This document shows positions 1-64,000 of a DNA stretch of 64,000 bases, in pieces. A program made the position numbers and the translations under genes. Under the pieces are notes generated by a model, which worked only from the letters and a program-made list of their open reading frames with translations, was not told the DNA's origin and made no database searches. The DNA lies in NCBI GenBank assembly GCA_043825735.1, contig JBDRRP010000027.1, forward strand, positions 62,001 through 126,000, given 5' to 3'. The stretch comes from Pseudomonadota bacterium. GTDB taxonomy: Bacteria > Desulfobacterota > Desulfobacteria > Desulfobacterales > JBDRRP01. The number at the start of each line of letters is the position of its first letter. Position 1 is the first letter of the stretch.

Positions 1-174
1 CTCCAGATACCGGCGGACACGCCAGCGCTCGCGGATGAGATCGATGATGCAAACGTCGTGGTCGGCGTCGATGTTGCCGCCGATGCTGGCAATGCCCAGG
101 TTGGGCATATGAAATGCCGATTCGTGCATGATCACCGGCGCCACGTCCGGCATGGAAACCAGCATGATTTTCAT
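1..174 (-). CDS. N-terminus (58 codons; runs off the window) of a probable B12-binding radical SAM protein
   Basis: Manual translation MKIMLVSMPDVAPVIMHESAFHMPNLGIASIGGNIDADHDVCIIDL... matches the typical 'MKILLV...PxLGxAxI...HxVxIID' start of B12-binding radical SAM proteins. ATG overlaps the upstream TGA (ATGA). The CxxxCxxC motif is outside the window. Confidence 0.65.
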   Translation of the reverse strand, partial: MKIMLVSMPDVAPVIMHESAFHMPNLGIASIGGNIDADHDVCIIDLIRERWRVRRYLE

Positions 175-995
175 GAGTCCTCTTTTCTGACGCCCTGGTC
201 TGACAACTGGTGATCCATGAGCATCTGCCGCACCGTTGCCATGAGTGCCCGTGTGTCGGCGGGGCGACGCCCTGTCGGGGGATCGATGCGCCCTACCCGC
301 GCCACCGAAATCCGGTTCGGCCCCCGGGAGCGGAAGGCAAACCGGCCGGGCTGGAACATGCGATCGGTGTTCTGGATATGAACCACTTCGATGGGCGCTC
401 CGCAGTTTCTGGCGATCTTGAAAGCGCCCGGGTTAAAGGCACCCATGGATCCGTCACGGCTGCGGGTGCCCTCGGGGAAGATGAACAGATTGCCGCCGGC
501 GGCCAGAAAATCCGGCAGGGCCTGCACCTGGCCGATGATGATATCCGCCCCCCGCCCCGCGGCCTCCGAAGGGATATAACCGGCGCGGGTGAGCATCCAT
601 CCGAAGATGGGAATGCGAAACAGCCGCCCCTTGACGATGGTTTTGTGCCGCGCGAACAGGGAGATCAGCAGCAGTGGGTCAAGGTAGGAAATGTGATTGC
701 TGACAATCACGGAGGAGCGGATGGCTGATACCGCCGGGCTGATATGCCACCGGTGATCAGGCATGAGCATGCGGATCAGGCTGATGAACCCTTGGTAGAA
801 CCGGCAGTTGAGCCGCTGAAAGGCAGCTTCGCGGTCCCTGGAAAAGATGCCGGATATCAAATAAAGCGGTGAAAAAAAGACGACGAACCCCAGTGTAAAA
901 TACGTCCACAGCACCAGCGTGATAAGCCGGTCTCGCACCGGCCGGTCATCCGGGTAGTCGTTTTCCCGTGCTGCGATTGCTTCCGAAGGTGCCAT
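171..995 (-). CDS. Lysophospholipid/1-acyl-glycerol-3-phosphate acyltransferase (PlsC family)
   Basis: NHISYLD (NHxxxxD) and FPEGTRS motifs; N-terminal TM segment. Confidence 0.9.
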   Translation of the reverse strand: MAPSEAIAARENDYPDDRPVRDRLITLVLWTYFTLGFVVFFSPLYLISGIFSRDREAAFQRLNCRFYQGFISLIRMLMPDHRWHISPAVSAIRSSVIVSNHISYLDPLLLISLFARHKTIVKGRLFRIPIFGWMLTRAGYIPSEAAGRGADIIIGQVQALPDFLAAGGNLFIFPEGTRSRDGSMGAFNPGAFKIARNCGAPIEVVHIQNTDRMFQPGRFAFRSRGPNRISVARVGRIDPPTGRRPADTRALMATVRQMLMDHQLSDQGVRKEDS

Positions 996-1005
996 CTGTT
1001 GCCGA

Positions 1006-2244
1006 TTACTCGTCGAAGGCCTTGATGAACAGGCAGGTGTTCACGCCGCCGAAAGCGAAATTCTGGACGGCTGCCACGCGGACGCGCGTTTGCACAAGCT
1101 GCCGGGCATGACGGATCATGGCGCAGCGCGGATCCACTGTTTCCAGGTTCAACGTGGGGGCCACGATCCCTTCGGCCATCATGATCAGAGCGATGATGGT
1201 CTCGATGGCACCGCACGATCCCATGGTGTGCCCCATATAGCTTTTCAAGCCGGTCACCAGCGGCCGGTCGCCGTAGATGCTGCCGATGGCCTGCGCCTCC
1301 ATGACGTCTCCGGTCTTGGTGGCCGTGGCGTGGGCGCTGATGAAATCCACATCTTCCGGATTGAGCCGGGCCGCATCGAGCCCGCAGCGGATGGTCCTTC
1401 GGATGCCGTCGATGTTGGGCAGGATGAGGTCCCCCCCGTTGTTGTAGCAGCTAAAACCGATCACTTCGCCAAGGATGGTGGCCCCGCGTTTTTTGGCCCC
1501 GTCCAGGGATTCAAGGAGCACGGCGCCGGCGCCTTCGCCCACCACCAACCCGTCGCGGTCCCTGTCGAAAGGCCGGGGAGTGCGGTGCGGGGTGTCGTTG
1601 TATTCCGTAGAGCAGGCCATCAGGTTGTCGAAGACCGCCACGGTGGTGGTGTCGTACTCGTCGGCGCCGCCGCAGAGCATGGCGTCCTGCAGACCGAATT
1701 TCACGGCCTCGTAACCAAACCCGATGGACTGGCTGCTGGTGGTACAGGCCGTCGAGGAAGCGATCACCCGGCCGGTGATACCGAACATCTTAGCGATGTT
1801 GGCCGCCGTAGTGTGAACCATGGATTTGAGATAATCCACCGCGCCGATGGCATTGAGCCGGGAGTCCGTTCCGCTGAAAAAGGTCTTGTAGATGCTGCGC
1901 TGTGCCGAGGGGCTGCCGTGGGTGGAGCCGAAGGCCACCCCCAGCCGGCCGGAGGTGACGAACTGCTCATCCAGGCCGGCCCGCTCGAAGATGTCCTTGG
2001 CCACCTGACAGGCGTAGTAGGAGACCGGCCCCATGGTCTTTCGGTCCCGCCGCTTGAAATCGTAGTCGATAGGGTAGTCCACCGTGCCGTACACCGCCGA
2101 GTGGATATAGTCGGTGAGCAGGCCGTCTTCCCTGAGCGGCTTCACGCCGGAAATGCCGCCGGTGAGGTGCGCCAGGATATCGGTCCGGGTGCGGCCGATG
2201 GGGGTAATGGCTGCGCATTCGGTGATGACGACGCGTCTTTCCAT
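1006..2244 (-). CDS. Beta-ketoacyl-ACP synthase (FabB/F-like, aryl-polyene-type KS)
   Basis: Catalytic TACTTSS, HATAT and KSYMGH motifs; C-terminal NFAFGG; start taken at MERRVVIT. Confidence 0.92.
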   Translation of the reverse strand: MERRVVITECAAITPIGRTRTDILAHLTGGISGVKPLREDGLLTDYIHSAVYGTVDYPIDYDFKRRDRKTMGPVSYYACQVAKDIFERAGLDEQFVTSGRLGVAFGSTHGSPSAQRSIYKTFFSGTDSRLNAIGAVDYLKSMVHTTAANIAKMFGITGRVIASSTACTTSSQSIGFGYEAVKFGLQDAMLCGGADEYDTTTVAVFDNLMACSTEYNDTPHRTPRPFDRDRDGLVVGEGAGAVLLESLDGAKKRGATILGEVIGFSCYNNGGDLILPNIDGIRRTIRCGLDAARLNPEDVDFISAHATATKTGDVMEAQAIGSIYGDRPLVTGLKSYMGHTMGSCGAIETIIALIMMAEGIVAPTLNLETVDPRCAMIRHARQLVQTRVRVAAVQNFAFGGVNTCLFIKAFDE

Positions 2245-2328
2245 AGACTCTTTCGTTAAGTGGCGATTGCGCTTATCGATGAAACGCAAGTTTAGCGTCA
2301 AAAGCCAGTGTCCCCAACGACATATTGA

Positions 2329-2426
2329 TCACCACGGAGGCACGGAGGGCACGGAGAAACTCAAAAGCATTTGATTTTGAATATAAAATCTCCGTGTCCT
2401 CCGTGACTGGTTCAACATCTCTGTGG
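2329..2426. repeat. Intergenic palindromic repeat (CACGGAG-unit family)
   Basis: CACCACGGAGGCACGGAGGGCACGGAGA ... TCTCCGTGTCCTCCGTG...CTCTGTGG inverted arms around an AT-rich loop. Confidence 0.8.
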
Positions 2427-2458
2427 GAAAAGACCCACTGGCGATTTGTGCATCAGCG

Positions 2459-2728
2459 CTATGGAAAAATTCCAGCACGCTGCTGTCGGTCCAGCATCTC
2501 GACGTAGTCGAGAATCTGGTTGATGGTCCGGATGTCCATGGCCATTTTTTTCTGCGCGCGGGAGAGCTGGAATCCCAGCAGCGTCTCAATCTCCCTGAGC
2601 AGTTCGATGGCGTCGATGCTGTCGAACTCGAAGGCGTCGCGCAGATCGTCGTCGAGCCCGGGGGCGTCGATCTCGAACTCCCGGCTGAATATTTTCAGGA
2701 TTTCCCGCTGTATCTCGTCACGTGTCAT
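2459..2728 (-). CDS. Acyl carrier protein
   Basis: Acidic ~89 aa protein with FDSIDAIEL phosphopantetheine-Ser motif, next to the KS gene. Confidence 0.9.
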   Translation of the reverse strand: MTRDEIQREILKIFSREFEIDAPGLDDDLRDAFEFDSIDAIELLREIETLLGFQLSRAQKKMAMDIRTINQILDYVEMLDRQQRAGIFP

Positions 2729-2825
2729 TGTCGTCCTTCTATCGGTCAATCGATCATCGACCGCTCTTACTACACATCCGCATTTTGTTAAAGCGCTGTG
2801 GATGGCCTAATTCTGAACCGCTGAG

Positions 2826-3258
2826 ACCAAAACCCGTTCTCGCGCAGAGCCGCAGGGACGCAGAGAACTGCGGGAATAAATGAACACCCAACATCGAACT
2901 CTGAACGCCGAACATCGAATGAAAACCAGGGCTCTCGCTAAGACGCAAAGCGCGCAAAGAACTTCAAGTTTGCTGAGACCCTGAAAATCGGACACCTTTT
3001 CCGGCATCGCCTGCTGTCGCCTAATGTAAAACCAAATTCGCGCCGCAGGCGTTTTCCCCCTGATTTTCTGGGCGTTCTTGGCGTCTTTTTGTCAGGGCGT
3101 AACAGCGCGAAGCCTGAGGCGAGAGGATCTCTATCTTGTTTTTCCATTCACCATTCGACGTTGGATGTTCGATGTTCAACATTCGTTTTTCTCTGCGTCT
3201 TGGCGTCTCTGCGCGAGTAATGGGTTTTTCTCCGTGTCCTCCGTGAACGCCGTGGTGA
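2826..3258. repeat. Composite/nested palindromic intergenic repeat; core homologous to 39870-40110
   Basis: TCTCGCGCAGAG...CTCTGCGCGAG outer arms, AACATCGAA/TTCGATGTT inner arms, and ~200 bp closely similar to 39925-40100. Confidence 0.85.
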
Positions 3259-3302
3259 TCAAAACGGTTCCCGGGAAAATGAAACCTCCGTCCGTTTTAC
3301 CG

Positions 3303-4211
3303 TCATTGCCCGTTCTTTCCAGCCCCGTCTATTCGTTTTCCGAGAAACGGCTGGAAATGATACCACTGGAAAGGGCTTCGGCGAACGGCTGCGGCCAGAA
3401 GATCGGCGTAGGCTTGGGCCGAGCGGGCGACGGCATCCGCGCGCCCCGCCCTATCCGGTGCGGTGACGTGAATCGGGGGGCTGAAGGAAAAATGATAGCG
3501 ACCGCGCCCCCGGCGACAGGCGAAAAACGCGATCAGTGGCGCCCTGGACAGCAGGGCGAACTGGTGTGGGACTTCCGGCAGCAACGCCTCATGGCCCAAA
3601 AAGCGCACCGGCACGCTGCGCTGATCGCTGTGCCAGAGCCTGTCGCCGGTCATGGAAACCACCCCGCCCTCCTGAATGAACCGGCGCCCCGTCACCAGGT
3701 CAAAGGGCGAGCGACCGTCGCGATCCACGGCGATGACCCGGACCCCGCTGTCCACGAGATCCACCTTCTGGAGGCGTTCGATGGCCTCGGTCTCCTTGCT
3801 TCCCATGTAAAGCAGCAGCCGCAGATCGGCGCGCTGGCGCCCCAGCAGATGGGCGGCCACTTCCCAGTTGCCCATGTGACTCATGAGCAGGATGGCGCCC
3901 TTTCCCTGGTCCAGGAGGCGGGTCAAGTGCTCCCAGCCGTCGAAGGTGTAGGTGATCTCCTCGGGGGCGGGCAGCATCATGCGGTCCATGAATACGGTGG
4001 TGAACTGCCGGAACTGCCGCCAGGTGCACCCGGCGGCGAACCACCGGCCGCGGTGGGGATACAGGGTCTGGTAAAACCGCACGCCAATGGCGACACGGCC
4101 CGGGCAGCAGAGAAAATACCCTGCTGCAATGCCCCCGGAGACCAGCGTGAAAAACCAGGGGCCGAGACGCCGGGACAAAAACACCAGGGCCTTGTAGAAA
4201 AGGGCTTCCAT
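3303..4211 (-). CDS. Lipid A biosynthesis (LpxL-like) acyltransferase family protein
   Basis: SHMGNWE motif, GDR, VRFLG and PFQWYHF C-terminal motif; start taken at MEALFYK. Confidence 0.85.
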   Translation of the reverse strand: MEALFYKALVFLSRRLGPWFFTLVSGGIAAGYFLCCPGRVAIGVRFYQTLYPHRGRWFAAGCTWRQFRQFTTVFMDRMMLPAPEEITYTFDGWEHLTRLLDQGKGAILLMSHMGNWEVAAHLLGRQRADLRLLLYMGSKETEAIERLQKVDLVDSGVRVIAVDRDGRSPFDLVTGRRFIQEGGVVSMTGDRLWHSDQRSVPVRFLGHEALLPEVPHQFALLSRAPLIAFFACRRGRGRYHFSFSPPIHVTAPDRAGRADAVARSAQAYADLLAAAVRRSPFQWYHFQPFLGKRIDGAGKNGQ

Positions 4212-4213
4212 GG

Positions 4214-4972
4214 TCAGGGCGTCCGCCGGGGCATCACGGCCGCGGCCACCCGACGGGTGATGAGCTGACGAAAGGTCTCGGTGTTGCGAAGAAAATCCAC
4301 GAGCGGCCGGTAATGGGAAACGCGTCCCCCGGGCGGGGTGTATTGCACCCGGACCGGTCGCTCGATGACGGGGATACCGGCCATCCGGGCCGCCACCAGC
4401 ACTTCGATCTCGTACTGGTAGCGTCGGGCTCGCACCGTTAGATCGAGCGTTTCGGGCAGCGGGTAGATACGAAACCCGCTCTGGGTGTCGGACACGTCGG
4501 GTCCACCGGCCATTTGAACCCAGAAATTGGAAAACTTGCGGCCGAATCGGCTCGCCCATGGGGCGCGGCCCGGGGACATCCCCGTGCGGCGACCGACGAC
4601 GATGGGCCGCTCGCCTTTGGGGATGGCCCGCAACAGATCGATCGCGTCTTGCGGATGATGCTGACCGTCGGCATCCAGGGTTATGGCCCAGTCGGCGGTG
4701 GCGGCCCCTTCGCGAAATCCGGAGCGCAGCGCAGCGCCCTTACCGAGGTTGACGGCGTGGCTGACCACGCGGATACTGTCCATGGCGGAAAGGACCCTGG
4801 CCGTGTCATCCGTTGAGCCGTCGTCCACCGCGATGACCGGAAATCCAAGGGCAAGACTTTCTCTGATGACCGCCCCCACCGCAGCGCCGTGGTTATAAAC
4901 CGGGATGACAACGACGCAGCGCTGGGGCGTGGGTTCCGATGCTGCCCGGACTTCCCGGGCCGGAGACCTCAT
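4214..4972 (-). CDS. Glycosyltransferase family 2 (DPM1-like)
   Basis: VIPVYN, VDDGSTD, NLGKGAAL, DADGQH, DTQSGFR motifs; ATGA overlap with the upstream gene. Confidence 0.9.
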   Translation of the reverse strand: MRSPAREVRAASEPTPQRCVVVIPVYNHGAAVGAVIRESLALGFPVIAVDDGSTDDTARVLSAMDSIRVVSHAVNLGKGAALRSGFREGAATADWAITLDADGQHHPQDAIDLLRAIPKGERPIVVGRRTGMSPGRAPWASRFGRKFSNFWVQMAGGPDVSDTQSGFRIYPLPETLDLTVRARRYQYEIEVLVAARMAGIPVIERPVRVQYTPPGGRVSHYRPLVDFLRNTETFRQLITRRVAAAVMPRRTP

Positions 4973-6708
4973 GCGTCCTCCGATGCCGGCGGCGCGTCCG
5001 GCAAAAACGCCACCGCCCAGGTGCCGGGCCCCATATGCGCGCCTGAAGTCAGAGACAACGGCCGGAGGAGAATCTCCGCATCCGGATAGCACCCGGCGAT
5101 GGATGGGGCCGCCGTTTTCGTCACCCAATCGCGGTTGTCGGAGTATTGCAGCAAAATGAGCGGCGCGGCGGCGGGCCCCAGACAGTCCTTCAAACCGCTG
5201 ACGGCAAAGGCCACCTGCTGCTGCCGGTTTCGCACCACACCGATTTTTTCGGCCCCGCTGGGCCGCGGGCTGATGATGGGTTTCATATTGAGCAGATCGC
5301 CCACAAACCCCTTTGATTTTGAAATCCGTCCGCCCCGGGCAAGATACTTCAACTGGTCCAAAAAGACATACTCCTCGCAGCGCGCCGCTGCCGACACAGC
5401 ATACCGGTACACCGCATCGGGATCATCCGCCCGCAAGGCCTCGCGCGCCGTGGCCAGTGCGATGAGGGCCAGGCGCCCGGAGGCGGCACCGGTATCCACC
5501 ACCGTCAGCCGCCCGTCCGGATCGTTTTGCGCCTGCCAGGCGGCGGCGGTATCCGCATTGCCGGTGAATGCCGACCCGACGGCGAGATAAATGACGTGCC
5601 GGTGGCGGCTGAGCACGCTCCGATAGCACTCGTGGCGCTCGAATACCGATGCCTGGGCCGTTGATACCGGACGGCCGGCGCGCATCGCGCTGTAGAGCAC
5701 CTCGGGCTTAAAATGGGTTTCCGGAACCACCTGGTCGTCCACCAGCAGGTAGCTGTCGAGCAGTGTGATCCCGAAGCGGTCGGCATCCGCCCGGGTGAGG
5801 GACCCAGCGGCGTCGGTGACCACGTGAACCCGGCCGCCGGCCGCGGGTGGTCGCCTGGCGGTGTCATGCGCCAGCGCACTGTCCTGCCAGTGGAGCACCG
5901 TGCCCACCGATTCCAGAAGCCGGCGGGCCTCGGCCCGGTCCCGGCTATGCAGGTGCAGCTTCACCTGCCGGTCCAACGTGTCGGCGACAATGCTTTCACC
6001 ATGGGCGGAAATGACATCGATGACGGCGGCTGCGTCACCGGCCGGCGCAATGAGGGCGTCGATGCAAAAACCTTCTTCGGCTGCCGGCTGAAAGGCCGGC
6101 GCAATCCGAAGGCGGCCGCTGAACCGATCTGAGGGGTCTGTCATGGAAGCTTCTGCGCCGGTCAGCTGCCCCCAGAATCCCTCCAGATAGATGAACAGGC
6201 CCAGGGCGCCGGCATCCACGACACCGGCACGGGCCAGCGCCGGAAGCTGATCAGTGGTTTTTTGAACGGCCAGCGCCAGTTCATCGATCAGCGGACTGCC
6301 TGAAGAAAGCTCCGGCGACGGTGGGCGCCGTTGAGACAGGGCCGATACCAGTGCGTCCAGAAGGCTGAGCATGGTCCCCGGCCGTGGATCGCGCATCACC
6401 TGCCAGGCGTGATCACGCCCCTCACGAGCGGCCGCAAGAAGACCGGCCGGCGTATCGGCAGCGAGAAAATGGGAGAAAAAGGCGGCGGCGATGTTTCCGG
6501 AATTGCCGGTGGCCGCGCGCGTCAATCTTCTGATCACCGGCACCGGGCTGCCGTCCAGGGCGCGGATGGGGGCCAGGGACACCTTTAGGTTGCGGCCCGT
6601 GTCGGCATCGGCTACCGGAAAAACGTTGATCCGATCCAAAAGATCCGACCAGGCGGCCACGCGCTCGTAACCCATGACATGGGCACTGCTGAGACGCGGA
6701 TCCATCAT
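4969..6708 (-). CDS. DAK2 (FakA-like)-DegV (FakB-like) fusion protein, fatty-acid kinase-like
   Basis: N-terminal INVFPVADADTG, PGTML and GVVDAGA (DAK2); C-terminal VVTD, STAQ, LARGGRI, KPII and AHMGPG (DegV). Confidence 0.85.
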   Translation of the reverse strand: MMDPRLSSAHVMGYERVAAWSDLLDRINVFPVADADTGRNLKVSLAPIRALDGSPVPVIRRLTRAATGNSGNIAAAFFSHFLAADTPAGLLAAAREGRDHAWQVMRDPRPGTMLSLLDALVSALSQRRPPSPELSSGSPLIDELALAVQKTTDQLPALARAGVVDAGALGLFIYLEGFWGQLTGAEASMTDPSDRFSGRLRIAPAFQPAAEEGFCIDALIAPAGDAAAVIDVISAHGESIVADTLDRQVKLHLHSRDRAEARRLLESVGTVLHWQDSALAHDTARRPPAAGGRVHVVTDAAGSLTRADADRFGITLLDSYLLVDDQVVPETHFKPEVLYSAMRAGRPVSTAQASVFERHECYRSVLSRHRHVIYLAVGSAFTGNADTAAAWQAQNDPDGRLTVVDTGAASGRLALIALATAREALRADDPDAVYRYAVSAAARCEEYVFLDQLKYLARGGRISKSKGFVGDLLNMKPIISPRPSGAEKIGVVRNRQQQVAFAVSGLKDCLGPAAAPLILLQYSDNRDWVTKTAAPSIAGCYPDAEILLRPLSLTSGAHMGPGTWAVAFLPDAPPASEDA

Positions 6709-7115
6709 ACGCCGCCCAGTGCCCGCTGGATCACGGCAGGCACTTCGAACTGCAGTTCCATATCCGGCAGTGTGACCGCCACCTGGTCGCTGGCGCCCCG
6801 GGCGCAGAGCAGATCGCCGGCCGCGCGCCGGATCTCGAAGGCCATGGCGATCTTGTACTGCACCTCCGTGACAGTGGCACGGCAGGTGATCACGTCATTG
6901 TGTCGCAGCGGGGCGATGTACTTGGCCGAGGAGCGGGTCAGGGGAAAGAGATAGCCCGCCTTCTGGGAGTAGCTGTAAAGGTCCACGCCGCAGGAGCGGA
7001 ACAGTTCAAAACGGGCGATATCGAAGTACTTGTAGTAATTCCCGTGCCAGACCACATGGAGCGGATCCAGGTCGTGAAAGGGAATGGTCAGGGTCACTTC
7101 GCAGGTAGCAAGCAT
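6705..7115 (-). CDS. Acyl-CoA/ACP thioesterase (4HBT/YbgC hot-dog family)
   Basis: FHDLDPLHVVWHGNYYKYFDIAR motif; start taken at MLATCEV. Confidence 0.88.
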   Translation of the reverse strand: MLATCEVTLTIPFHDLDPLHVVWHGNYYKYFDIARFELFRSCGVDLYSYSQKAGYLFPLTRSSAKYIAPLRHNDVITCRATVTEVQYKIAMAFEIRRAAGDLLCARGASDQVAVTLPDMELQFEVPAVIQRALGGV

Positions 7116-7239
7116 AGATTCGTCCGATATTAGTGAGTACCCACAATATGCGCGGGTATGCCGCCAGGTGCCATGTGTTTTCGCATAGAGCTCTTCAGGA
7201 AGCGCAGGGTTTTTAAGGCAAAGATGCCGTATTTTGCAC

Positions 7240-7463
7240 AGTGCCCATCGGCAGGCGGTAGGTTTTGGTTCCTGGCACCTGTCCGCCGAAGCTCGCAGAG
7301 CGAAGGCGGAAGGCTCGAGCACTTTTGCAACCGGAAGCGTAGCTCCGCTACGTTGAGGATTGCAATAGGTGCGAGTACGCCGCCAGGGGCCAGCGTTTCG
7401 CCTGGACCCCTGAGCGCAGCGCAGGGGTTCTAAGGCAAAGATGCCGTCTGCCGTTGGGCACTA
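7240..7463. mobile_element. MITE-like element with imperfect terminal inverted repeats, next to a partial duplicate
   Basis: TIRs 7240-7260 and 7442-7462 (18/21 match); a 30-bp direct repeat at 7201-7230 and 7418-7447 (28/30). Confidence 0.6.
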
Positions 7464-7751
7464 TTGGGAGTCCTGGACCTCCTTCACACCCTTCTTGACG
7501 TTATCCGGCGCCGCCTTGACTTCACGAACGGCCGCCTTGCCGGTCTTGCTGCCGGTTTCCTTGACATCCGACCAGGCCTCCTTGGCGTCGTCGGCGACTT
7601 TCTCCGGCACCTGTTTGCCGCTGTTCTTAATGTCGTTCCAGGCCTTTTTGCCACTGTCCTTCAGATCCGACCAGAAACCGGCGCCCACCGCCGGCGGCAG
7701 TGCCAGCAACAGGCTGCTTAAAATAACCATAATCCGCAGTAACCGTATCAT
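7461..7751 (-). CDS. Small secreted Lys/Ala-rich helical (LEA-like) hypothetical protein
   Basis: Signal peptide, repeated WxDxK motifs, purine-rich RBS region upstream. Confidence 0.7.
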   Translation of the reverse strand: MIRLLRIMVILSSLLLALPPAVGAGFWSDLKDSGKKAWNDIKNSGKQVPEKVADDAKEAWSDVKETGSKTGKAAVREVKAAPDNVKKGVKEVQDSQ

Positions 7752-8164
7752 TCGCCAATCCCTCACCTCTCCTGGAAATGCCCGATGTGAACGCCCGGCA
7801 ACACTACCACAGATTCCACATCCTGTGAACATATCGCACACTCGACCGGGCCGGCGCGAGCGCCCTGACCGCTGGAAGGGCTGTCGTTAAGGCTGAAACG
7901 ACAGCGACAGAATACCGTCTTTTTGTTGGATTGTGCGGTTCTCTCTGAATGATCCGGAAGGATCATTTGCGGGCAATGAATGTCAGCTTTCGCGGCAAGA
8001 ATATTGCGGTTTCTTAGGAAATTTAATAGCCTTTAACCGGATATCATACCGCCTCACCGTCAACAGCTTTTCCACAACTTTTCATTGAATTACTGCATCC
8101 ACCGTAATTCACCATAACTGCACCGTCCATTAACGTCGGTCGAATACCTGAAAGAGGCTACGGC

Positions 8165-9580
8165 ATGAAATCGAGCACTGTCTTCAAAATCGGCGGATTA
8201 TTCTTGATGATGCTTGCTTTTTACAATTCAAGCATCCCATTGGCGGCCGCTGCCGGATCGAGGCCGAAAACGGCAGCGGCACCGGAAACCAGCGCTGTCA
8301 TGACCCCGGAGGAGTTGCAATCGGCGGTGATCAGTTATGCCAACCGATTCATTTCGACCATCGGCCAGGCCGCGTTTCAACTGGAAAGGGAAATTCCCAC
8401 CCCGCAAGGCAGGCTTGTGGCCGCCTCGCGCAAAGTCTATTCCCTGAGCGCCGTCACGGAAATTGCGGCCGGCCCCAATTCGGGGGCGGCGCTTCTGGAC
8501 ATGGTGGTCATGGCGACCTTGAATCGCAGCGTCTGGGAAACCTACTGGCGGCCGCAGGTGTTCGGCCCGCAGGCGACAGTGATGGTGGATGCGTTTAAAA
8601 AAATGGAAACCGACGCATGGGCAGTGGCCGCAAAGGTGATGACGCCGGAGCAGCGCCAGGAATTTGGCGAGCTGATCGACGACTGGATCGCAAAAAACCC
8701 GCGCCAGATCGCCGTCGATTACATTCGTTTCAGCGATTTCGGCGGCCTCGGAAAGAAGCCCAACCTCAAGGAGATCCAAAAGCCCGGCGGACTTCTGGAA
8801 CCGGTCCGCCAAGCCACCGCTGCCGTGGACGAAGTGCGCATGACTTCCGAGCGGGCCATGTTCATGGCGAGCAAAATGCAGCTGATCATGGGTTTTCAGG
8901 CCGAGCTCGTTTACAAGACGCTGGTATTGCAGCCTGAAATGAGCGCTATTTTCAAGGATATCTCCGGCTTCAGGGCCACCGCGGACCGAATGGCCGGGTT
9001 TGTCGAGCAGATGCCCAAACTCGTGGCCGATGAACGCTCGGCCGCCCTGACCGATGTCTCGACGCTGATTGCCCGTGAACGCAGGGCGGTCCTCAAGGCC
9101 ATCGATGACAAGGCCGACACGCTTCACAATATCAACACCGACGTTCAGACCACGCTGGACCGCGTCAACACGACGTTTACCGGATTGAACAAAACAACGT
9201 CGGATATCGAAGCCCTACTTGAGAAAACCCAGCAGACGGCCGTGGTGGCCAATGATCTGGTGGCTTCCGTGGACAGGCTCATGGCCCGCCTGCAGTCCGG
9301 AAAATCAGCGGAGCCGTCCAAGCCTTTCGATATCAATGAATATGTCACCGCCATCGAGAAGGTCCAGGCCACCGTGACCGCACTGCACCAGCTCGTGACC
9401 TCCGTTGACCGGCCCAACGCCCCGCTGTTCATTGGCCTCATGAGTCAGTTGAACAAAAGCGCCGAGGCCCGCGTCGATCACATTTTCCGGCGCCTGATTC
9501 AAGTGCTGCTGGTCATCGGCGTCATCGGGCTTTTGCTGCTGATCGTTCATTTCAAGCTGAAACAAAGAATCTCAGGATAA
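8165..9580 (+). CDS. Exported coiled-coil hypothetical protein with a C-terminal membrane anchor
   Basis: Long ORF with GAGG RBS, signal peptide, heptad-rich middle and C-terminal TM helix. Confidence 0.75.
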   Translation: MKSSTVFKIGGLFLMMLAFYNSSIPLAAAAGSRPKTAAAPETSAVMTPEELQSAVISYANRFISTIGQAAFQLEREIPTPQGRLVAASRKVYSLSAVTEIAAGPNSGAALLDMVVMATLNRSVWETYWRPQVFGPQATVMVDAFKKMETDAWAVAAKVMTPEQRQEFGELIDDWIAKNPRQIAVDYIRFSDFGGLGKKPNLKEIQKPGGLLEPVRQATAAVDEVRMTSERAMFMASKMQLIMGFQAELVYKTLVLQPEMSAIFKDISGFRATADRMAGFVEQMPKLVADERSAALTDVSTLIARERRAVLKAIDDKADTLHNINTDVQTTLDRVNTTFTGLNKTTSDIEALLEKTQQTAVVANDLVASVDRLMARLQSGKSAEPSKPFDINEYVTAIEKVQATVTALHQLVTSVDRPNAPLFIGLMSQLNKSAEARVDHIFRRLIQVLLVIGVIGLLLLIVHFKLKQRISG

Positions 9581-9755
9581 GGGGAACTTTACGATGAAAG
9601 GTGACATGGTCGACCGATCGACATCGCCGAGTCTTTGAAGATTAGCGACCAGCAGTGGACATAGCAAAAAGCGGGCTTTCGGGTTCAAAAAAATCTTCGG
9701 GACTATCTACCAAGCGATTTTGCCTGAAGTGATCGACACGCGCCGGCCGCCATAG

Positions 9756-9959
9756 TATAAGCACGATGCCGCCGTGCAGCTGGAGCGGGCAGTGGCCGCG
9801 CTGGCCTACGTGGCCAACGAGTGCACCGAAGACCTGGACCAGTATTGCAGCGGCGTGGCCATGGGTCAGGGGCGCCTCGCAAAATGTCTGGAACAAAACG
9901 AGAAGAAAGTCAGCCAGCGCTGCAAGCAGGCGTTGAAAGACGTTGGCATGAAAAAATAG
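9756..9959 (+). pseudogene. Probable 5'-truncated cysteine-rich-repeat (GLG1/Cys_rich_FGFR-like) protein fragment
   Basis: ECxEDLDQYC...GQGRLAKCL...VSQRCK single repeat; in-frame TAG at 9753-9755; no signal peptide or clear RBS. Confidence 0.5.
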
Positions 9960-10172
9960 CGGCACCGAAAAACCGGAGAACGCTTATTCGGCTGTGAAAT
10001 ATAAAGAACATTGGTTCTGGGGCGATGACCGCGATTTCAAGTCAAAGCGGGCGTTTGCCTTTCTGATGACCCTTTTTTCGCTGACTGAATCCGGCGGCCA
10101 AAAGGATCTTCCGCTGGTTACGATCCCGGCTGGATAGCGGTTGATGTCATCCGGTGATCCAGCCTTTTGAAA

Positions 10173-10928
10173 TTATTTCAATCGAAAGGAAACCGGGATC
10201 CTGACCCACGTGTCTATGGGGCGCCCTCCCATGCTTTCTGGCTCAAATAGCCAGCGCCGAACAGATGCCACGGCCGCCGCGTCCAACACGGCATGCCCGC
10301 TGGATTCATCGATGCCGATGTCGTCGACACGTCCGTTGCGGGCGACGCGCACGCTCAGGACGACGGTCCCTTGGAGTCGGCGCCGGCGTGCCAGGAGTGG
10401 ATACGCAGGGGGTTCGTTTTTAAGATACAGCGGCGCGGCTTCGCGTAGCGGCGGTTTCGTGTTCTGCTGTACCGGAATAGTCGTATATGCAGCGACCGTC
10501 TCTTCCGGCAACGCCAGGGTTCTGCTTTCGCTGCTCCCGGCGTCAGTGGTCTCATCGTGAGTGGCCATCGCTTCACGGTCCAACGGAACCGGCGGCGCAT
10601 CGGAAATGCCCCCCGCTTTCTGTTTTTCCACGAGCGCCATTTGCGCCGGCGGCCGACTTACGGACCGCGCAGACTTTGGTGGCGCAGGCAGCGATGTAGC
10701 ATTCTTTCGGAGCGGAGCCGGCAGCACCACGCTTTTTGGCACTGGGACTGTCTGGAGCGGCAGACCCACTGAAGGCGTTTCAGCGGGGCGCACCGCCAAA
10801 GAAAGCGCCATGGGCTGGAGGGCACGGTGAGTCGCCGGGCAGGAACCGCGCCCATGGATGTCCACCATCAGCAGCAGGCCGTGGCAGCCGATGGCCAGCA
10901 CCCCTGCCCAAAACAGCCGCAGGCTCAT
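10173..10928 (-). CDS. tonB: Energy transducer TonB
   Basis: N-terminal TM with His, Pro-rich linker, YPLLARRRRLQGTV and SSGHAVLDAAA C-domain. Confidence 0.9.
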   Translation of the reverse strand: MSLRLFWAGVLAIGCHGLLLMVDIHGRGSCPATHRALQPMALSLAVRPAETPSVGLPLQTVPVPKSVVLPAPLRKNATSLPAPPKSARSVSRPPAQMALVEKQKAGGISDAPPVPLDREAMATHDETTDAGSSESRTLALPEETVAAYTTIPVQQNTKPPLREAAPLYLKNEPPAYPLLARRRRLQGTVVLSVRVARNGRVDDIGIDESSGHAVLDAAAVASVRRWLFEPESMGGRPIDTWVRIPVSFRLK

Positions 10929-11332
10929 TTTTCAATCATCTCGGCCTGAAGGGAGACCCGGGCAAATCCGGCATGCCTTACGGCGTCCAGCACGTTAAAC
11001 AGCTGCTGGTAGGATGTGTTTCGATCGCCGAACAAGACAATTCCCGTATCGAGACGGCCGGCGCTCAATGCCGTGAGCGTATCGCCCAGTGTTTCGATTG
11101 TTGCCGGTGACTTGTTGGCATGAATGCTGCCATCGGCGGCGATGGTCACCGCCATGTCCGGTCGTTTCTCGATGACTACCGCGCTGGACTGTGGCAGCAG
11201 CACCGGCAGTCCCCGGTGCACCGCCATGGAAAGCATGGCGTAAATGAAAAACACCAGCAGAAGAAATACGATGTCGATGAGCGGGAGTATTTCGATTCTC
11301 GCTTTGGGCAAAGCCAGGTCTCGCAGCTTCAT
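10925..11332 (-). CDS. exbD: Biopolymer transport protein ExbD
   Basis: PLIDIVFLLLVFF TM motif. Confidence 0.92.
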   Translation of the reverse strand: MKLRDLALPKARIEILPLIDIVFLLLVFFIYAMLSMAVHRGLPVLLPQSSAVVIEKRPDMAVTIAADGSIHANKSPATIETLGDTLTALSAGRLDTGIVLFGDRNTSYQQLFNVLDAVRHAGFARVSLQAEMIEK

Positions 11333-11994
11333 TTGTCACCTCCGGTACCGGAGATGCTGCCGCTCGCCAGCTTCTCGTAGACGATCTCGAGACTTGTGGC
11401 ATATTTCTCGATGTTCTGCGCGGCCGCTGCCACTCGGGAATTGAAATAGTTATAGGGGAAAACGGTGAGGATGGCGATGCCCAGACCGGCAGCCGTCGTG
11501 ATGAGCGCCTGGGCGATGCCGGCGGTGACCGCCTCGGGGTGCTCGATACCGGCGGTGCCCAGAAGATCGAAGGAGGTGATGATGCCGATGACGGTGCCGA
11601 AGATGCCCAGCAACGGCGCGACGGTAATCATGGTGTCCAGGACCGACATGTATCGGCGCATCTCCCTGACTTTCTCGGCAGCCGCCGATTCCATGGCTTT
11701 TGCCATGGAAAACTCCCGGTGGAGAATTCCGCTGACGAGAATGGGAACGATGTAGTCCCCGGAGCCCCGGGCAGTAAGGCGGACCGACTCCCAGTCGCCG
11801 ACCTGGCTGAGCGCAAGGACGTCTGTGACGAGCCGCCGATCCTGGCCCCGGTCAAGCCGAAGCCAGAATATCGCCCGCTCGAAGACCACCGTCAATACCG
11901 TCACCGAACACAGCAACAGCGGGATCATGACCGGACCGCCACTCAAAAACAATTGAACCCATGCATTGCCGGAAAAGTCCATCGTCATTACCAC
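11329..11994 (-). CDS. exbB: MotA/TolQ/ExbB proton channel (start uncertain)
   Basis: APLLGIFGTVIGII and GIAQALITTAAGL motifs. Confidence 0.92.
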   Translation of the reverse strand: MVMTMDFSGNAWVQLFLSGGPVMIPLLLCSVTVLTVVFERAIFWLRLDRGQDRRLVTDVLALSQVGDWESVRLTARGSGDYIVPILVSGILHREFSMAKAMESAAAEKVREMRRYMSVLDTMITVAPLLGIFGTVIGIITSFDLLGTAGIEHPEAVTAGIAQALITTAAGLGIAILTVFPYNYFNSRVAAAAQNIEKYATSLEIVYEKLASGSISGTGGDK

Positions 11995-12089
11995 TTTTGT
12001 AAATGAATGATGCGTCTTTGTTCACTGCGCCGTGTTGCCGGATGGCGCCTTGCTGCGGAAGCATTGAAAACCGTCAGGACAGCACGGCC

Positions 12090-14111
12090 TCAATCAGCGG
12101 CGCTGGCGCCATTGAGCAGGGCATTGATCGCCATTTCGAGAACCCGTGGCAAATCACCTTCCAGGAAATCGTGATACGGCTCGATTTTTTTGCCGGCATT
12201 GGCCTCGGCGATTTGCCGGCACCATGCCCGGAAGGCGGACAAGTTGAAATCCCGTTTACTTTCCCGAGCGTCGCTGATGGCCAGCGAGGCTTCCATGAAC
12301 CCCGCATTGTCCGGCGCGAGCAAGGCCCGCTCCAGCATCACGGCCATTTCCGTGCGCGAACGGCTCACGCCTTTCGGAATCACATAGGGCAAGCCCATCG
12401 GATCGATGCGGCGCTCCGCCAGGCGGTGAAAAATACTGCGGCCGGCGGTCATTTGATTCTGGCGCGCCACCGCCTCAATCACACCGGCGTATACGGCATC
12501 GGCCATCAGCTCACCCATTTTGGAGTGTCCCCCGGTGGTGTCGATGGGGACACCGCCACCGCCCACGACGATGATGTTGTCCGTCCCGGTGCCGGTGGCA
12601 CCGTAGTGCTGCGGCCGATAGCTGCTGCGAATGTCCAGATCGGCCAGAGCGGCCGTCTTTGCTTCGGTCACCGTGATGAGGGCGCGGGTCATGGCCCGGT
12701 CGCTGAGCGCCGTGTTCGTCAGCAAGATCACGTTGATGGTGCCGGGTTCATAATAGGTACCGGCATCCTTGCTCATCCGCATCGCGTTGCCGCGCACCCC
12801 GGCCGTCACCAGCGCCGCCGCCGTCAGCGCACGATAGCTGCGGTGCTGGATGGAAACGTTATCCACATCCGCGCCCGTGAACAAAAACGCGGTTTCAGAT
12901 CGGTTCAGACCCATGGTGCGATACACGGTATCCCTCAAGGTATCCAGATCAGCAGAACCATCGAGGTGCCAAGTCGGCGGCGGCAGGTAGTGGTTGCCCA
13001 CCGTGCGGATCCCGCTGCGAAATCCTTCCAGGGTTGAGACCACGCGCATGGGTCGGTCAAAGTCCAATACGATGCTCTTGTTGATGAAATCATGAATCCG
13101 GCTGGTGACAATCCGGGCATCGGCCACGCAGGGGATGTCAACGCGCACCGGCGATCGATCGCCGACCGCATCCGGATAAATCTGGCTGGCCGGATCGGAA
13201 AAGGCATCCGCATACAGCAGCGCGGACAGCCAGGAAACAAAATCGCCGGTGTGGGTCGACGCGCGGCAGGTCAATTCACAGGGGAAAAAATGGGACCGGT
13301 GGTTCTTGACGGCGTCCACGTTTTCCCATCCCGGCCGGTTCAAAAGCGTTTCGGCGCTCTCGCGATCTTCCCCGCAGCCATAAGTGAATTGCGGGTTGAA
13401 TGCGATCCAGGCCTCTTTTGAAACCACGACGACGTCTCCGGTTTTCTTCAGCACCGGAGGTATGCCGCCCGCCGCCCGGATCATCTCTACCTGAAACGCG
13501 TCGTCTCCGGGTGACATGACCCGGTCCCGTCCCATCAGACGGATAACCCGCACCCTTTCGCTCTGGGGGATGCGATCCGTCTTTTGGCGGATCAGCTGCA
13601 GTTGCGAGCGGATCTGCGCAACAAGCTGTTGGGCCTTTTCGGATTGCGCGAGGATATCGCCAAGCAGACGGATATTTCGAAAACTGTCTTCGATGGACCT
13701 GGTTTCCAGATTGATCCACTGCGGCTGGCCGGCGCCCTGGAGCGGGGCCACGACAGACTGCTGGATCGTTGAATAAAAGACGACATCCGCCGTCAACGCT
13801 TCGATGGCGCCGACACTCGGTGCAAGGAATCCGCCGACCGGTTTGACACCCTCGGCGCCGGCCGGCAGCGTGCTGTGATAGGTGCTGCCGACAAGGGCAT
13901 CTCCGGCCCCGATGGCAAACAGGATTTCCGTAATCGCTGGAACCAGAGATACCACCCGGTGCGGCGGCGCGGCAAGAACGATGGCTGCGCCGGCATCATC
14001 GACGAATTCAACCGGACGGCGGCCGGCGTGGACGGTGGCGGCCGCCATGACAGCGGCCACAAGGACGGCGGCCGACATGCAGCGGTAAAAACAGACCCGA
14101 ACCAATGACAC
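12090..14111 (-). CDS. cbiZ: Fusion of a BtuF-like periplasmic binding protein and adenosylcobinamide amidohydrolase CbiZ
   Basis: Signal peptide; RVVSLVPAITEILFAIG (class III SBP); C-terminal half with VTAGVRGNA, PGTIN, TEAKTAAL and ATGTGTD CbiZ motifs; located in a B12-riboswitch operon. Confidence 0.82.
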   Translation of the reverse strand: MSLVRVCFYRCMSAAVLVAAVMAAATVHAGRRPVEFVDDAGAAIVLAAPPHRVVSLVPAITEILFAIGAGDALVGSTYHSTLPAGAEGVKPVGGFLAPSVGAIEALTADVVFYSTIQQSVVAPLQGAGQPQWINLETRSIEDSFRNIRLLGDILAQSEKAQQLVAQIRSQLQLIRQKTDRIPQSERVRVIRLMGRDRVMSPGDDAFQVEMIRAAGGIPPVLKKTGDVVVVSKEAWIAFNPQFTYGCGEDRESAETLLNRPGWENVDAVKNHRSHFFPCELTCRASTHTGDFVSWLSALLYADAFSDPASQIYPDAVGDRSPVRVDIPCVADARIVTSRIHDFINKSIVLDFDRPMRVVSTLEGFRSGIRTVGNHYLPPPTWHLDGSADLDTLRDTVYRTMGLNRSETAFLFTGADVDNVSIQHRSYRALTAAALVTAGVRGNAMRMSKDAGTYYEPGTINVILLTNTALSDRAMTRALITVTEAKTAALADLDIRSSYRPQHYGATGTGTDNIIVVGGGGVPIDTTGGHSKMGELMADAVYAGVIEAVARQNQMTAGRSIFHRLAERRIDPMGLPYVIPKGVSRSRTEMAVMLERALLAPDNAGFMEASLAISDARESKRDFNLSAFRAWCRQIAEANAGKKIEPYHDFLEGDLPRVLEMAINALLNGASAAD

Positions 14112-14135
14112 GGCATGCTCCTCGATAAACGGTTA

Positions 14136-16187
14136 TCAGTAATCGTAGCTCACGCTGGCGAAAAAAGACTGGCCGGCCCCTGGATACGGACACCGCGTGG
14201 AAGCAAATGTGGTCTGATCGTAGAATACGGCGTTGTAAGTGTCGTATCCCTTATCGAAGAGATTCAGTGCTTCCACCGACACGGTCCAGTTCGTGAACAG
14301 CCGCTGATCCAGCTTCAAATCGAGGGTCCAGTATTCGGGGTGGGTATAGTCCGCCGACGTGCTCGTGTCTTTGGCGTAGTGGCCGGAGCGGTCGTCAACG
14401 AAGCGGGCCGCTGCGTTAATGGTGAGATCGAAATCGGTCCAGTGTGTGAGCGTCCCCTTGAACAGCTGCTCCGGCGAATAAAGCGCGCGCCGGCGCACAC
14501 CGCCGCGGATCTCCTCTTCAGCATCGAGATAGGTGTAGTCCAGAGACAACTGGGTATTCATAAAGGGTCCGATCCGGACGCCGGCCTCGACACCCTTGCC
14601 GTAATACTGATCCAAATTCTGCGGCGTATAGTAAAAAACGCCCGGAAAAACCGTGGCCGCAGTGGTGTCTTCCGCCCACCGGATCTTATCGGCAATGTTC
14701 CAGTCGAAACCAGACACCGTCAGAAACAACATGTCCTTGAAAAGACTCTGCTCCAGGGAAATGTCCGTATGCCGGCCGGTTTCGGGTTTCAGGGAAACAT
14801 TGCCCCGGGTAAATCCGTCATCAGGCCAGAAAAGGTCATTGATGGTCGGTGCCCTGAAATGGGTGCCGGTGTTGAATTTGAGCACGGTGCTCTCGCTGAT
14901 GTTTCCGATCAGCCCTAACCGGTAGACGGTTTCGGATCCGAACCGGGAGTGCTTTTCATACCGAAACCCGCCGGTGGCCTTGAAAAATGCACAGGAACGG
15001 TACTGCAACTCGGCATAACTGCCGGTGGTGTATACATCGGCCCGGGTCGTCGCGCGGGTGCCGGGCATCGCCGTCCCGCCGGCGTCCAGCGTCGACTGCT
15101 CGTTTTCGTAGTCGAAGTCCTTGTAATCGGAGCCGACCAGCACGCTGGCCCCCTCGAAGAGCTGAATATCGAGAGTTCCTTCCGCTGCAAGCACCTTATT
15201 GCGGGTTTCCGATGCCGTGCCGGTAAGGCCCAGGAACACGTAACGATTGACATTTCGGTTTCGGGCATCAGTTAGATCGCCGCGCAGATGCACCTTGAGC
15301 CAGTCACCGGACCGACTGTCCGCCGTCACCACCGCATGCATATCCCTGTCGCCGCCGTTATTGAGCAAACTGGCGGAATCGGCGCTGTAAACCGGTACCC
15401 CGCCGGAGGCATAGGGCTGGGTCCCATCGGGCGGCTTGACGCCGGGAAGCCCGAAGCCCCGGTCGACGTAGTCCGCATAGACGCTGAGATCCAGCAGCGG
15501 GCCCTTTTCCAGTACCAGTTTTCCAGAAACATCATTCTGGGTGAAATCGCTGTTGTCCCGGAATCCGTCCGATTTGTTGTGATTGGCCGTGAGATAATAG
15601 CCCAGGTCTCCGACGGCGAACATACCGTTTTCCGCGGAAACCCGGTAGGTGCCCTGGCTGCCGGTGCCGGCTGCAAGTTTTAAATCGGTCTTCTCGCGTG
15701 TGGGGCGCTTGGTGGTAATGTTGACCACACCGCCCATGGCACCCGACCCGTAGAGCAGCGAACCGGCGCCTTCGACGATTTCGATGCGCGCGATGGCGTT
15801 CAACGGAATCCGGGCGACATCGGCAGTCCCCAGGGAGGGTGAATTGACATTGACGCCGTTGACAAACACCTGGGTGCCCGCGCTGCTGACGCCCCGGATT
15901 TGGATTTCCTGGGCAGCGCCGCCGTAATTGCCGTAGGAGCGAAGATCCAGTCCCAGTTCGTTGCCTAAAAATTCCCCAAGGGTCTTGGCCGGCGATGCGT
16001 CAATATCTTCGCTGGTTTTGACAATGACCTGGCTGGCCACATCCTTTCGCCTCTCGTCCGTCTTCGTTGCCGACACCACGACTTCATCCATGGTGTAAAC
16101 GTGCCCGGCATCGCGGGGCTCCGCCCCCAGTGCCGCACCCGGAAGCACCAGTACCGCCGCGATGACCCATTTGAATCCCCGCTTCAT
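14136..16187 (-). CDS. btuB: TonB-dependent cobalamin receptor
   Basis: Signal peptide, DEVVVSA TonB box, IQIRG and RIEIVEGAGSLLYGSGAMGGVVNI plug, aromatic C-terminus; first gene after a cobalamin riboswitch. Confidence 0.9.
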   Translation of the reverse strand: MKRGFKWVIAAVLVLPGAALGAEPRDAGHVYTMDEVVVSATKTDERRKDVASQVIVKTSEDIDASPAKTLGEFLGNELGLDLRSYGNYGGAAQEIQIRGVSSAGTQVFVNGVNVNSPSLGTADVARIPLNAIARIEIVEGAGSLLYGSGAMGGVVNITTKRPTREKTDLKLAAGTGSQGTYRVSAENGMFAVGDLGYYLTANHNKSDGFRDNSDFTQNDVSGKLVLEKGPLLDLSVYADYVDRGFGLPGVKPPDGTQPYASGGVPVYSADSASLLNNGGDRDMHAVVTADSRSGDWLKVHLRGDLTDARNRNVNRYVFLGLTGTASETRNKVLAAEGTLDIQLFEGASVLVGSDYKDFDYENEQSTLDAGGTAMPGTRATTRADVYTTGSYAELQYRSCAFFKATGGFRYEKHSRFGSETVYRLGLIGNISESTVLKFNTGTHFRAPTINDLFWPDDGFTRGNVSLKPETGRHTDISLEQSLFKDMLFLTVSGFDWNIADKIRWAEDTTAATVFPGVFYYTPQNLDQYYGKGVEAGVRIGPFMNTQLSLDYTYLDAEEEIRGGVRRRALYSPEQLFKGTLTHWTDFDLTINAAARFVDDRSGHYAKDTSTSADYTHPEYWTLDLKLDQRLFTNWTVSVEALNLFDKGYDTYNAVFYDQTTFASTRCPYPGAGQSFFASVSYDY

Positions 16188-16225
16188 CGTTTTTTGCCCT
16201 CCGTCACAAAACGTGTTGCCGGGGC

Positions 16226-16264
16226 AAAAAAAAACCCCGGATCGAAAAAATTTCGATCAGGGGA
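16226..16264 (-). terminator. Riboswitch expression-platform terminator upstream of btuB
   Basis: CCCCTGATCGAAA...TTTCGATCCGGGG hairpin followed by a long U tract on the minus strand. Confidence 0.7.
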
Positions 16265-16330
16265 TCTCCCGATTTCATCCGCTGGATCTAGGGGGCCGCT
16301 TCTGTCCACGATGCGTTAATGCCCCATTGC

Positions 16331-16506
16331 CCAGGCAGGTCTTCTGACTTCCCCGCCCTTTCAGCGGCCTTCCCATCCGCCGGCGGCGGACAGTGGCTCA
16401 CGGAGGCTGAAAGGGTGTCCTCTTTCAAGGACCGGGGTCACAGCGGCGGGCCCGTTTCCGGTTTTCACGGAATTCCCTATTAAGCGGTAGTAATTCGCGC
16501 CTGAGC
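16331..16506 (-). ncRNA. Cobalamin (AdoCbl) riboswitch
   Basis: Minus strand: AATAGGGAA..CCGTGAAAACCGG..CGGGCCCGCCGCTGTGA...GCCACTG...GGGAAGGC...AGTCAGAAGACCTGCC (B12 box). Confidence 0.93.
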
Positions 16507-16670
16507 AATTATGTGCCTATTCATATGTCAGCGATCTTGATCCGCGTCAAGGAGAAAATAATCATACCAAACTGGAAGTATTCCCGGGGAAAATTGATAC
16601 GCTCATCAAGAAATCTCGAGGTGACATTGTCCGGGCGAATGGACGGTTCAGCACGAATAACACGAAGACA

Positions 16671-16725
16671 ACATACAACCGTGGGCTGCTAATATCTTCG
16701 TGTGCTTCGTGAACTTCGTGGTGAT
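16671..16725. repeat. Intergenic palindromic repeat (CACGAAG-unit family)
   Basis: CACGAATAACACGAAGA ... TCTTCGTGTGCTTCGTGAACTTCGTGGT. Confidence 0.7.
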
Positions 16726-16835
16726 CACAACAAGCAGATGGGGCAGAGTCCGTTGAAATGAGGATGGCGTTTTTTAAAGAAGCAAAATAAGTATCTGGTT
16801 ATCCACTATTCTCCAGTTGGTGTTTCGGCTGTTTC

Positions 16836-16930
16836 GTAGGGGAGGGGTTTATCCCCTCCCGCAATCATCACAGATGACCCCAACCATTCGTGTTTACCGA
16901 TCACGGGCGGGGATAAACCCCGCTCCCTAC
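16836..16930. repeat. Inverted pair of GTAG-type REP sequences (REPIN-like)
   Basis: GTAGGGGAGGGGTTTATCCCCTCCCG ... CGGGCGGGGATAAACCCCGCTCCCTAC. Confidence 0.75.
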
Positions 16931-17054
16931 ACGACTGAGCGGTCTCATGAGCCCATATGAAATGCCGTGATGGGCGCTTCGTTACAATGACTTATTTCAT
17001 ATGTCCAACCTGCGCCGGCCCATTCACTGGAGAATAGTACATAAGCAGGAAAAA

Positions 17055-17858
17055 TTATTCTCTCCAGGGCAGCCGTTTGCCCGGAACCGGAGAAATTCGC
17101 GGGGTCGCCGTCAGCGGGTGGCGGTCGATGTGAATACGGCAGGAATAGGTTTCCTGAAGAATATCTTTTTTGAGGACGGTCTCCGGATCCCCGGCAGCCA
17201 TCACCTTCCCGCGGCTGAGCAGCACCATCTCGTCGGCATACATGGCCGCCAGATTGATATCGTGAGAAACCATCACCACGGTGAGACCGTTTGTTTCGGC
17301 CAGCTCGGCCATGATGTCCATGATCCGCACCTGATGGGCCAGATCGAGTGCGGCCGTGGGTTCGTCCAGCAGCAGAATCTTCGGCTGCTGGCAAAGCGCC
17401 CGGGCGATAAACACCCGCTGGCGCTCACCGCCGCTCAACTCCCCGATGCGCCGGTCGGCCAGTTGCGCCACACCGGCCGCGGCCATGGCCTCGCGGGCAA
17501 TATCGGTATCGGCGCCACCTTCGATACCGAGGATGCCGGTGTGCGGCGCCCGCCCCATGAGCACCACGTCCTTGACGCTGAAGGGAAAATCCTCTGAAAC
17601 CAGTTGGGGGACGATGGCGAGCGTGCGCGCCAGCTCTCTGCGGGGGTAGGCCGTGATATCGCGCCCCAGGAGGGTGACGGCACCGCGGGCGGCCGGCGCG
17701 AGTCCGGCCATCAACTTGAGAAGTGTCGTTTTGCCGCTGCCGTTGGGACCGATGATGATTGTCAGTCGCCCCTGCGCTACGGAAAAAGACAGATCGTTGA
17801 TCACCGTCACCGGCCCGTAGGCATAGTTCAGATGCGTGAGTTCAACGGCCGGTGCCAT
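17055..17858 (-). CDS. btuD: Cobalamin ABC transporter ATP-binding protein
   Basis: GPNGSGKT, LSGGERQ, LLLDEPT, SHD motifs; B12-riboswitch operon. Confidence 0.88.
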   Translation of the reverse strand: MAPAVELTHLNYAYGPVTVINDLSFSVAQGRLTIIIGPNGSGKTTLLKLMAGLAPAARGAVTLLGRDITAYPRRELARTLAIVPQLVSEDFPFSVKDVVLMGRAPHTGILGIEGGADTDIAREAMAAAGVAQLADRRIGELSGGERQRVFIARALCQQPKILLLDEPTAALDLAHQVRIMDIMAELAETNGLTVVMVSHDINLAAMYADEMVLLSRGKVMAAGDPETVLKKDILQETYSCRIHIDRHPLTATPRISPVPGKRLPWRE

Positions 17859-18873
17859 CGCCCCCCTTTCCGGCGGCACGCCTGAGCAGATAGATAAACA
17901 CCGGCGCACCGATCATGGCGGTGACCACTCCCACGGGCATTTCCCCCTGCCGGGGCAGGGTCCGGGCCAGGAGGTCGCAAACCACCATGAAAGCGCCCCC
18001 GCCAAGAAGGCATGCCGGCACCAGCACCCGGTGGTCGGCGCCCAGCATCATGCGCAGCAGGTGCGGGATCACCAGGCCCACGAACCCAAGGAGACCGCAA
18101 CGAGAAACCGTCACGCTGACCATCAGTGACGTGGTGATCAGCAGGGTGAGCGTGACCCGGCGAATGTTGACACCCATGCTCATGGCCGCCTCACGGCCCA
18201 TTAGCAGCAGGTTCATGGTGTGGGAAAAGCCAAAAAGAATCAGGAAGCAAGGGCCTAAGATCAGGGCCAATCCGCCGACCTGGGAGAGGTCCACATTGGA
18301 CAGATTGCCCATTAGCCAGAACATAATGTTGTGCAGCCGGGAGTCCGTGGTGAGTGACACCAGGAACATGATCAGCGCCGAGCAAAACGCGTTGATCATC
18401 ACCCCGGCCAGCAGCAGCGTATTTTTCTGCACGGCGCGCCCTCCGACCATGAACAGCACCACAGCGAGCGTGGCCATACTGCCGGCAAAGGCCAGCGCAC
18501 CGATGGCCGAGGGATGGGTGAGCCCGATGAGAATCCCCAAGATGGCGCCCACCGCTGATCCACCGGAAACACCGAGGATGTAGGGCTCCGCCAGCGGGTT
18601 TCTCAGCAGCGCCTGAAACACCAGGCCGCCAAGGGACAGAGCCGCCCCCACCAAAGCGGCGAGCAGCACCCTCGGCAGCCGGATTTCCCACACGATGGTG
18701 ACCTGGGTGGGGTCCACCGCCCCGGCGCCGAGCCACGGGGCCGCCAGCGCCTTGAAACCGGCACCGGAAGCGCCCAGGGCGAGGGCCAGGCAGCAGACGA
18801 CGGCCAGAAGACCGGCCAACGCCAGAGACACGACGGCCATCCGCCGAATCACCGGGTTCGATGCCCGGGTCAC
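17842..18873 (-). CDS. btuC: Cobalamin ABC transporter permease (FecCD family)
   Basis: IRLPRV, RNPLAEPYILGVSGG, GFVGLVIPH motifs; GTG start overlapping the btuF stop. Confidence 0.88.
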   Translation of the reverse strand: MTRASNPVIRRMAVVSLALAGLLAVVCCLALALGASGAGFKALAAPWLGAGAVDPTQVTIVWEIRLPRVLLAALVGAALSLGGLVFQALLRNPLAEPYILGVSGGSAVGAILGILIGLTHPSAIGALAFAGSMATLAVVLFMVGGRAVQKNTLLLAGVMINAFCSALIMFLVSLTTDSRLHNIMFWLMGNLSNVDLSQVGGLALILGPCFLILFGFSHTMNLLLMGREAAMSMGVNIRRVTLTLLITTSLMVSVTVSRCGLLGFVGLVIPHLLRMMLGADHRVLVPACLLGGGAFMVVCDLLARTLPRQGEMPVGVVTAMIGAPVFIYLLRRAAGKGGDGTGR

Positions 18874-19775
18874 GGTTTCACCGCCCGATCCGCCGCGTGG
18901 ATGATGTCCGCCAGCCGTTCCAGTCCGTCGACGAGCCGCGGCGAGGCCCGGTCGAGCAAATTGGAATCCACCAGCACGATGCCTCCCGTGCGGGCCGCCG
19001 GCATGTTCTTCCAGCGCAGCCAATCGCGGCGAATCTCCTCAAAAGCCCCCTCCCGCGCCATGGAGGTGATGATGATCAGATCGGGCGCCATGGCAATGAC
19101 TTCCTCCTGGCTGAAGCGCGGATAGGGCACCGGTCCGGCGGAAAGATTGACCCCGCCGGCCAGCATGATCAGCTCGTGAATAAAAGTGTCCGTCCCCACG
19201 CTGACGATGGGTGACAGACCGATCTGGAAGAATACCCCGGGCGGGCGGCCCAGGCGGCCTCGTCGATGCACCACGGCCTGGATCCGTTTTTCCAGATCGG
19301 CGACAATGGTATCGGCGGCGTCTTGGACATCCAGCAAGCCGCCCAGGGCCGAGATGGTTTCCAGCACGGCGCTCAGGTCCCTTGGATCCAGCGCGAACAC
19401 AGGAATCCCGAGCGATTCCAGACGGGCCACCACCGCCTTGGGGTTGCCGTCCTTTACCGCGATGCACAGGTCGGGCCGCAGTGAAACGATCCGTTCCAGA
19501 TCCAGCTGCACGTACGAGCCGACTTTCGGAAGGGCCTGCGCCGCAGCGGGATAATCACTGAATCGGGTGACACCGCAAAGGCGATGGCCCTGCCCCAGGG
19601 CGAAAACCACCTCGGTGACGCTGGGGGCCAATGAAACGATGCGCCGCGGCATTTCAGGAATCCGCACCCGGAGTCCCAGCATATCGGTCACCATCCGCCC
19701 CGGCGCGGCGGCGATGGCAACGCCGCCCGCAGCGGTAATAATAACAACGGAAAGCGCGATGATGAGACAACGCAC
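18870..19775 (-). CDS. btuF: Cobalamin-binding periplasmic protein
   Basis: RRIVSLAPSVTEVVFALG, ERIVSLRPDL and R.SPRL motifs; AAGGAGG RBS before GTG. Confidence 0.88.
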   Translation of the reverse strand: MRCLIIALSVVIITAAGGVAIAAAPGRMVTDMLGLRVRIPEMPRRIVSLAPSVTEVVFALGQGHRLCGVTRFSDYPAAAQALPKVGSYVQLDLERIVSLRPDLCIAVKDGNPKAVVARLESLGIPVFALDPRDLSAVLETISALGGLLDVQDAADTIVADLEKRIQAVVHRRGRLGRPPGVFFQIGLSPIVSVGTDTFIHELIMLAGGVNLSAGPVPYPRFSQEEVIAMAPDLIIITSMAREGAFEEIRRDWLRWKNMPAARTGGIVLVDSNLLDRASPRLVDGLERLADIIHAADRAVKP

Positions 19776-19880
19776 GCGAAGGCCCTCCTTGGCACATAAA
19801 AACGCCACCTGCGACAGGGGATCGCCTATGGAGACCTGCCGGTTACGGGACAGGCTGCCTGGTGCCACGAAAACCCCGGA

Positions 19881-19959
19881 CGGGGGTAAACCCCGTGCCC
19901 TACGAAAACCGCAGCCATCGCCGGTCTGAAAAGTAGGGCGAGGGGTTTATCCCCTCCCG
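19881..19959. repeat. Pair of GTAG-type REP sequences in the btuF leader
   Basis: CGGGGGTAAACCCCGTGCCCTAC and GTAGGGCGAGGGGTTTATCCCCTCCCG. Confidence 0.7.
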
Positions 19960-19998
19960 CGGCGCCGCGCACCGGGCAGGCTGTCTGGTGCCGCTTTG

Positions 19999-20037
19999 AA
20001 ACAAAAAATCCCGGGTCGAATCTTTATCGACCCGGGA
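19999..20037 (-). terminator. Riboswitch expression-platform terminator upstream of btuF
   Basis: TCCCGGGTCGA...TCGACCCGGGA hairpin followed by TTTTTTGTTT on the minus strand. Confidence 0.75.
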
Positions 20038-20096
20038 CATCCCGTTTTCATCCGCAGGATCAAGGGGACTGCACGGCCCTGCCATACCCCTCACGG

Positions 20097-20272
20097 CCAG
20101 GCAGGTCTTCTGACTCCCCCGCCCCGTCCGGCGGCCTTCCCATCCGCCGGCAGCGGACAGTGGCGCACAATGGCCGAAGGGGTTCCTCCCCATTGGAAGG
20201 CAGGGTTACAGCGGTGGGCCCGTTCCCGATTCTCACGGGATTCCCTATTGATCTCGTTTCGAGCACCTGGCC
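20097..20272 (-). ncRNA. Cobalamin (AdoCbl) riboswitch
   Basis: Minus strand: CAGGTGC...AATAGGGAATCCCGTGAGAATCGGGAACGGGCCCACCGCTGTAA...GCCACTG...GGGAAGGC...AGTCAGAAGACCTGCC. Confidence 0.93.
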
Positions 20273-20375
20273 GCCACTGTGTAACGACCTCGGCGCTCCG
20301 CTGTCAAGAATTATCGAGAGGAAGCGCCGCGATCATGCCGGGGCTCCGGGTTGCCGGTACTTCCCTGAACCGCCA

Positions 20376-20996
20376 TCACGCATCGTGCATGGTTGACGCA
20401 AGGCACCCGCGGCACACCATTTCGCCGGCCAGCGGCTCGAGTTTGGTCGCCATGGTGGGTTCCCCGCAGCGGGCGCAGGGTGTGGACGGCGCGATGCGGG
20501 CCTTCTCCGGTACCCCGGCGATCACCGGTGTCATGATGAACAGCGCTTTGGCGGGAGTTTCCAGCACTTCTACAGTCCGCTTCATGCCCAGTGCACTGAG
20601 TTCCGCCTTCTCCGCATCCGTGATGCTGCCCTCCCGCATTTTTTTGAACAATGCGATCTGGCGCTCGTTGACGCGGAACGTGTCCGCCCTCATGGCCAGG
20701 CGCACCCCGTGTCCGGTCTTGCGGTCGAAAAAGGTAAACCCCATCTTACCGTAGTCTTTGTAAATGAGGTTTCCCTTACCCAAAGTGCAGCCGGTGAGCA
20801 CCTGAACGGCGTCCACGCAGCAGGCATCGGTTTCCACGATGGCCACCAGTTCTTCGTCCACGGCCCGCTGCTCCCGCAACCACTCCAGACCTGCCCTTGC
20901 CGCCACATAACCGATCGCTAGTCCGCCGCACACGTGGCCGTGAAACGCCTCACACCGTTTGAAATCCGCGCTTTCCAGAATCTGTTGTGCATTCAT
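20376..20996 (-). CDS. FmdE-family protein with a C-terminal C4 zinc finger
   Basis: FHGHVCGGLAIG, ETDACCVDAVQVLTGCTLGKGN, CARCGE...CRGC. Confidence 0.88.
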   Translation of the reverse strand: MNAQQILESADFKRCEAFHGHVCGGLAIGYVAARAGLEWLREQRAVDEELVAIVETDACCVDAVQVLTGCTLGKGNLIYKDYGKMGFTFFDRKTGHGVRLAMRADTFRVNERQIALFKKMREGSITDAEKAELSALGMKRTVEVLETPAKALFIMTPVIAGVPEKARIAPSTPCARCGEPTMATKLEPLAGEMVCRGCLASTMHDA

Positions 20997-21030
20997 GATG
21001 TTTTCCTATCAATGGTCGTTTACTCCTCGA

Positions 21031-22128
21031 TCAGTTTAGAAACGGCGCCTTGTGCCCGATGGGACCGTACACTTTCTGCATGCTTTCGTACACCGGTTTG
21101 CCGACCAGAAAGGTGTAGATCTCATCCGCTTTCAATTGGGGGTCGAGATCTGCAAAGTGTTCTTCGTGAAGAATTTTCCCAATCGCATAGGCGTCGGCCA
21201 GGGCAGTGCCGATGTTGGTCGTGTACCAGTTGAACGGCAGCAGCGTATAGACCTGCCGGTTGGAGAATGCTTTCAAGGCATTGTAAAATTCCGGTTTCCT
21301 GCGATAATCCGCCATCACAAGAATCAATCCGCCGCCATCGATGAATATGGTGTCCGGATTGAGCGTCAACAATGGCTCCTTGTCCATGGAAACATGGCTG
21401 CCGATACTGGCTTTAACGTGCTCGGCCACATTGTCCGCGCCGATCCATTCAAACGGGATATAGCGCTGCTCGGTGCTTTCGATCCCGTGGGCGCCGCGAA
21501 AACCGATGCCACCGACATAGACGGCAGGCCTTGACGTTTCCGATATCCCCTTGGTTCGCGTGCGCATGTCCTCTCGCAGGGATTCGATATAGGTCACAAC
21601 GTCATCGGCGCGCTTCTCTCGGTTTAGGATCCTTCCGGCGATGCGCAGGGCGTCGTAAACCGCTTCATCGAAGGCCGCAAACGCGCCATAACTCAGCACC
21701 ACCACGGGAATGCCCACCGTACGTTGCACTTCATCCGCCAGAGAGGCATCCATGTAGGTGATGAATATGACCTCCGGCTTGACGGCAAGCAGGGCTTCAA
21801 GATCCGGTTTCTTGTTGATGCCGGCAGGCCCCCCCGGTCCGCAGCGGGGCAATTTGGCAAGCTCGGGATGGGCGATCCGGTAAGGTCTTCCGTCGGCGCT
21901 CATTTTTTCCATGTCTTCCACGCCGACGACTTTCGATTGCGCCTGGAGATAAACGATTAACCGCAAAGCACCGGGCCCGAGGCAGACGATCCGATCCGGA
22001 TCGACGGGAGCGCTTACCTGCCGCCCGGCCATATCGGTCACCGTCATCGTCCTGGCGGCGGTGCAGACGGCAGGCAGCCCCCAGATGATGGCAATAATGC
22101 AAAATTTAAAAAACCACTTTGTTTTCAA
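21031..22128 (-). CDS. Metal-chelate ABC transporter substrate-binding protein (class III)
   Basis: Signal peptide, VTDMAGRQV, DRIVC, EALLAVKPEVI motifs. Confidence 0.85.
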   Translation of the reverse strand: MKTKWFFKFCIIAIIWGLPAVCTAARTMTVTDMAGRQVSAPVDPDRIVCLGPGALRLIVYLQAQSKVVGVEDMEKMSADGRPYRIAHPELAKLPRCGPGGPAGINKKPDLEALLAVKPEVIFITYMDASLADEVQRTVGIPVVVLSYGAFAAFDEAVYDALRIAGRILNREKRADDVVTYIESLREDMRTRTKGISETSRPAVYVGGIGFRGAHGIESTEQRYIPFEWIGADNVAEHVKASIGSHVSMDKEPLLTLNPDTIFIDGGGLILVMADYRRKPEFYNALKAFSNRQVYTLLPFNWYTTNIGTALADAYAIGKILHEEHFADLDPQLKADEIYTFLVGKPVYESMQKVYGPIGHKAPFLN

Positions 22129-22143
22129 CCGTTTCTCTCCCCT

Positions 22144-22896
22144 TTACACCGGCACCACGATGGTTTGGCCTTCGAATTCCTTTAGAACCACCTCGACACC
22201 GTAAACCTGATGGATCATCTCGGAGGTAATGCCCTTTCGGGTAGATATCGCATGGATCCTCTGTTCCTTAAGAAAAAGGAACCTGTCGGCAAAGCGTACG
22301 GCGATATTCAGGTCATGGATGGCAACAACCGCAGACAATCCCTGAGTTTCAACGATGCGGCGAATCAGCCCCATCACTTCAAGCTGATTTTTCAGGTCTA
22401 GATTGCTCGTCGGTTCATCCAAAAGCAGAATCGCCGGAGACTGCGCCAACGCCCGGGCAATGATGACTTTCTGGAGCTCGCCGCCGCTCAGATCGCTGAC
22501 CGGTCGCATGGCCAGGTGCGCGATACCGATCTGTGTGATGATATTTTCCACCAGCGCGTAATCATCGCCGGCAAGCGCCCACCGGATGTGCGGTTTGCGG
22601 CCCATGAGTACCGCCTCGAAAACCGTCAGGCGTGTTTCCGGATGGCGCTGCGGCACATACCCCATGTGCCGGGCCACGCTGTTTTGGCTCATGAGGAGCA
22701 GGTTTTTTCCGTCCACCGACACCGATCCGCGCCGGGGCTTGAGAATCCGGTTCAGGCACTTGAGTAAAGTGGACTTTCCCGCACCGTTGACACCCAACAC
22801 ACACATGACCTGCCCCCGGTCCAGGGAAAAATTGACATCCGAGAGCACCGGGTGGCTGTTATAGGAAAATTCGATGTTGGCCACCGTCAGCCTCAT
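22144..22896 (-). CDS. Metal-chelate ABC transporter ATP-binding protein
   Basis: GVNGAGKST, LSGGELQ, LLLDEPT motifs; start MRLTVAN overlaps the permease stop. Confidence 0.9.
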   Translation of the reverse strand: MRLTVANIEFSYNSHPVLSDVNFSLDRGQVMCVLGVNGAGKSTLLKCLNRILKPRRGSVSVDGKNLLLMSQNSVARHMGYVPQRHPETRLTVFEAVLMGRKPHIRWALAGDDYALVENIITQIGIAHLAMRPVSDLSGGELQKVIIARALAQSPAILLLDEPTSNLDLKNQLEVMGLIRRIVETQGLSAVVAIHDLNIAVRFADRFLFLKEQRIHAISTRKGITSEMIHQVYGVEVVLKEFEGQTIVVPV

Positions 22897-23936
22897 CGGT
22901 ACCCCCGGATGAGCAGGTAAAGAAACATCGGGGCCCCCAGAAACGACGTAATGACGCCCACAGGCAGCGCCCCCGATCCGATGAGGATCCGGCCGATGGT
23001 GTCCGCGGTCAGCAGCAACAGTGCGCCCAGCACCGAGGAGAAGGGAATCAGCAGGCGATGGTCGTCGCCCACCAGCCGTCGGGCCATATGCGGCGCGATC
23101 AGACCGATAAAGGCGATGACGCCGTGAAAGGCGGTCACGAGGGCGGATATCAGCGCTGCCGCCACCATGCCGGTCACCCGGATTCTCTCGATATTGACGC
23201 CCAGGCCTTTGGCTGTTTCTTCTCCCGAGGCAAGGGCATTGAGGTCCCACCGGATCGCCATCAAATACACGGTGGCGAGGACGACCACGGCGGCCATCGG
23301 TCCGATTTCCGCCCAGTTGGAACGCGCCACATCGCCGAAAGTCCAGAAAACGACCATGGCCAACTGCGTTTCCGTGGCCAGGTATTGGATCAGAATCGTA
23401 GCCGATACAAACAGTGACGACAACGCTACTCCGGCCAGAATGACTGCCTCGACGGAAAGCCGTTTGAGTCCCGATAAAACCAGAACCACCAGCGTGGCCG
23501 CCATGGCCCCCCCAAAAGCAAAAGCCGTCACCGAGATCATCCCGGCGCCGAAGACGACAATCGCCACGGCGGCGCCGAAGGCGGCCCCCTGGCTGATCCC
23601 CAGGGTGGACGGCGAACCCAGCGGGTTTTTGAGCAGGGATTGAATGCACAGCCCCGAAAGCGAAAGCCCCCAACCGCAGATGACGGCGGCGATCACCCGC
23701 GGCATCCGGATATTGGTGATCACCACGCCCACGGTGCCGTCGGCGTTGCCGGTCAAAGCGCTGAACACACCGCTGAGGGGTATATCGTATGTTCCCCGTG
23801 CAACCGCAACCACGGCGAGCAAAAGCGTCGCGCCGAGCAGCAGAAACAGCAGCAGCAGTTTCTTGTGAATGCGCTCGCGGTAGGCGGTTGTCATCCTGCC
23901 AGGAACCGCGGTTTGCCGGTGTTCGTGACTGATCAT
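22893..23936 (-). CDS. Metal-chelate ABC transporter permease (FecCD family; start uncertain)
   Basis: IRMPRV, KNPLGSPSTLGISQGA, AFIGLIAPH motifs. Confidence 0.9.
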   Translation of the reverse strand: MISHEHRQTAVPGRMTTAYRERIHKKLLLLFLLLGATLLLAVVAVARGTYDIPLSGVFSALTGNADGTVGVVITNIRMPRVIAAVICGWGLSLSGLCIQSLLKNPLGSPSTLGISQGAAFGAAVAIVVFGAGMISVTAFAFGGAMAATLVVLVLSGLKRLSVEAVILAGVALSSLFVSATILIQYLATETQLAMVVFWTFGDVARSNWAEIGPMAAVVVLATVYLMAIRWDLNALASGEETAKGLGVNIERIRVTGMVAAALISALVTAFHGVIAFIGLIAPHMARRLVGDDHRLLIPFSSVLGALLLLTADTIGRILIGSGALPVGVITSFLGAPMFLYLLIRGYR

Positions 23937-24026
23937 TGGTTTCAACTTAGAATGGTTCGGTATTTTGCAATTTTTCCGCTTGCGCCCTCCGCAGCACACT
24001 GCGGGGGGTACAATCGCCGGCTTGTT

Positions 24027-24103
24027 AAAAAAACAAAAGGCCGCGAAGGGGCCTCCTTTTCGGGAAGCACGGACCTTCGTGGCCTCATCGATTTTCGTAA
24101 TCG
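24027..24103 (-). promoter_or_regulatory. Leader attenuator with two ACGAA-loop hairpins, the second overlapping a terminator (copy 1)
   Basis: Minus strand CGATT-ACGAA-AATCG atga GGCC-ACGAA-GGTC ... CCTTCGCGGCC TTTTGTTTTTTT. Confidence 0.65.
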
Positions 24104-24420
24104 CTGCTGGTGCTCAGTAACTAATTGTATTTCCGGGGGGTATTGCCCTGGATGAAACCAGGAGCGGCTCCGGCCGCTGCATATACTGCATTTTTCTATA
24201 CGTCAATCACTGACCGGAATCAAGCGGTTTCGCGGCTGGGATATGTTGCGGTGGCCGGGCAACCACGGCGTGTCAATCCCGCAGCCAATCCCGACCGGCC
24301 TTGGCCGCCGCAGTGCCGACGCCGCACTATGGCATCCGATCGTCGATCTGCGACAGGTTATCGAAATCGCCCCGGCCGAGCCATCGGTGAAGCCCGGGCA
24401 GCCCTGTCGGCGACATGTGC

Positions 24421-25416
24421 TCACCTCACAAGGCCAGCCAGAACGTAAGGATTGCCGCCGGCCTCCGTGAGGCCGTTGTAAAGTGTTTCGGTGAGCGGAA
24501 AGGTCGCGGCCGTGAAAACGAAGGTCTCCGGCTTGTCGAGGTACGCCAGAGCGTCCAGGACCATGGCGGCCTTGGTCGCTCCCTTGGGGGACAGCCGCCG
24601 CAGTGCGTCGAAGTCGAAGCTGAGCGCCACTCCGGTGCCTTTTTTACTCTCCCTGTCCCAGATGAGGAGCATCCCCGCCGGGTTCTTGACGGCCACCGCC
24701 GCCAGCTGCTTTTCCGACAACGGCTTGACCACCATTCCCCGCTTGCCCGGGGTGCAGTCCAGCATCACCTGGAGGGCGTCCTCCTTGCACCACACCGGGC
24801 ATGCGATCATAGTGTAGTGCGCCGTCCCCTTCAGGGGATAGGTATTCAGGATATAGCGGGCCATGAGGTAGCCGGAGGTAAGACCGGGACAGATGTGGTT
24901 GTGCAGCTCCGCGCTCTTGAGAAAATCGTAAGGCGCGCCCTTGGCCCAGGCATTGGCGACGGCCGCCAGGGTAAACAGGTCTTTGCCGGCCACGAGCGCA
25001 CCGGTGCGCTTCCAGAAAGCGGGATCGGCGATAGCCCGGGGGCTCATGTTGACGGATTCGCTGACCGTCGACGGGCCGTCCACGCTGAGGATCACCGCGT
25101 CTCCGGTCGTCTTCGAGAAGAGCATCACCCGCAGCGGGTGGGTCTGGGGGCGCTGAAAGAAGAGCAGGTTGCCCGTGCCCACGGAGCAGCCGGTGAGCGC
25201 CTCCACCACGGCCAGCTCGGGCAGGGCCGAGCGGCCACCCGGCCTGAGGTAAGGGGCGTCGGTCAGCACCAGCAGATCGCCGTCGCCCCTGGCGAGTTTC
25301 AAATCCGCCATCGCATTGGCGACTTCGGTTTCCAGGGACTGTGCACCGGCGGCGGCAGCCAGGCAGAACAAGAGCACCACCGCCAGGGCGGCGCCGACGA
25401 ACCGGTTTTTGATCAT
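24421..25416 (-). CDS. Secreted FmdE-family protein
   Basis: Signal peptide; LTGCSVGTGNL, LHNHICPGLTSG and WCKEDALQVMLDCTPGK motifs; AAAGGAGA RBS. Confidence 0.8.
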   Translation of the reverse strand: MIKNRFVGAALAVVLLFCLAAAAGAQSLETEVANAMADLKLARGDGDLLVLTDAPYLRPGGRSALPELAVVEALTGCSVGTGNLLFFQRPQTHPLRVMLFSKTTGDAVILSVDGPSTVSESVNMSPRAIADPAFWKRTGALVAGKDLFTLAAVANAWAKGAPYDFLKSAELHNHICPGLTSGYLMARYILNTYPLKGTAHYTMIACPVWCKEDALQVMLDCTPGKRGMVVKPLSEKQLAAVAVKNPAGMLLIWDRESKKGTGVALSFDFDALRRLSPKGATKAAMVLDALAYLDKPETFVFTAATFPLTETLYNGLTEAGGNPYVLAGLVR

Positions 25417-25442
25417 GGTTTTCTCCTTTGCAATATTCGGGG

Positions 25443-26033
25443 TCATTGTTTTGCCGCCGGCGATGTGCCGGGCGTTTCCGACGAGTCCTCATCGGATTCC
25501 AGCTCCCGCTGGATCCGGGTCATCCAGCCCGCCACCCGGAGGTCGGCCACCTGCAGGTAAGCCGGTGAATAGGGCTTGATATCGATGACCGGACTGCCGT
25601 CCACCGCCTCCAGCCCCCGCACCGCCAGGATATTTCCGTCACGGGACACCAGCGGCACCGCCGAGACCAGCACCGGGTTGGGCCGGGCCGGGCTGCAGGT
25701 GGCGAAGATGCCTTTCTCCGGCAGGTCCTTTCGCCCCATAGGGTGAACCCGTCGCAGGTCCCGCCGTTCCGGAGGCAGCAGGTGGGGCCAATAAAGGATC
25801 AGAATGTGGGAGAAGTCTTCGATGCCGTCCAGAAGGTCCGCCCACCGGGAAAAGACCTCGATGCGGCTGGTCGCCGCCTTCACGCGGCGGTGATACGAGC
25901 GGATGCGGTTCATCCGCTCGGTCAGGGTGAGACCCGATGCATCCGCTGTCAGCATGGGCGTTGTGATCTCGCTTCTCACGATGCCGACCGGCGTCAGCGT
26001 GATCGGCGCCTCAGGGGTCGTCTCGATGCTCAT
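25443..26033 (-). CDS. TsaA/TrmO (YaeB)-like SAM-binding protein
   Basis: LDGIEDFSHILILYW, GIFATCSPARPNP, GLEAVDGSPVIDIKPY motifs. Confidence 0.88.
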   Translation of the reverse strand: MSIETTPEAPITLTPVGIVRSEITTPMLTADASGLTLTERMNRIRSYHRRVKAATSRIEVFSRWADLLDGIEDFSHILILYWPHLLPPERRDLRRVHPMGRKDLPEKGIFATCSPARPNPVLVSAVPLVSRDGNILAVRGLEAVDGSPVIDIKPYSPAYLQVADLRVAGWMTRIQRELESDEDSSETPGTSPAAKQ

Positions 26034-26047
26034 GTTTGCCTCCCTTC

Positions 26048-28267
26048 TCAGATACCCAGCGATACCGTCAACAGGGCCGTGAAGGGCGCCCCGACATAGT
26101 AGTTGTTGCCGCCCCCGGTGAGCGTGTAATCCCCCGCGGTGACCAGCGACACGTACTCCGTACTGAAAAGATTGGAGAGCTCCAGGGACAACTTGAGCGT
26201 GTCGAGAAAAGCTGGGCGCCTTGAGGGCGTGTAGTCGATCTTGAGGTCGGCCACCGTGTAGGCGTCGACCTCTTCAGTGTTTTCCGAATCCCCGTACCGC
26301 TTGTCCAGGTAGCGGAGCATGGGGATAACGCGAAAATCCCCATACGAGAGGATCAGACCGCTTTTGATCATCCACCGTGGCGTGTCCACCACCTGGTTGC
26401 CCTGGATGTCCATGAGCGCGCCCCCGTAGACCACGTCCTCGTCGTAGGTCAACGAGGTGTATGTGGGATTGACAAAGAACGTGACGTGGTCGCCCAGAAA
26501 GAAGTTCGTCTCCAACTCGATGCCGTAGCCGGTGGCCTTGCCGACGTTCTGATTGTAGTTGACCCCCTTGCCGCCCACCACCACCCGCGGGTCGTAGACG
26601 TTGGTGAGCAGGTTCTGGTGCTTGGCGTAAAATACGGTTGGCATGATCTCCATCAGGTCACTGCGCCAGCGCGCCCCCACCTCCACGCTGTCGGTGATCT
26701 CGCTGCCGTATCCTTCGAACAGGTCGTTGAGCGTCACGCCGGCGGCCTGGAAGGCGGCCCGCTGCTGATTGTAGAGGGTAATCAGGGGCATGTAGGAATA
26801 GGGGCGGATCATGTTGCGCCCGTAGCTCGTATACAGCGAGAACCGCTCGGTCAGGCTGTAATTGAGACCGATGGTGGGCAGCCACTGTTGGTAGACTTTT
26901 TCCTCCCGGTACAGGTCGGGGGCCTTCACTAGGGCGTAGGAGGGCGCCGGAGAAGTGTAGCCCTGGCTGGCCGGGTCTTTATAATAGAAGTATTTCATGC
27001 CGGCCTGCCAGTCGATGCGCCCCGCGCTGCCGGCCAGCTTGAGGTAGGGACTGTGAAGGATGCCGTCGCCATCGTTCTCCGTGTACATGCCGTACCCCTT
27101 GAAGGCGAGGGTCCCGGCGTCGAAGACCTGGGTCACGATCTTCATGTCGTTGGCCTCGTAGCCGTAGCCGAAGGCGGCCGTGCCCCACTGCCAGTCCGAA
27201 TCGACCTGGGAGATGAGCCCGTAGCGCCGGATATCCCGGCTCCGCCGCTGGATCGTCCCCCCCTGGGAAGTGGACCCGCCGAGGATCTCGGTGCCTTCCG
27301 ATGAATAGTAGGGCTTGAAGGTCAGCTTCCAGCCCCCGGAGAGCGTTACCGGGATCACCCCGATGGCGTCCCGGTTCACATAGTCGCCCCGGTTGTACTG
27401 GTAGTAGTAGATGTCCTGCGCCTTCACGCCGGTCAGCGTCTCATTGTAGTCGGTCTTGGTGTTGTCGCCGAGTCGCTGCACCTGCGCGTAGGCAAGGGGA
27501 CGATAGAGGTCCTGCTTAACGTCGTTGTAGTTGAACCAGAACTGGATCTCGTCCTCACCCCGGTATGGCTGGCGGATCATCACGCTGGCGTTGTGGCGCG
27601 GTCCGAGATCGCCGGGGCCCTTCCATTTTTCCGCATCGGTGTAGGACCCGGAGACCGACAGCCGGGTGTTGACGGCCGGCAGCGCGCCGGCGTCCAGCCG
27701 GAGAAACGTCCGAGTGTAACCGTTGGCACCGATGCTCTGGCGGATGTCGGCTGCGGTCTCATCGCCGGGCCACCGCGGCCGGAGTTCCAGGGCGCCGCCG
27801 CGGGCGCCGACACCGGTGCCCAGATCCGCCGGCACGGCCCCTTTGTAGACGGCGATGCTCTCGATATTCTCGGTGTCGTAAATGTACTCCCGGGGCCCCA
27901 TGGGATTGCCCCCCCAGTTGGGCACGCCGGCGACGGTCATGGCGCCGAAATAGCCGCGCACCCCCCGCACCCGGATGTTCTTCTGCTCTGCACCGAGCCC
28001 GTAGGGGTCGATGCTTTCGGCATTGACACCGGGCAGATTGTCGATGGCCTCGTAAACGCTGACCGTGGCTTTGGCCCCCTGGGCGTCCAACCCCTCCCGG
28101 GTGATTTCACTGCCGGTATAGACCGTCTCTCCGGTCTCCTTGGTGGGACGAACGAGCTTCTTTCCCGTGACGACAACGTTGTCCAGCCGTACGACCTTTT
28201 CTTCCGCTCCGGCCGATGGGACGACGGCCAGCAGCAGTGCGATGGACACACACATCGCTCTTATCAT
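26048..28267 (-). CDS. TonB-dependent receptor (probable metal/metallophore uptake)
   Basis: Signal peptide, DNVVVTG TonB box, IRVRG and IESIAVYKG plug, NLF near the C-terminus. Confidence 0.88.
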   Translation of the reverse strand: MIRAMCVSIALLLAVVPSAGAEEKVVRLDNVVVTGKKLVRPTKETGETVYTGSEITREGLDAQGAKATVSVYEAIDNLPGVNAESIDPYGLGAEQKNIRVRGVRGYFGAMTVAGVPNWGGNPMGPREYIYDTENIESIAVYKGAVPADLGTGVGARGGALELRPRWPGDETAADIRQSIGANGYTRTFLRLDAGALPAVNTRLSVSGSYTDAEKWKGPGDLGPRHNASVMIRQPYRGEDEIQFWFNYNDVKQDLYRPLAYAQVQRLGDNTKTDYNETLTGVKAQDIYYYQYNRGDYVNRDAIGVIPVTLSGGWKLTFKPYYSSEGTEILGGSTSQGGTIQRRSRDIRRYGLISQVDSDWQWGTAAFGYGYEANDMKIVTQVFDAGTLAFKGYGMYTENDGDGILHSPYLKLAGSAGRIDWQAGMKYFYYKDPASQGYTSPAPSYALVKAPDLYREEKVYQQWLPTIGLNYSLTERFSLYTSYGRNMIRPYSYMPLITLYNQQRAAFQAAGVTLNDLFEGYGSEITDSVEVGARWRSDLMEIMPTVFYAKHQNLLTNVYDPRVVVGGKGVNYNQNVGKATGYGIELETNFFLGDHVTFFVNPTYTSLTYDEDVVYGGALMDIQGNQVVDTPRWMIKSGLILSYGDFRVIPMLRYLDKRYGDSENTEEVDAYTVADLKIDYTPSRRPAFLDTLKLSLELSNLFSTEYVSLVTAGDYTLTGGGNNYYVGAPFTALLTVSLGI

Positions 28268-28338
28268 TCGACACCTCCCTTTCCGTGTTGACCAGTGCTC
28301 ATCCAGAAATAGTAGATTTTAGTTTTTGATAGACATTG

Positions 28339-28401
28339 AAAACAAAAAGGCCACGACGGTATCATTCCCCCCGATGGAGGGGCGTGAGACCTTCGTGGCC
28401 T
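28339..28401 (-). promoter_or_regulatory. Leader attenuator with an ACGAA-loop hairpin overlapping a terminator (copy 2)
   Basis: Minus strand AGGCC-ACGAA-GGTCT ... ACCGTCGTGGCCT TTTTGTTTT; TTGACT-N17-TAGAAA promoter candidate near 28530-28558. Confidence 0.65.
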
Positions 28402-28643
28402 GGTCGTTCGCAGCACCGGGCGCCCGTGCGCAGCGCCAACGCGATTACTAGCTAAAGCCGATACTTATCGCCTGCAGGATTTACTTCTCTCAACCGGGCA
28501 GCTTCGGCGACCCTAAGAAGAGTTTCGTTTTTCTACTTACTTCTCAAATCAAAGTCAACTGCTTTTGCATATCTTCCCGAAGAATCAATATTCGATGCTG
28601 CACCGATCCGACCTGCTACTTCGTGCATCCGGATGACCGGCTA

Positions 28644-28907
28644 CTAATCGTGCGTGTGATCATGGGGCTGTTTCTCATGCCCCGAATGATCGTGCTTGTG
28701 GGATCCGTGGTCACCGCCGTGATCGTGGTCGTGACCGGGGGTCTCACCGGCCTGGGTGTGCTCGTGCTGGTGTTCATGCCCATGCTCATGGGTGTGGGCG
28801 TGTTCATGCGCATGGCTGTGCTGCTCACTGTCGTGCGCATGCGGGTGCTCATGGGTATGGGTGTGCGCGTGGGCATGCTCATGTTTGTGCTTTTGGTCAC
28901 CGTCCAT
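28644..28907 (-). CDS. Small His-rich metal-binding protein (32 His in 87 aa)
   Basis: (HX)n tracts; GAGGAGG RBS; follows cooT. Confidence 0.82.
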   Translation of the reverse strand: MDGDQKHKHEHAHAHTHTHEHPHAHDSEQHSHAHEHAHTHEHGHEHQHEHTQAGETPGHDHDHGGDHGSHKHDHSGHEKQPHDHTHD

Positions 28908-28956
28908 CTGTCCTCCTCGCTTTAAAGGGTTAATGGCGCATCGCCGCCTTACAGGG

Positions 28957-29154
28957 TTATCGTGCCGGCGATTCGAAAAAAATCTTGTGGTCCACAAGAT
29001 TCATTCCTCGGATCCGGCCGGTGACGGTCCTTTGCTCGCCGAAAATATTCACCAGTAGCCAACCCTCCGCCCCGTCGGGTTCCACGATATCCACCGATTC
29101 CATGAGCAGTTGCTCCTCACCGCCCTTTACCAAGTATGCATTTGCCTCACACAT
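28957..29154 (-). CDS. cooT: CooT-family nickel-binding protein
   Basis: 65 aa; MCEANAY start with Cys2; IFGEQ and NLVDHKI motifs. Confidence 0.85.
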   Translation of the reverse strand: MCEANAYLVKGGEEQLLMESVDIVEPDGAEGWLLVNIFGEQRTVTGRIRGMNLVDHKIFFESPAR

Positions 29155-29575
29155 AGTTGATCACCTCCTTGATTCGTTCCACCGCCGCCTGGACAAGATG
29201 AGGCAGCGGTTCTTTGGTCACCCCCACGATTTCCGATCGCTCCTGGGAAAGGGGCAGCAGGATTTTCAGGGCGCCGCAGGAGGCCACGGCCTCGGCCATC
29301 CGGGGGGTCACCTCACCAAGCATGGCATTGGCCCAGGTGACGGCCACGCTGCCCACGATCACATGGGCGCTCATCGCCGTTCGGCAGACGGCGTTTTCGC
29401 CGGTAGCGCCCTTGTTAGCGCCGGCTTTGAGCATCTGAACCGTGGCGATGGTGTTGGTGCCCAGCGCGATACACTCCAGCCGATCACCGAAGGCCTCCCG
29501 GATATACCTGATCAGGGTCGCACCGATACCCCCGCCCTGGCCGTCGATCACACAAATCGTCTTTGTCACAACCAT
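29147..29575 (-). CDS. DUF3842-family protein
   Basis: ICVIDGQGGGIG, ALGTN.IAT..MLKAGANKGATGENA, GEVTP.MAEAV motifs. Confidence 0.82.
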   Translation of the reverse strand: MVVTKTICVIDGQGGGIGATLIRYIREAFGDRLECIALGTNTIATVQMLKAGANKGATGENAVCRTAMSAHVIVGSVAVTWANAMLGEVTPRMAEAVASCGALKILLPLSQERSEIVGVTKEPLPHLVQAAVERIKEVINYV

Positions 29576-29615
29576 TCCTTCTCCCGGACCATAGGCACCG
29601 CGCGGTGCGTTGTCA

Positions 29616-30314
29616 TTACATCAACTCAAAAACGACCCCGATCTCCAGCGGCAGCGGACCGCTGAACAAGTGCGCCGGCGGCCGTGGAAACGGTGCGGCC
29701 GATGTCACGGCCGCCACCGCCGCTTCATCCAGAAAACGGTAACGGGATGGCGCCACCACGGCCACAGCGCCGATGCTGCCATCGGGCGCAATGACAAAGC
29801 GCACGACCACCCGCCCCTGGATCTGACGCCGTTTGGCGGCAGCCGGATACGCCTTGTGGCTTTCTACTCGCCAGCGCACCATGTCGAAATAATCACCGGC
29901 TGTGCGCTGGCCGCCGCCGCCGTCCATCGGCGGCGTCCATGAAACCATACCGGTATTGCTGATGACCGGTGCCGCTGGCGCTGAAATCGCAGCCACTGCG
30001 GTGGGGGCCGCCGCCGATGGCGCTGCCGGGGGCGCGATCATGCGCGGCATGGGCGGCGGATCGGCCGGTGCCGTGGGCGCCCGATCACACGGCGGCGATG
30101 GTTTATGGCGATGCGGCGGCACCGGGATCTGACGCCCCCGGGGTTTTCCGGCGTCCTGCATTTCCAGTTCGATATAGGACACATCACGGCCTTCGTAGAT
30201 CCCGGCGATATGCATCAGCGCCCAGGCGTGGACGATCAGAGAAATTACGAGAAACCCTTGAAACAGGCGATTCGGGCGGCGCCTTTCCGCGATAGAATAC
30301 TGTCGGAGAGGCAT
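29616..30314 (-). CDS. tonB: Energy transducer TonB (second system)
   Basis: SLIVH TM, Pro-rich linker, YPAAAKRRQIQGRV and LDEAA C-domain. Confidence 0.88.
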   Translation of the reverse strand: MPLRQYSIAERRRPNRLFQGFLVISLIVHAWALMHIAGIYEGRDVSYIELEMQDAGKPRGRQIPVPPHRHKPSPPCDRAPTAPADPPPMPRMIAPPAAPSAAAPTAVAAISAPAAPVISNTGMVSWTPPMDGGGGQRTAGDYFDMVRWRVESHKAYPAAAKRRQIQGRVVVRFVIAPDGSIGAVAVVAPSRYRFLDEAAVAAVTSAAPFPRPPAHLFSGPLPLEIGVVFELM

Positions 30315-30315
30315 C

Positions 30316-30723
30316 TCACCGCCCTTTCTCGGTGGCCAAGACCAGGCGCCCGGCCCCGGCGGCCTTGGCCACATCCATCACCCGCACCGCCTTGTCGAGC
30401 ACCACGGTCCGGTCGGCCTTGATCACCACCAACCGGTCCACATCGCCGGCCACCATCTCCCGGATCCGCCGGAACAAGGCGTCCAGTGCGATTTCATGGT
30501 TTTCGAGAAAGGTCCGGCCGGCCGCATCCACAAAAACGGTAATCTCCTGCCGGGTCTGCGGCTTTGCCGCATCGGCGTTGGGCAGCTTCACGTCGATGCC
30601 TTCTTCGACGATAAAATTGGTGGTCAGCAGGAAATAGACCAACAGCAAAAAGACAATGTCGATCAGCGAGGTCAACGGAGGCTGAACACCGTATGGGGTC
30701 CGTTTTTTTCGGTGTACCAACAT
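30316..30723 (-). CDS. exbD: ExbD/TolR family protein
   Basis: SLIDIVFLLLVYF, IKAD and VMD.AK.AG motifs. Confidence 0.9.
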   Translation of the reverse strand: MLVHRKKRTPYGVQPPLTSLIDIVFLLLVYFLLTTNFIVEEGIDVKLPNADAAKPQTRQEITVFVDAAGRTFLENHEIALDALFRRIREMVAGDVDRLVVIKADRTVVLDKAVRVMDVAKAAGAGRLVLATEKGR

Positions 30724-30729
30724 ACGTCG

Positions 30730-31344
30730 CTACCGATTTCTCAAAGACATCAGATTTTTCATAAAATGAACCGTTCCCGTCTGAAGGCGCGCCTCGTAAC
30801 GGTCCACCTGCCCGGCGAGATAGCTGTGAGCCACCATGGTGGGCAGCGCCACGGCCAGACCCAGGGCCGTGGTGAGCATGGCTTCCCAGATGCCGCCGGC
30901 CAAAACCGCGGCGTTCACCTTGCCGCCCATTTCCTGAATCACCATGAAGGCCTTGATCATGCCGATGACGGTCCCCAGCAGGCCCAGCAGGGGGGCGATG
31001 TTGGCGATGGTGGCCAGGGTCTGAAGATAGCGCGACAATCCCCGGACCTCGTTTTCGGTGGCATGCACCAGCACTGTCTCCAGCGTCTCGCGGTCCTGAT
31101 CCATCACTTCAATTGCCTGCCCGAGCACGCGCCCCATTGGACAGCGGCTCTCGTCGGCCGCCTGTGCCGCACCGCTGCGATCACCGGTGCCCAGGTGGTC
31201 AACCACCCGCCGGGCCACCCCCCGGCCCCTTCGGCGCAGCACCATGAAATGAACGATCCGCTCGGCGAAAATGGCCGCCGCCAGCACCGAACACAGCAAA
31301 ATGGGGGTGACGAGCACCCCGCCTTTAGCCAGAAACGCCACCAT
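30730..31344 (-). CDS. exbB: MotA/TolQ/ExbB proton channel
   Basis: APLLGLLGTVIGMI and GIWEAMLTTALGL motifs; start MVAFLAKGG with GGAGG RBS. Confidence 0.9.
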   Translation of the reverse strand: MVAFLAKGGVLVTPILLCSVLAAAIFAERIVHFMVLRRRGRGVARRVVDHLGTGDRSGAAQAADESRCPMGRVLGQAIEVMDQDRETLETVLVHATENEVRGLSRYLQTLATIANIAPLLGLLGTVIGMIKAFMVIQEMGGKVNAAVLAGGIWEAMLTTALGLAVALPTMVAHSYLAGQVDRYEARLQTGTVHFMKNLMSLRNR

Positions 31345-31357
31345 ATAGCCCTCCGGT

Positions 31358-33037
31358 TCATTGCCTTGTTTCGACGTCCGCCGTACCGTCGAAATCCAAA
31401 TCCTCGCTCCGCGACACCACCACCTGAGCCGCATCGTAGACTTCCCACAAATCGGGACTGCCGTCCCGGTTGCGGTCCTCGGCGACACGGGTAATGCGGC
31501 CGTGGTCATAGTAAAACCAGATGTCCACAGTGCCGTCACCATCGGTGTCCTTTTCGGCCAGTGTTGCGGTTTCGGTATCATCGTAATGCCAGGTGATGTT
31601 CAAGCGCTCGGCGCCGCCCTGCGCCTCGCGGGAAAGGGTGATCCGCCCAGCCGGATCGAATGCCTCCAAAAGCACCGGACGGCCGCTCTGCCCGTCGAAG
31701 ACTTCCCGCTGGCGGAGCACGTCACCGGTGTAAGTATCGCGCGATATCAGGTGGCCGTCGGCGTCGGTCCGGGTTTCCACCCGCGAGCCTGCCGAAACGT
31801 CATAGCGCACCGTCAGCTCGAATTGGCCGTCATTGTCATTGTCCATGAGACCGGAGGCCAAAGCGCCGTCGGCATAAGTCTGACGGATGTCGACACGGCC
31901 GTCGCCGTTTCGGTCCTGCCCGATGTTGGTAATCCGGCCCGCCGCGTAAACCTGCCAGGTGTCCACAAGGCCGTCCCCGTTGGTGTCGGCCAGACTCTTT
32001 TGAATCCGCCCGTGTCCGTCGTAGTGGATAGTTCGTTCCGGCCGGCCGTCACCGTCTTCGTCAGTGGTCTGCATAATCGGCAGATCATTTTCGAAACCGG
32101 TGACGGTGATGCGGCTGCCGTCACGGGCCTCGACCTGCGCCAGGCGGCCCTCGGCAAAACGGCTGATCTGCCTCACCGCGCCGGAGTCCGGGTCTATTTC
32201 ACGAACCAGTGCCGGATGACCGTTGGCATTAAATTCGGTAAACCGGTCCATGCGCCCGTCGCCATCGGTGTCCTCCTCACGCAGGGTCGGTGTGCCATGA
32301 TCGAATCGCACCAGCTTGTCATAGCGCCCGTCTCCGGTGGTGTCGCGCTGCTCCAGAACAGGCACGGCGTGTTCATAATGGATCTGTATTTCCGGGGTGC
32401 CGTCATCGTCGGCATCGGTCAGGCGGGAGCGGATCTCCCCGTTTTCATACTGCTGCCGGGTTTCCAGCCTTCCGTCGCCGTCGAGGTCATGGCGGCTCGC
32501 CTCCGGCTGCCCCTTATCGTCCAGGGTGACGATCTGATCGATCCGACCGTCACCCGTGGTGTCACGGGTCACCGTGTGAAGGCGCCCGTCGACGTACCGC
32601 TGGTCGGTATCCAGTCGGCCGTCGCCCGTGGTATCGCGCTGCCAGCGCAGTGGCCGCCCCTGGTCTTCGAAGGTGAGCTGCCCCACAATCCGCCCGGCGG
32701 CATTCAGCGTCTCCCGGCGAAGGGGCTTTCCGTTTTCAATGACATCGCGCTCGTCGATGACGCCGTCTGCGTCGGTATCGCGCGCCACACTATCCACGGC
32801 GCCCTGACGGTAATACTGAAACGTATCCATCCGTCCGTCGCCGTCGGTGTCGAGCTCAAGGGTGACAATACCGCCGGCAGCGTCCAGCCGGGCGATGCGG
32901 TCCGTCCGGCCGTCACCGTCGCTGTCCTGCTCGATGACGCGGCCGCCGGATGCCGCCGCCGGCAGTGCGTGCAGGCCCGCGGCCAGTACCAGCAGGGCGC
33001 CGGTGGCGGTTAAAAGAAAAGATCGTCTTGGAGACAT
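31358..33037 (-). CDS. Exported repeat protein with ~16 DxDGDG-type beta-hairpin repeats and a twin-arginine-like signal
   Basis: Start MSPRRSFLL... (GGAG RBS); repeats such as DSDGDGRTD, DTDGDGRMD and DRNGDGRVD at ~23-24 aa spacing. Confidence 0.8.
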   Translation of the reverse strand: MSPRRSFLLTATGALLVLAAGLHALPAAASGGRVIEQDSDGDGRTDRIARLDAAGGIVTLELDTDGDGRMDTFQYYRQGAVDSVARDTDADGVIDERDVIENGKPLRRETLNAAGRIVGQLTFEDQGRPLRWQRDTTGDGRLDTDQRYVDGRLHTVTRDTTGDGRIDQIVTLDDKGQPEASRHDLDGDGRLETRQQYENGEIRSRLTDADDDGTPEIQIHYEHAVPVLEQRDTTGDGRYDKLVRFDHGTPTLREEDTDGDGRMDRFTEFNANGHPALVREIDPDSGAVRQISRFAEGRLAQVEARDGSRITVTGFENDLPIMQTTDEDGDGRPERTIHYDGHGRIQKSLADTNGDGLVDTWQVYAAGRITNIGQDRNGDGRVDIRQTYADGALASGLMDNDNDGQFELTVRYDVSAGSRVETRTDADGHLISRDTYTGDVLRQREVFDGQSGRPVLLEAFDPAGRITLSREAQGGAERLNITWHYDDTETATLAEKDTDGDGTVDIWFYYDHGRITRVAEDRNRDGSPDLWEVYDAAQVVVSRSEDLDFDGTADVETRQ

Positions 33038-33047
33038 CGCCCACTCC

Positions 33048-33105
33048 AAAATAAAAAAAGGGCCGCGAATGCTGGGACATGTAAATGTCCCGGCCTTCGT
33101 GGCCC
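33048..33105 (-). promoter_or_regulatory. Leader attenuator with an ACGAA-loop hairpin overlapping a terminator (copy 3)
   Basis: Minus strand GGCC-ACGAA-GGCC GGGACAT ttac ATGTCCC AGCATTCGCGGCCC TTTTTTTATTTT; TTGACA-N18-TACATT promoter candidate near 33185-33214. Confidence 0.65.
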
Positions 33106-33212
33106 GGAATCGATATGGCGAAAACGGATTGTTACAAATGGTGCATCGAGGACGCCTTCTTGGCGCCCGCAGTTCAGTGCGCCGAATGTACATGAAACGC
33201 AGTGGTTATGTC

Positions 33213-33252
33213 AAAAGAAAAAAGGGGCTACGGTAGATACCGTAGCCCCCTT
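33213..33252 (-). terminator. Intrinsic terminator downstream of tRNA-Val
   Basis: GGGGCTACGGTA-TC-TACCGTAGCCCC followed by TTTTTTCTTTT. Confidence 0.8.
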
Positions 33253-33260
33253 CATGTGTC

Positions 33261-33335
33261 TGGTAGGCACGATTGGATTTGAACCAACGACCCCTTCCGT
33301 GTCAGGGAAGTGCTCTCCCCCTGAGCTACGTGCCT
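33261..33335 (-). tRNA. tRNA-Val(GAC)
   Basis: AGGCACGTAGCTCAG...CTTCC-CT-GAC-AC-GGAAG...GGTTCAAATCC...GTGCCTACCA cloverleaf. Confidence 0.95.
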
Positions 33336-33444
33336 GAAAACATGGCGTTTGAGTTACCATCGCCCCCCCGCCCTGTCAAGGGGAAAGGGCCGGGGACGCA
33401 CGGTTTTCAGTATTCGAAATCGGGATCGAAAATCCGATAAAAGC

Positions 33445-33570
33445 CTTGATGGCTCTGTAAAAAGTTGTAATCTCTCGCAAAGGCGCAAAGATCGCAAAGT
33501 TAACATAATGACATTTAAGATGTTTTACTTGGCGTCTTTGCGAGAAAATTGCTTTTTTACGAACCTTTCA
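33445..33570. repeat. MITE-like element (TTGATGG..GTAAAAAG / TTTTTTACG ends) enclosing a CGCAAAG-unit palindrome
   Basis: Same end motifs as 51906-52024 and 38565-38585; internal TCTCGCAAAGGCGCAAAG...CTTGGCGTCTTTGCGAGA. Confidence 0.7.
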
Positions 33571-33630
33571 GCTACGAAACCGATAGGGATTTCGATGCCA
33601 ATGTGATCACAAGTCCCACTCGCCGCAGTC

Positions 33631-34833
33631 TCATTTGGGTCTCAGGGCCACCCGCATTTTATCACCGGAGACATCTTTGATGTCGATACCGAAATTATCG
33701 AAGGTGGTGCGCATGAGGCTCTCGGCCAGGGCGGCCACGTCGCCCTGGTACTCCACCACCAGTGCGGCCTGATCGGGCTTCATCTCGGTGGTCTGGGTGG
33801 ATTTGACCCCCGGCATGGTTTTGATGATCCGCCGGAACGTAACAAAATTGGCCAGATCCCGTGTCCCTTCGATGGCGATCTCCACCCGGCTGAGCACATC
33901 CTCGGATACCAGCCAGGCCGGCGCAAGCTGCCTGGCCAGGGTCTCGCCGGCCTGGACAGCGGCGGCATCCATGGCCTTTCGACCACCCTGGGTGGCTTCA
34001 CTGGCCGTGGCGACCGATTCCTGCTCGACAGTGGCCAGGATCTTCCGGTCGGCGACCCGGATGGCCTTCACCCCCACCACGGCCCGGTAGCTGCGGAGCT
34101 GATCGCCCATGGTGTTGGAGGCCAGGGCGGCGCGCGCCGTACCCACCACCACCACCTCGGCCCGGTAGGCCGAGGCCAGATGCACCAGGGTTTCAATGTC
34201 GATATTGGGCGGATAATCGAGCACCTGGGCACTGCCGCCCTCGGGCCGGGTCGGGCTGAGAACGGAAAACCCGGCCTCCCTGAGCTTTGCCCCCAGCACC
34301 TTCTGGCTGTCGTTTTCCGTCATCACCGCATCGCCGCCCCACCAGTAGGACGGCAACTGCTGGAGAACGTCCTTTTCGACGATAAACAGCAGCGTCCTGG
34401 GCATGACCTTGCGCGAGAGGGTGATACCGGCGGCGTTAAATTGCCGCCGGAGGGCGTCCAGTGACACGGTGGCGGATACCATGACCCGGTAGTCATTGCC
34501 CGCCGGGGTCTCCGCCAGCACCTTGTATCCCTGGAGAAACTCGTTGCTGCGGCCGCTGATGGCCTGGGAAACTGCGGCAAAATGGCCCACAAACGTGTCT
34601 GCAGGGACCAGTTCGATGACCGCCATGGCAATGGCGGCATTCAGGCCGTTGTCGATGGCTTCCTGACGGGCATTTGCCGTATTTCCCTTGGTGATCCGTC
34701 CGCTGCCGATAGCGGTATACTCCTTGCTCGGCCCTGCAGCCAGCCCCGCGGCTTCACCGAGGGCAGGCATTGCGAAAAACGCCATCAGGAGTAAAAACAG
34801 CATCGGACGGAGTGGCAAACGGTGGCGCAGCAT
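33631..34833 (-). CDS. Exported hypothetical protein (FlgT N-terminal-like domain plus CsgG/TolB-N-like domain)
   Basis: Signal peptide; G.G.I..GN.A.ARQEAI..GL..AI motif; GAGGAGG RBS; co-oriented with ispB-rimO. Confidence 0.65.
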   Translation of the reverse strand: MLRHRLPLRPMLFLLLMAFFAMPALGEAAGLAAGPSKEYTAIGSGRITKGNTANARQEAIDNGLNAAIAMAVIELVPADTFVGHFAAVSQAISGRSNEFLQGYKVLAETPAGNDYRVMVSATVSLDALRRQFNAAGITLSRKVMPRTLLFIVEKDVLQQLPSYWWGGDAVMTENDSQKVLGAKLREAGFSVLSPTRPEGGSAQVLDYPPNIDIETLVHLASAYRAEVVVVGTARAALASNTMGDQLRSYRAVVGVKAIRVADRKILATVEQESVATASEATQGGRKAMDAAAVQAGETLARQLAPAWLVSEDVLSRVEIAIEGTRDLANFVTFRRIIKTMPGVKSTQTTEMKPDQAALVVEYQGDVAALAESLMRTTFDNFGIDIKDVSGDKMRVALRPK

Positions 34834-34865
34834 TGAAAACACCTCCTCAGTAATGTCCATCCACA

Positions 34866-35846
34866 TCACGCTCCCCGGACCAGGGCATAGCGGGCAATGT
34901 CGCGGAGCATGTCCAGGGTGGTCGACGCGGAAAACCCCGCCAGAGCCTCGATGGCAGTCTCCACGTGCCGCTCGGCAGCGGCCCGAGTGTATGCGATACC
35001 GCCGGTGTCCACCAGCATCCGGTGGAGTCGACGAAATTCCGTATCACTGAAATCAGGATTTTGTATGACGGCAGAGATAAACTGCCGGTCTTCCTCACCG
35101 GCCACAGCGAGCGCGCGGATCACCGGCAGGGTGAGTTTTCCTTCCCGCAGATCGGCGCCCACCGTTTTGCCCAGTGCGGCGCTGTCGGCTTCATAATCGA
35201 GAAGATCGTCGGCCATCTGGAAAGCCATCCCCAGGTGGTGTCCGTAGTCGGCGAGGGCGTGCTCCGCCTCGGGGGCTGCCTCGGCCAACTGGGCGCTGCT
35301 GCGGCAGGCACCCTGAAAGAGCACGGCCGTCTTGCAGCGGATGACTTCAAGGTAATCGGCTTCGCCCAGACTCACGTCGGCTTTCCGGGAAAGTTGGTGG
35401 ATTTCGCCCTGGCTCATATTTTCCGTCACCCAGGCAACGGTACGGATGATGGGCGGGCTTTCGGCCTCGGCGGCAATGGACAGCGCCCGCGCCAGGAGAA
35501 AATCCCCGGTCAGCACAGCCACGGCGCTGTCCCACACGGTGTGGGCCGCCGGCCGACTGCGGCGCACCCGTGCGCCGTCCACCACGTCATCGTGAAGCAG
35601 GGTTGCCGCGTGAAGGTATTCGAAGATCACCGAAAAAGTTTTGCAAAAAGCGTCGTCACGACCGCACAGCCGCGCGGAAAGCAGCATCAGCAGCGGCCTG
35701 AGGCGTTTTCCGCCGCTGAAAAGGATGTGCCCGGCAATGGCTTTGACCAGATCCACGTGAGGGGTGAGATTTGCGGCCAGTGCGGTCTCGATGTCGGCCA
35801 GATCCGCCGCGGCGCCGGCGAGGATTTTCTGTTTGAGGTCGGTCAT
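34866..35846 (-). CDS. ispB: Polyprenyl (octaprenyl) diphosphate synthase
   Basis: GGKRLRP, LLHDDVVD, RR, FQMADDLLD and GKLTLP motifs. Confidence 0.93.
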   Translation of the reverse strand: MTDLKQKILAGAAADLADIETALAANLTPHVDLVKAIAGHILFSGGKRLRPLLMLLSARLCGRDDAFCKTFSVIFEYLHAATLLHDDVVDGARVRRSRPAAHTVWDSAVAVLTGDFLLARALSIAAEAESPPIIRTVAWVTENMSQGEIHQLSRKADVSLGEADYLEVIRCKTAVLFQGACRSSAQLAEAAPEAEHALADYGHHLGMAFQMADDLLDYEADSAALGKTVGADLREGKLTLPVIRALAVAGEEDRQFISAVIQNPDFSDTEFRRLHRMLVDTGGIAYTRAAAERHVETAIEALAGFSASTTLDMLRDIARYALVRGA

Positions 35847-37177
35847 TCAGGCTCTCCGATGAGATCGTACTCCAGGGAATCGACTACGCGAATACGGTAA
35901 ATGCCACCCTTTTTCAACCCTTGCCCGTGAATGATGGTCAACCCGTCCACCTCCGGGGCCTGAAACATCGTGCGCCCCATGAACAGTCCCGGTTCAGGGT
36001 TTTCCTCCACCAGCACATCCAGCAGACTGCCGCGACGCGCTTCGTTGATGGCTGCCGAGATGTCTAGCTGCTGCTGCATGAGCGCATCAGAGCGCCGCCG
36101 GGCCACCGCTGCAGGCACGTGCCCCGGCAGTCCGTGCGAAGGCAGATCATCGGCATCCGAATAGATGAAAACCCCCAGGTGATCGAACCGCACCCGCGCG
36201 ACGAGATCCTGCAGGACGGCGACATCCGCATCGGTTTCACCGGGGAACCCGGTAATGATGGTGGTGCGCAGCGCAACGCCGGGCAGCCGCTGCCGGATGT
36301 CGTCAAAAAGCCGCAACAGGTCCTTTTGCCCGTAACGGCGCCCCATGCGCCGGAGTACCGGGTCGCTGGCGTGCTGAATCGGGATGTCCACGTACCGGCA
36401 AAGATTTGGAAACCGGCCCATGACATCGATGACATCCATGCCAAGACTTTCCGGATGCCCATAGAGCAGGCGGATCCAGGTATCGGGGCAGCCGGCGGCC
36501 AGTTGCGACAGCAAATCGGCCAGACCGTGTTTGCCGTCCCGGTCCAGACCGTAGGCGGTAGTGTCCTGGGCAACGAGGATCAGTTCCTTGATCCCCTGCC
36601 TGGACAGCGCAGCCGCCTCGGTCACGATGTCCGCCGCCGGCCGGCTCTTTTGTCTGCCACGGAGCTTGGGGATGATGCAGTAAGTACACTGCCGGCTGCA
36701 CCCTTCGGCGATCTTGATATAAGCAAACGGCGCACCACCGGCGTCCCGGGGCGTGCCTGCCGACTGAAGCGCGATGCGGTCGGGATCCGGCAGCAGGCAC
36801 GATGCCCTGGGAAGGCTTCCCGTGACCGCGTCGATAATCCGATCATACGCGCCGGTTCCCAGAAACACATCCACTTCCGGCAGTGACGCCGCGGTCTGCT
36901 CACGGTAGCGTTCCGGCAGGCACCCGGTGACGATGAGGGTGTGACACGCCCCTGCCTCCTTGTAGCGCGCCAGTTCCAGAATGGCATCGATGGACTCGTC
37001 GGCGGCGTCGGTGATGAAGCAACAGGTGTTCACCACAATGACATGCGCTTCGGATGGATCGTCGATATGGGCCCAGCCAGCTTCGGCCAGCCGCCCGAGC
37101 ATGATTTCACTGTCTACCTGGTTGCGGGCACAGCCTAAAGAGGCGAGGTGAAACAGTCGGGTCGAAGAGGATTTCAT
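35843..37177 (-). CDS. rimO: Ribosomal protein S12 methylthiotransferase
   Basis: SLGCARNQVDSE, VNTCCFI, KIAEGCSRQCTYC, APEVDG and C-terminal TRAM domain. Confidence 0.95.
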   Translation of the reverse strand: MKSSSTRLFHLASLGCARNQVDSEIMLGRLAEAGWAHIDDPSEAHVIVVNTCCFITDAADESIDAILELARYKEAGACHTLIVTGCLPERYREQTAASLPEVDVFLGTGAYDRIIDAVTGSLPRASCLLPDPDRIALQSAGTPRDAGGAPFAYIKIAEGCSRQCTYCIIPKLRGRQKSRPAADIVTEAAALSRQGIKELILVAQDTTAYGLDRDGKHGLADLLSQLAAGCPDTWIRLLYGHPESLGMDVIDVMGRFPNLCRYVDIPIQHASDPVLRRMGRRYGQKDLLRLFDDIRQRLPGVALRTTIITGFPGETDADVAVLQDLVARVRFDHLGVFIYSDADDLPSHGLPGHVPAAVARRRSDALMQQQLDISAAINEARRGSLLDVLVEENPEPGLFMGRTMFQAPEVDGLTIIHGQGLKKGGIYRIRVVDSLEYDLIGEPE

Positions 37178-37332
37178 GGATTCCCGGTTCGGTTTACAAA
37201 CTGCAACCGTCGTTGTTTGCGGATTGATAAAATAGGGAGCCGCGGCAGTTCTTGTCAACAGCCAAATCACTTTCAGGGGAAGGCGCCCGCCCCGCTCGGA
37301 GCATGAATCACGGCGATCGCCGGCAGCGGCGT

Positions 37333-38421
37333 CTACGGGTTCGGCGCTGAGGCGGGAAATCCGCTGGTGGCCGACGACCGGAGGCCGCCGTCAGGACCTT
37401 TTTCGATGATAAACCCCTCCACCCCAGGCATTCGCTCCAGCAGGGCCAGACCGGCAGCGGCACCCATCACCGTCACACCCGTGGCCAGCCCGTCGGCCAG
37501 GGTACAGTTGTCGGCATAGATCGACACACTGACCACCCCGTTTTCAACCGGTCTGCCGGTTCTCGGATCCAGGATATGGGTGTAACGGTGGCCGGCTTCG
37601 ATGAAAAAATTGCGGTAGTCGCCGGAGGTGGCCAGGGCATGGTCGGTGATATCCATCGCATGGTAGACCCGGTTGGCCGGAGCACCCGGGTCAGGCAGGT
37701 TGATGCCTACACGCCAGGGCCGGCCGTCTTGTCGCCGACCTGCCGCAACCACCTCACCGCCGATCTCCACAAGAAAATCCCGATAGCCGGCGCTTTGCAA
37801 GGCGCCCGCCACCACATCCACGCCGTATCCCTTGGCAACGGAGGCCAAATCGAGCGTTAACCGGGGCAGCTTCTTTGAAATGGCACCGCTGTCGTGAATC
37901 CGAATATTATCAAATCCGGTATCGGCCAGCGCCGCGGCAATGGCTTCAGGCGGCGGCACTTCGTGGGGGTGATTCGTGTGACCGAACCCCCACAGGTTGA
38001 TGACCGGTTTGAGCGTTCCGTCCCAGGCCCCGCCGGTGATTTCGTAGAGACGGCGGGCCACGGTGAGCACGGTGAGAAAATCCCGGGAGACCACCACCGG
38101 CATATCGGCCTCGGCCAGGGCATTGAACCGGCTGATCTCGCTGTCTGGCCGGTAGGTGGACATGCTCCGGTTGATCTCTTCAAGACGCTCATCGATGGTT
38201 CGCTTCAACCCCTCCAGGTCGACGCCTTTCCGGGCCACGACCTTGATATGGTAGGTCGTTCCCATGGTGCGCCCTGCGATCTGCACCTCCTGCCGGCCGC
38301 CGCAGGCCGGCAAATAAAGGGCCAGCGAAAGGACGACAAGTGCCGACAACCAGATGCGGGCGCTCCCAGCACGCCCCGTCACCTTGCGTTGGGCCAATAC
38401 TGTTACGGTGTAATCAATCAT
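37333..38421 (-). CDS. apbE: FAD:protein FMN transferase lipoprotein (start uncertain)
   Basis: TMGTTY, SEISRFN, DLASVAKGYGVD, ATSGDYRN, HILDPRTG, ADGLAT motifs; lipobox LPAC. Confidence 0.93.
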   Translation of the reverse strand: MIDYTVTVLAQRKVTGRAGSARIWLSALVVLSLALYLPACGGRQEVQIAGRTMGTTYHIKVVARKGVDLEGLKRTIDERLEEINRSMSTYRPDSEISRFNALAEADMPVVVSRDFLTVLTVARRLYEITGGAWDGTLKPVINLWGFGHTNHPHEVPPPEAIAAALADTGFDNIRIHDSGAISKKLPRLTLDLASVAKGYGVDVVAGALQSAGYRDFLVEIGGEVVAAGRRQDGRPWRVGINLPDPGAPANRVYHAMDITDHALATSGDYRNFFIEAGHRYTHILDPRTGRPVENGVVSVSIYADNCTLADGLATGVTVMGAAAGLALLERMPGVEGFIIEKGPDGGLRSSATSGFPASAPNP

Positions 38422-38460
38422 CGCAAACACTTTCCAACGCCAATGAAGGAGGAACCGCTG

Positions 38461-38684
38461 CAACCAAAACCCGTTCTCGCGCAGAGACGCGGCGGCGCAG
38501 AGAATAACATCATTAATATCAATTTATTAGCTTTGCGATCGTTGCGGCTTTGCGAGAGATTCGCACTTTTTTACGGATCCATCAAAGTTCATTTTACTCA
38601 GCGTCTTTGCGTCTCTGCGCGAGTAATTGGTTTTTGTTTTTCTGTTTTTCACCCGTTTCGTGATCTTCGTGTACTTCGTGGTAA
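38461..38684. repeat. Nested palindromic intergenic repeat (hypE/apbE junction)
   Basis: Both ends closely match 41404-41623 and 2826-2867. Confidence 0.85.
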
Positions 38685-38747
38685 CCATTCAATGGTTCGG
38701 ATAACGCCAACTTGAGCTTTCCGGACAACCGCATAAAAGAAGTCAAA

Positions 38748-39758
38748 CTAGCAGATTCTCGGAAGCTGCTCGCCGGAGAGCATGTCGACGATACGGCTGC
38801 CGCCGATCCGGGTTGTCATGAAGACCTTTCCCGGCGGCGTCGCCACCACTTCGCCGATGACCACCGCATCACGGCCCAGGGGGTCTGCCGTCATGGCCGA
38901 GAGCACGGCATCGCTGGCTTCCGACGGCACCAGCGCCAGCAGCTTTCCCTCGTTGGCCACGTAGAGGGGATCGAATCCCAGCAGTTCGCAGACACTGGCG
39001 ACCTGAGGCCGCACCGGAATATCGGCCTCGATGATGCGGATGCCCACCCCGGCCTGCTGTGCGATTTCGTTGAGTGCCGTCCCGACACCGCCCCGGGTGG
39101 GGTCTCTAAGCACATGGATGTCGGGGCAGACCGCCAGCATCCGCGCCACCATGTGGTTCAGGGCAGCGGTGTCGCTGGTGATGGGCGACTCGAAGGCCAG
39201 CCCTTCGCGCCGGGTCATGATGGTCATGCCGTGATCGGCGATGGTCCCGCTGAGTATTACCCGGTCGCCCGGCCGCGCGTTGCCCGCCATGACAGACACG
39301 CCCTCGGGCACGAGACCGACGCCGGAGGTATTGATAAAAATCTTGTCGGCCGCGCCGCGGGGAACGACCTTGGTGTCGCCGGTGACCACCTGGACGCCCG
39401 CGGCCCGGGCCGCCTCGGCCATGGTATTGACGATCCGCCGCAGGTCATCCATGGGAAAGCCTTCCTCCAGAATCAACCCGACACTGATAAACAGCGGCCG
39501 GCCACCGCACATGCTGATATCGTTGACGGTGCCGTTGATCGCCAGATCGCCGATATTGCCGCCGGGAAAGAAAATGGGGTCCACCACATAGCTGTCGGTG
39601 GAAAACGCCAACCGGCTGCCGCCCACATCGATCACGGCGCCGTCGTGAAGCTGCGCCAGTGCCGCATTGGCAAAGGCCGGCAACAGCAGTTCCGTGGTGA
39701 GCGCGTGGGAAATCTTTCCGCCGCTGCCGTGGTCCAGAAGAATCTGATCAGGTTTCAT
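38748..39758 (-). CDS. hypE: Hydrogenase maturation carbamoyl dehydratase
   Basis: HGSGG, TDSYVVDPIFFPGG, GDTKVV, RDPTRGG, ANEGK, C-terminal PRIC. Confidence 0.96.
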   Translation of the reverse strand: MKPDQILLDHGSGGKISHALTTELLLPAFANAALAQLHDGAVIDVGGSRLAFSTDSYVVDPIFFPGGNIGDLAINGTVNDISMCGGRPLFISVGLILEEGFPMDDLRRIVNTMAEAARAAGVQVVTGDTKVVPRGAADKIFINTSGVGLVPEGVSVMAGNARPGDRVILSGTIADHGMTIMTRREGLAFESPITSDTAALNHMVARMLAVCPDIHVLRDPTRGGVGTALNEIAQQAGVGIRIIEADIPVRPQVASVCELLGFDPLYVANEGKLLALVPSEASDAVLSAMTADPLGRDAVVIGEVVATPPGKVFMTTRIGGSRIVDMLSGEQLPRIC

Positions 39759-39807
39759 AAGGTATTTTCTCAATCTAATCGGTTAATGAAACTGCAAAAT
39801 CGATTTG

Positions 39808-40149
39808 AACCACAGAGGACACGGAGACCACGGAGGAAACCAATATTTGGCGGCCTTCGGCCGCGAAGTCAAAACCCTTTCTCGCGCAGAACCGCAGGGA
39901 CGCCAAGAACTGCGCAAAAAGATGAACATCGAATGAAAACCCGTACTCTCGCTAAGACGCAAAGCGCGCAAAGAACTGCAAGTTCGCTGAAACCCTGAAA
40001 ATCGAACACCTTTTCCGGCATCGGTTGCTGTCAGCCAATGTGAAACCGAATTCACGCCGCAGGCGTTTCCATCCTGATTTTCTTGGCGTTCGTGGCGCCT
40101 TGGCGCGAGCAATTGTTTTTTCTCCGTGACCTCCGTGTACTCCGTGGTT
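39808..40149. repeat. Nested palindromic intergenic repeat (hypD/hypE junction)
   Basis: Outer AACCACAGAGGACACGGAGACCACGGAG ... CTCCGTGACCTCCGTGTACTCCGTGGTT arms; core homologous to 2829-3085. Confidence 0.85.
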
Positions 40150-40160
40150 CCCCTGGCTTA

Positions 40161-41252
40161 TCACGATTGATGATAGCGGTAGTACGCCGCACAGGTGCCT
40201 TCGCTGGACACCATACAGGGCCCCACCGGCCGGGTGGGCGTGCAGCGTTTTTTGTACAGGGCGCACTGCGGCGGAATCTTCAGCCCGGTGAGAATCTCCC
40301 CGCAGGCACATCCCGGCGGCTCCGGCACATCCCTGAGCGCCACCGAAAACTTGCGGGCGGCGTCAAAGGATGTGAATGCTTCCCGGAACGCAAGACCGCT
40401 GCCGGCAATCACGCCGATGCCGCGCCAGACGGTGTCGGCAACGGTGAAAACCGAATCCATCACCTGGCGGGCCCTGGGGTTGCCTTCATTTGACACGGCC
40501 CTCGGATAGGCGTTTTCAAGGGCCGGGGCGCTGTTTTCGATCTGATGCACCAGCATGAGAATGGCCTGGAGCAGATCGGTGGGCTCGAATCCGCCCACCA
40601 CCATGGGAATGCGGCTGGCCTCGGCCAGGGGCCGGTAGGCATCCACACCGATGATCACCGACACGTGCCCCGGCAGCAGAAACCCGTCTACGGCAATGCC
40701 CTCGGTTTTGACGAGGGCGTCCAGGGCCGGCGGCACCAGTTTGTGGGCCCCGTATACGCTGAAATTGCGCAAGCCCTCGGCCTGGGCGGCGAGCACGGCC
40801 GCGGCAATGGTGGGCGCCGTTGTTTCGAAACCCACCCCCAGAAAGACCACCTGGCGCTCCGGATTCTCCCGGGCCAGGGTGAGCGCGTCCATGGTGGAAT
40901 ACACCATGCGGATGTCCCGACCGGAGGCCCGCTCCTGCTGCAGAGAACTGTCTGAACCCGGCACCCGGATGAGATCACCGAAAGTGGCGATGGTGACCTC
41001 AGGTATCCGCGCCAGATCGATAAAGGCGTCGATTTCGCCCTGGGCCGTCACGCACACGGGGCAGCCCGGGCCGGAAAGCAATGAAATGGTTGCCGGCAGC
41101 ATGTCCCGTACGCCGCTGCGGAACAGCGCCACGGTATGCGTGCCGCAGACCTCCATGATCCGGATGGGGGTGCGGCTCGTTTTCCGTATCTCGTCGATCA
41201 GCGCCCGGGCCGCCGCCGGGTCCCGGTATTCGTCGGCATGCTTGATAGCCAT
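40161..41252 (-). CDS. hypD: Hydrogenase maturation protein HypD
   Basis: MEVCGTHT, GPGCPVC, GFETT, PGHVS, CMVSSEGTC motifs. Confidence 0.97.
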   Translation of the reverse strand: MAIKHADEYRDPAAARALIDEIRKTSRTPIRIMEVCGTHTVALFRSGVRDMLPATISLLSGPGCPVCVTAQGEIDAFIDLARIPEVTIATFGDLIRVPGSDSSLQQERASGRDIRMVYSTMDALTLARENPERQVVFLGVGFETTAPTIAAAVLAAQAEGLRNFSVYGAHKLVPPALDALVKTEGIAVDGFLLPGHVSVIIGVDAYRPLAEASRIPMVVGGFEPTDLLQAILMLVHQIENSAPALENAYPRAVSNEGNPRARQVMDSVFTVADTVWRGIGVIAGSGLAFREAFTSFDAARKFSVALRDVPEPPGCACGEILTGLKIPPQCALYKKRCTPTRPVGPCMVSSEGTCAAYYRYHQS

Positions 41253-41294
41253 ATGCCTCCTGTCGGTTCAATTCCCAGAACAGAGGTAGTTTTT

Positions 41295-41624
41295 ACCACG
41301 AAGCACACGAAGGCCACGAAGATTAAATTGATTTATGGCCGTCCTTCGCCCGACTACCTGCAAATTTCATGTTTTTCCCGAATCACCCAGTGCGGTATCG
41401 CCGCAACCAAAACCCGTTCTCGCGCAGAGGCGCAGGGCCGCAGAGAAATTCATGTTTGAAAAACGCTACCCCCTCAATAGTGACAAGCAGCGCCCTTTAC
41501 CGCCGTGCAAATAGTGTTTCTTCTGTTTTCAGTCTCAGCAGTTCTCAGCGTCTCTGCGTCTCTGCGCGAATAATTAGTTTTTCTGTTTTTCAGTCGCTTC
41601 GTGATCTTCGTGTACTTCGTGGTT
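41295..41624. repeat. Nested palindromic intergenic repeat (hypF/hypD junction)
   Basis: ACCACGAAGCACACGAAGGCCACGAAG ... CTTCGTGATCTTCGTGTACTTCGTGGT enclosing CTCGCGCAGAG...CTCTGCGCGA. Confidence 0.85.
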
Positions 41625-41634
41625 AATATTTCTT

Positions 41635-43932
41635 TCAGTCGATTAGCCCCTCTGCCACCATGGCCGCCGCAGCCACCGCCTGGCCCAATGACAGACCGCC
41701 GTCATTGGCGGGAACGCGTTCCTGTGAATATACCGCAAAGCCTTCCTTTTCAAGGCTGCGCATGAGCCCGCCCAGAAGGATGGCGTTCTGAAAGACGCCA
41801 CCGCTCATCACGACCTGGGAGATCCCGGTATCCGATCGCAGCTGCCGGCACAGGGCGGTGAACAGAACTACCAGGGTGTTGTGAAAGGCCATGCTCACCA
41901 CGGGAATCGGGATCCCGGCGATGACATCGGCCACCACCCCGCGAATGATCGGTTCGGGCAGTATGCGGTAAAGATCGCCGTCGCTGACCCAGTCGTGGTC
42001 GTAGGCCGCCGTCACCGTGCGATCAGCCGCCATTTCAAGTTCCATGGCCGCCTGGCCTTCGTGGCGCACCCGGTTGCGGATGCCTGCTATCGCCGCAACC
42101 GCGTCGAAAAGGCGCCCCATGCTAGAGGTCTGCGGTGCGTTGAAACCCTTTTGGACCATGGCCGTCACCGTTTGCAGGGCCACAGGGTCCAGCGTCTCCA
42201 ACATGGGCAGCGGCCGATCGACAAACCCCTCGCCATAGGTCCGCAAAAGGTAGCTCACCGCCATCCGCCAGGGCTCCCGGATCGCCGCGTTGCTGCCCGG
42301 CATGGCAACGGTGTCCAGGTGGGCCAGTCGCGTGAACCGCGCCGGGGTCGCCGCCAGCACCTCGCCGCCCCAGCTGTTGCCGTCGGTGCCGTATCCGGTA
42401 CCGTCAAAACTCAAACCCAGAACAGGACCGTCCAAATGGTGCTCGGCCATGGCGCTGACGATGTGGGCATGGTGGTGCTGGACACCCACCGGCCGCGCCC
42501 ACTCAAAGGCCAGGGCAAACTGAGTGCTCAGATAGTCCGGATGCAGGTCGTGGGCCACCAGCTCGGGCGTAATATCCAGGATCCGCTGCAGGTGCCGCAC
42601 CGTGAGCTCCAAAAACGAAAGGGTTTCCGCGTTTTCCAGATCCCCGATGTGCTGGCTCAAAAACGCCTGGTCTCCCCGGGTCAGGCAGACGGTGTTTTTC
42701 AAAAGGGCCCCGCAGGCCAGCACCGGGGGCTGCCGGCGCTTCAAGAACACCGGAATCGGCACATAACCCCTGGAGCGCCGGATGAGCCGCACCCGATCTG
42801 CGCTGTGGCGCACGATGGTATCATCCGTGCGCAGATAAATGTCACGGTTGTGGTTCAGATGCCAGTCGGCAATATTATCCAGACGGGAAAAGGCCTCCGC
42901 ATTGTCGATGCAGATGGGCTCCTCACTGAGGTTGGCGCTGGTCATCACGAGGGCTTTGAACCCTTCAGCCAGCAGCAGGTGGTGCAGCGGGGTGTAGGGC
43001 AGCATGATACCAAAGAAGCGGTTTCGCGGCGCCGCCGACTCCGCGATGCCCTGTCCGGCTTTCTTTTCCACCAGAACGATAGGACGCTGCGGAGCGGTCA
43101 AAAGCGCAATATCCTCTGCACGCAGATTGGCAATGGCCATAGCGCCGGCGGTGTCGGCCACCATGAGGGCAAAGGGTTTTTCCTCACGGTGTTTGCGTTC
43201 GCGAAGCCGGGTCACCGCCGCCTCACTGGTGGCGTCCACCGCCAGATGAAACCCGCCGAGCCCCTTGATGGCCAGAATGTCTCCGTGACGCAGTTTTTGC
43301 GCCGCTGTGCGGATGGGATCACCGCCAGCCACCGGCTGCCCCCAGTCATCGAACAGAGCGACCCGGGGGCCGCAGACCGCGCACGCGTTGGGCTGAGCAT
43401 GAAACCGCCGGTTCATGGGGTCGTCGTATTCCCTCTGGCAGTCACCGCACAGGATGAAATGTCTCATGCTGGTGTGGCGCCGGTCATAAGGCACGTCGTC
43501 GATAATGGTATAGCGCGGCCCGCAGTTGGTGCAGTTGATGAACGGGTACCGGTAGCGACGGTCGCCGGGATCGAAGAGTTCCCGTACGCAGTCTTCACAA
43601 ACCGCCACATCCGGGGAAATAAGTGTGTTTCGGGAGGTTTCCCGCTGGCTGGCAACAATGACGAAATCGGTCCGGCCGGTAGGCAGGTCGGGCGCCTCGG
43701 CGATATCGGTAATCCGCGCCAGGGGGGGCGCGTCAGCGGCAATGGCTGCTATAAATCGGTCCACCGCGTCGGGAAGACCTTCCACGCGGATCATCACGCC
43801 GGAACTGGTGTTGGCCACTTCCCCGGCAAGGCCATGCCGGTGGGCGAGTTGAAAGATAAAGGGCCGAAATCCCACCCCCTGCACGATGCCGCGGACACTG
43901 AGACAGCGGGCAATGGTGGCTTCAGGGGGCAT
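41635..43932 (-). CDS. hypF: Carbamoyltransferase HypF
   Basis: VQGVGFRP acylphosphatase domain, two CxxC zinc fingers, KGLGGFHL, QHHHAH, PANDGG. Confidence 0.97.
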   Translation of the reverse strand: MPPEATIARCLSVRGIVQGVGFRPFIFQLAHRHGLAGEVANTSSGVMIRVEGLPDAVDRFIAAIAADAPPLARITDIAEAPDLPTGRTDFVIVASQRETSRNTLISPDVAVCEDCVRELFDPGDRRYRYPFINCTNCGPRYTIIDDVPYDRRHTSMRHFILCGDCQREYDDPMNRRFHAQPNACAVCGPRVALFDDWGQPVAGGDPIRTAAQKLRHGDILAIKGLGGFHLAVDATSEAAVTRLRERKHREEKPFALMVADTAGAMAIANLRAEDIALLTAPQRPIVLVEKKAGQGIAESAAPRNRFFGIMLPYTPLHHLLLAEGFKALVMTSANLSEEPICIDNAEAFSRLDNIADWHLNHNRDIYLRTDDTIVRHSADRVRLIRRSRGYVPIPVFLKRRQPPVLACGALLKNTVCLTRGDQAFLSQHIGDLENAETLSFLELTVRHLQRILDITPELVAHDLHPDYLSTQFALAFEWARPVGVQHHHAHIVSAMAEHHLDGPVLGLSFDGTGYGTDGNSWGGEVLAATPARFTRLAHLDTVAMPGSNAAIREPWRMAVSYLLRTYGEGFVDRPLPMLETLDPVALQTVTAMVQKGFNAPQTSSMGRLFDAVAAIAGIRNRVRHEGQAAMELEMAADRTVTAAYDHDWVSDGDLYRILPEPIIRGVVADVIAGIPIPVVSMAFHNTLVVLFTALCRQLRSDTGISQVVMSGGVFQNAILLGGLMRSLEKEGFAVYSQERVPANDGGLSLGQAVAAAAMVAEGLID

Positions 43933-43955
43933 GCCAAAAACTCCGGAAGGCAGGG

Positions 43956-44210
43956 CTATTCGCCGACATCGGGCGGGGCGCCCAGCGCGTCCACCGCTGC
44001 TGCCGCCTCCTTGAGGTAGCGCAGCGACTCCATGGCCGCGGCCTCGTCCACCCTGGAAATGGCAAAGCCGGCATGGACGATGACGTAATCACCAACGGCG
44101 GCATCCTCCAGCAGCAACAGGCTGGTCGTGCGCCGCACCCCATCCACATCGATGGTGGCGATATTGTGCTCGTTGATATCAACAATTTTGGAAGGGATGG
44201 CTAGGCACAT
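43956..44210 (-). CDS. hypC: Hydrogenase chaperone HypC/HupF
   Basis: MCLAIP start and VGDYVIVHAGFAI motif. Confidence 0.96.
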   Translation of the reverse strand: MCLAIPSKIVDINEHNIATIDVDGVRRTTSLLLLEDAAVGDYVIVHAGFAISRVDEAAAMESLRYLKEAAAAVDALGAPPDVGE

Positions 44211-44712
44211 AGTCGTGCGTTCCTTTCGTATAAGTCGCACCGAGACGTGCGACTTCCTTGAGCACGGCGTCGATAATGGGGTCCACCTGGGCGGCAATCT
44301 CCGGCGTCATATCGACATCCAGCGTCTCCATGTCTTTGGGTTCGACCCCCAGGATCACCGTTTCAGGCACTTTATCAAGAGCCTGCATCAGGGTCAGCGC
44401 TTCGAGAAAATCAATCTGGTGAACGGAGTTTTTCGCTCTGATCCGGTCGGGGATGCCGTCTCTGTCGATGCGATACAGGCTGCCGGGCGCCCCGTGATTG
44501 CGGATAATGTCGATGACGATGAGATGATCGGCCTCGGACATGACCCCCAGAAGGTGGACACCGAGCACGCCGCCGTCCACCACACGCACGTTTTCGGAAA
44601 ACGTGACCATGTCTTCGATCTTTTTGATGACGTGAATGCCGAAGCCCTCATCTTTAAAAAGCACATTGCCGATGCCCATGATCATGATCTGCGGAGTGTC
44701 GGTATCTGTCAT
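44179..44712 (-). CDS. Hydrogenase maturation endopeptidase (HyaD/HybD family)
   Basis: GIGNVLFKDEGFG, VDGG, SVHQ, GVEP motifs. Confidence 0.94.
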   Translation of the reverse strand: MTDTDTPQIMIMGIGNVLFKDEGFGIHVIKKIEDMVTFSENVRVVDGGVLGVHLLGVMSEADHLIVIDIIRNHGAPGSLYRIDRDGIPDRIRAKNSVHQIDFLEALTLMQALDKVPETVILGVEPKDMETLDVDMTPEIAAQVDPIIDAVLKEVARLGATYTKGTHDYVPSHPFQNC

Positions 44713-44788
44713 GCCACCATTTCCGTTATCTGGTTATGCACCGGCCCCGATATCGGTGCCGGTGCCTCGTAACCCCAAAGTATTTATC

Positions 44789-44870
44789 ACCACGAAGTTC
44801 ACGAAGGACACGAAGATTTTTTACCCACTTGTTTTTGGCTTTTCTTCGTGCACTTCGTGGCCTTCGTGGT
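44789..44870. repeat. Intergenic palindromic repeat (CACGAAG-unit family)
   Basis: ACCACGAAGTTCACGAAGGACACGAAGA ... TCTTCGTGCACTTCGTGGCCTTCGTGGT. Confidence 0.85.
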
Positions 44871-45096
44871 TCATATCAGTGCTGCGGGCAACGTCAACCT
44901 GTGCTCTCTGAATAAGCGTATGCCGTTACCACCAGTGACTATCCCGATCCACCGGCCCGGCCATCCATGACACGCAGGCCCGACGGTTGTAACACCGAAT
45001 CCACCGGCTTTCAAGCAATCACAATCGCTTGTAAGGGATCGGCAAAGAAGGAGGGGAATGCCCGCTGCTTTACTGGAACGATAACGGCAGGATGCT

Positions 45097-45133
45097 AAAA
45101 GGAAACTTCCCGCCGCCCGAAGGCGGCGGGAAG
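45097..45133 (-). terminator. Intrinsic terminator after the hydrogenase large subunit
   Basis: CTTCCCGCCGCC-TTCG-GGCGGCGGGAAG followed by TTTCCTTTT. Confidence 0.8.
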
Positions 45134-45145
45134 CGGTCGATCATG

Positions 45146-46795
45146 TTACAGCGCTTTGATCTTGTATACCTGGTTGGAGTCCGGATCGATCACGTGGACC
45201 GCACAGGCGATACAGGGATCGAAGCTGTGGACCGTACGCAGGACTTCCAGCGGCCGTTTGGGATCGGCGATGGGTGTGCCGATAAGCGCCTCTTCCAGCG
45301 GACCCAGCTGACCCTTTTCGTCTCTGGGACCCAGGTTCCAGGTCGAGGGCACCACGTACTGGTAGTTCTTGATCTTGTCGCCTTCGATGACGCACCAGTG
45401 GCCCAGGGAGCCGCGGGGAACGTCGTTGAGGCCGACGCCTTCGCCGTGTTTCGGGAACTCCCACGGGGCGACCGTAGCGGTGTTGCCGCTCTTGAGGTTG
45501 CCGATGAGCTCGCCCATCCACGCACCGATGCGGTCGCCAACAGCGACGGTCTCGATGCCGCGGGCGGCGGTGCGGCCCAAGGTGGAAAACAGCGCCGTCG
45601 CCGGTACGTTGAGGGTCTGGAGCACGGAGTTGACGATCGGCGCGATCTCCTTGTGTCCCTTGGCATAAGCCACCAGCACGCGGGCCAGCGGGCCGACTTC
45701 ACAGGCCTTGCCGTTGGCGCGCGGGGCCTTCATCCAGGTGTAGTCGCCGGAGCTCGGGTTGTATTTCGGGTCTTCCTTCAAAGGCTCGGTTTTTCCCTTG
45801 TAGGGATGCAGCGGCGAGCTCTTGTCGTACCAGCCGCGGGCCACGCTTTCGGTAACGTCTTCCTGCTTGGCCATCTGCGGATTGCCGATGTCGCGGTTGT
45901 AAACCACGCCGCGCGGCATGTAGAGGCTGTCAGGCTCGTTGGCCGTCTCGGGGAAATCGCCCCAGGCATGGAAGTTGGTGGTGCCGCCGATGCCGCCCCA
46001 ATCCTTGTAAAAAGAGGCCACGGCCAGCAGATCGGGGATGTAGACCTTCTTGACGAATTCCTGGGTTTCCTTGGTGATATAGAGGAACTCGGCCAGACGG
46101 TCGGGGGTGAGATCCCGCACACAGGACACACCGCCCACCACGAGAAACTGCGGGTGCGGGTTCTTGCCACCGAAAATGGCATGCATCCGCGCGGCTTTTG
46201 CCTGGAGACGCAGGGCCTCAATGTAGTGCGCGGCCGCCATCAGGTTGGCTTCCGGCGGCAGCTTGTAGGCCGAATGGCCCCAGTAGGCGTTCTCGAAAGG
46301 ACCGAGCTGGCCGCTTTCCACGAAAGTCTTGATCCGCTGCTGAACCTGCTTGAAATAGCTGGTGCCTCCCCACGGGGCTTCGCTGACATTTTCTGACAGG
46401 GTGGCGGTCTTTTTGGGATCGGCGCTGAGCGCGCTGACGATGTCCACCCAGTCGAGCGCATGCAGGTGATAGAAATGAACGATGTGGTCATGCTGATACT
46501 GCGCACCGTGCATCAGGTTTCTGATGAGCCGTGCATTGTCGGGAATCTTCACGCCAACTGCATCTTCGACTGCCCTCACCGAGGACAGAGAATGAATGTA
46601 CGTTCAGACACCGCAGGACCGGGCGACAAAATGCTGTGCATCGCGCGGGTCCCTGCCCTCGAGGATCATCTCAATGCCCCGGAACATCTGGCCGGAGCTC
46701 CAGGCGTTGACAACCTTACCGCCAGCCACCTCGACCTCTACCCGGAGGTGGCCTTCAATCCGGGTAATTGGATCAATCACAATTCTCTGGCCCAT
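45146..46795 (-). CDS. Periplasmic [NiFe]-hydrogenase large subunit (549 aa) with an in-frame TGA at codon 64, probably selenocysteine
   Basis: ORFs 46604-46795 and 45146-46579 share one frame; the junction reads ARSCGV-(TGA)[24 protein letters not shown] at the N-terminus; [10 protein letters not shown] plus C-terminal extension. Confidence 0.88.
46570..46588 (-). promoter_or_regulatory. Bacterial SECIS-like hairpin
   Basis: CUGUCCUC-GGU-GAGGGCAG (8 bp, one G-U pair) beginning 15 nt after the UGA; apical loop starts with G. Confidence 0.7.
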
Positions 46796-46841
46796 ATTTA
46801 CTCCTCTCTTCTTCTGAAAAGAAATGGTTCGTTACCGTGAC

Positions 46842-47789
46842 TTACATCTCCACGTAAAAGGGCGACATTTTGTCCCAGAAATTCGGTTCACTGCACCCGA
46901 TGCAGGGGTGACCGGCCTGAACCGGCCAGCTGGTGCCGTCGTTGAACTTGGCCACAGGGCAGTTGTTGTAAGTTTCGGGACCACGGCAGCCCAACTTGTA
47001 TAGGCAATAGCCCATGGCGGCTTCTTTGGAGCCGAATTCCGTAACGAACTCGTCGTTTTCGAAATGGGCGCGGCGCGGGCACTGATCGTGAATGGTCTTG
47101 CCGAAGGCAAAGAGCGGGCGGCCGAGATCGTCGAGGGCCGGCAGTTTGCCCAGCAACAGGTAGTTCACCACCGTGCCGACGAAATTGATCGGGTTCGGCG
47201 GGCAACCGGGGATGTTCAGGGTTTTGATGCCAAGGGCATCGGAAACGCCCTTGTAGCCGCCCGGGTTGGGCTTGGCCGCGGGAACGCCGCCGTATGCCGC
47301 GCAGGTTCCCATACAGATGGTCGCTGCCGCCTTGGGCACCACTTCCTTTGCTATGTCCAAAAAGCTCTTGCCGGCGACCTTGCCGTAACCGCCGTTGTAC
47401 TTGGTGGCAATGGAGCCTTCCACCACGCAGATGAACTTGCCGGCGTATTTTTCAACGGCATTGTGCAGGTTTTCTTCGGCCTGATAGCCGGAAGCGGCCA
47501 TGATGGTCTCATGGTATTCGACGGAAATGATCTCCAAGACCAGATCGTCGATCCACGGATACATGGACCGCAGCAACGCTTCGGAACAACCGGTGCACTC
47601 ACCAAAATGCAGCCACACCACCGGTGGACGCTGTTTCGGAGCAGCAAATACTTCCGCCACCTTGGGCACGTAGGCGGCGGAGAGCCCCATGGTCGCGGTC
47701 AGGGCAGTACAGAACTTCATGAAGTCCCGCCGCGAGACGCCCTTGCTCTCCAGCCTTTCGTAAAACGCTTTTTCCCTTTCCATCGGCAC
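46842..47789 (-). CDS. [NiFe]-hydrogenase small subunit, Tat-exported, soluble periplasmic type
   Basis: SRRDFMKFC twin-Arg signal; [36 protein letters not shown]...[13 protein letters not shown]; no C-terminal TM anchor. Confidence 0.96.
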
Positions 47790-48262
47790 CTCCTTGATGC
47801 GATTAAAAGAACCTGATGATCGGATGAATCAATAGATTCCTCAATAAAACACCATCGATCCCCACGGATGATGATGAAGTTCTCTATACCGCCCGGATAA
47901 TCCTCAACTGTGTGGCGAAGGCCATACGACGAGACTGAAGCGAATGAATTAGGTTTATTTTATTAGGGCAACACGGCGTTCTAAGTCAATAGAAATCTTG
48001 AATTTTTTGAAATCCGCCGGGGTAGAATAATTGCAAAATGCTGATATCCGGATGTTTCCCAATCAGCGCGATCATACAGTTAGCCGGACCCCGCCCCCCC
48101 TTGCGGCCGGGAGGCGTTGATTCGGATGCGTTGGACGAACGCGTAGACCGGCGCCGGATAAGCCCCCGCGGTGCTGATTGGACGGAAGGGAAAAATTACA
48201 CCCGGCCGCAACGGTCGCTGTCGGCCGGAAATGAGGGATGGGCGTCATGCCGAGTGCGGCGA

Positions 48263-48745
48263 CTATTGTTCATCATCGATATCGACAACTTCTTCGTCGG
48301 CAATCTTGAGCGACGGGTTGATATCGTCCAGGGCGAAGTCGTCATCAAACTCTTCGGCATCATCCTCGAGCAGGTCGTCGAGATCTCCGGGTTCCTCATC
48401 GGTCTCCGCATCGGGCTGCACATGGGGAACCGGAACCGGCTTGGAGCGCTTGGTGATGAAATCGACATCATTGATTTCAACCTCGACGGGCTGGGAGCCG
48501 TCGTCGAAAAACCGCCGGATCCCTTCGACAATCTTCTCGGCAACCGGAAGCGCTGGATAGAAATCCTTGCTGCGTATCAACTGAATGGCGGGAAAGACAC
48601 CCTGTCCTAAGACATCCTGGAGTGCGCCCTGCGCGAAACTGACGGTACATTGGGTGAAAAATAGGTCTTTGTCCAATTCGCCCTCTTCCCGAATAAGGAT
48701 ACGATCATCCTCCTGGGCTTTCAGAACCGTGTATCGCTGCTTCAT
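48263..48745 (-). CDS. Hypothetical protein with a highly acidic C-terminal tail
   Basis: Start MKQRYTV with AGGAG RBS; D/E-rich tail. Confidence 0.7.
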   Translation of the reverse strand: MKQRYTVLKAQEDDRILIREEGELDKDLFFTQCTVSFAQGALQDVLGQGVFPAIQLIRSKDFYPALPVAEKIVEGIRRFFDDGSQPVEVEINDVDFITKRSKPVPVPHVQPDAETDEEPGDLDDLLEDDAEEFDDDFALDDINPSLKIADEEVVDIDDEQ

Positions 48746-49036
48746 CGAGTGCTCCTGTAACCGTAGTGGTCTCCATGCCAAGTGCCTTTGTGAGGCCTTC
48801 CCGAAATCATAATTTGGATGGGCTGTCAACCGGCAAAATCGCCTTTTTTTAACAATCCGGCGGGACACCCATCAGATCAACTGGGAACGGCCACGCAAGG
48901 GGGGCGCCCAGTCGACAGCCTGCGGTGGGAAACCACCGCCGGCATTCAGTGTCGGCGCTGCCGTGCAGGCACGCAGGGGGAGGATAAATCGTTGACCCGG
49001 CATGCGGTTAGTGGTAGTAGGCCAGATTCAAAGCAT

Positions 49037-49122
49037 GGAGGGATGGCCGAGTGGTTTAAGGCGGCGGTCTTGAAAACCGTTGAGTGAAAGCTCCGTGGGT
49101 TCGAATCCTACTCCCTCCGCCA
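49037..49122 (+). tRNA. tRNA-Ser(TGA)
   Basis: GGAGGGATGGCCGAGTGG...GCGGT-CT-TGA-AA-ACCGT, variable arm, GGTTCGAATCC, CCA end. Confidence 0.95.
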
Positions 49123-49182
49123 ATAAATTCGCTTTGCGGATTTATTCATGATGCGAAATAAAAAATTCGAAGAATTTTTTAC

Positions 49183-49275
49183 GGAGAGATGGCCGAGTCG
49201 GCTGAAGGCGCTCGCCTGCTAAGCGAGTGTGGGGGGAAACTTCCACCCAGGGTTCGAATCCCTGTCTCTCCGCCA
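49183..49275 (+). tRNA. tRNA-Ser(GCT)
   Basis: GGAGAGATGGCCGAG...CTCGC-CT-GCT-AA-GCGAG, long variable arm, GGTTCGAATCC, CCA end. Confidence 0.95.
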
Positions 49276-49285
49276 CATGAATGCC

Positions 49286-49315
49286 AAGGCCCGGTGCGTC
49301 CGGGCCTTTTCTTTT
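49286..49315 (+). terminator. Intrinsic terminator after the tRNA-Ser pair
   Basis: AAGGCCCGG...CCGGGCCTT followed by TTCTTTT. Confidence 0.8.
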
Positions 49316-49448
49316 GGCAGCGTACCCGCACCTTCCGGAAAGCCCCGCCTTTTGCCATCACTTCGTATGGGAATAGTATCGCGCAGATCGGTGGGGGACG
49401 CGTCGACAAAACGGGCCGGTATTTTATCAGGAAATGCTCAGCGAGGCG

Positions 49449-49874
49449 TCATAACACGGGTTTTACCATGGTAATGGCCTCCACCGGGCAGTCAGTGGCA
49501 CAAAAACCACAGGCGATGCAAGCGCCGGCGTCCGCTAACACCGGAAAAACGCTGGTGTCGGCGGTATCGGCGGTGTACTCCAGCGACAGGCACTGCACCG
49601 GGCAGGCATCGACGCAGATGTTGCAGGCCATGCAGCGATCCCGATGGATAACCGGCTGCTCCCAGGTGCGCCGGAACCGTATTCTTTGCGCCACGCGCCG
49701 CTCCGGGTCAAGGATGGCCTTGTGAGGGCAGACCCGCCCGCAGGCACCGCAGTCGATGCATCGGTCCGGATCGATGCGGTGCTGTTTGCTGGGCTTTCCG
49801 GCAATGCAGTCCACCGGACAGATCTTGCGGCACAGCGCACATCCCACACACTTGTCCGTGATGAAAAATGCCAC
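49449..49874 (-). CDS. Polyferredoxin (four CxxCxxCxxxCP motifs), likely AOR electron acceptor
   Basis: CVGCALCRKICP, CIDCGACGRVCP, CMACNICVDACP, CIACGFCATDCP. Confidence 0.92.
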   Translation of the reverse strand: MAFFITDKCVGCALCRKICPVDCIAGKPSKQHRIDPDRCIDCGACGRVCPHKAILDPERRVAQRIRFRRTWEQPVIHRDRCMACNICVDACPVQCLSLEYTADTADTSVFPVLADAGACIACGFCATDCPVEAITMVKPVL

Positions 49875-49878
49875 GGCC

Positions 49879-51831
49879 TTACTCCGTTTTCAACGCATCG
49901 GTGAGCGCGCCGCCGTCCGGCACGCCGGTTTCAGGGTCCCAACCGAAGGCCTTCCAGTAATCACGCATCATCTCCTCGATGGCAATGGTGCGCCCCGCGT
50001 TGGCCCCGCGGGTCATGGGCGGACGGCCCAGGGCGCGGTCGCTCATCTTGAAGGTCCGGGGGTCGACGCCGTGCCGGACATTGAATCCCTGGCGAAGGTC
50101 CTGCACCCGTTTGCCCATGGCCATATAATCCGCAGGGCTTCGCGTCCACCCGGTGGCGGCGTTGAGCCACTCGAATACCGGAAATCGGTGTACCCCTAAA
50201 AACGCACCGAAAAGACAGAGTCCGGCCCCGTTGAGAACGTTCATGAACTGGCTGCAGGCGGCGGCGGCCTGGGTCTTTTCCGGGCTGTGATCGAATTTGC
50301 TGTTTTTCAAATAGAACAGGTTGCGATCGGGCAGATCCGGCAGGCGCCGCCAAAGCTGAAACATCTCGTAATAGAGCTGGGAGCCCACGGTATGGCGTCC
50401 GGGGGTCGGCTCCACGCAGTTGTGCAGGGCAAAACCGGGATCGAACCGGCCATCATGCATCCCCAGTTCCTGACCACCGGCGTGCATGGCCAAATCGGAA
50501 GCGTTACCGCCGATCCGCTGAGCAGCCTTCCTCACACCGTCGGCCAGGATGTCGCCGATCCCCTCCCGGCGGATCATTTTCTCCACCAGAGCCACCATGG
50601 CGGGTGCATTTCCCCAGGAAAGCTCGAGACCGTCCATATCCGCCGGCCCGAGAATGCCCTTTTCCACGCACTCCATGGCAAAAGCCATCGTCCCGCCGGC
50701 GGAGATGGTGTCCATGCCGGCGCGGTTGAGCATGTCATTCATGGTGAAAACGCTCGCGGCGTCATGGTTCATGCACAGGCCGCCCAAAGACAGCACCGTT
50801 TCGTATTCCGGACGATGCCCTTCACCGCGGCCATCGACAAGGATGCGGCCGCCGCACCCCAGCGGGCATGAATAACAATGGTACTTGGCGATGGTGGCGC
50901 CGGCAAACACATCGGGGCTGATGTCCGCCGAAAGCTCCGGACCGAAATCCTCGTTGGAGCCTTTCCAGTTCTTGATGGGCGCATCCCCCATCTCGATACT
51001 CATCTGATTCATGCTCACGGTGCCCCATTTTCGAAGCATGATCTTGTAGAGCATCCCGTCAGTGGCGAACTGGGCCGGCAGCACCCGCATGAGGGCCCCC
51101 AGGTGAGGGGTCATTTCGCCGGGGACGAATGGCGGCTGAAACTGAACCGCCTCATTGCACTGGCGAGAAAGGACGCCGATGGCACTGCGATCATGAACGG
51201 GAATGCGCTGGCCGCCACCGAGCACCAGGGCCTTGAGCCGTTTGCTGCCCATGACCGCGCCCAGTCCCGAGCGGGCGGCGATACGGCCCTCGTCGTTGAC
51301 CACACCGGAGATCAGGCTGAGCCGTTCGCCTGCCGGTCCGATACAGGCGACCCGGGGTTTATTGATGCCCGAATGGGTCATCAGATACCGCTGGGTCTCA
51401 ACGGTGTCGCGTCCCCAGATATCGTGGGCATCCCGGATTTCTGCAAGCCCCTTGGTGATGGCAAGATAAACGGGCGCATCACTGATGCCTGAAATAAAAA
51501 TACCGTCATAGCCGCACCGCTTGATGGCCGGCGCCAGATTGCCGCCGCAGTTGGCGTCCCCCCATCCGCCGGTCAGGGGAGATTTGCCCACCACCATCCA
51601 GCGGCCGGCAAAAAGGCTGCCGGTGCCGGTGAGCATGCCGGTGACAAATCCCAGAATATTATCGGGGCCAAGGGGATCGGCACCCTGCGGGATGCGCATG
51701 TAGAGCAGATGGGCGGCCAGCCCCATCCCCGACATGACCCGTTCGTAGACCGTTTCGGGCACGGGCATCTCCCGAAACGCCCGGGTGCCCAGATCCACCA
51801 GCAGCACCTTTCCCATGGTTCCTGACGGCAT
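49879..51831 (-). CDS. aor: Aldehyde:ferredoxin oxidoreductase family (tungstopterin) protein
   Basis: KSPLTGG, CIGPAGE, AARSGLGAVMGSKRLKA, CYSCPLGC, PEYET, GMDTIS motifs. Confidence 0.92.
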   Translation of the reverse strand: MPSGTMGKVLLVDLGTRAFREMPVPETVYERVMSGMGLAAHLLYMRIPQGADPLGPDNILGFVTGMLTGTGSLFAGRWMVVGKSPLTGGWGDANCGGNLAPAIKRCGYDGIFISGISDAPVYLAITKGLAEIRDAHDIWGRDTVETQRYLMTHSGINKPRVACIGPAGERLSLISGVVNDEGRIAARSGLGAVMGSKRLKALVLGGGQRIPVHDRSAIGVLSRQCNEAVQFQPPFVPGEMTPHLGALMRVLPAQFATDGMLYKIMLRKWGTVSMNQMSIEMGDAPIKNWKGSNEDFGPELSADISPDVFAGATIAKYHCYSCPLGCGGRILVDGRGEGHRPEYETVLSLGGLCMNHDAASVFTMNDMLNRAGMDTISAGGTMAFAMECVEKGILGPADMDGLELSWGNAPAMVALVEKMIRREGIGDILADGVRKAAQRIGGNASDLAMHAGGQELGMHDGRFDPGFALHNCVEPTPGRHTVGSQLYYEMFQLWRRLPDLPDRNLFYLKNSKFDHSPEKTQAAAACSQFMNVLNGAGLCLFGAFLGVHRFPVFEWLNAATGWTRSPADYMAMGKRVQDLRQGFNVRHGVDPRTFKMSDRALGRPPMTRGANAGRTIAIEEMMRDYWKAFGWDPETGVPDGGALTDALKTE

Positions 51832-51905
51832 GCGCCCTCCCTTGAGGGGTTTGCAGCGAGCCGGCGCGTCGTCGCAATCGACTCGGGTCTGTAAGGCCGC
51901 GAAGC

Positions 51906-52024
51906 TTGATGGCTATGTAAAAAGTCTGAGATCACCACAGAGGACGCAGCGATCACAGAGGTAAACCATTAATTATTAGACATATTCTCTGCGCTCTCTG
52001 CGGTTCAAAATCACTTTTTACGGG
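51906..52024. repeat. MITE-like element (TTGATGGC..GTAAAAAGT / ACTTTTTACG ends) enclosing a CACAGAG-unit palindrome
   Basis: Shares end motifs with 33445-33570. Confidence 0.7.
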
Positions 52025-52091
52025 GCTGCCGATATTGAGCATATGCTCGCAAATGCCTATACCAACACTGATCCCGTGTCAAGCAGGGGCG

Positions 52092-52598
52092 TCAGTGCTT
52101 TTGGGTCGGCAGCAACATGTTGTGCCAATCGAGAGATACCGAGGCAGGGTCTCCCGTGGCCGGAACGCTGACCGGCACCTGCCAGGCCACCTTGTATCCG
52201 CCAACGGTAGAGGGAAATGTCACGACAATGAAATACCGTCCCGGCACAACGTCGACAAACTTAAATGCGCCGCTTTCATCGGTGAGCACGCTGGCCACCA
52301 GATAGCCGGCCTGTGACAGGTGCTGCTGATAGCGGACGTAAAAGTCCATGTGGGCTGAAACGATGCGATCATAGCGCGCCAGTGCGGCCAGCCCGTCCAG
52401 AGCGGGCACATTCGGGGGCGCCACGGCCGCTGTTGTCAGCAGCACCCGGATCCAGTCGCCGTTGATTGTCTGTCCGTCGGGGGTGTCGAGGCGGATGGTG
52501 CCACTGATATGACCGGCGTGTGCCGGGGCCGCCGACAGGATGGCGGCGCAAAAGAGCGCCAGAAGAACGACGTACCGGTAAATTGTGATATTGCCCAT
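52092..52598 (-). CDS. Secreted hypothetical protein with a carboxypeptidase-regulatory/prealbumin-like domain
   Basis: Signal peptide; TDESGAFKFVDVVPGRYFI motif. Confidence 0.7.
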   Translation of the reverse strand: MGNITIYRYVVLLALFCAAILSAAPAHAGHISGTIRLDTPDGQTINGDWIRVLLTTAAVAPPNVPALDGLAALARYDRIVSAHMDFYVRYQQHLSQAGYLVASVLTDESGAFKFVDVVPGRYFIVVTFPSTVGGYKVAWQVPVSVPATGDPASVSLDWHNMLLPTQKH

Positions 52599-52798
52599 GC
52601 GGATCCCCCTTCCGGTTTGGCGGTGGTTGATCTCTTGGACGGCGGGGCTAGGGCGCCCCGCAGACGGAGGCGTTTTGTCTGAATATCACTCTATAAACCG
52701 ACAGCGGGCCATGTCAAAGGGAAACCGCTCGCAAGGAAAACTGGACACGCAGATATGGGCCATTTAAATTAAGTGGTTTGTCCCAATTAGCTGGAGAA

Positions 52799-53017
52799 AA
52801 GGGTTCGAGGGGCCAAGGGTCCAAGGGGTCAAGCGACGGCGATGGGCATCATGAAGGCTCATAGCGATTGCTAACCGATTTAGGCAGCATTTCAGGGATT
52901 CGGTAAAAACGCATACTCACTGCAGGCGGCCCATAGGCCAACGGTCCGCATATGTATCTTGCCGTTTTCTTGGTCGTTTTTCACTTGGCCCCTTGGACCC
53001 TCGGCCCCTTGAACCCT
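52799..53017. repeat. Inverted arms made of degenerate ~8-9-nt units
   Basis: GGGTTCGAGGGGCCAAGGGTCCAAGGGGTCAAGCGA (52801-52836) versus TCACTTGGCCCCTTGGACCCTCGGCCCCTTGAACCC (52981-53016). Confidence 0.8.
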
Positions 53018-53095
53018 ATCCATCGACCAATGGTTTGGAAAACATCCCCCTAATTGAAGACGCCCCAGCAAGGTGGTGCTGATGATAGGTCAACA

Positions 53096-54955
53096 CTATA
53101 GCTCTGCGGCGATCTCGTCCAGGAAGCGGCTGCGCGTGGCGTACTGACCTTTCCTGAAACTGGCGCTGGACAGGTAAAGGTAGCGCTCGGCGCGGGTCAC
53201 GGAAACGTACATAAGCCGACGCTCCTCTTCCAGGCCGTGGGGGGTTTCCAGTGAGCGCCAGTGTGGAAAAAGGTTCTCCTCGCAACCGATGACGAAAACA
53301 GCGGCAAACTCCAGCCCCTTTGCGGCATGAATGGTGGCCAGATTGATACCGGCGCCGTCGTCCGCGTCATCGCCCTCGCGGTCTTCACGGATGAGGGCCG
53401 CCTCTTCGAGGTAGTCATAGAGGGATTGCTTCTGGGAAGCGGCATAGATGAGCTGCTCGATGTTTTCTTCCCGGGACGTCACCTCCATGCTGTTGCCGCG
53501 GGCGTGACCGGTGAGATGCGCCATGTAATCGACCCGCTGAATCACGGCCCGCAGGGCATCGCCCGGTGACATGGCCCGGATGTCATCGAGCAGTTGCATC
53601 ATCGTTTCAAGAGCGCTGTAAAGCTTTTGGGTCAGCAGCTTCCTGCGAAGGGCTTCCCGGGCGGCCTCCTGAAGGCTCATGCCTTCGGTGCGCATGTCGA
53701 GCAGTTTTCGCACGGTGCCCGGACCGATGCCGCGCCGCGGGGTATTGATGATCCGCTCGAAGCTGGCGTCGTCGCGCGGAAAGGCCGCTGCGCTGAGGTA
53801 ACAGTTGAGATCCATGACCTCCATGCGCTCGAAAAACCCCTTGCCGCCCAGCATGCGGTAGGGTATCCCGGCGGCGCGAAAGGCTCTTTCAAAGGACAGG
53901 GAACTGAACTTGGTGCGGTAAAGCACCACCATCTGGCCAAGCGGGACACCCATTCCCTGGAGCGTCCTTGCCTTCCGGGCCACCCACTGAGCCTCCTCAT
54001 CATCATTGAAAAAATCGTGAAGCTCGACGGTGCCGCCCCGCATGTCCGAAAAGCAGGTCTTGTCCATACGGGTGGTATTGTGCCCGATGATCGTGTTGGC
54101 CAGACGCACGATTTCATCGGCCGATCGGTAATTTTGCTCCAGACGGAATAATTTGGCGTCGGGATAGGTCTGGGCAAATTTGAGGAAATGATCCACGTTG
54201 CTGCCCCGGAAGCTGTAAATAGCCTGCCAGTCATCGCCCACACAAAAAAGGCGGCCGTCTCGCGTCAGCAGCCGTGTCAACTCCTCCTGCAGGTTGTTCG
54301 TGTCCTGATATTCATCCACCAGCAGGTACTGGAACTGCTTTCGATAGCGCTCGCGGATGTCGCCGTGAGCATCGAGGATATCGCGGGTCAGCAGCAAGAT
54401 GTTGTCGAAATCGACGGCGTTGTTTTCCTTAAGCGCCTGTTCGTAGAGACGGTAGGCGTCGGCCAGACGGATTGTGGCCACCCGAGGTCGCTGGTCAAAA
54501 TAGCCGGCCGGATCGGCCGAATTCTTGGCGCTGGAGATTTCGGAAAGCACCCCCCGTACGTGCTTTTTATCGACATTCAGCCGATCCACCAGTACGTCCC
54601 GCAGCAATTTCTGCTGCTGGTATACGGCAAACACCTGCAAGGGCGGTGTGAAACCCAGCAGTTGGCAATGGCGTTTGAGGATCTGCAGGCAGGCGCTGTG
54701 ATAGGTCCGCACCCATGGGAACCGCTCGATACCGTAGCCGGTGGCTTCCATCAACCGGCGCTTCATCTCGTCGGCCGCCTTGTTGGTAAAGGTAATGGCG
54801 AGCAGCCGCGTCGGATCGTAGCCCTCTCTCACGAGGTGAACGATCTTTGCCGTCAGCGTACGCGTCTTTCCGGAACCGGCGCCGGCGACGACGAGCGCCG
54901 GGGATCCCGAATGGCTGACGGCGGCGGCTTGCTGGGGGGAAAGCTGCATTGGCAT
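53096..54955 (-). CDS. UvrD/PcrA/Rep-family ATP-dependent DNA helicase
   Basis: AGAGSGKT, TFTNKAA, VDEYQD, VGDDWQAIYSFRG, LEQNYRS, TIHAAKGLEF, EERRLMYVSVTRA. Confidence 0.95.
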   Translation of the reverse strand: MPMQLSPQQAAAVSHSGSPALVVAGAGSGKTRTLTAKIVHLVREGYDPTRLLAITFTNKAADEMKRRLMEATGYGIERFPWVRTYHSACLQILKRHCQLLGFTPPLQVFAVYQQQKLLRDVLVDRLNVDKKHVRGVLSEISSAKNSADPAGYFDQRPRVATIRLADAYRLYEQALKENNAVDFDNILLLTRDILDAHGDIRERYRKQFQYLLVDEYQDTNNLQEELTRLLTRDGRLFCVGDDWQAIYSFRGSNVDHFLKFAQTYPDAKLFRLEQNYRSADEIVRLANTIIGHNTTRMDKTCFSDMRGGTVELHDFFNDDEEAQWVARKARTLQGMGVPLGQMVVLYRTKFSSLSFERAFRAAGIPYRMLGGKGFFERMEVMDLNCYLSAAAFPRDDASFERIINTPRRGIGPGTVRKLLDMRTEGMSLQEAAREALRRKLLTQKLYSALETMMQLLDDIRAMSPGDALRAVIQRVDYMAHLTGHARGNSMEVTSREENIEQLIYAASQKQSLYDYLEEAALIREDREGDDADDGAGINLATIHAAKGLEFAAVFVIGCEENLFPHWRSLETPHGLEEERRLMYVSVTRAERYLYLSSASFRKGQYATRSRFLDEIAAEL

Positions 54956-55192
54956 ATCCGGTCGTTGAGGGTCGCTGAAATCTGGCACCTTAAGCCATCT
55001 GCCCGGGGGAGTCAAAAGCTTTCCGGATGCCGGGTCAATCCACTGATTTCTCATCCGATCGCCATAGCGAATGCGCTTGACAAAAACCCTGTTCCCTATT
55101 AGGTATGGACCCTTCGTACTATGGGCATTAGGGGACAAGTCGCGTCAGACGACTATTCAGACATATCACACTGTTGAAAGGAGAAAACAACG

Positions 55193-56461
55193 ATGGGAAA
55201 ATTGGTAGAGCCCCATGGCGGAAAAGGCTTGACGGTCTGCCTACTTGAAGGCGCAGCGCGTGAAGCGGAATTGAAGAAGGCTGCAGGCCTGAAAAAAATT
55301 GCAATCTCTCCCCGTGCCAAGGGCGACCTGATCATGATCGGTATCGGCGGTTTCAGCCCGCTGACCGGCTTCATGAACAAAGCCGACTGGAAAGGCGTGT
55401 GCGAGAAATACCTTCTTGCCGACGGCACCTTCTGGCCCGTGCCCGTGACCCTGGATGTCAGCAAGGAAGAGGCCGCCGCCATTAAAATCGGCGAAGAAAT
55501 CGCGCTCGTGGCCAAGGACGAAATCATGGCCACCATGAAAGTTACCGAGAAATACGAGATGTCCGAAGCGGACAAGACCTGGGAATGCGAAAAGGTCTTC
55601 ATGGGCGAGGGGACCCCGACCGCTGCGGAATTCTGGAAGATCGCAAAAAACGATCACCCGGGGGTTCAGATGGTGATGGGCCAGAAGGAAGTCAACCTGG
55701 CCGGTCCGGTAAAAGTATTGAGCGAAGGCAACTATCCGGTAAAATACAAGGGCGTCTATCACCGCCCGGCGGAATCCCGCAAGATCTTCGAAGATCGCGG
55801 GTGGTCCGAAGTCGCCGCTCTGCAGCTCAGAAACCCCATGCATCGCTCCCATGAGTACCTGTGCAAGATCGCCGTTGAAGTCTGCGACGGCGTCTATATC
55901 CACAGCCTGGTGGGCAATCTGAAGCCCGGCGACATTCCGGCAGAGGTGCGGGTCAAATGCATCGACGCCCTGATCAAAAACTCCTTTGTGGAAAAGAACG
56001 TGGTCAACGGCGGCTACCCGCTTGATATGCGCTATGCCGGTCCCCGCGAAGGCCTGCTGCACGCCACTTTCCGCCAGAACTACGGCTGCTCCAAGATGAT
56101 CATCGGCCGCGACCATGCCGGCGTCGGCGACTTTTACGGCATGTTCGAAGCCCAGACCATCTTCGACAAGATCCCCTACCCGAAAGAGAAGGGCAAGGCG
56201 CTGCTGTGCAAGCCGCTGAAGATCGACTGGACCTTCTACTGCCACAAATGCGACGGCATGGCCTCACTGCGCACCTGCCCGCACGGCAAAGAAGACCGCG
56301 TGCTGCTCTCCGGCACCATGCTGCGTAAAATGCTCTCCGAAGACATGGAGCTTCCGGATCACTTCGGCCGCGACGAAGTCGTCGTCATCCTTCGCGAGTA
56401 CTACAAAGGACTCGAAAACAAGGTGGAGATCAAGACCCACAAGGCTGCCACCGGCAACTAA
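55193..56461 (+). CDS. sat: Dissimilatory sulfate adenylyltransferase
   Basis: [42 protein letters not shown] motifs. Confidence 0.97.
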
Positions 56462-56466
56462 AAATA

Positions 56467-56504
56467 AAAACAGGGGGTTGCCTGTCGGCAGCCCCCTGTT
56501 TTTA
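56467..56504. terminator. Terminator after sat (bidirectional-type)
   Basis: AAAACAGGGGGTTGCC-TGTC-GGCAGCCCCCTGTTTT; a second hairpin at 56521-56554. Confidence 0.8.
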
Positions 56505-56684
56505 TATAGCACTGCCTTTCAAAAAAAGGAGACGCTCACCGCGTCTCCTTTTTTGTTATACGGTTACCCGTTTCGTTCCAGGAGACGCCGTGGAACCAAT
56601 GGTCTCCGCAAAAGAGTGGGCCGTTTGGATCGATGACGAACGCCTGTTTCAGTTTGTTCATCACAATCTCACCCACCTGAAAAA

Positions 56685-56901
56685 GGCGTCGCGAGGGTCC
56701 TCTTTTTCGGTCCCGTTTTCTTCCAATGGTCGTTTGCAGCACCCGGCCGCTGCAGCGAGATCGGACTCGGCGCAAGGTGACGCCAGCAAAAACCCCGGTG
56801 AGCGTCGAATACCGACGGTCGAATCCTTTATCCCAGCGCCGGCGGACGTACTAAAGACGTTATTTGTTAACGGGGCCGAAAAAGAGGACCCTCGCGACGC
56901 C
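56685..56901. repeat. Element bounded by a 33-bp near-perfect inverted repeat
   Basis: 56685-56717 versus 56869-56901, 32/33 match. Confidence 0.8.
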
Positions 56902-57021
56902 GACGGCTGCTGAAAATTGAGTTTCGCTAATGCCGGATAAAAAAAGGGAGGCGCTCAAGAGCGGCTCCCTTTCTTTTAGAAGGCCGTTGCCAGCCTTGTT
57001 GAAACGATTTGCCGATCGCCC

Positions 57022-58152
57022 CTACTTGCGTCCCGACCACTCATTGTAGGTCATGGCAACCGTGCGGTAAGCGATGTGGGCCAGTTTCGAAAACGGTGTA
57101 TAGGCAAACAGGCTCCAGATGAAAATCAGGTGCAGATAATAGGTGAAATAAGTCGCGCCGGCCATCCCGCCCAGACGGAACATCTGGGTGAGCATCCCGG
57201 TGGCGCCCAGTGCAAGCACCAGACCGACGAGCTGCCAGTCCCAGTAGCTGGAGATCTGGTCCTTTTTGCCCATGCGGTTTTTCAAGAGCAGCAGGGCGCC
57301 GATCACCAAGGCCACTCCGCTGATGTTGCCCAGCCATTTCACCGGATTGATCTGGCGGTAAGGCCCTTCGATGTGGAAAATCCACTCGGCGGCAAAAAAG
57401 CAGTTGGTGACGATGAAAAGGCCGATGAAACTGAAAAGAACCATCATGTGGGCCGTTGTCCGCTCCTTGTTTTCTCCGCACTCATTGAACTTGTCGTGCT
57501 TGAAGATCGTCGGAACGATGCGGATCAGCGCCGCCACGAACTCGCCCGGATCGATCTTTTCCTTTGTGGTCTTGCCTTCGGCAAGCGCATTTTTGTGAAT
57601 ATCGGTCAGAAACCGCTTGAGGCCTAACGCAAATACGGCCACCGCGCTGAAAAAGGTGGGAATCATGATGATGTCCACCAGATAGTTGTTGATGAAGTGA
57701 CCCTGCCAGATCTGGTCGCTGCCGTGGCCGAAGATCGCCTTGGTCAGAAACGCCGCTACCAAAAAAATGACGGCGGGAATACCCAGCAGGATGGGAAGCC
57801 GCTTGGGATTCGGCACCATTTTGGCTATGGCCTTTGGGGTCGCGTATTCGGCCACCGTATAGGCCCGCACGGCCCCCAGCACATCACCGGGCTTGGCACC
57901 CCGGGGGCACAGCGTGGAGCAGTCGCCGCAGTTGTGGCACAGCCAGATATCGGCATTGCCGACCAGTTTGTCCTTGAGCCCCCACTGGGTGGCGATCATC
58001 TCTTTTCTCGGGAACGGCTTTGTATCCGGCGAGATGGGGCAGGCCACCGAGCAGGTGGCACACTGAAAGCACTTCTTCACATCCCCACCGCCGAGCGCCA
58101 TCACTTCCTTGATAAACCCGACATCCGGTTCGACTTGATATGTTTCCGCCAT
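57022..58152 (-). CDS. qmoC: Quinone-interacting membrane-bound oxidoreductase subunit C
   Basis: CFQCATCSVACP and CHNCGDCSTLCP followed by a multi-TM heme b domain (SKLAH). Confidence 0.95.
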   Translation of the reverse strand: MAETYQVEPDVGFIKEVMALGGGDVKKCFQCATCSVACPISPDTKPFPRKEMIATQWGLKDKLVGNADIWLCHNCGDCSTLCPRGAKPGDVLGAVRAYTVAEYATPKAIAKMVPNPKRLPILLGIPAVIFLVAAFLTKAIFGHGSDQIWQGHFINNYLVDIIMIPTFFSAVAVFALGLKRFLTDIHKNALAEGKTTKEKIDPGEFVAALIRIVPTIFKHDKFNECGENKERTTAHMMVLFSFIGLFIVTNCFFAAEWIFHIEGPYRQINPVKWLGNISGVALVIGALLLLKNRMGKKDQISSYWDWQLVGLVLALGATGMLTQMFRLGGMAGATYFTYYLHLIFIWSLFAYTPFSKLAHIAYRTVAMTYNEWSGRK

Positions 58153-58216
58153 ACGTTCCTCCAAATTCGGCAGTGCGGCAACGCCGGGGGCGTTGCCGCA
58201 CATGGGTCAGATTGGG

Positions 58217-60553
58217 TTAGAACCCCTTGAACGGGTTCGGGCCGAGGCCTTCGATGATTTCAGCGAAATCGTTGATGATCTGCGGCACCTTGTCATACTC
58301 GTCGATGGCGATTTCGAACTGGGCCACGCGCTCCTCTTCCAGCGCCAGGCTGGTGAGGGCATCGCCGATTTTCTTCATGCGGATGTCGGCAAGCTCGCTC
58401 CCCTTGACGAAATGACACTGGTAGTCGTCGCCGTGCTTGCAGCCCAGCAAAAAGACGCCGTCCATTCCCTGGCTCAGGGCATCCTTGATCCAGATGACAT
58501 TCACCGAACCCAGGCAGCGCACCGGAATGAGTCGCACGTTGGCGTTGTAGCCCAACCGCTTGAGGCCGGCCATGTCGAGGGCCGGCAGGGCGTCGTTTTC
58601 ACAGACCAGTCCCAGGATTCGCAGCGGCGGTTCGCTGTAGTCATCCTCGGAAGGCACCTTGATCGATTTGACCATGGACCCGATGCTGTCGACATTGTAG
58701 TCGGCAAAGCCGATGATCCGCTCAGGACAGGCACCCATGCAGGTGCCGCAGCGCCGGCAACGGGTGGGATTGGGCTTCGGTGTTCCTTTCTCGTCATCGT
58801 CGAGCGCGCCGAAGGGGCACTCAACCGTGCACCGCTTGCACTGGGTGCAACGCTGGAAGAAAAAATCAGGAAATGTCATATCCCCGTATCGCGGATGCAC
58901 CGCGACACCCCGATTGACCGATTCCATACACTGGATCGCCTTCAGGGCAGCGCCGGCGGCGTCTTCCATCGACTCCTCCACGCTCTGGCTCTTGCGGATC
59001 GCGCCGGCGGCATAGATACCGGTGCGCTGGGTCTCATAGGGAAAGCAGATGAAGTTGGAATCGACATAACCGCCAAACAGATCGATGTCCCGGAACGCCG
59101 GACCCTGCCGATAGGCCAGGTTCACGACCGGATCATCAGCGGTGACCGGCACCATGCCGGTGGCCAAAACGACCATGTCGGCCTTGACCTGAATGCTTTT
59201 CCCCAGCAGGGTGTCGGCCATATCCACGACCAGGCCGTTGCCGTTCTGAGACACCTTCACGACCTCACCCTTGCTCAGGAAAACACCGGGGTCCTGCTGC
59301 ATGCTCTTGTAAAAATTTTCCTGTAGACCGGGGGTGCGCATGTGCTGGTAGATCACATACGCCTTGCCGTCGTCGGCGTAGTCTTCACGCACGTATTTGG
59401 CCTGCTTCAAGGCGACCATGCTGGTGACCGCACCGGCGTAGGGAAAGTCGCTGTCGCTGCCGTTACCGGGGCTCTGGACAAAGACCACGTTCTTGGCCGC
59501 TTTGCCGTCGGAGGGACGAACGATTTTACCGGCCTTGGCGATCTTTTCAAACTGGGCATTGGTCACCACGTCCGGCAGTTCGCCGAAACCGAGATGGGCG
59601 AACTCATCTTTTGCGGGTTGATACGGCCGCCAGCCGGCAGCGAGGATCACCGCGCCGAAGAGCTCGCCGGTGGGGTCGAGTTTGAGAATGTCTACCCTGC
59701 CCTTGTTGTATTCCTTGTAACGCTCGAGCTGTTTTTCGTTGTCGAGTTCCTTACCGTTTTCGTCGACCTTCATGTCATCGGGCAGCGGGAAGGGTACGTC
59801 GAACTCGATCTTCTCTCCGGGTTTTTTGAAGGTGACGGTGAACTCGCCGGGCTGACCGGCGATACGGGCGACCACCGTGCCCGTTTTCACGGTGATCTTA
59901 GACTCCCCGGTGACCTGGGCAATCAGATCGCTGACATTGGGCGCGATCAGATTCTCGTAAGGCGACGACATGGGCAGCTGCTTGCGCCAGTTCAATGCCT
60001 GGCCGCCGAGCTGCGCCTCTTTTTCAACGATCGTCACCTCAAAACCGGCCTTGGCCGCGTCAAGCGCTGCATACATGCCGGTCATACCGCCGCCGAGCAC
60101 CAGAATCTTGCGGGAGAGATTTTCCAGCAGAAACGGTTCGGGCAGAACGCTTTTCTTCACCCGGGCCATCCCCATCCGAATGTAGTCTTCGGCCATCATC
60201 TGGACCACGTCGAACTTATCCGAGTCTTCTTTTTCTTCGGCCGTCAATGCCGGATACTGAGCGCGCGGGTGGGACCAGACGACCCCTTCGCGCAGGTTGG
60301 CGCGATCGACGATGCAGCCGTTAAAACGGAAAACGTCGAAATTGACCCGCCGGGAACAGGCCCCGATGACGATCGCGTTGGTGCCGGCCTCGACATCCTT
60401 TTTGATCAGTTCGACCCCTTCCGCGCTGCAAAGAAACGCATGCTCCTTTACCGGAAACCCTTCATCAGCGGGCACCTCGCACAGCGCCTTGGCGTCCAGG
60501 GATTCTCCAATCCCGCAGCCCGTGCAGATATAAACACCATATTTCTTGTCCAT
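58217..60553 (-). CDS. qmoB: Quinone-interacting membrane-bound oxidoreductase subunit B
   Basis: HdrA-like FAD domain, two ferredoxin motifs, C-terminal MvhD-like domain (VRCLG, GCKHGDDYQCHF), ends GPNPFKGF. Confidence 0.96.
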   Translation of the reverse strand: MDKKYGVYICTGCGIGESLDAKALCEVPADEGFPVKEHAFLCSAEGVELIKKDVEAGTNAIVIGACSRRVNFDVFRFNGCIVDRANLREGVVWSHPRAQYPALTAEEKEDSDKFDVVQMMAEDYIRMGMARVKKSVLPEPFLLENLSRKILVLGGGMTGMYAALDAAKAGFEVTIVEKEAQLGGQALNWRKQLPMSSPYENLIAPNVSDLIAQVTGESKITVKTGTVVARIAGQPGEFTVTFKKPGEKIEFDVPFPLPDDMKVDENGKELDNEKQLERYKEYNKGRVDILKLDPTGELFGAVILAAGWRPYQPAKDEFAHLGFGELPDVVTNAQFEKIAKAGKIVRPSDGKAAKNVVFVQSPGNGSDSDFPYAGAVTSMVALKQAKYVREDYADDGKAYVIYQHMRTPGLQENFYKSMQQDPGVFLSKGEVVKVSQNGNGLVVDMADTLLGKSIQVKADMVVLATGMVPVTADDPVVNLAYRQGPAFRDIDLFGGYVDSNFICFPYETQRTGIYAAGAIRKSQSVEESMEDAAGAALKAIQCMESVNRGVAVHPRYGDMTFPDFFFQRCTQCKRCTVECPFGALDDDEKGTPKPNPTRCRRCGTCMGACPERIIGFADYNVDSIGSMVKSIKVPSEDDYSEPPLRILGLVCENDALPALDMAGLKRLGYNANVRLIPVRCLGSVNVIWIKDALSQGMDGVFLLGCKHGDDYQCHFVKGSELADIRMKKIGDALTSLALEEERVAQFEIAIDEYDKVPQIINDFAEIIEGLGPNPFKGF

Positions 60554-60563
60554 GGATATCCTC

Positions 60564-61838
60564 CTACTTCCTTGCCAGGGTTTGAATTGCCTTCAGCGCC
60601 ATGCCGGTTGCATTCTGGTTGGATGAATACACGTCCGCCGGTTTGTTGGCACAGCCCGCCGCGAACATGCCGCCCTTGGCGAAATCATTGACGATGAACC
60701 CATCCTCGGTGAAGGTGAGATCGGCGGGCAGCTTGGCGTTAGCAGCCGTCGGCTGCATGCCGGTGGCAAGGACCACCATATCGACCGTCTGCCGGATCTT
60801 CTCGCCGGTGACGGCGTTTTCGGCCACAACGGTCACGGCCTTGGTTGCCGGGTCTTCGCTGACTTCGGCCACCTTGCCTTTGATGAAAATGACATTTTCA
60901 TCCTGCTTGACCATGTTGTAGAATTTTTCGTAGCGCCCACCGGGGCTGCGGATGTCGATGTAGAAAATATAGACCTTGGCATCAGGATACTGCTTACGCA
61001 CGTAAGTGGCCTGTTTGAGGGAGGCCATGCAGCAGATGTAGGAGCAGTAGGGCAGATGGTTTTCATCCCGGGAGCCGGCGCACTGCACGAAGGCCACCGT
61101 TTCAGGGGCTTTTTCATCCGACGGGCGAAGAATCTTGCCACCCGTGGGACCGTTGGCAGAAGCCAGTCGCTCGAGCATCATGTTGGTGATGATGTTGGGA
61201 TAGCGCCCAAAACCGAGGTTGTCGATCTTGTTGGCATCATAGGGCTCCCAACCGGTGGCCCAGACGATGGCGCCCACGGTCAGGTCCAGGGTCTTGGCTT
61301 CCATATCGAAATCGACGGCATCGTACTTGCAGGCGGCTTTGATGCGATCGGCGTCGTCGGTCCCCTTGATCTGTGGCGCGATGACGAACCGCGCCGGGAA
61401 AGCCATTTCCAGGGGAAGATACGCGCCCTTGGTTTTGTTCAGGCCAAAGTTGTATTCATTGGAAACTTCGGCCTCGCAAACCGCTGCGCAATCGCCGCAG
61501 CAGGTGCACTTTTCGTTCACATAGCGCGGATTGAGGCGAATGGCCACGTCGTAGTTGCCGGCGCTGCCGTCGACCTTCGTCACTTCGGCCAGTGTGAACA
61601 CCTTGATCCGGGGGTTGTCCTTGATGCGGCGGAAGTTGATTTCCAGACCACAGGTGGGCGGGCAGAGCTTCGGGAAATACTGATTGAGCTGAGAGACCCT
61701 GCCACCGAGGTAGGCATTTTTTTCCACGAGGAACACGTCGTACCCGACTTCGGCCGCTTCTATGGCCGCCGTCAGGCCGCTGATCCCGCCTCCGACAACC
61801 AGGATGCTTCCGCTAGCGGGGGCTGTTGCTTCTGTCAT
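60564..61838 (-). CDS. qmoA: Quinone-interacting membrane-bound oxidoreductase subunit A
   Basis: VVGGGISG, YFPKLCPPTCG, QCAGSRD, YCSYICC motifs. Confidence 0.96.
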   Translation of the reverse strand: MTEATAPASGSILVVGGGISGLTAAIEAAEVGYDVFLVEKNAYLGGRVSQLNQYFPKLCPPTCGLEINFRRIKDNPRIKVFTLAEVTKVDGSAGNYDVAIRLNPRYVNEKCTCCGDCAAVCEAEVSNEYNFGLNKTKGAYLPLEMAFPARFVIAPQIKGTDDADRIKAACKYDAVDFDMEAKTLDLTVGAIVWATGWEPYDANKIDNLGFGRYPNIITNMMLERLASANGPTGGKILRPSDEKAPETVAFVQCAGSRDENHLPYCSYICCMASLKQATYVRKQYPDAKVYIFYIDIRSPGGRYEKFYNMVKQDENVIFIKGKVAEVSEDPATKAVTVVAENAVTGEKIRQTVDMVVLATGMQPTAANAKLPADLTFTEDGFIVNDFAKGGMFAAGCANKPADVYSSNQNATGMALKAIQTLARK

Positions 61839-62042
61839 GCTATCCCTCCGTAATGAAATAAAGTTTTTGAAACCGATGGTTTCGGACCGGGTTTTTCATC
61901 GGCTTCGGGTGATACCCGTTTTACCTAATCCCAACACGTCAACCATCCGGCAGTGCCGATGGATGACTGACGTCTTGGGATGAGGCCGTCGATACTCAGG
62001 TAACGAAAGGATACCACCCAAAGCGGCCCCGCTGCCGAAGTT

Positions 62043-62080
62043 AATAAAAACCTCCAGGCGCCTTGCGGCACCTGGAGGTG
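62043..62080 (-). terminator. Intrinsic terminator after aprA
   Basis: ACCTCCAGGTGCC-GCAA-GGCGCCTGGAGGT followed by TTTTATT. Confidence 0.8.
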
Positions 62081-62126
62081 TTTACTTTTTATGCGTTGTT
62101 TCTACGCATTCGCCATTCGCGCATGA

Positions 62127-64000
62127 TTACGGGATGAGCTTGATGTATTCCTTCTTGAACACATCCCACTTGTTTGCGGCCGGATCGAACTTGGAGTTGA
62201 CGAAGCAGAACCAGTTTTCGTCATCCTGACCCGGGAAATCGCACTGATAGTAGAAACCTGGGTAGCGGGTTTCCTTGCGGAACTGGATGTGGCGAAGGTG
62301 AGATTCCACCGTCCAGATGCGGTGCTGGATCTCCCAGGCGCGCATCAGTTCGTGCAGGTCGCCGGCAGCCATTTTCTCGCAGTCCTCGCGCATGGTCTGC
62401 AGAAGATCCATTACGATTTCCAGGGACTTGCTGCTGGTCATGTAGAAAGTCGCCGTTCCGGCACCGTACTCATGGGTGGCCTTCATCAGCCGGTACATCA
62501 TGCCTTCGGGCTTGACGTAGTTCGGGTTGATGTTGTCGGCGGTGGTGTACTTGCAGTGATCCAGGTACAGGCGCACGGGCTTGTAGACCAGGTCGACCAG
62601 ATCCTTGACGCTCTTGTTGAGCTCGGGCTTGAAGCTGGCAAAATCAGTTGCAAACCGCACCATCTGCTTGGCCGCGATGCGCCCCTCGGCATGGGAGCCG
62701 GAGGAGAACTTGTGACCGGAGCAGCCGACGCCGTCACCGGAGGTGAAGAGGCCTTCCACAGTGGTCATGCGGTTGTAGACCTTGCCGTTGCGGGCCTTGA
62801 TCTTGTAGGCGTCCGGGACCCAGTCGAGATCGGGGCCGGAAGTCCACAGACCGCAGCAGCCGGAGTGGGAACCGAGCAGGTAAGGTTCGGTCGGCATAAC
62901 CTCGGAATTCTTCTTCTCGGGCTCGCAGTTCTGGGCGCACCACAGGTTCGCCTGACCGCAGGTCATGTCGAGGAAGTCTTCCCAGGCTTCGGACTCCAGG
63001 TGCTTGAGCTCCTTTTTGTCCATGGTCGCGCCCAAGGTGGCCAGCGCGGTGACGGTGTCCATGATGATGGGGCCGCGGCCCGCCTTCATCTCGAACAGCA
63101 TCAGGTGGTTGCGCAGGCAGGTCGGGGTGATGGCGGCGGTGCCGTAGGGAGCATAGTTCTGCAGCTCTTTCTTGGCGGCGTCGCTACCGGCGAAGTTCTC
63201 GCCCAGACCGTTGAGGGTTTTGGCCTTGAACAGCAGGAACCACGCACCCACCGGGCCGTAACCGTCTTTGAAGCGGGCCGGCGTGAAACGGTTTTCCATC
63301 ATGGAGAGCTCGGCACCGACCTTCATGCACATGGTGTAGGTGGAACCCGCGTTCCATACCGGATACCATGCACGGCCTTTGCCTTCACCGACCGAACGGG
63401 GCTGGTAGATGTTCACCGCGCCGCCGCAAGCCACCATCATGGTTTTGCACTTGATGACGTAGATTCTGTTCTCGCGAACGGAGAAACCCACCGCGCCGGC
63501 GATCTGGTTGGGGACGTTCTTGTCCAGAACCAGCTCGACGATGAAGCAGCGCTCGATGATGTTGTCGTCGCCCAGGGCTTTCTTGGCGGCTTCGGCAACC
63601 ACGCGCTTGTAGGACTCGCCGTTGATCATGATCTGCCATTTGCCGGTGCGGACCGGCTGAGCACCGGACTTCAGGGTACCCATGGTCTGGCCTTTTTTAC
63701 CGTCAAGGTTCTTGCCCTCGGCGGATTTCTTCCAGATCGGCAGGCCCCACTCTTCGAAAAGATAAACGCTGTCGTCCACGTAGCAGCCCAGGTCGAAGAT
63801 CAAATCTTCGCGAACCAGGCCCATGAGGTCGTTACGGACCATGCGGACATAGTCATCGGGGGTGTTGTCGCCGATGAAGGTATTGATGGCGGAAAGACCC
63901 TGTGCAACGGCGCCACTGCGCTCCATGGCGGCCTTGTCGCAAAGCAGGACCGTCTGGCCCTCTTTCATCCATTTCTTGATTTCGAATGCCGTACCGCAGG
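62127..64000 (-). CDS. aprA: Adenylylsulfate reductase alpha subunit (5' end outside the window)
   Basis: RSGAVAQGLSAIN, WQIMINGESYK, GRAWYPVWNAGS, RFKDGYGPVGAW, GHKFSSGS motifs; frame stays open to the window edge (CGTAFEIKKW). Confidence 0.97.
   Translation of the reverse strand, partial: CGTAFEIKKWMKEGQTVLLCDKAAMERSGAVAQGLSAINTFIGDNTPDDYVRMVRNDLMGLVREDLIFDLGCYVDDSVYLFEEWGLPIWKKSAEGKNLDGKKGQTMGTLKSGAQPVRTGKWQIMINGESYKRVVAEAAKKALGDDNIIERCFIVELVLDKNVPNQIAGAVGFSVRENRIYVIKCKTMMVACGGAVNIYQPRSVGEGKGRAWYPVWNAGSTYTMCMKVGAELSMMENRFTPARFKDGYGPVGAWFLLFKAKTLNGLGENFAGSDAAKKELQNYAPYGTAAITPTCLRNHLMLFEMKAGRGPIIMDTVTALATLGATMDKKELKHLESEAWEDFLDMTCGQANLWCAQNCEPEKKNSEVMPTEPYLLGSHSGCCGLWTSGPDLDWVPDAYKIKARNGKVYNRMTTVEGLFTSGDGVGCSGHKFSSGSHAEGRIAAKQMVRFATDFASFKPELNKSVKDLVDLVYKPVRLYLDHCKYTTADNINPNYVKPEGMMYRLMKATHEYGAGTATFYMTSSKSLEIVMDLLQTMREDCEKMAAGDLHELMRAWEIQHRIWTVESHLRHIQFRKETRYPGFYYQCDFPGQDDENWFCFVNSKFDPAANKWDVFKKEYIKLIP

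Follow-up and report, generated by a model that had tools for sequence, protein, structure and literature searches.

Does a periplasmic [NiFe] hydrogenase of the Desulfobacterales carry selenocysteine (Sec) at a ligand that bridges the nickel and iron of its active site, or is its gene simply broken? The question is raised by a large-subunit gene which, in the stretch of 64,000 nucleotides analysed here (the window), contains an in-frame TGA at the place of a metal-binding cysteine. The original prediction, made from the letters of the DNA, took this gene for a candidate new type of selenocysteine hydrogenase. We favour the reading that Sec is placed at the bridging position by way of the UGA codon and a hairpin that follows it, and from the comparison of sequences we estimate the probability of this reading at roughly 0.88.

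The large-subunit gene (45146..46795, minus strand) runs from an ATG at 46795 to a TAA at 45146 and comprises 549 codons. Translated with TGA as Sec (U), it yields a protein of 549 residues in which one codon alone is recoded, that of U64. This TGA (46604..46606, minus strand) is the sole table-11 stop inside the frame; reading and translation thus bear out the earlier claim that nothing else interrupts it. The protein matches PF00374 with 714 bits over residues 39-534, which cover profile positions 1-508 of 508 (Pfam), and past His534 a C-terminal extension of 15 residues is intact. Codon 64 lies in the context R-S-C-G-V-U-T-Y-I-H, and the L1 motif reads RSCGVU, with U for the second Cys of RxCGxC, while the L2 motif reads DPCIACAVH. 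Window residues 2-131 align without a gap to residues 6-135 of the Desulfovibrio gigas enzyme, so that C61 corresponds to Cys65 and U64 to Cys68, the N-terminal bridging ligand. The UGA therefore stands at the second cysteine of the N-terminal motif, where the original prediction had placed it. The classical Sec site stays Cys (codon TGT in DPCIAC), and DPC is also kept in every locus that reaches the C-terminus among the 40 TGA loci described below. Excerpts of two papers agree on the roles of these ligands: two are terminal and two bridging (PMC8020662), and within the N-terminal CxxC the second position bridges Ni and Fe while the first is a Ni-only ligand (PMC13582414). The Sec of an N-terminal CXXU motif is accordingly predicted in the latter source to bridge Ni and Fe (PMC13582414).

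Under translation table 11 the gene falls apart into one ORF of 63 aa (46795..46604) and another of 477 aa (46579..45146), the split that had been foreseen for annotation pipelines. In many genomes of sulfate reducers whose genes are called with this table, the principal periplasmic hydrogenase could be annotated as a truncated gene or go unrecorded. The same split could also be taken as the mark of a pseudogene, of a nonsense mutation, or of an error in sequencing or assembly, and damage of this kind has a likely parallel among the relatives: L147 (G265:C89) has a second in-frame TGA where the window has Trp (...NAYWGH...), and this codon probably arose by a nonsense change or by error and does not stand for Sec.

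The surroundings of the gene argue against such decay, since the accessory genes are intact and the genome yielded no other large subunit of Group 1. All hydrogenase neighbours lie on the minus strand and all are intact. The small subunit (46842..47789, minus; PF14720 and PF01058; likely ATG start at 47783) bears the twin-arginine export signal SRRDFMK in its translation. On the other side of the large subunit follow a maturation endopeptidase of the HycI/HynC type (44179..44712, minus; PF01750, 108 bits), hypC (about 44013..44210, minus; PF01455, 93 bits; G000:C27:106013-106210), hypF with five HypF domains by Pfam (41635..43932, minus) and hypD (40161..41252, minus; PF01924, 497 bits). The gene at 38748..39773 (minus), which has an AIR-synthase fold (PF00586 and PF02769) and a weak match to the selD family, is a candidate hypE named from its position. 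These Pfam matches agree with the earlier statement that the small subunit, the protease and hypCFDE are intact, with hypE as a candidate only. A search of the [NiFe] families in the genome found three large-subunit genes, the window gene being the sole Group 1-like one, and no large subunit of the DPU type. By sequence, the enzyme is of the Group 1 periplasmic uptake [NiFe] type, to which the HydDB subgroup label 1b, 'prototypical', would probably apply. The operon would encode a periplasmic, Tat-exported uptake hydrogenase of the Desulfovibrio HynAB kind.

Several smaller features accompany the operon. A terminator-like hairpin lies just past the large-subunit stop (45105..45134, minus), with 13 pairs, 10 of them G-C, and a T-rich tail; it comes from a consensus scan only, in which the number of sites was not above that in shuffled sequence. 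An 87-aa ORF at 44185..43925, in a frame different from that of hypC, and an ORF at 40112..39786 had no Pfam match. Between hypF and hypD, the gap of about 380 nt (41253-41634) holds no minus-strand ORF of at least 50 aa. Elsewhere in the window, two tRNA-Ser genes with anticodons tga and gct (49037-49275) adjoin a gene for a tungsten/molybdenum-type aldehyde:ferredoxin oxidoreductase (AOR; 49879-51831).

A TGA confined to this strain would fit a nonsense mutation, and such confinement had been named beforehand as a ground for giving up the idea of Sec; the same TGA was found well beyond the strain. The search of 41 genomes of the same order gave a match in 30. Counting orthologues of at least 68% identity from the same order with a recovered N-terminus, the homologous codon is TGA in 14 of 24 genomes and TGC or TGT in 10 of 24; counted by locus, the same search gave TGA in 14 of 29, the remainder being TGC or TGT. 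The alternation of TGA with Cys codons that had been proposed as a check recurs in a collection of species representatives. Among its best 80 named loci, two lack the N-terminus and 78 contain the motif, with TGA in 40 and a Cys codon in 38. Codon 64 alternates solely between TGA and TGC or TGT in these 78 loci and is never Trp or any other residue. Nearly all of the best 80 named loci come from metagenome bins of the Desulfobacterales type, and those with TGA do so without exception; the named isolates Desulfosarcina variabilis, Desulfospira joergensenii and strain HSG16 have a Cys codon. In an even sample of the phylum (401 genomes, 201 with a match), the TGA of the window lineage occurs in 9 genomes, the window's own included, and these represent families outside the window's order as well. 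A frameshift is suggested in one TGA orthologue, L045 (G003:C1), whose match is split into residues 1-403 and residues 401-549, with the DNA of the two parts overlapping.

The sequencing runs point the same way. Contigs of the probable source run span the UGA site with zero differences, and this run, the sole one with most of the stretch, is not independent of the assembly; three further runs hold small shares that come from relatives. Left out of account are a stretch that lacks cover, the unevenness of depth along the gene and the habitats of the runs with small shares. No variant at 46604-46606 is among the differences listed in the four runs (168 further differences are unlisted). The TGA is thus upheld in reads as far as the listed differences and the agreeing source-run contigs go, the latter as a source that the assembly shares. 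Some contigs from RNA libraries of relatives overlap with the gene, and one of them spans the UGA site; such libraries can contain DNA. Together, the support for the gene from reads and expression is weak. An origin of the TGA in gene decay or in error is nevertheless extremely improbable, given that the same TGA stands in 49 distinct genes whose frames are otherwise open and that no variant is listed at the site in any of the four runs.

If the codon is genuine, the signal that could recode it has to be found. Bacterial SECIS elements follow rules of distance from the UGA and of loop. Fifteen nucleotides past the UGA, folding and comparison identify a SECIS-like hairpin (46570..46588, minus) with an 8-bp stem and a GGU loop. 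Its 19-nt sequence, CUGUCCUC-GGU-GAGGGCAG, belongs to the predicted minimum-energy fold, in keeping with the hairpin as first proposed. The fold energy of the 81-nt stretch is unremarkable (z = -0.35; 66 of 200 shuffles fold equally well), so that energy alone does not show the hairpin beyond chance; the comparison across genes does. Across the 49 distinct TGA genes, codons +6 to +11 show no variation in their third positions (entropy 0.00 bits), whereas 41 Cys orthologues reach 1.5-1.95 bits there, and the codons that flank the hairpin are equally variable in the Sec and Cys sets. The hairpin sequence is almost invariant across all TGA genes, and with third positions fixed in all 49, the conservation that had been sought in TGA homologues is present. 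Judged by this codon comparison, the hairpin is under selection only where the TGA is present. An Rfam scan of 46450-46700 with E up to 10 returned no SECIS family and a single chance match to a snoRNA, and the UGA context of selD in the same genome (one locus folded) has no clear loop shape in common with the hairpin.

The genome also encodes the means to read such a codon. It carries selA and two copies each of selB, selD and the tRNA-Sec gene, every one scoring above its curated cut-off, and the selA, selB, selC and selD genes on which the idea had been made to depend are all there. Both selD genes have an in-frame TGA of their own. The Sec genes lie in G000 at C107:92539-102053, C88:25794-27686, C73:10878-11801 and C62:68966-69059; contig C107 clusters one tRNA-Sec, one selB and one selD, and selA is single in the genome. 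The doubling of selB, selD and tRNA-Sec may reflect a duplicated system or the 3.7% contamination of the assembly. Among the related genomes selA is found in 39 of 41, the two without it being 61% and 79% complete, which indicates that the whole related group can decode Sec.

A different role for the codon would be that of a regulatory stop, or of a site read through by a normal tRNA, such that the level of enzyme tracks selenium and the product is free of it. Direct support for this was absent from the evidence above, and the hairpin could in principle slow ribosomes. The position and loop of the hairpin and the full Sec machinery fit recoding by SelB instead, the codon is exchanged with Cys codons only (78 loci), and the 63-residue product of termination would hold one of the four metal ligands and has no known function. 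We regard this account as very unlikely. In the reading we prefer, that of Sec insertion, SelB and Sec-tRNA(Sec) would recode UGA codon 64 as selenocysteine, directed by the hairpin that lies within the coding sequence 15 nt past the UGA. In the mature enzyme, selenium would then replace sulfur at the N-terminal ligand bridging Ni and Fe, and the first Cys of DPCxxC would be unchanged. The insertion of selenium, its bridging coordination and its effect on catalysis are what we infer from the gene and its relatives.

Further candidates for selenoprotein genes were sought in the window. Twenty frames that stay open across one or two TGA codons were listed, and none of the five compared with Pfam was supported: three match a family, but with domains that stop short of the TGA, and the other two match none. 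Most of the other 15 have a short stretch on one side of the TGA.

How Sec came to this position can be read in outline from a tree of 95 distinct large subunits (a quick IQ-TREE run under LG+G4, with two distant paralogues as the root). The 49 Sec rows are all confined to one subclade of 71 rows (support 92), and the 24 more basal rows are all Cys. At least 11 changes of Sec/Cys state occur in the subclade, 7 of them forced by well-supported branches. Because all Sec genes share one hairpin, the simplest reading is a single gain of Sec in a Cys-type lineage resembling the Desulfobacterales, followed by several reversions. Two genes, L090 and L105, have a Cys codon (TGC) together with the intact 19-nt hairpin of the Sec genes, a state expected soon after a change from Sec to Cys, and they look like recent reversions. 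The gene nests among Cys orthologues, far from L052, an outgroup from the same order that is a classical gene of the DPU type. For this reason the N-terminal Sec is, by the tree, of independent origin from the classical [NiFeSe] enzymes, as the original prediction had held; the window gene's place in a clade rooted in the Cys type, with L052 far off, also supplies the phylogenetic placement that had been called for.

The frequency of reversion to Cys argues that Sec is dispensable at the bridging site. Near-sister pairs differ solely in this state, for example L063 with Sec and L057 and L059 with Cys. A neighbouring residue varies with it. Residue 67 (U+3; codon 46595-46597) is Thr in 33 and Ile in 16 of the 49 Sec forms and Val in none, while 37 of the 46 Cys forms have Val at the position. 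Among 7 pairs that are independent by phylogeny, 5-6 change in the same direction and 0 in the opposite one (p about 0.03). The covariation may have its cause in the protein, as room for the larger Se, or in the mRNA, as a spacer.

These observations bear on whether the selenium matters at all. Sec might be inserted and yet be nearly neutral for catalysis, the two forms interchanging by drift or with the local supply of selenium and having no distinct enzymology. The at least 7-11 Sec/Cys changes on the tree and the near-sister pairs that differ in state alone are what such neutrality would leave, and engineering gives it further support in that the C79U variant of Escherichia coli Hyd-1 showed no gain (PMC8020662). 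According to excerpts of that paper, C79U kept 13% of native activity, the highest of four Sec variants; its KM for H2 was lowered, its H+ reduction was not improved, and at 10% O2 it was nearly inactive (PMC8020662). From a variant this weak and O2-sensitive, an advantage of Se at the bridging site is not apparent, and its data do not support a benefit under oxygen. Yet the unit of UGA and hairpin is unchanged across genes only about 70% identical, Sec decoding is costly, and residue 67 shifts with the state at p about 0.03. We therefore see neutrality as possible but on the unlikely side.

If the selenium of the bridging position does have an effect, it may lie in recovery from oxidation. 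In one oxidised state of the enzyme from D. vulgaris Miyazaki, as described in excerpts, a disulfide joins Cys81 and Cys84, which have left Ni, and Cys546 is sulfenylated (PMC10498676). A CxxU motif would exchange a disulfide of the Cys81-Cys84 type for a more readily reduced selenenylsulfide, which could speed reactivation after oxygen, a benefit that we propose by analogy and with low confidence. The fullest form of this idea is that a large natural clade holds a Se bridge, with UxxU in some relatives, that CxxU acts as a protective redox couple giving faster recovery from O2 than in the Cys sisters, and that residue 67 (Thr or Ile, never Val) is tuned to the larger atom. We consider it doubtful that all of this holds together.

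Some relatives extend the pattern to both N-terminal ligands. In the window lineage, L142 (G296:C61) combines the lineage's own hairpin with TGA at both ligand codons (UxxU). Another lineage of Group 1, L164-L167 (G194, G269, G114, G352), has the form RICGV-U-TTVH and shares about 54% identity with the protein of the window; its motif is CxxU in L165 and L167 and UxxU in L164 (G194:C139) and L166 (G114:C78). Its hairpin stands in the same place with another sequence and begins 17 nt past the TGA, differences which suggest a separate origin of Sec in this lineage. L142, L164 and L166 read R-x-U-G-V-U and retain Cys in DPCxxC. In excerpts of PMC13582414, UXXU is called 'previously unrecognized' and is reported for Group 4 only (PMC13582414).

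Studies of the role of Se in hydrogenases have dealt almost exclusively with the terminal DPU position, and the present clade amounts to a set of natural experiments at the bridging one. Its recurrent Sec and Cys sister enzymes would make the effects of a Se bridge on rate, bias and O2 recovery measurable on evolved proteins, in addition to engineered ones.

The idea of Sec at the bridging Cys itself is already in print as an observation on sequences, and the window gene is not a new type in the sense first claimed for it. Excerpts of a 2026 paper describe N-terminal CXXU, UXXC and UXXU motifs in Group 4 and credit Baltazar et al. 2011 with three sequences bearing N-terminal CXXU, two of Group 1 and one of Group 3 (PMC13582414). 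As cited there, the sequences of Baltazar et al. 2011 have Sec at the second CxxC position, a predicted Ni-Fe bridge, on sequence grounds (PMC13582414). An earlier paper also cites Baltazar et al. 2011, for 'purported examples' in which a bridging Cys is replaced; it names C579, the C-terminal bridging Cys, and so disagrees with PMC13582414 on the site (PMC8020662, 2021). A new CxxU position of Sec in a hydrogenase large subunit ('FrhA') was reported for Olavius symbionts (PMC1976440, 2007). In the excerpts of the citing papers, the descriptions of CxxU make no mention of clade size, SECIS, reversions or co-varying residues, and a search of the literature on Sec hydrogenases of Desulfosarcina, Desulfobacteraceae and Desulfatibacillum found no description of the present clade. 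What may be new to print is how far the clade extends, the conservation of its SECIS, the reversions, the behaviour of residue 67 and UxxU in Group 1.

Among characterised enzymes, the closest are the standard [NiFe] hydrogenases of Desulfovibrio. The nearest solved structures are 1frf, 1h2a and 2frv (683-697 bits), from D. fructosovorans, D. vulgaris Miyazaki and D. gigas, and the likeness extends from end to end, with the same motifs, a small subunit exported by Tat, and a C-terminal extension served by a protease of its own. They differ in having Cys at the bridging position, and D. gigas has Val (TYVH) where the window has Ile. The classical [NiFeSe] enzymes of Desulfomicrobium baculatum (1cc1) and D. 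vulgaris Hildenborough (2wpn, 5jsh) match over part of the length only, with 317-330 bits; these too are Group 1 periplasmic enzymes with one Sec among the four Ni ligands, but their Sec is the terminal ligand in DPUxxC, where the window has Cys. The Group 4 [NiFeSe] enzymes, as presented in excerpts of PMC13582414, share with the window gene an N-terminal-only Sec, discovery through UGA read-through and independent origins from Cys ancestors, whereas they are membrane-bound, energy-converting multisubunit complexes and the window encodes a periplasmic two-subunit uptake enzyme. Hyd-1 C79U, finally, places Sec at the same ligand position of a Group 1 enzyme and indicates that the site tolerates Se; in contrast to the natural genes, it is an artificial variant of an O2-tolerant enzyme with another FeS relay, made without natural co-adaptations such as that at residue 67.
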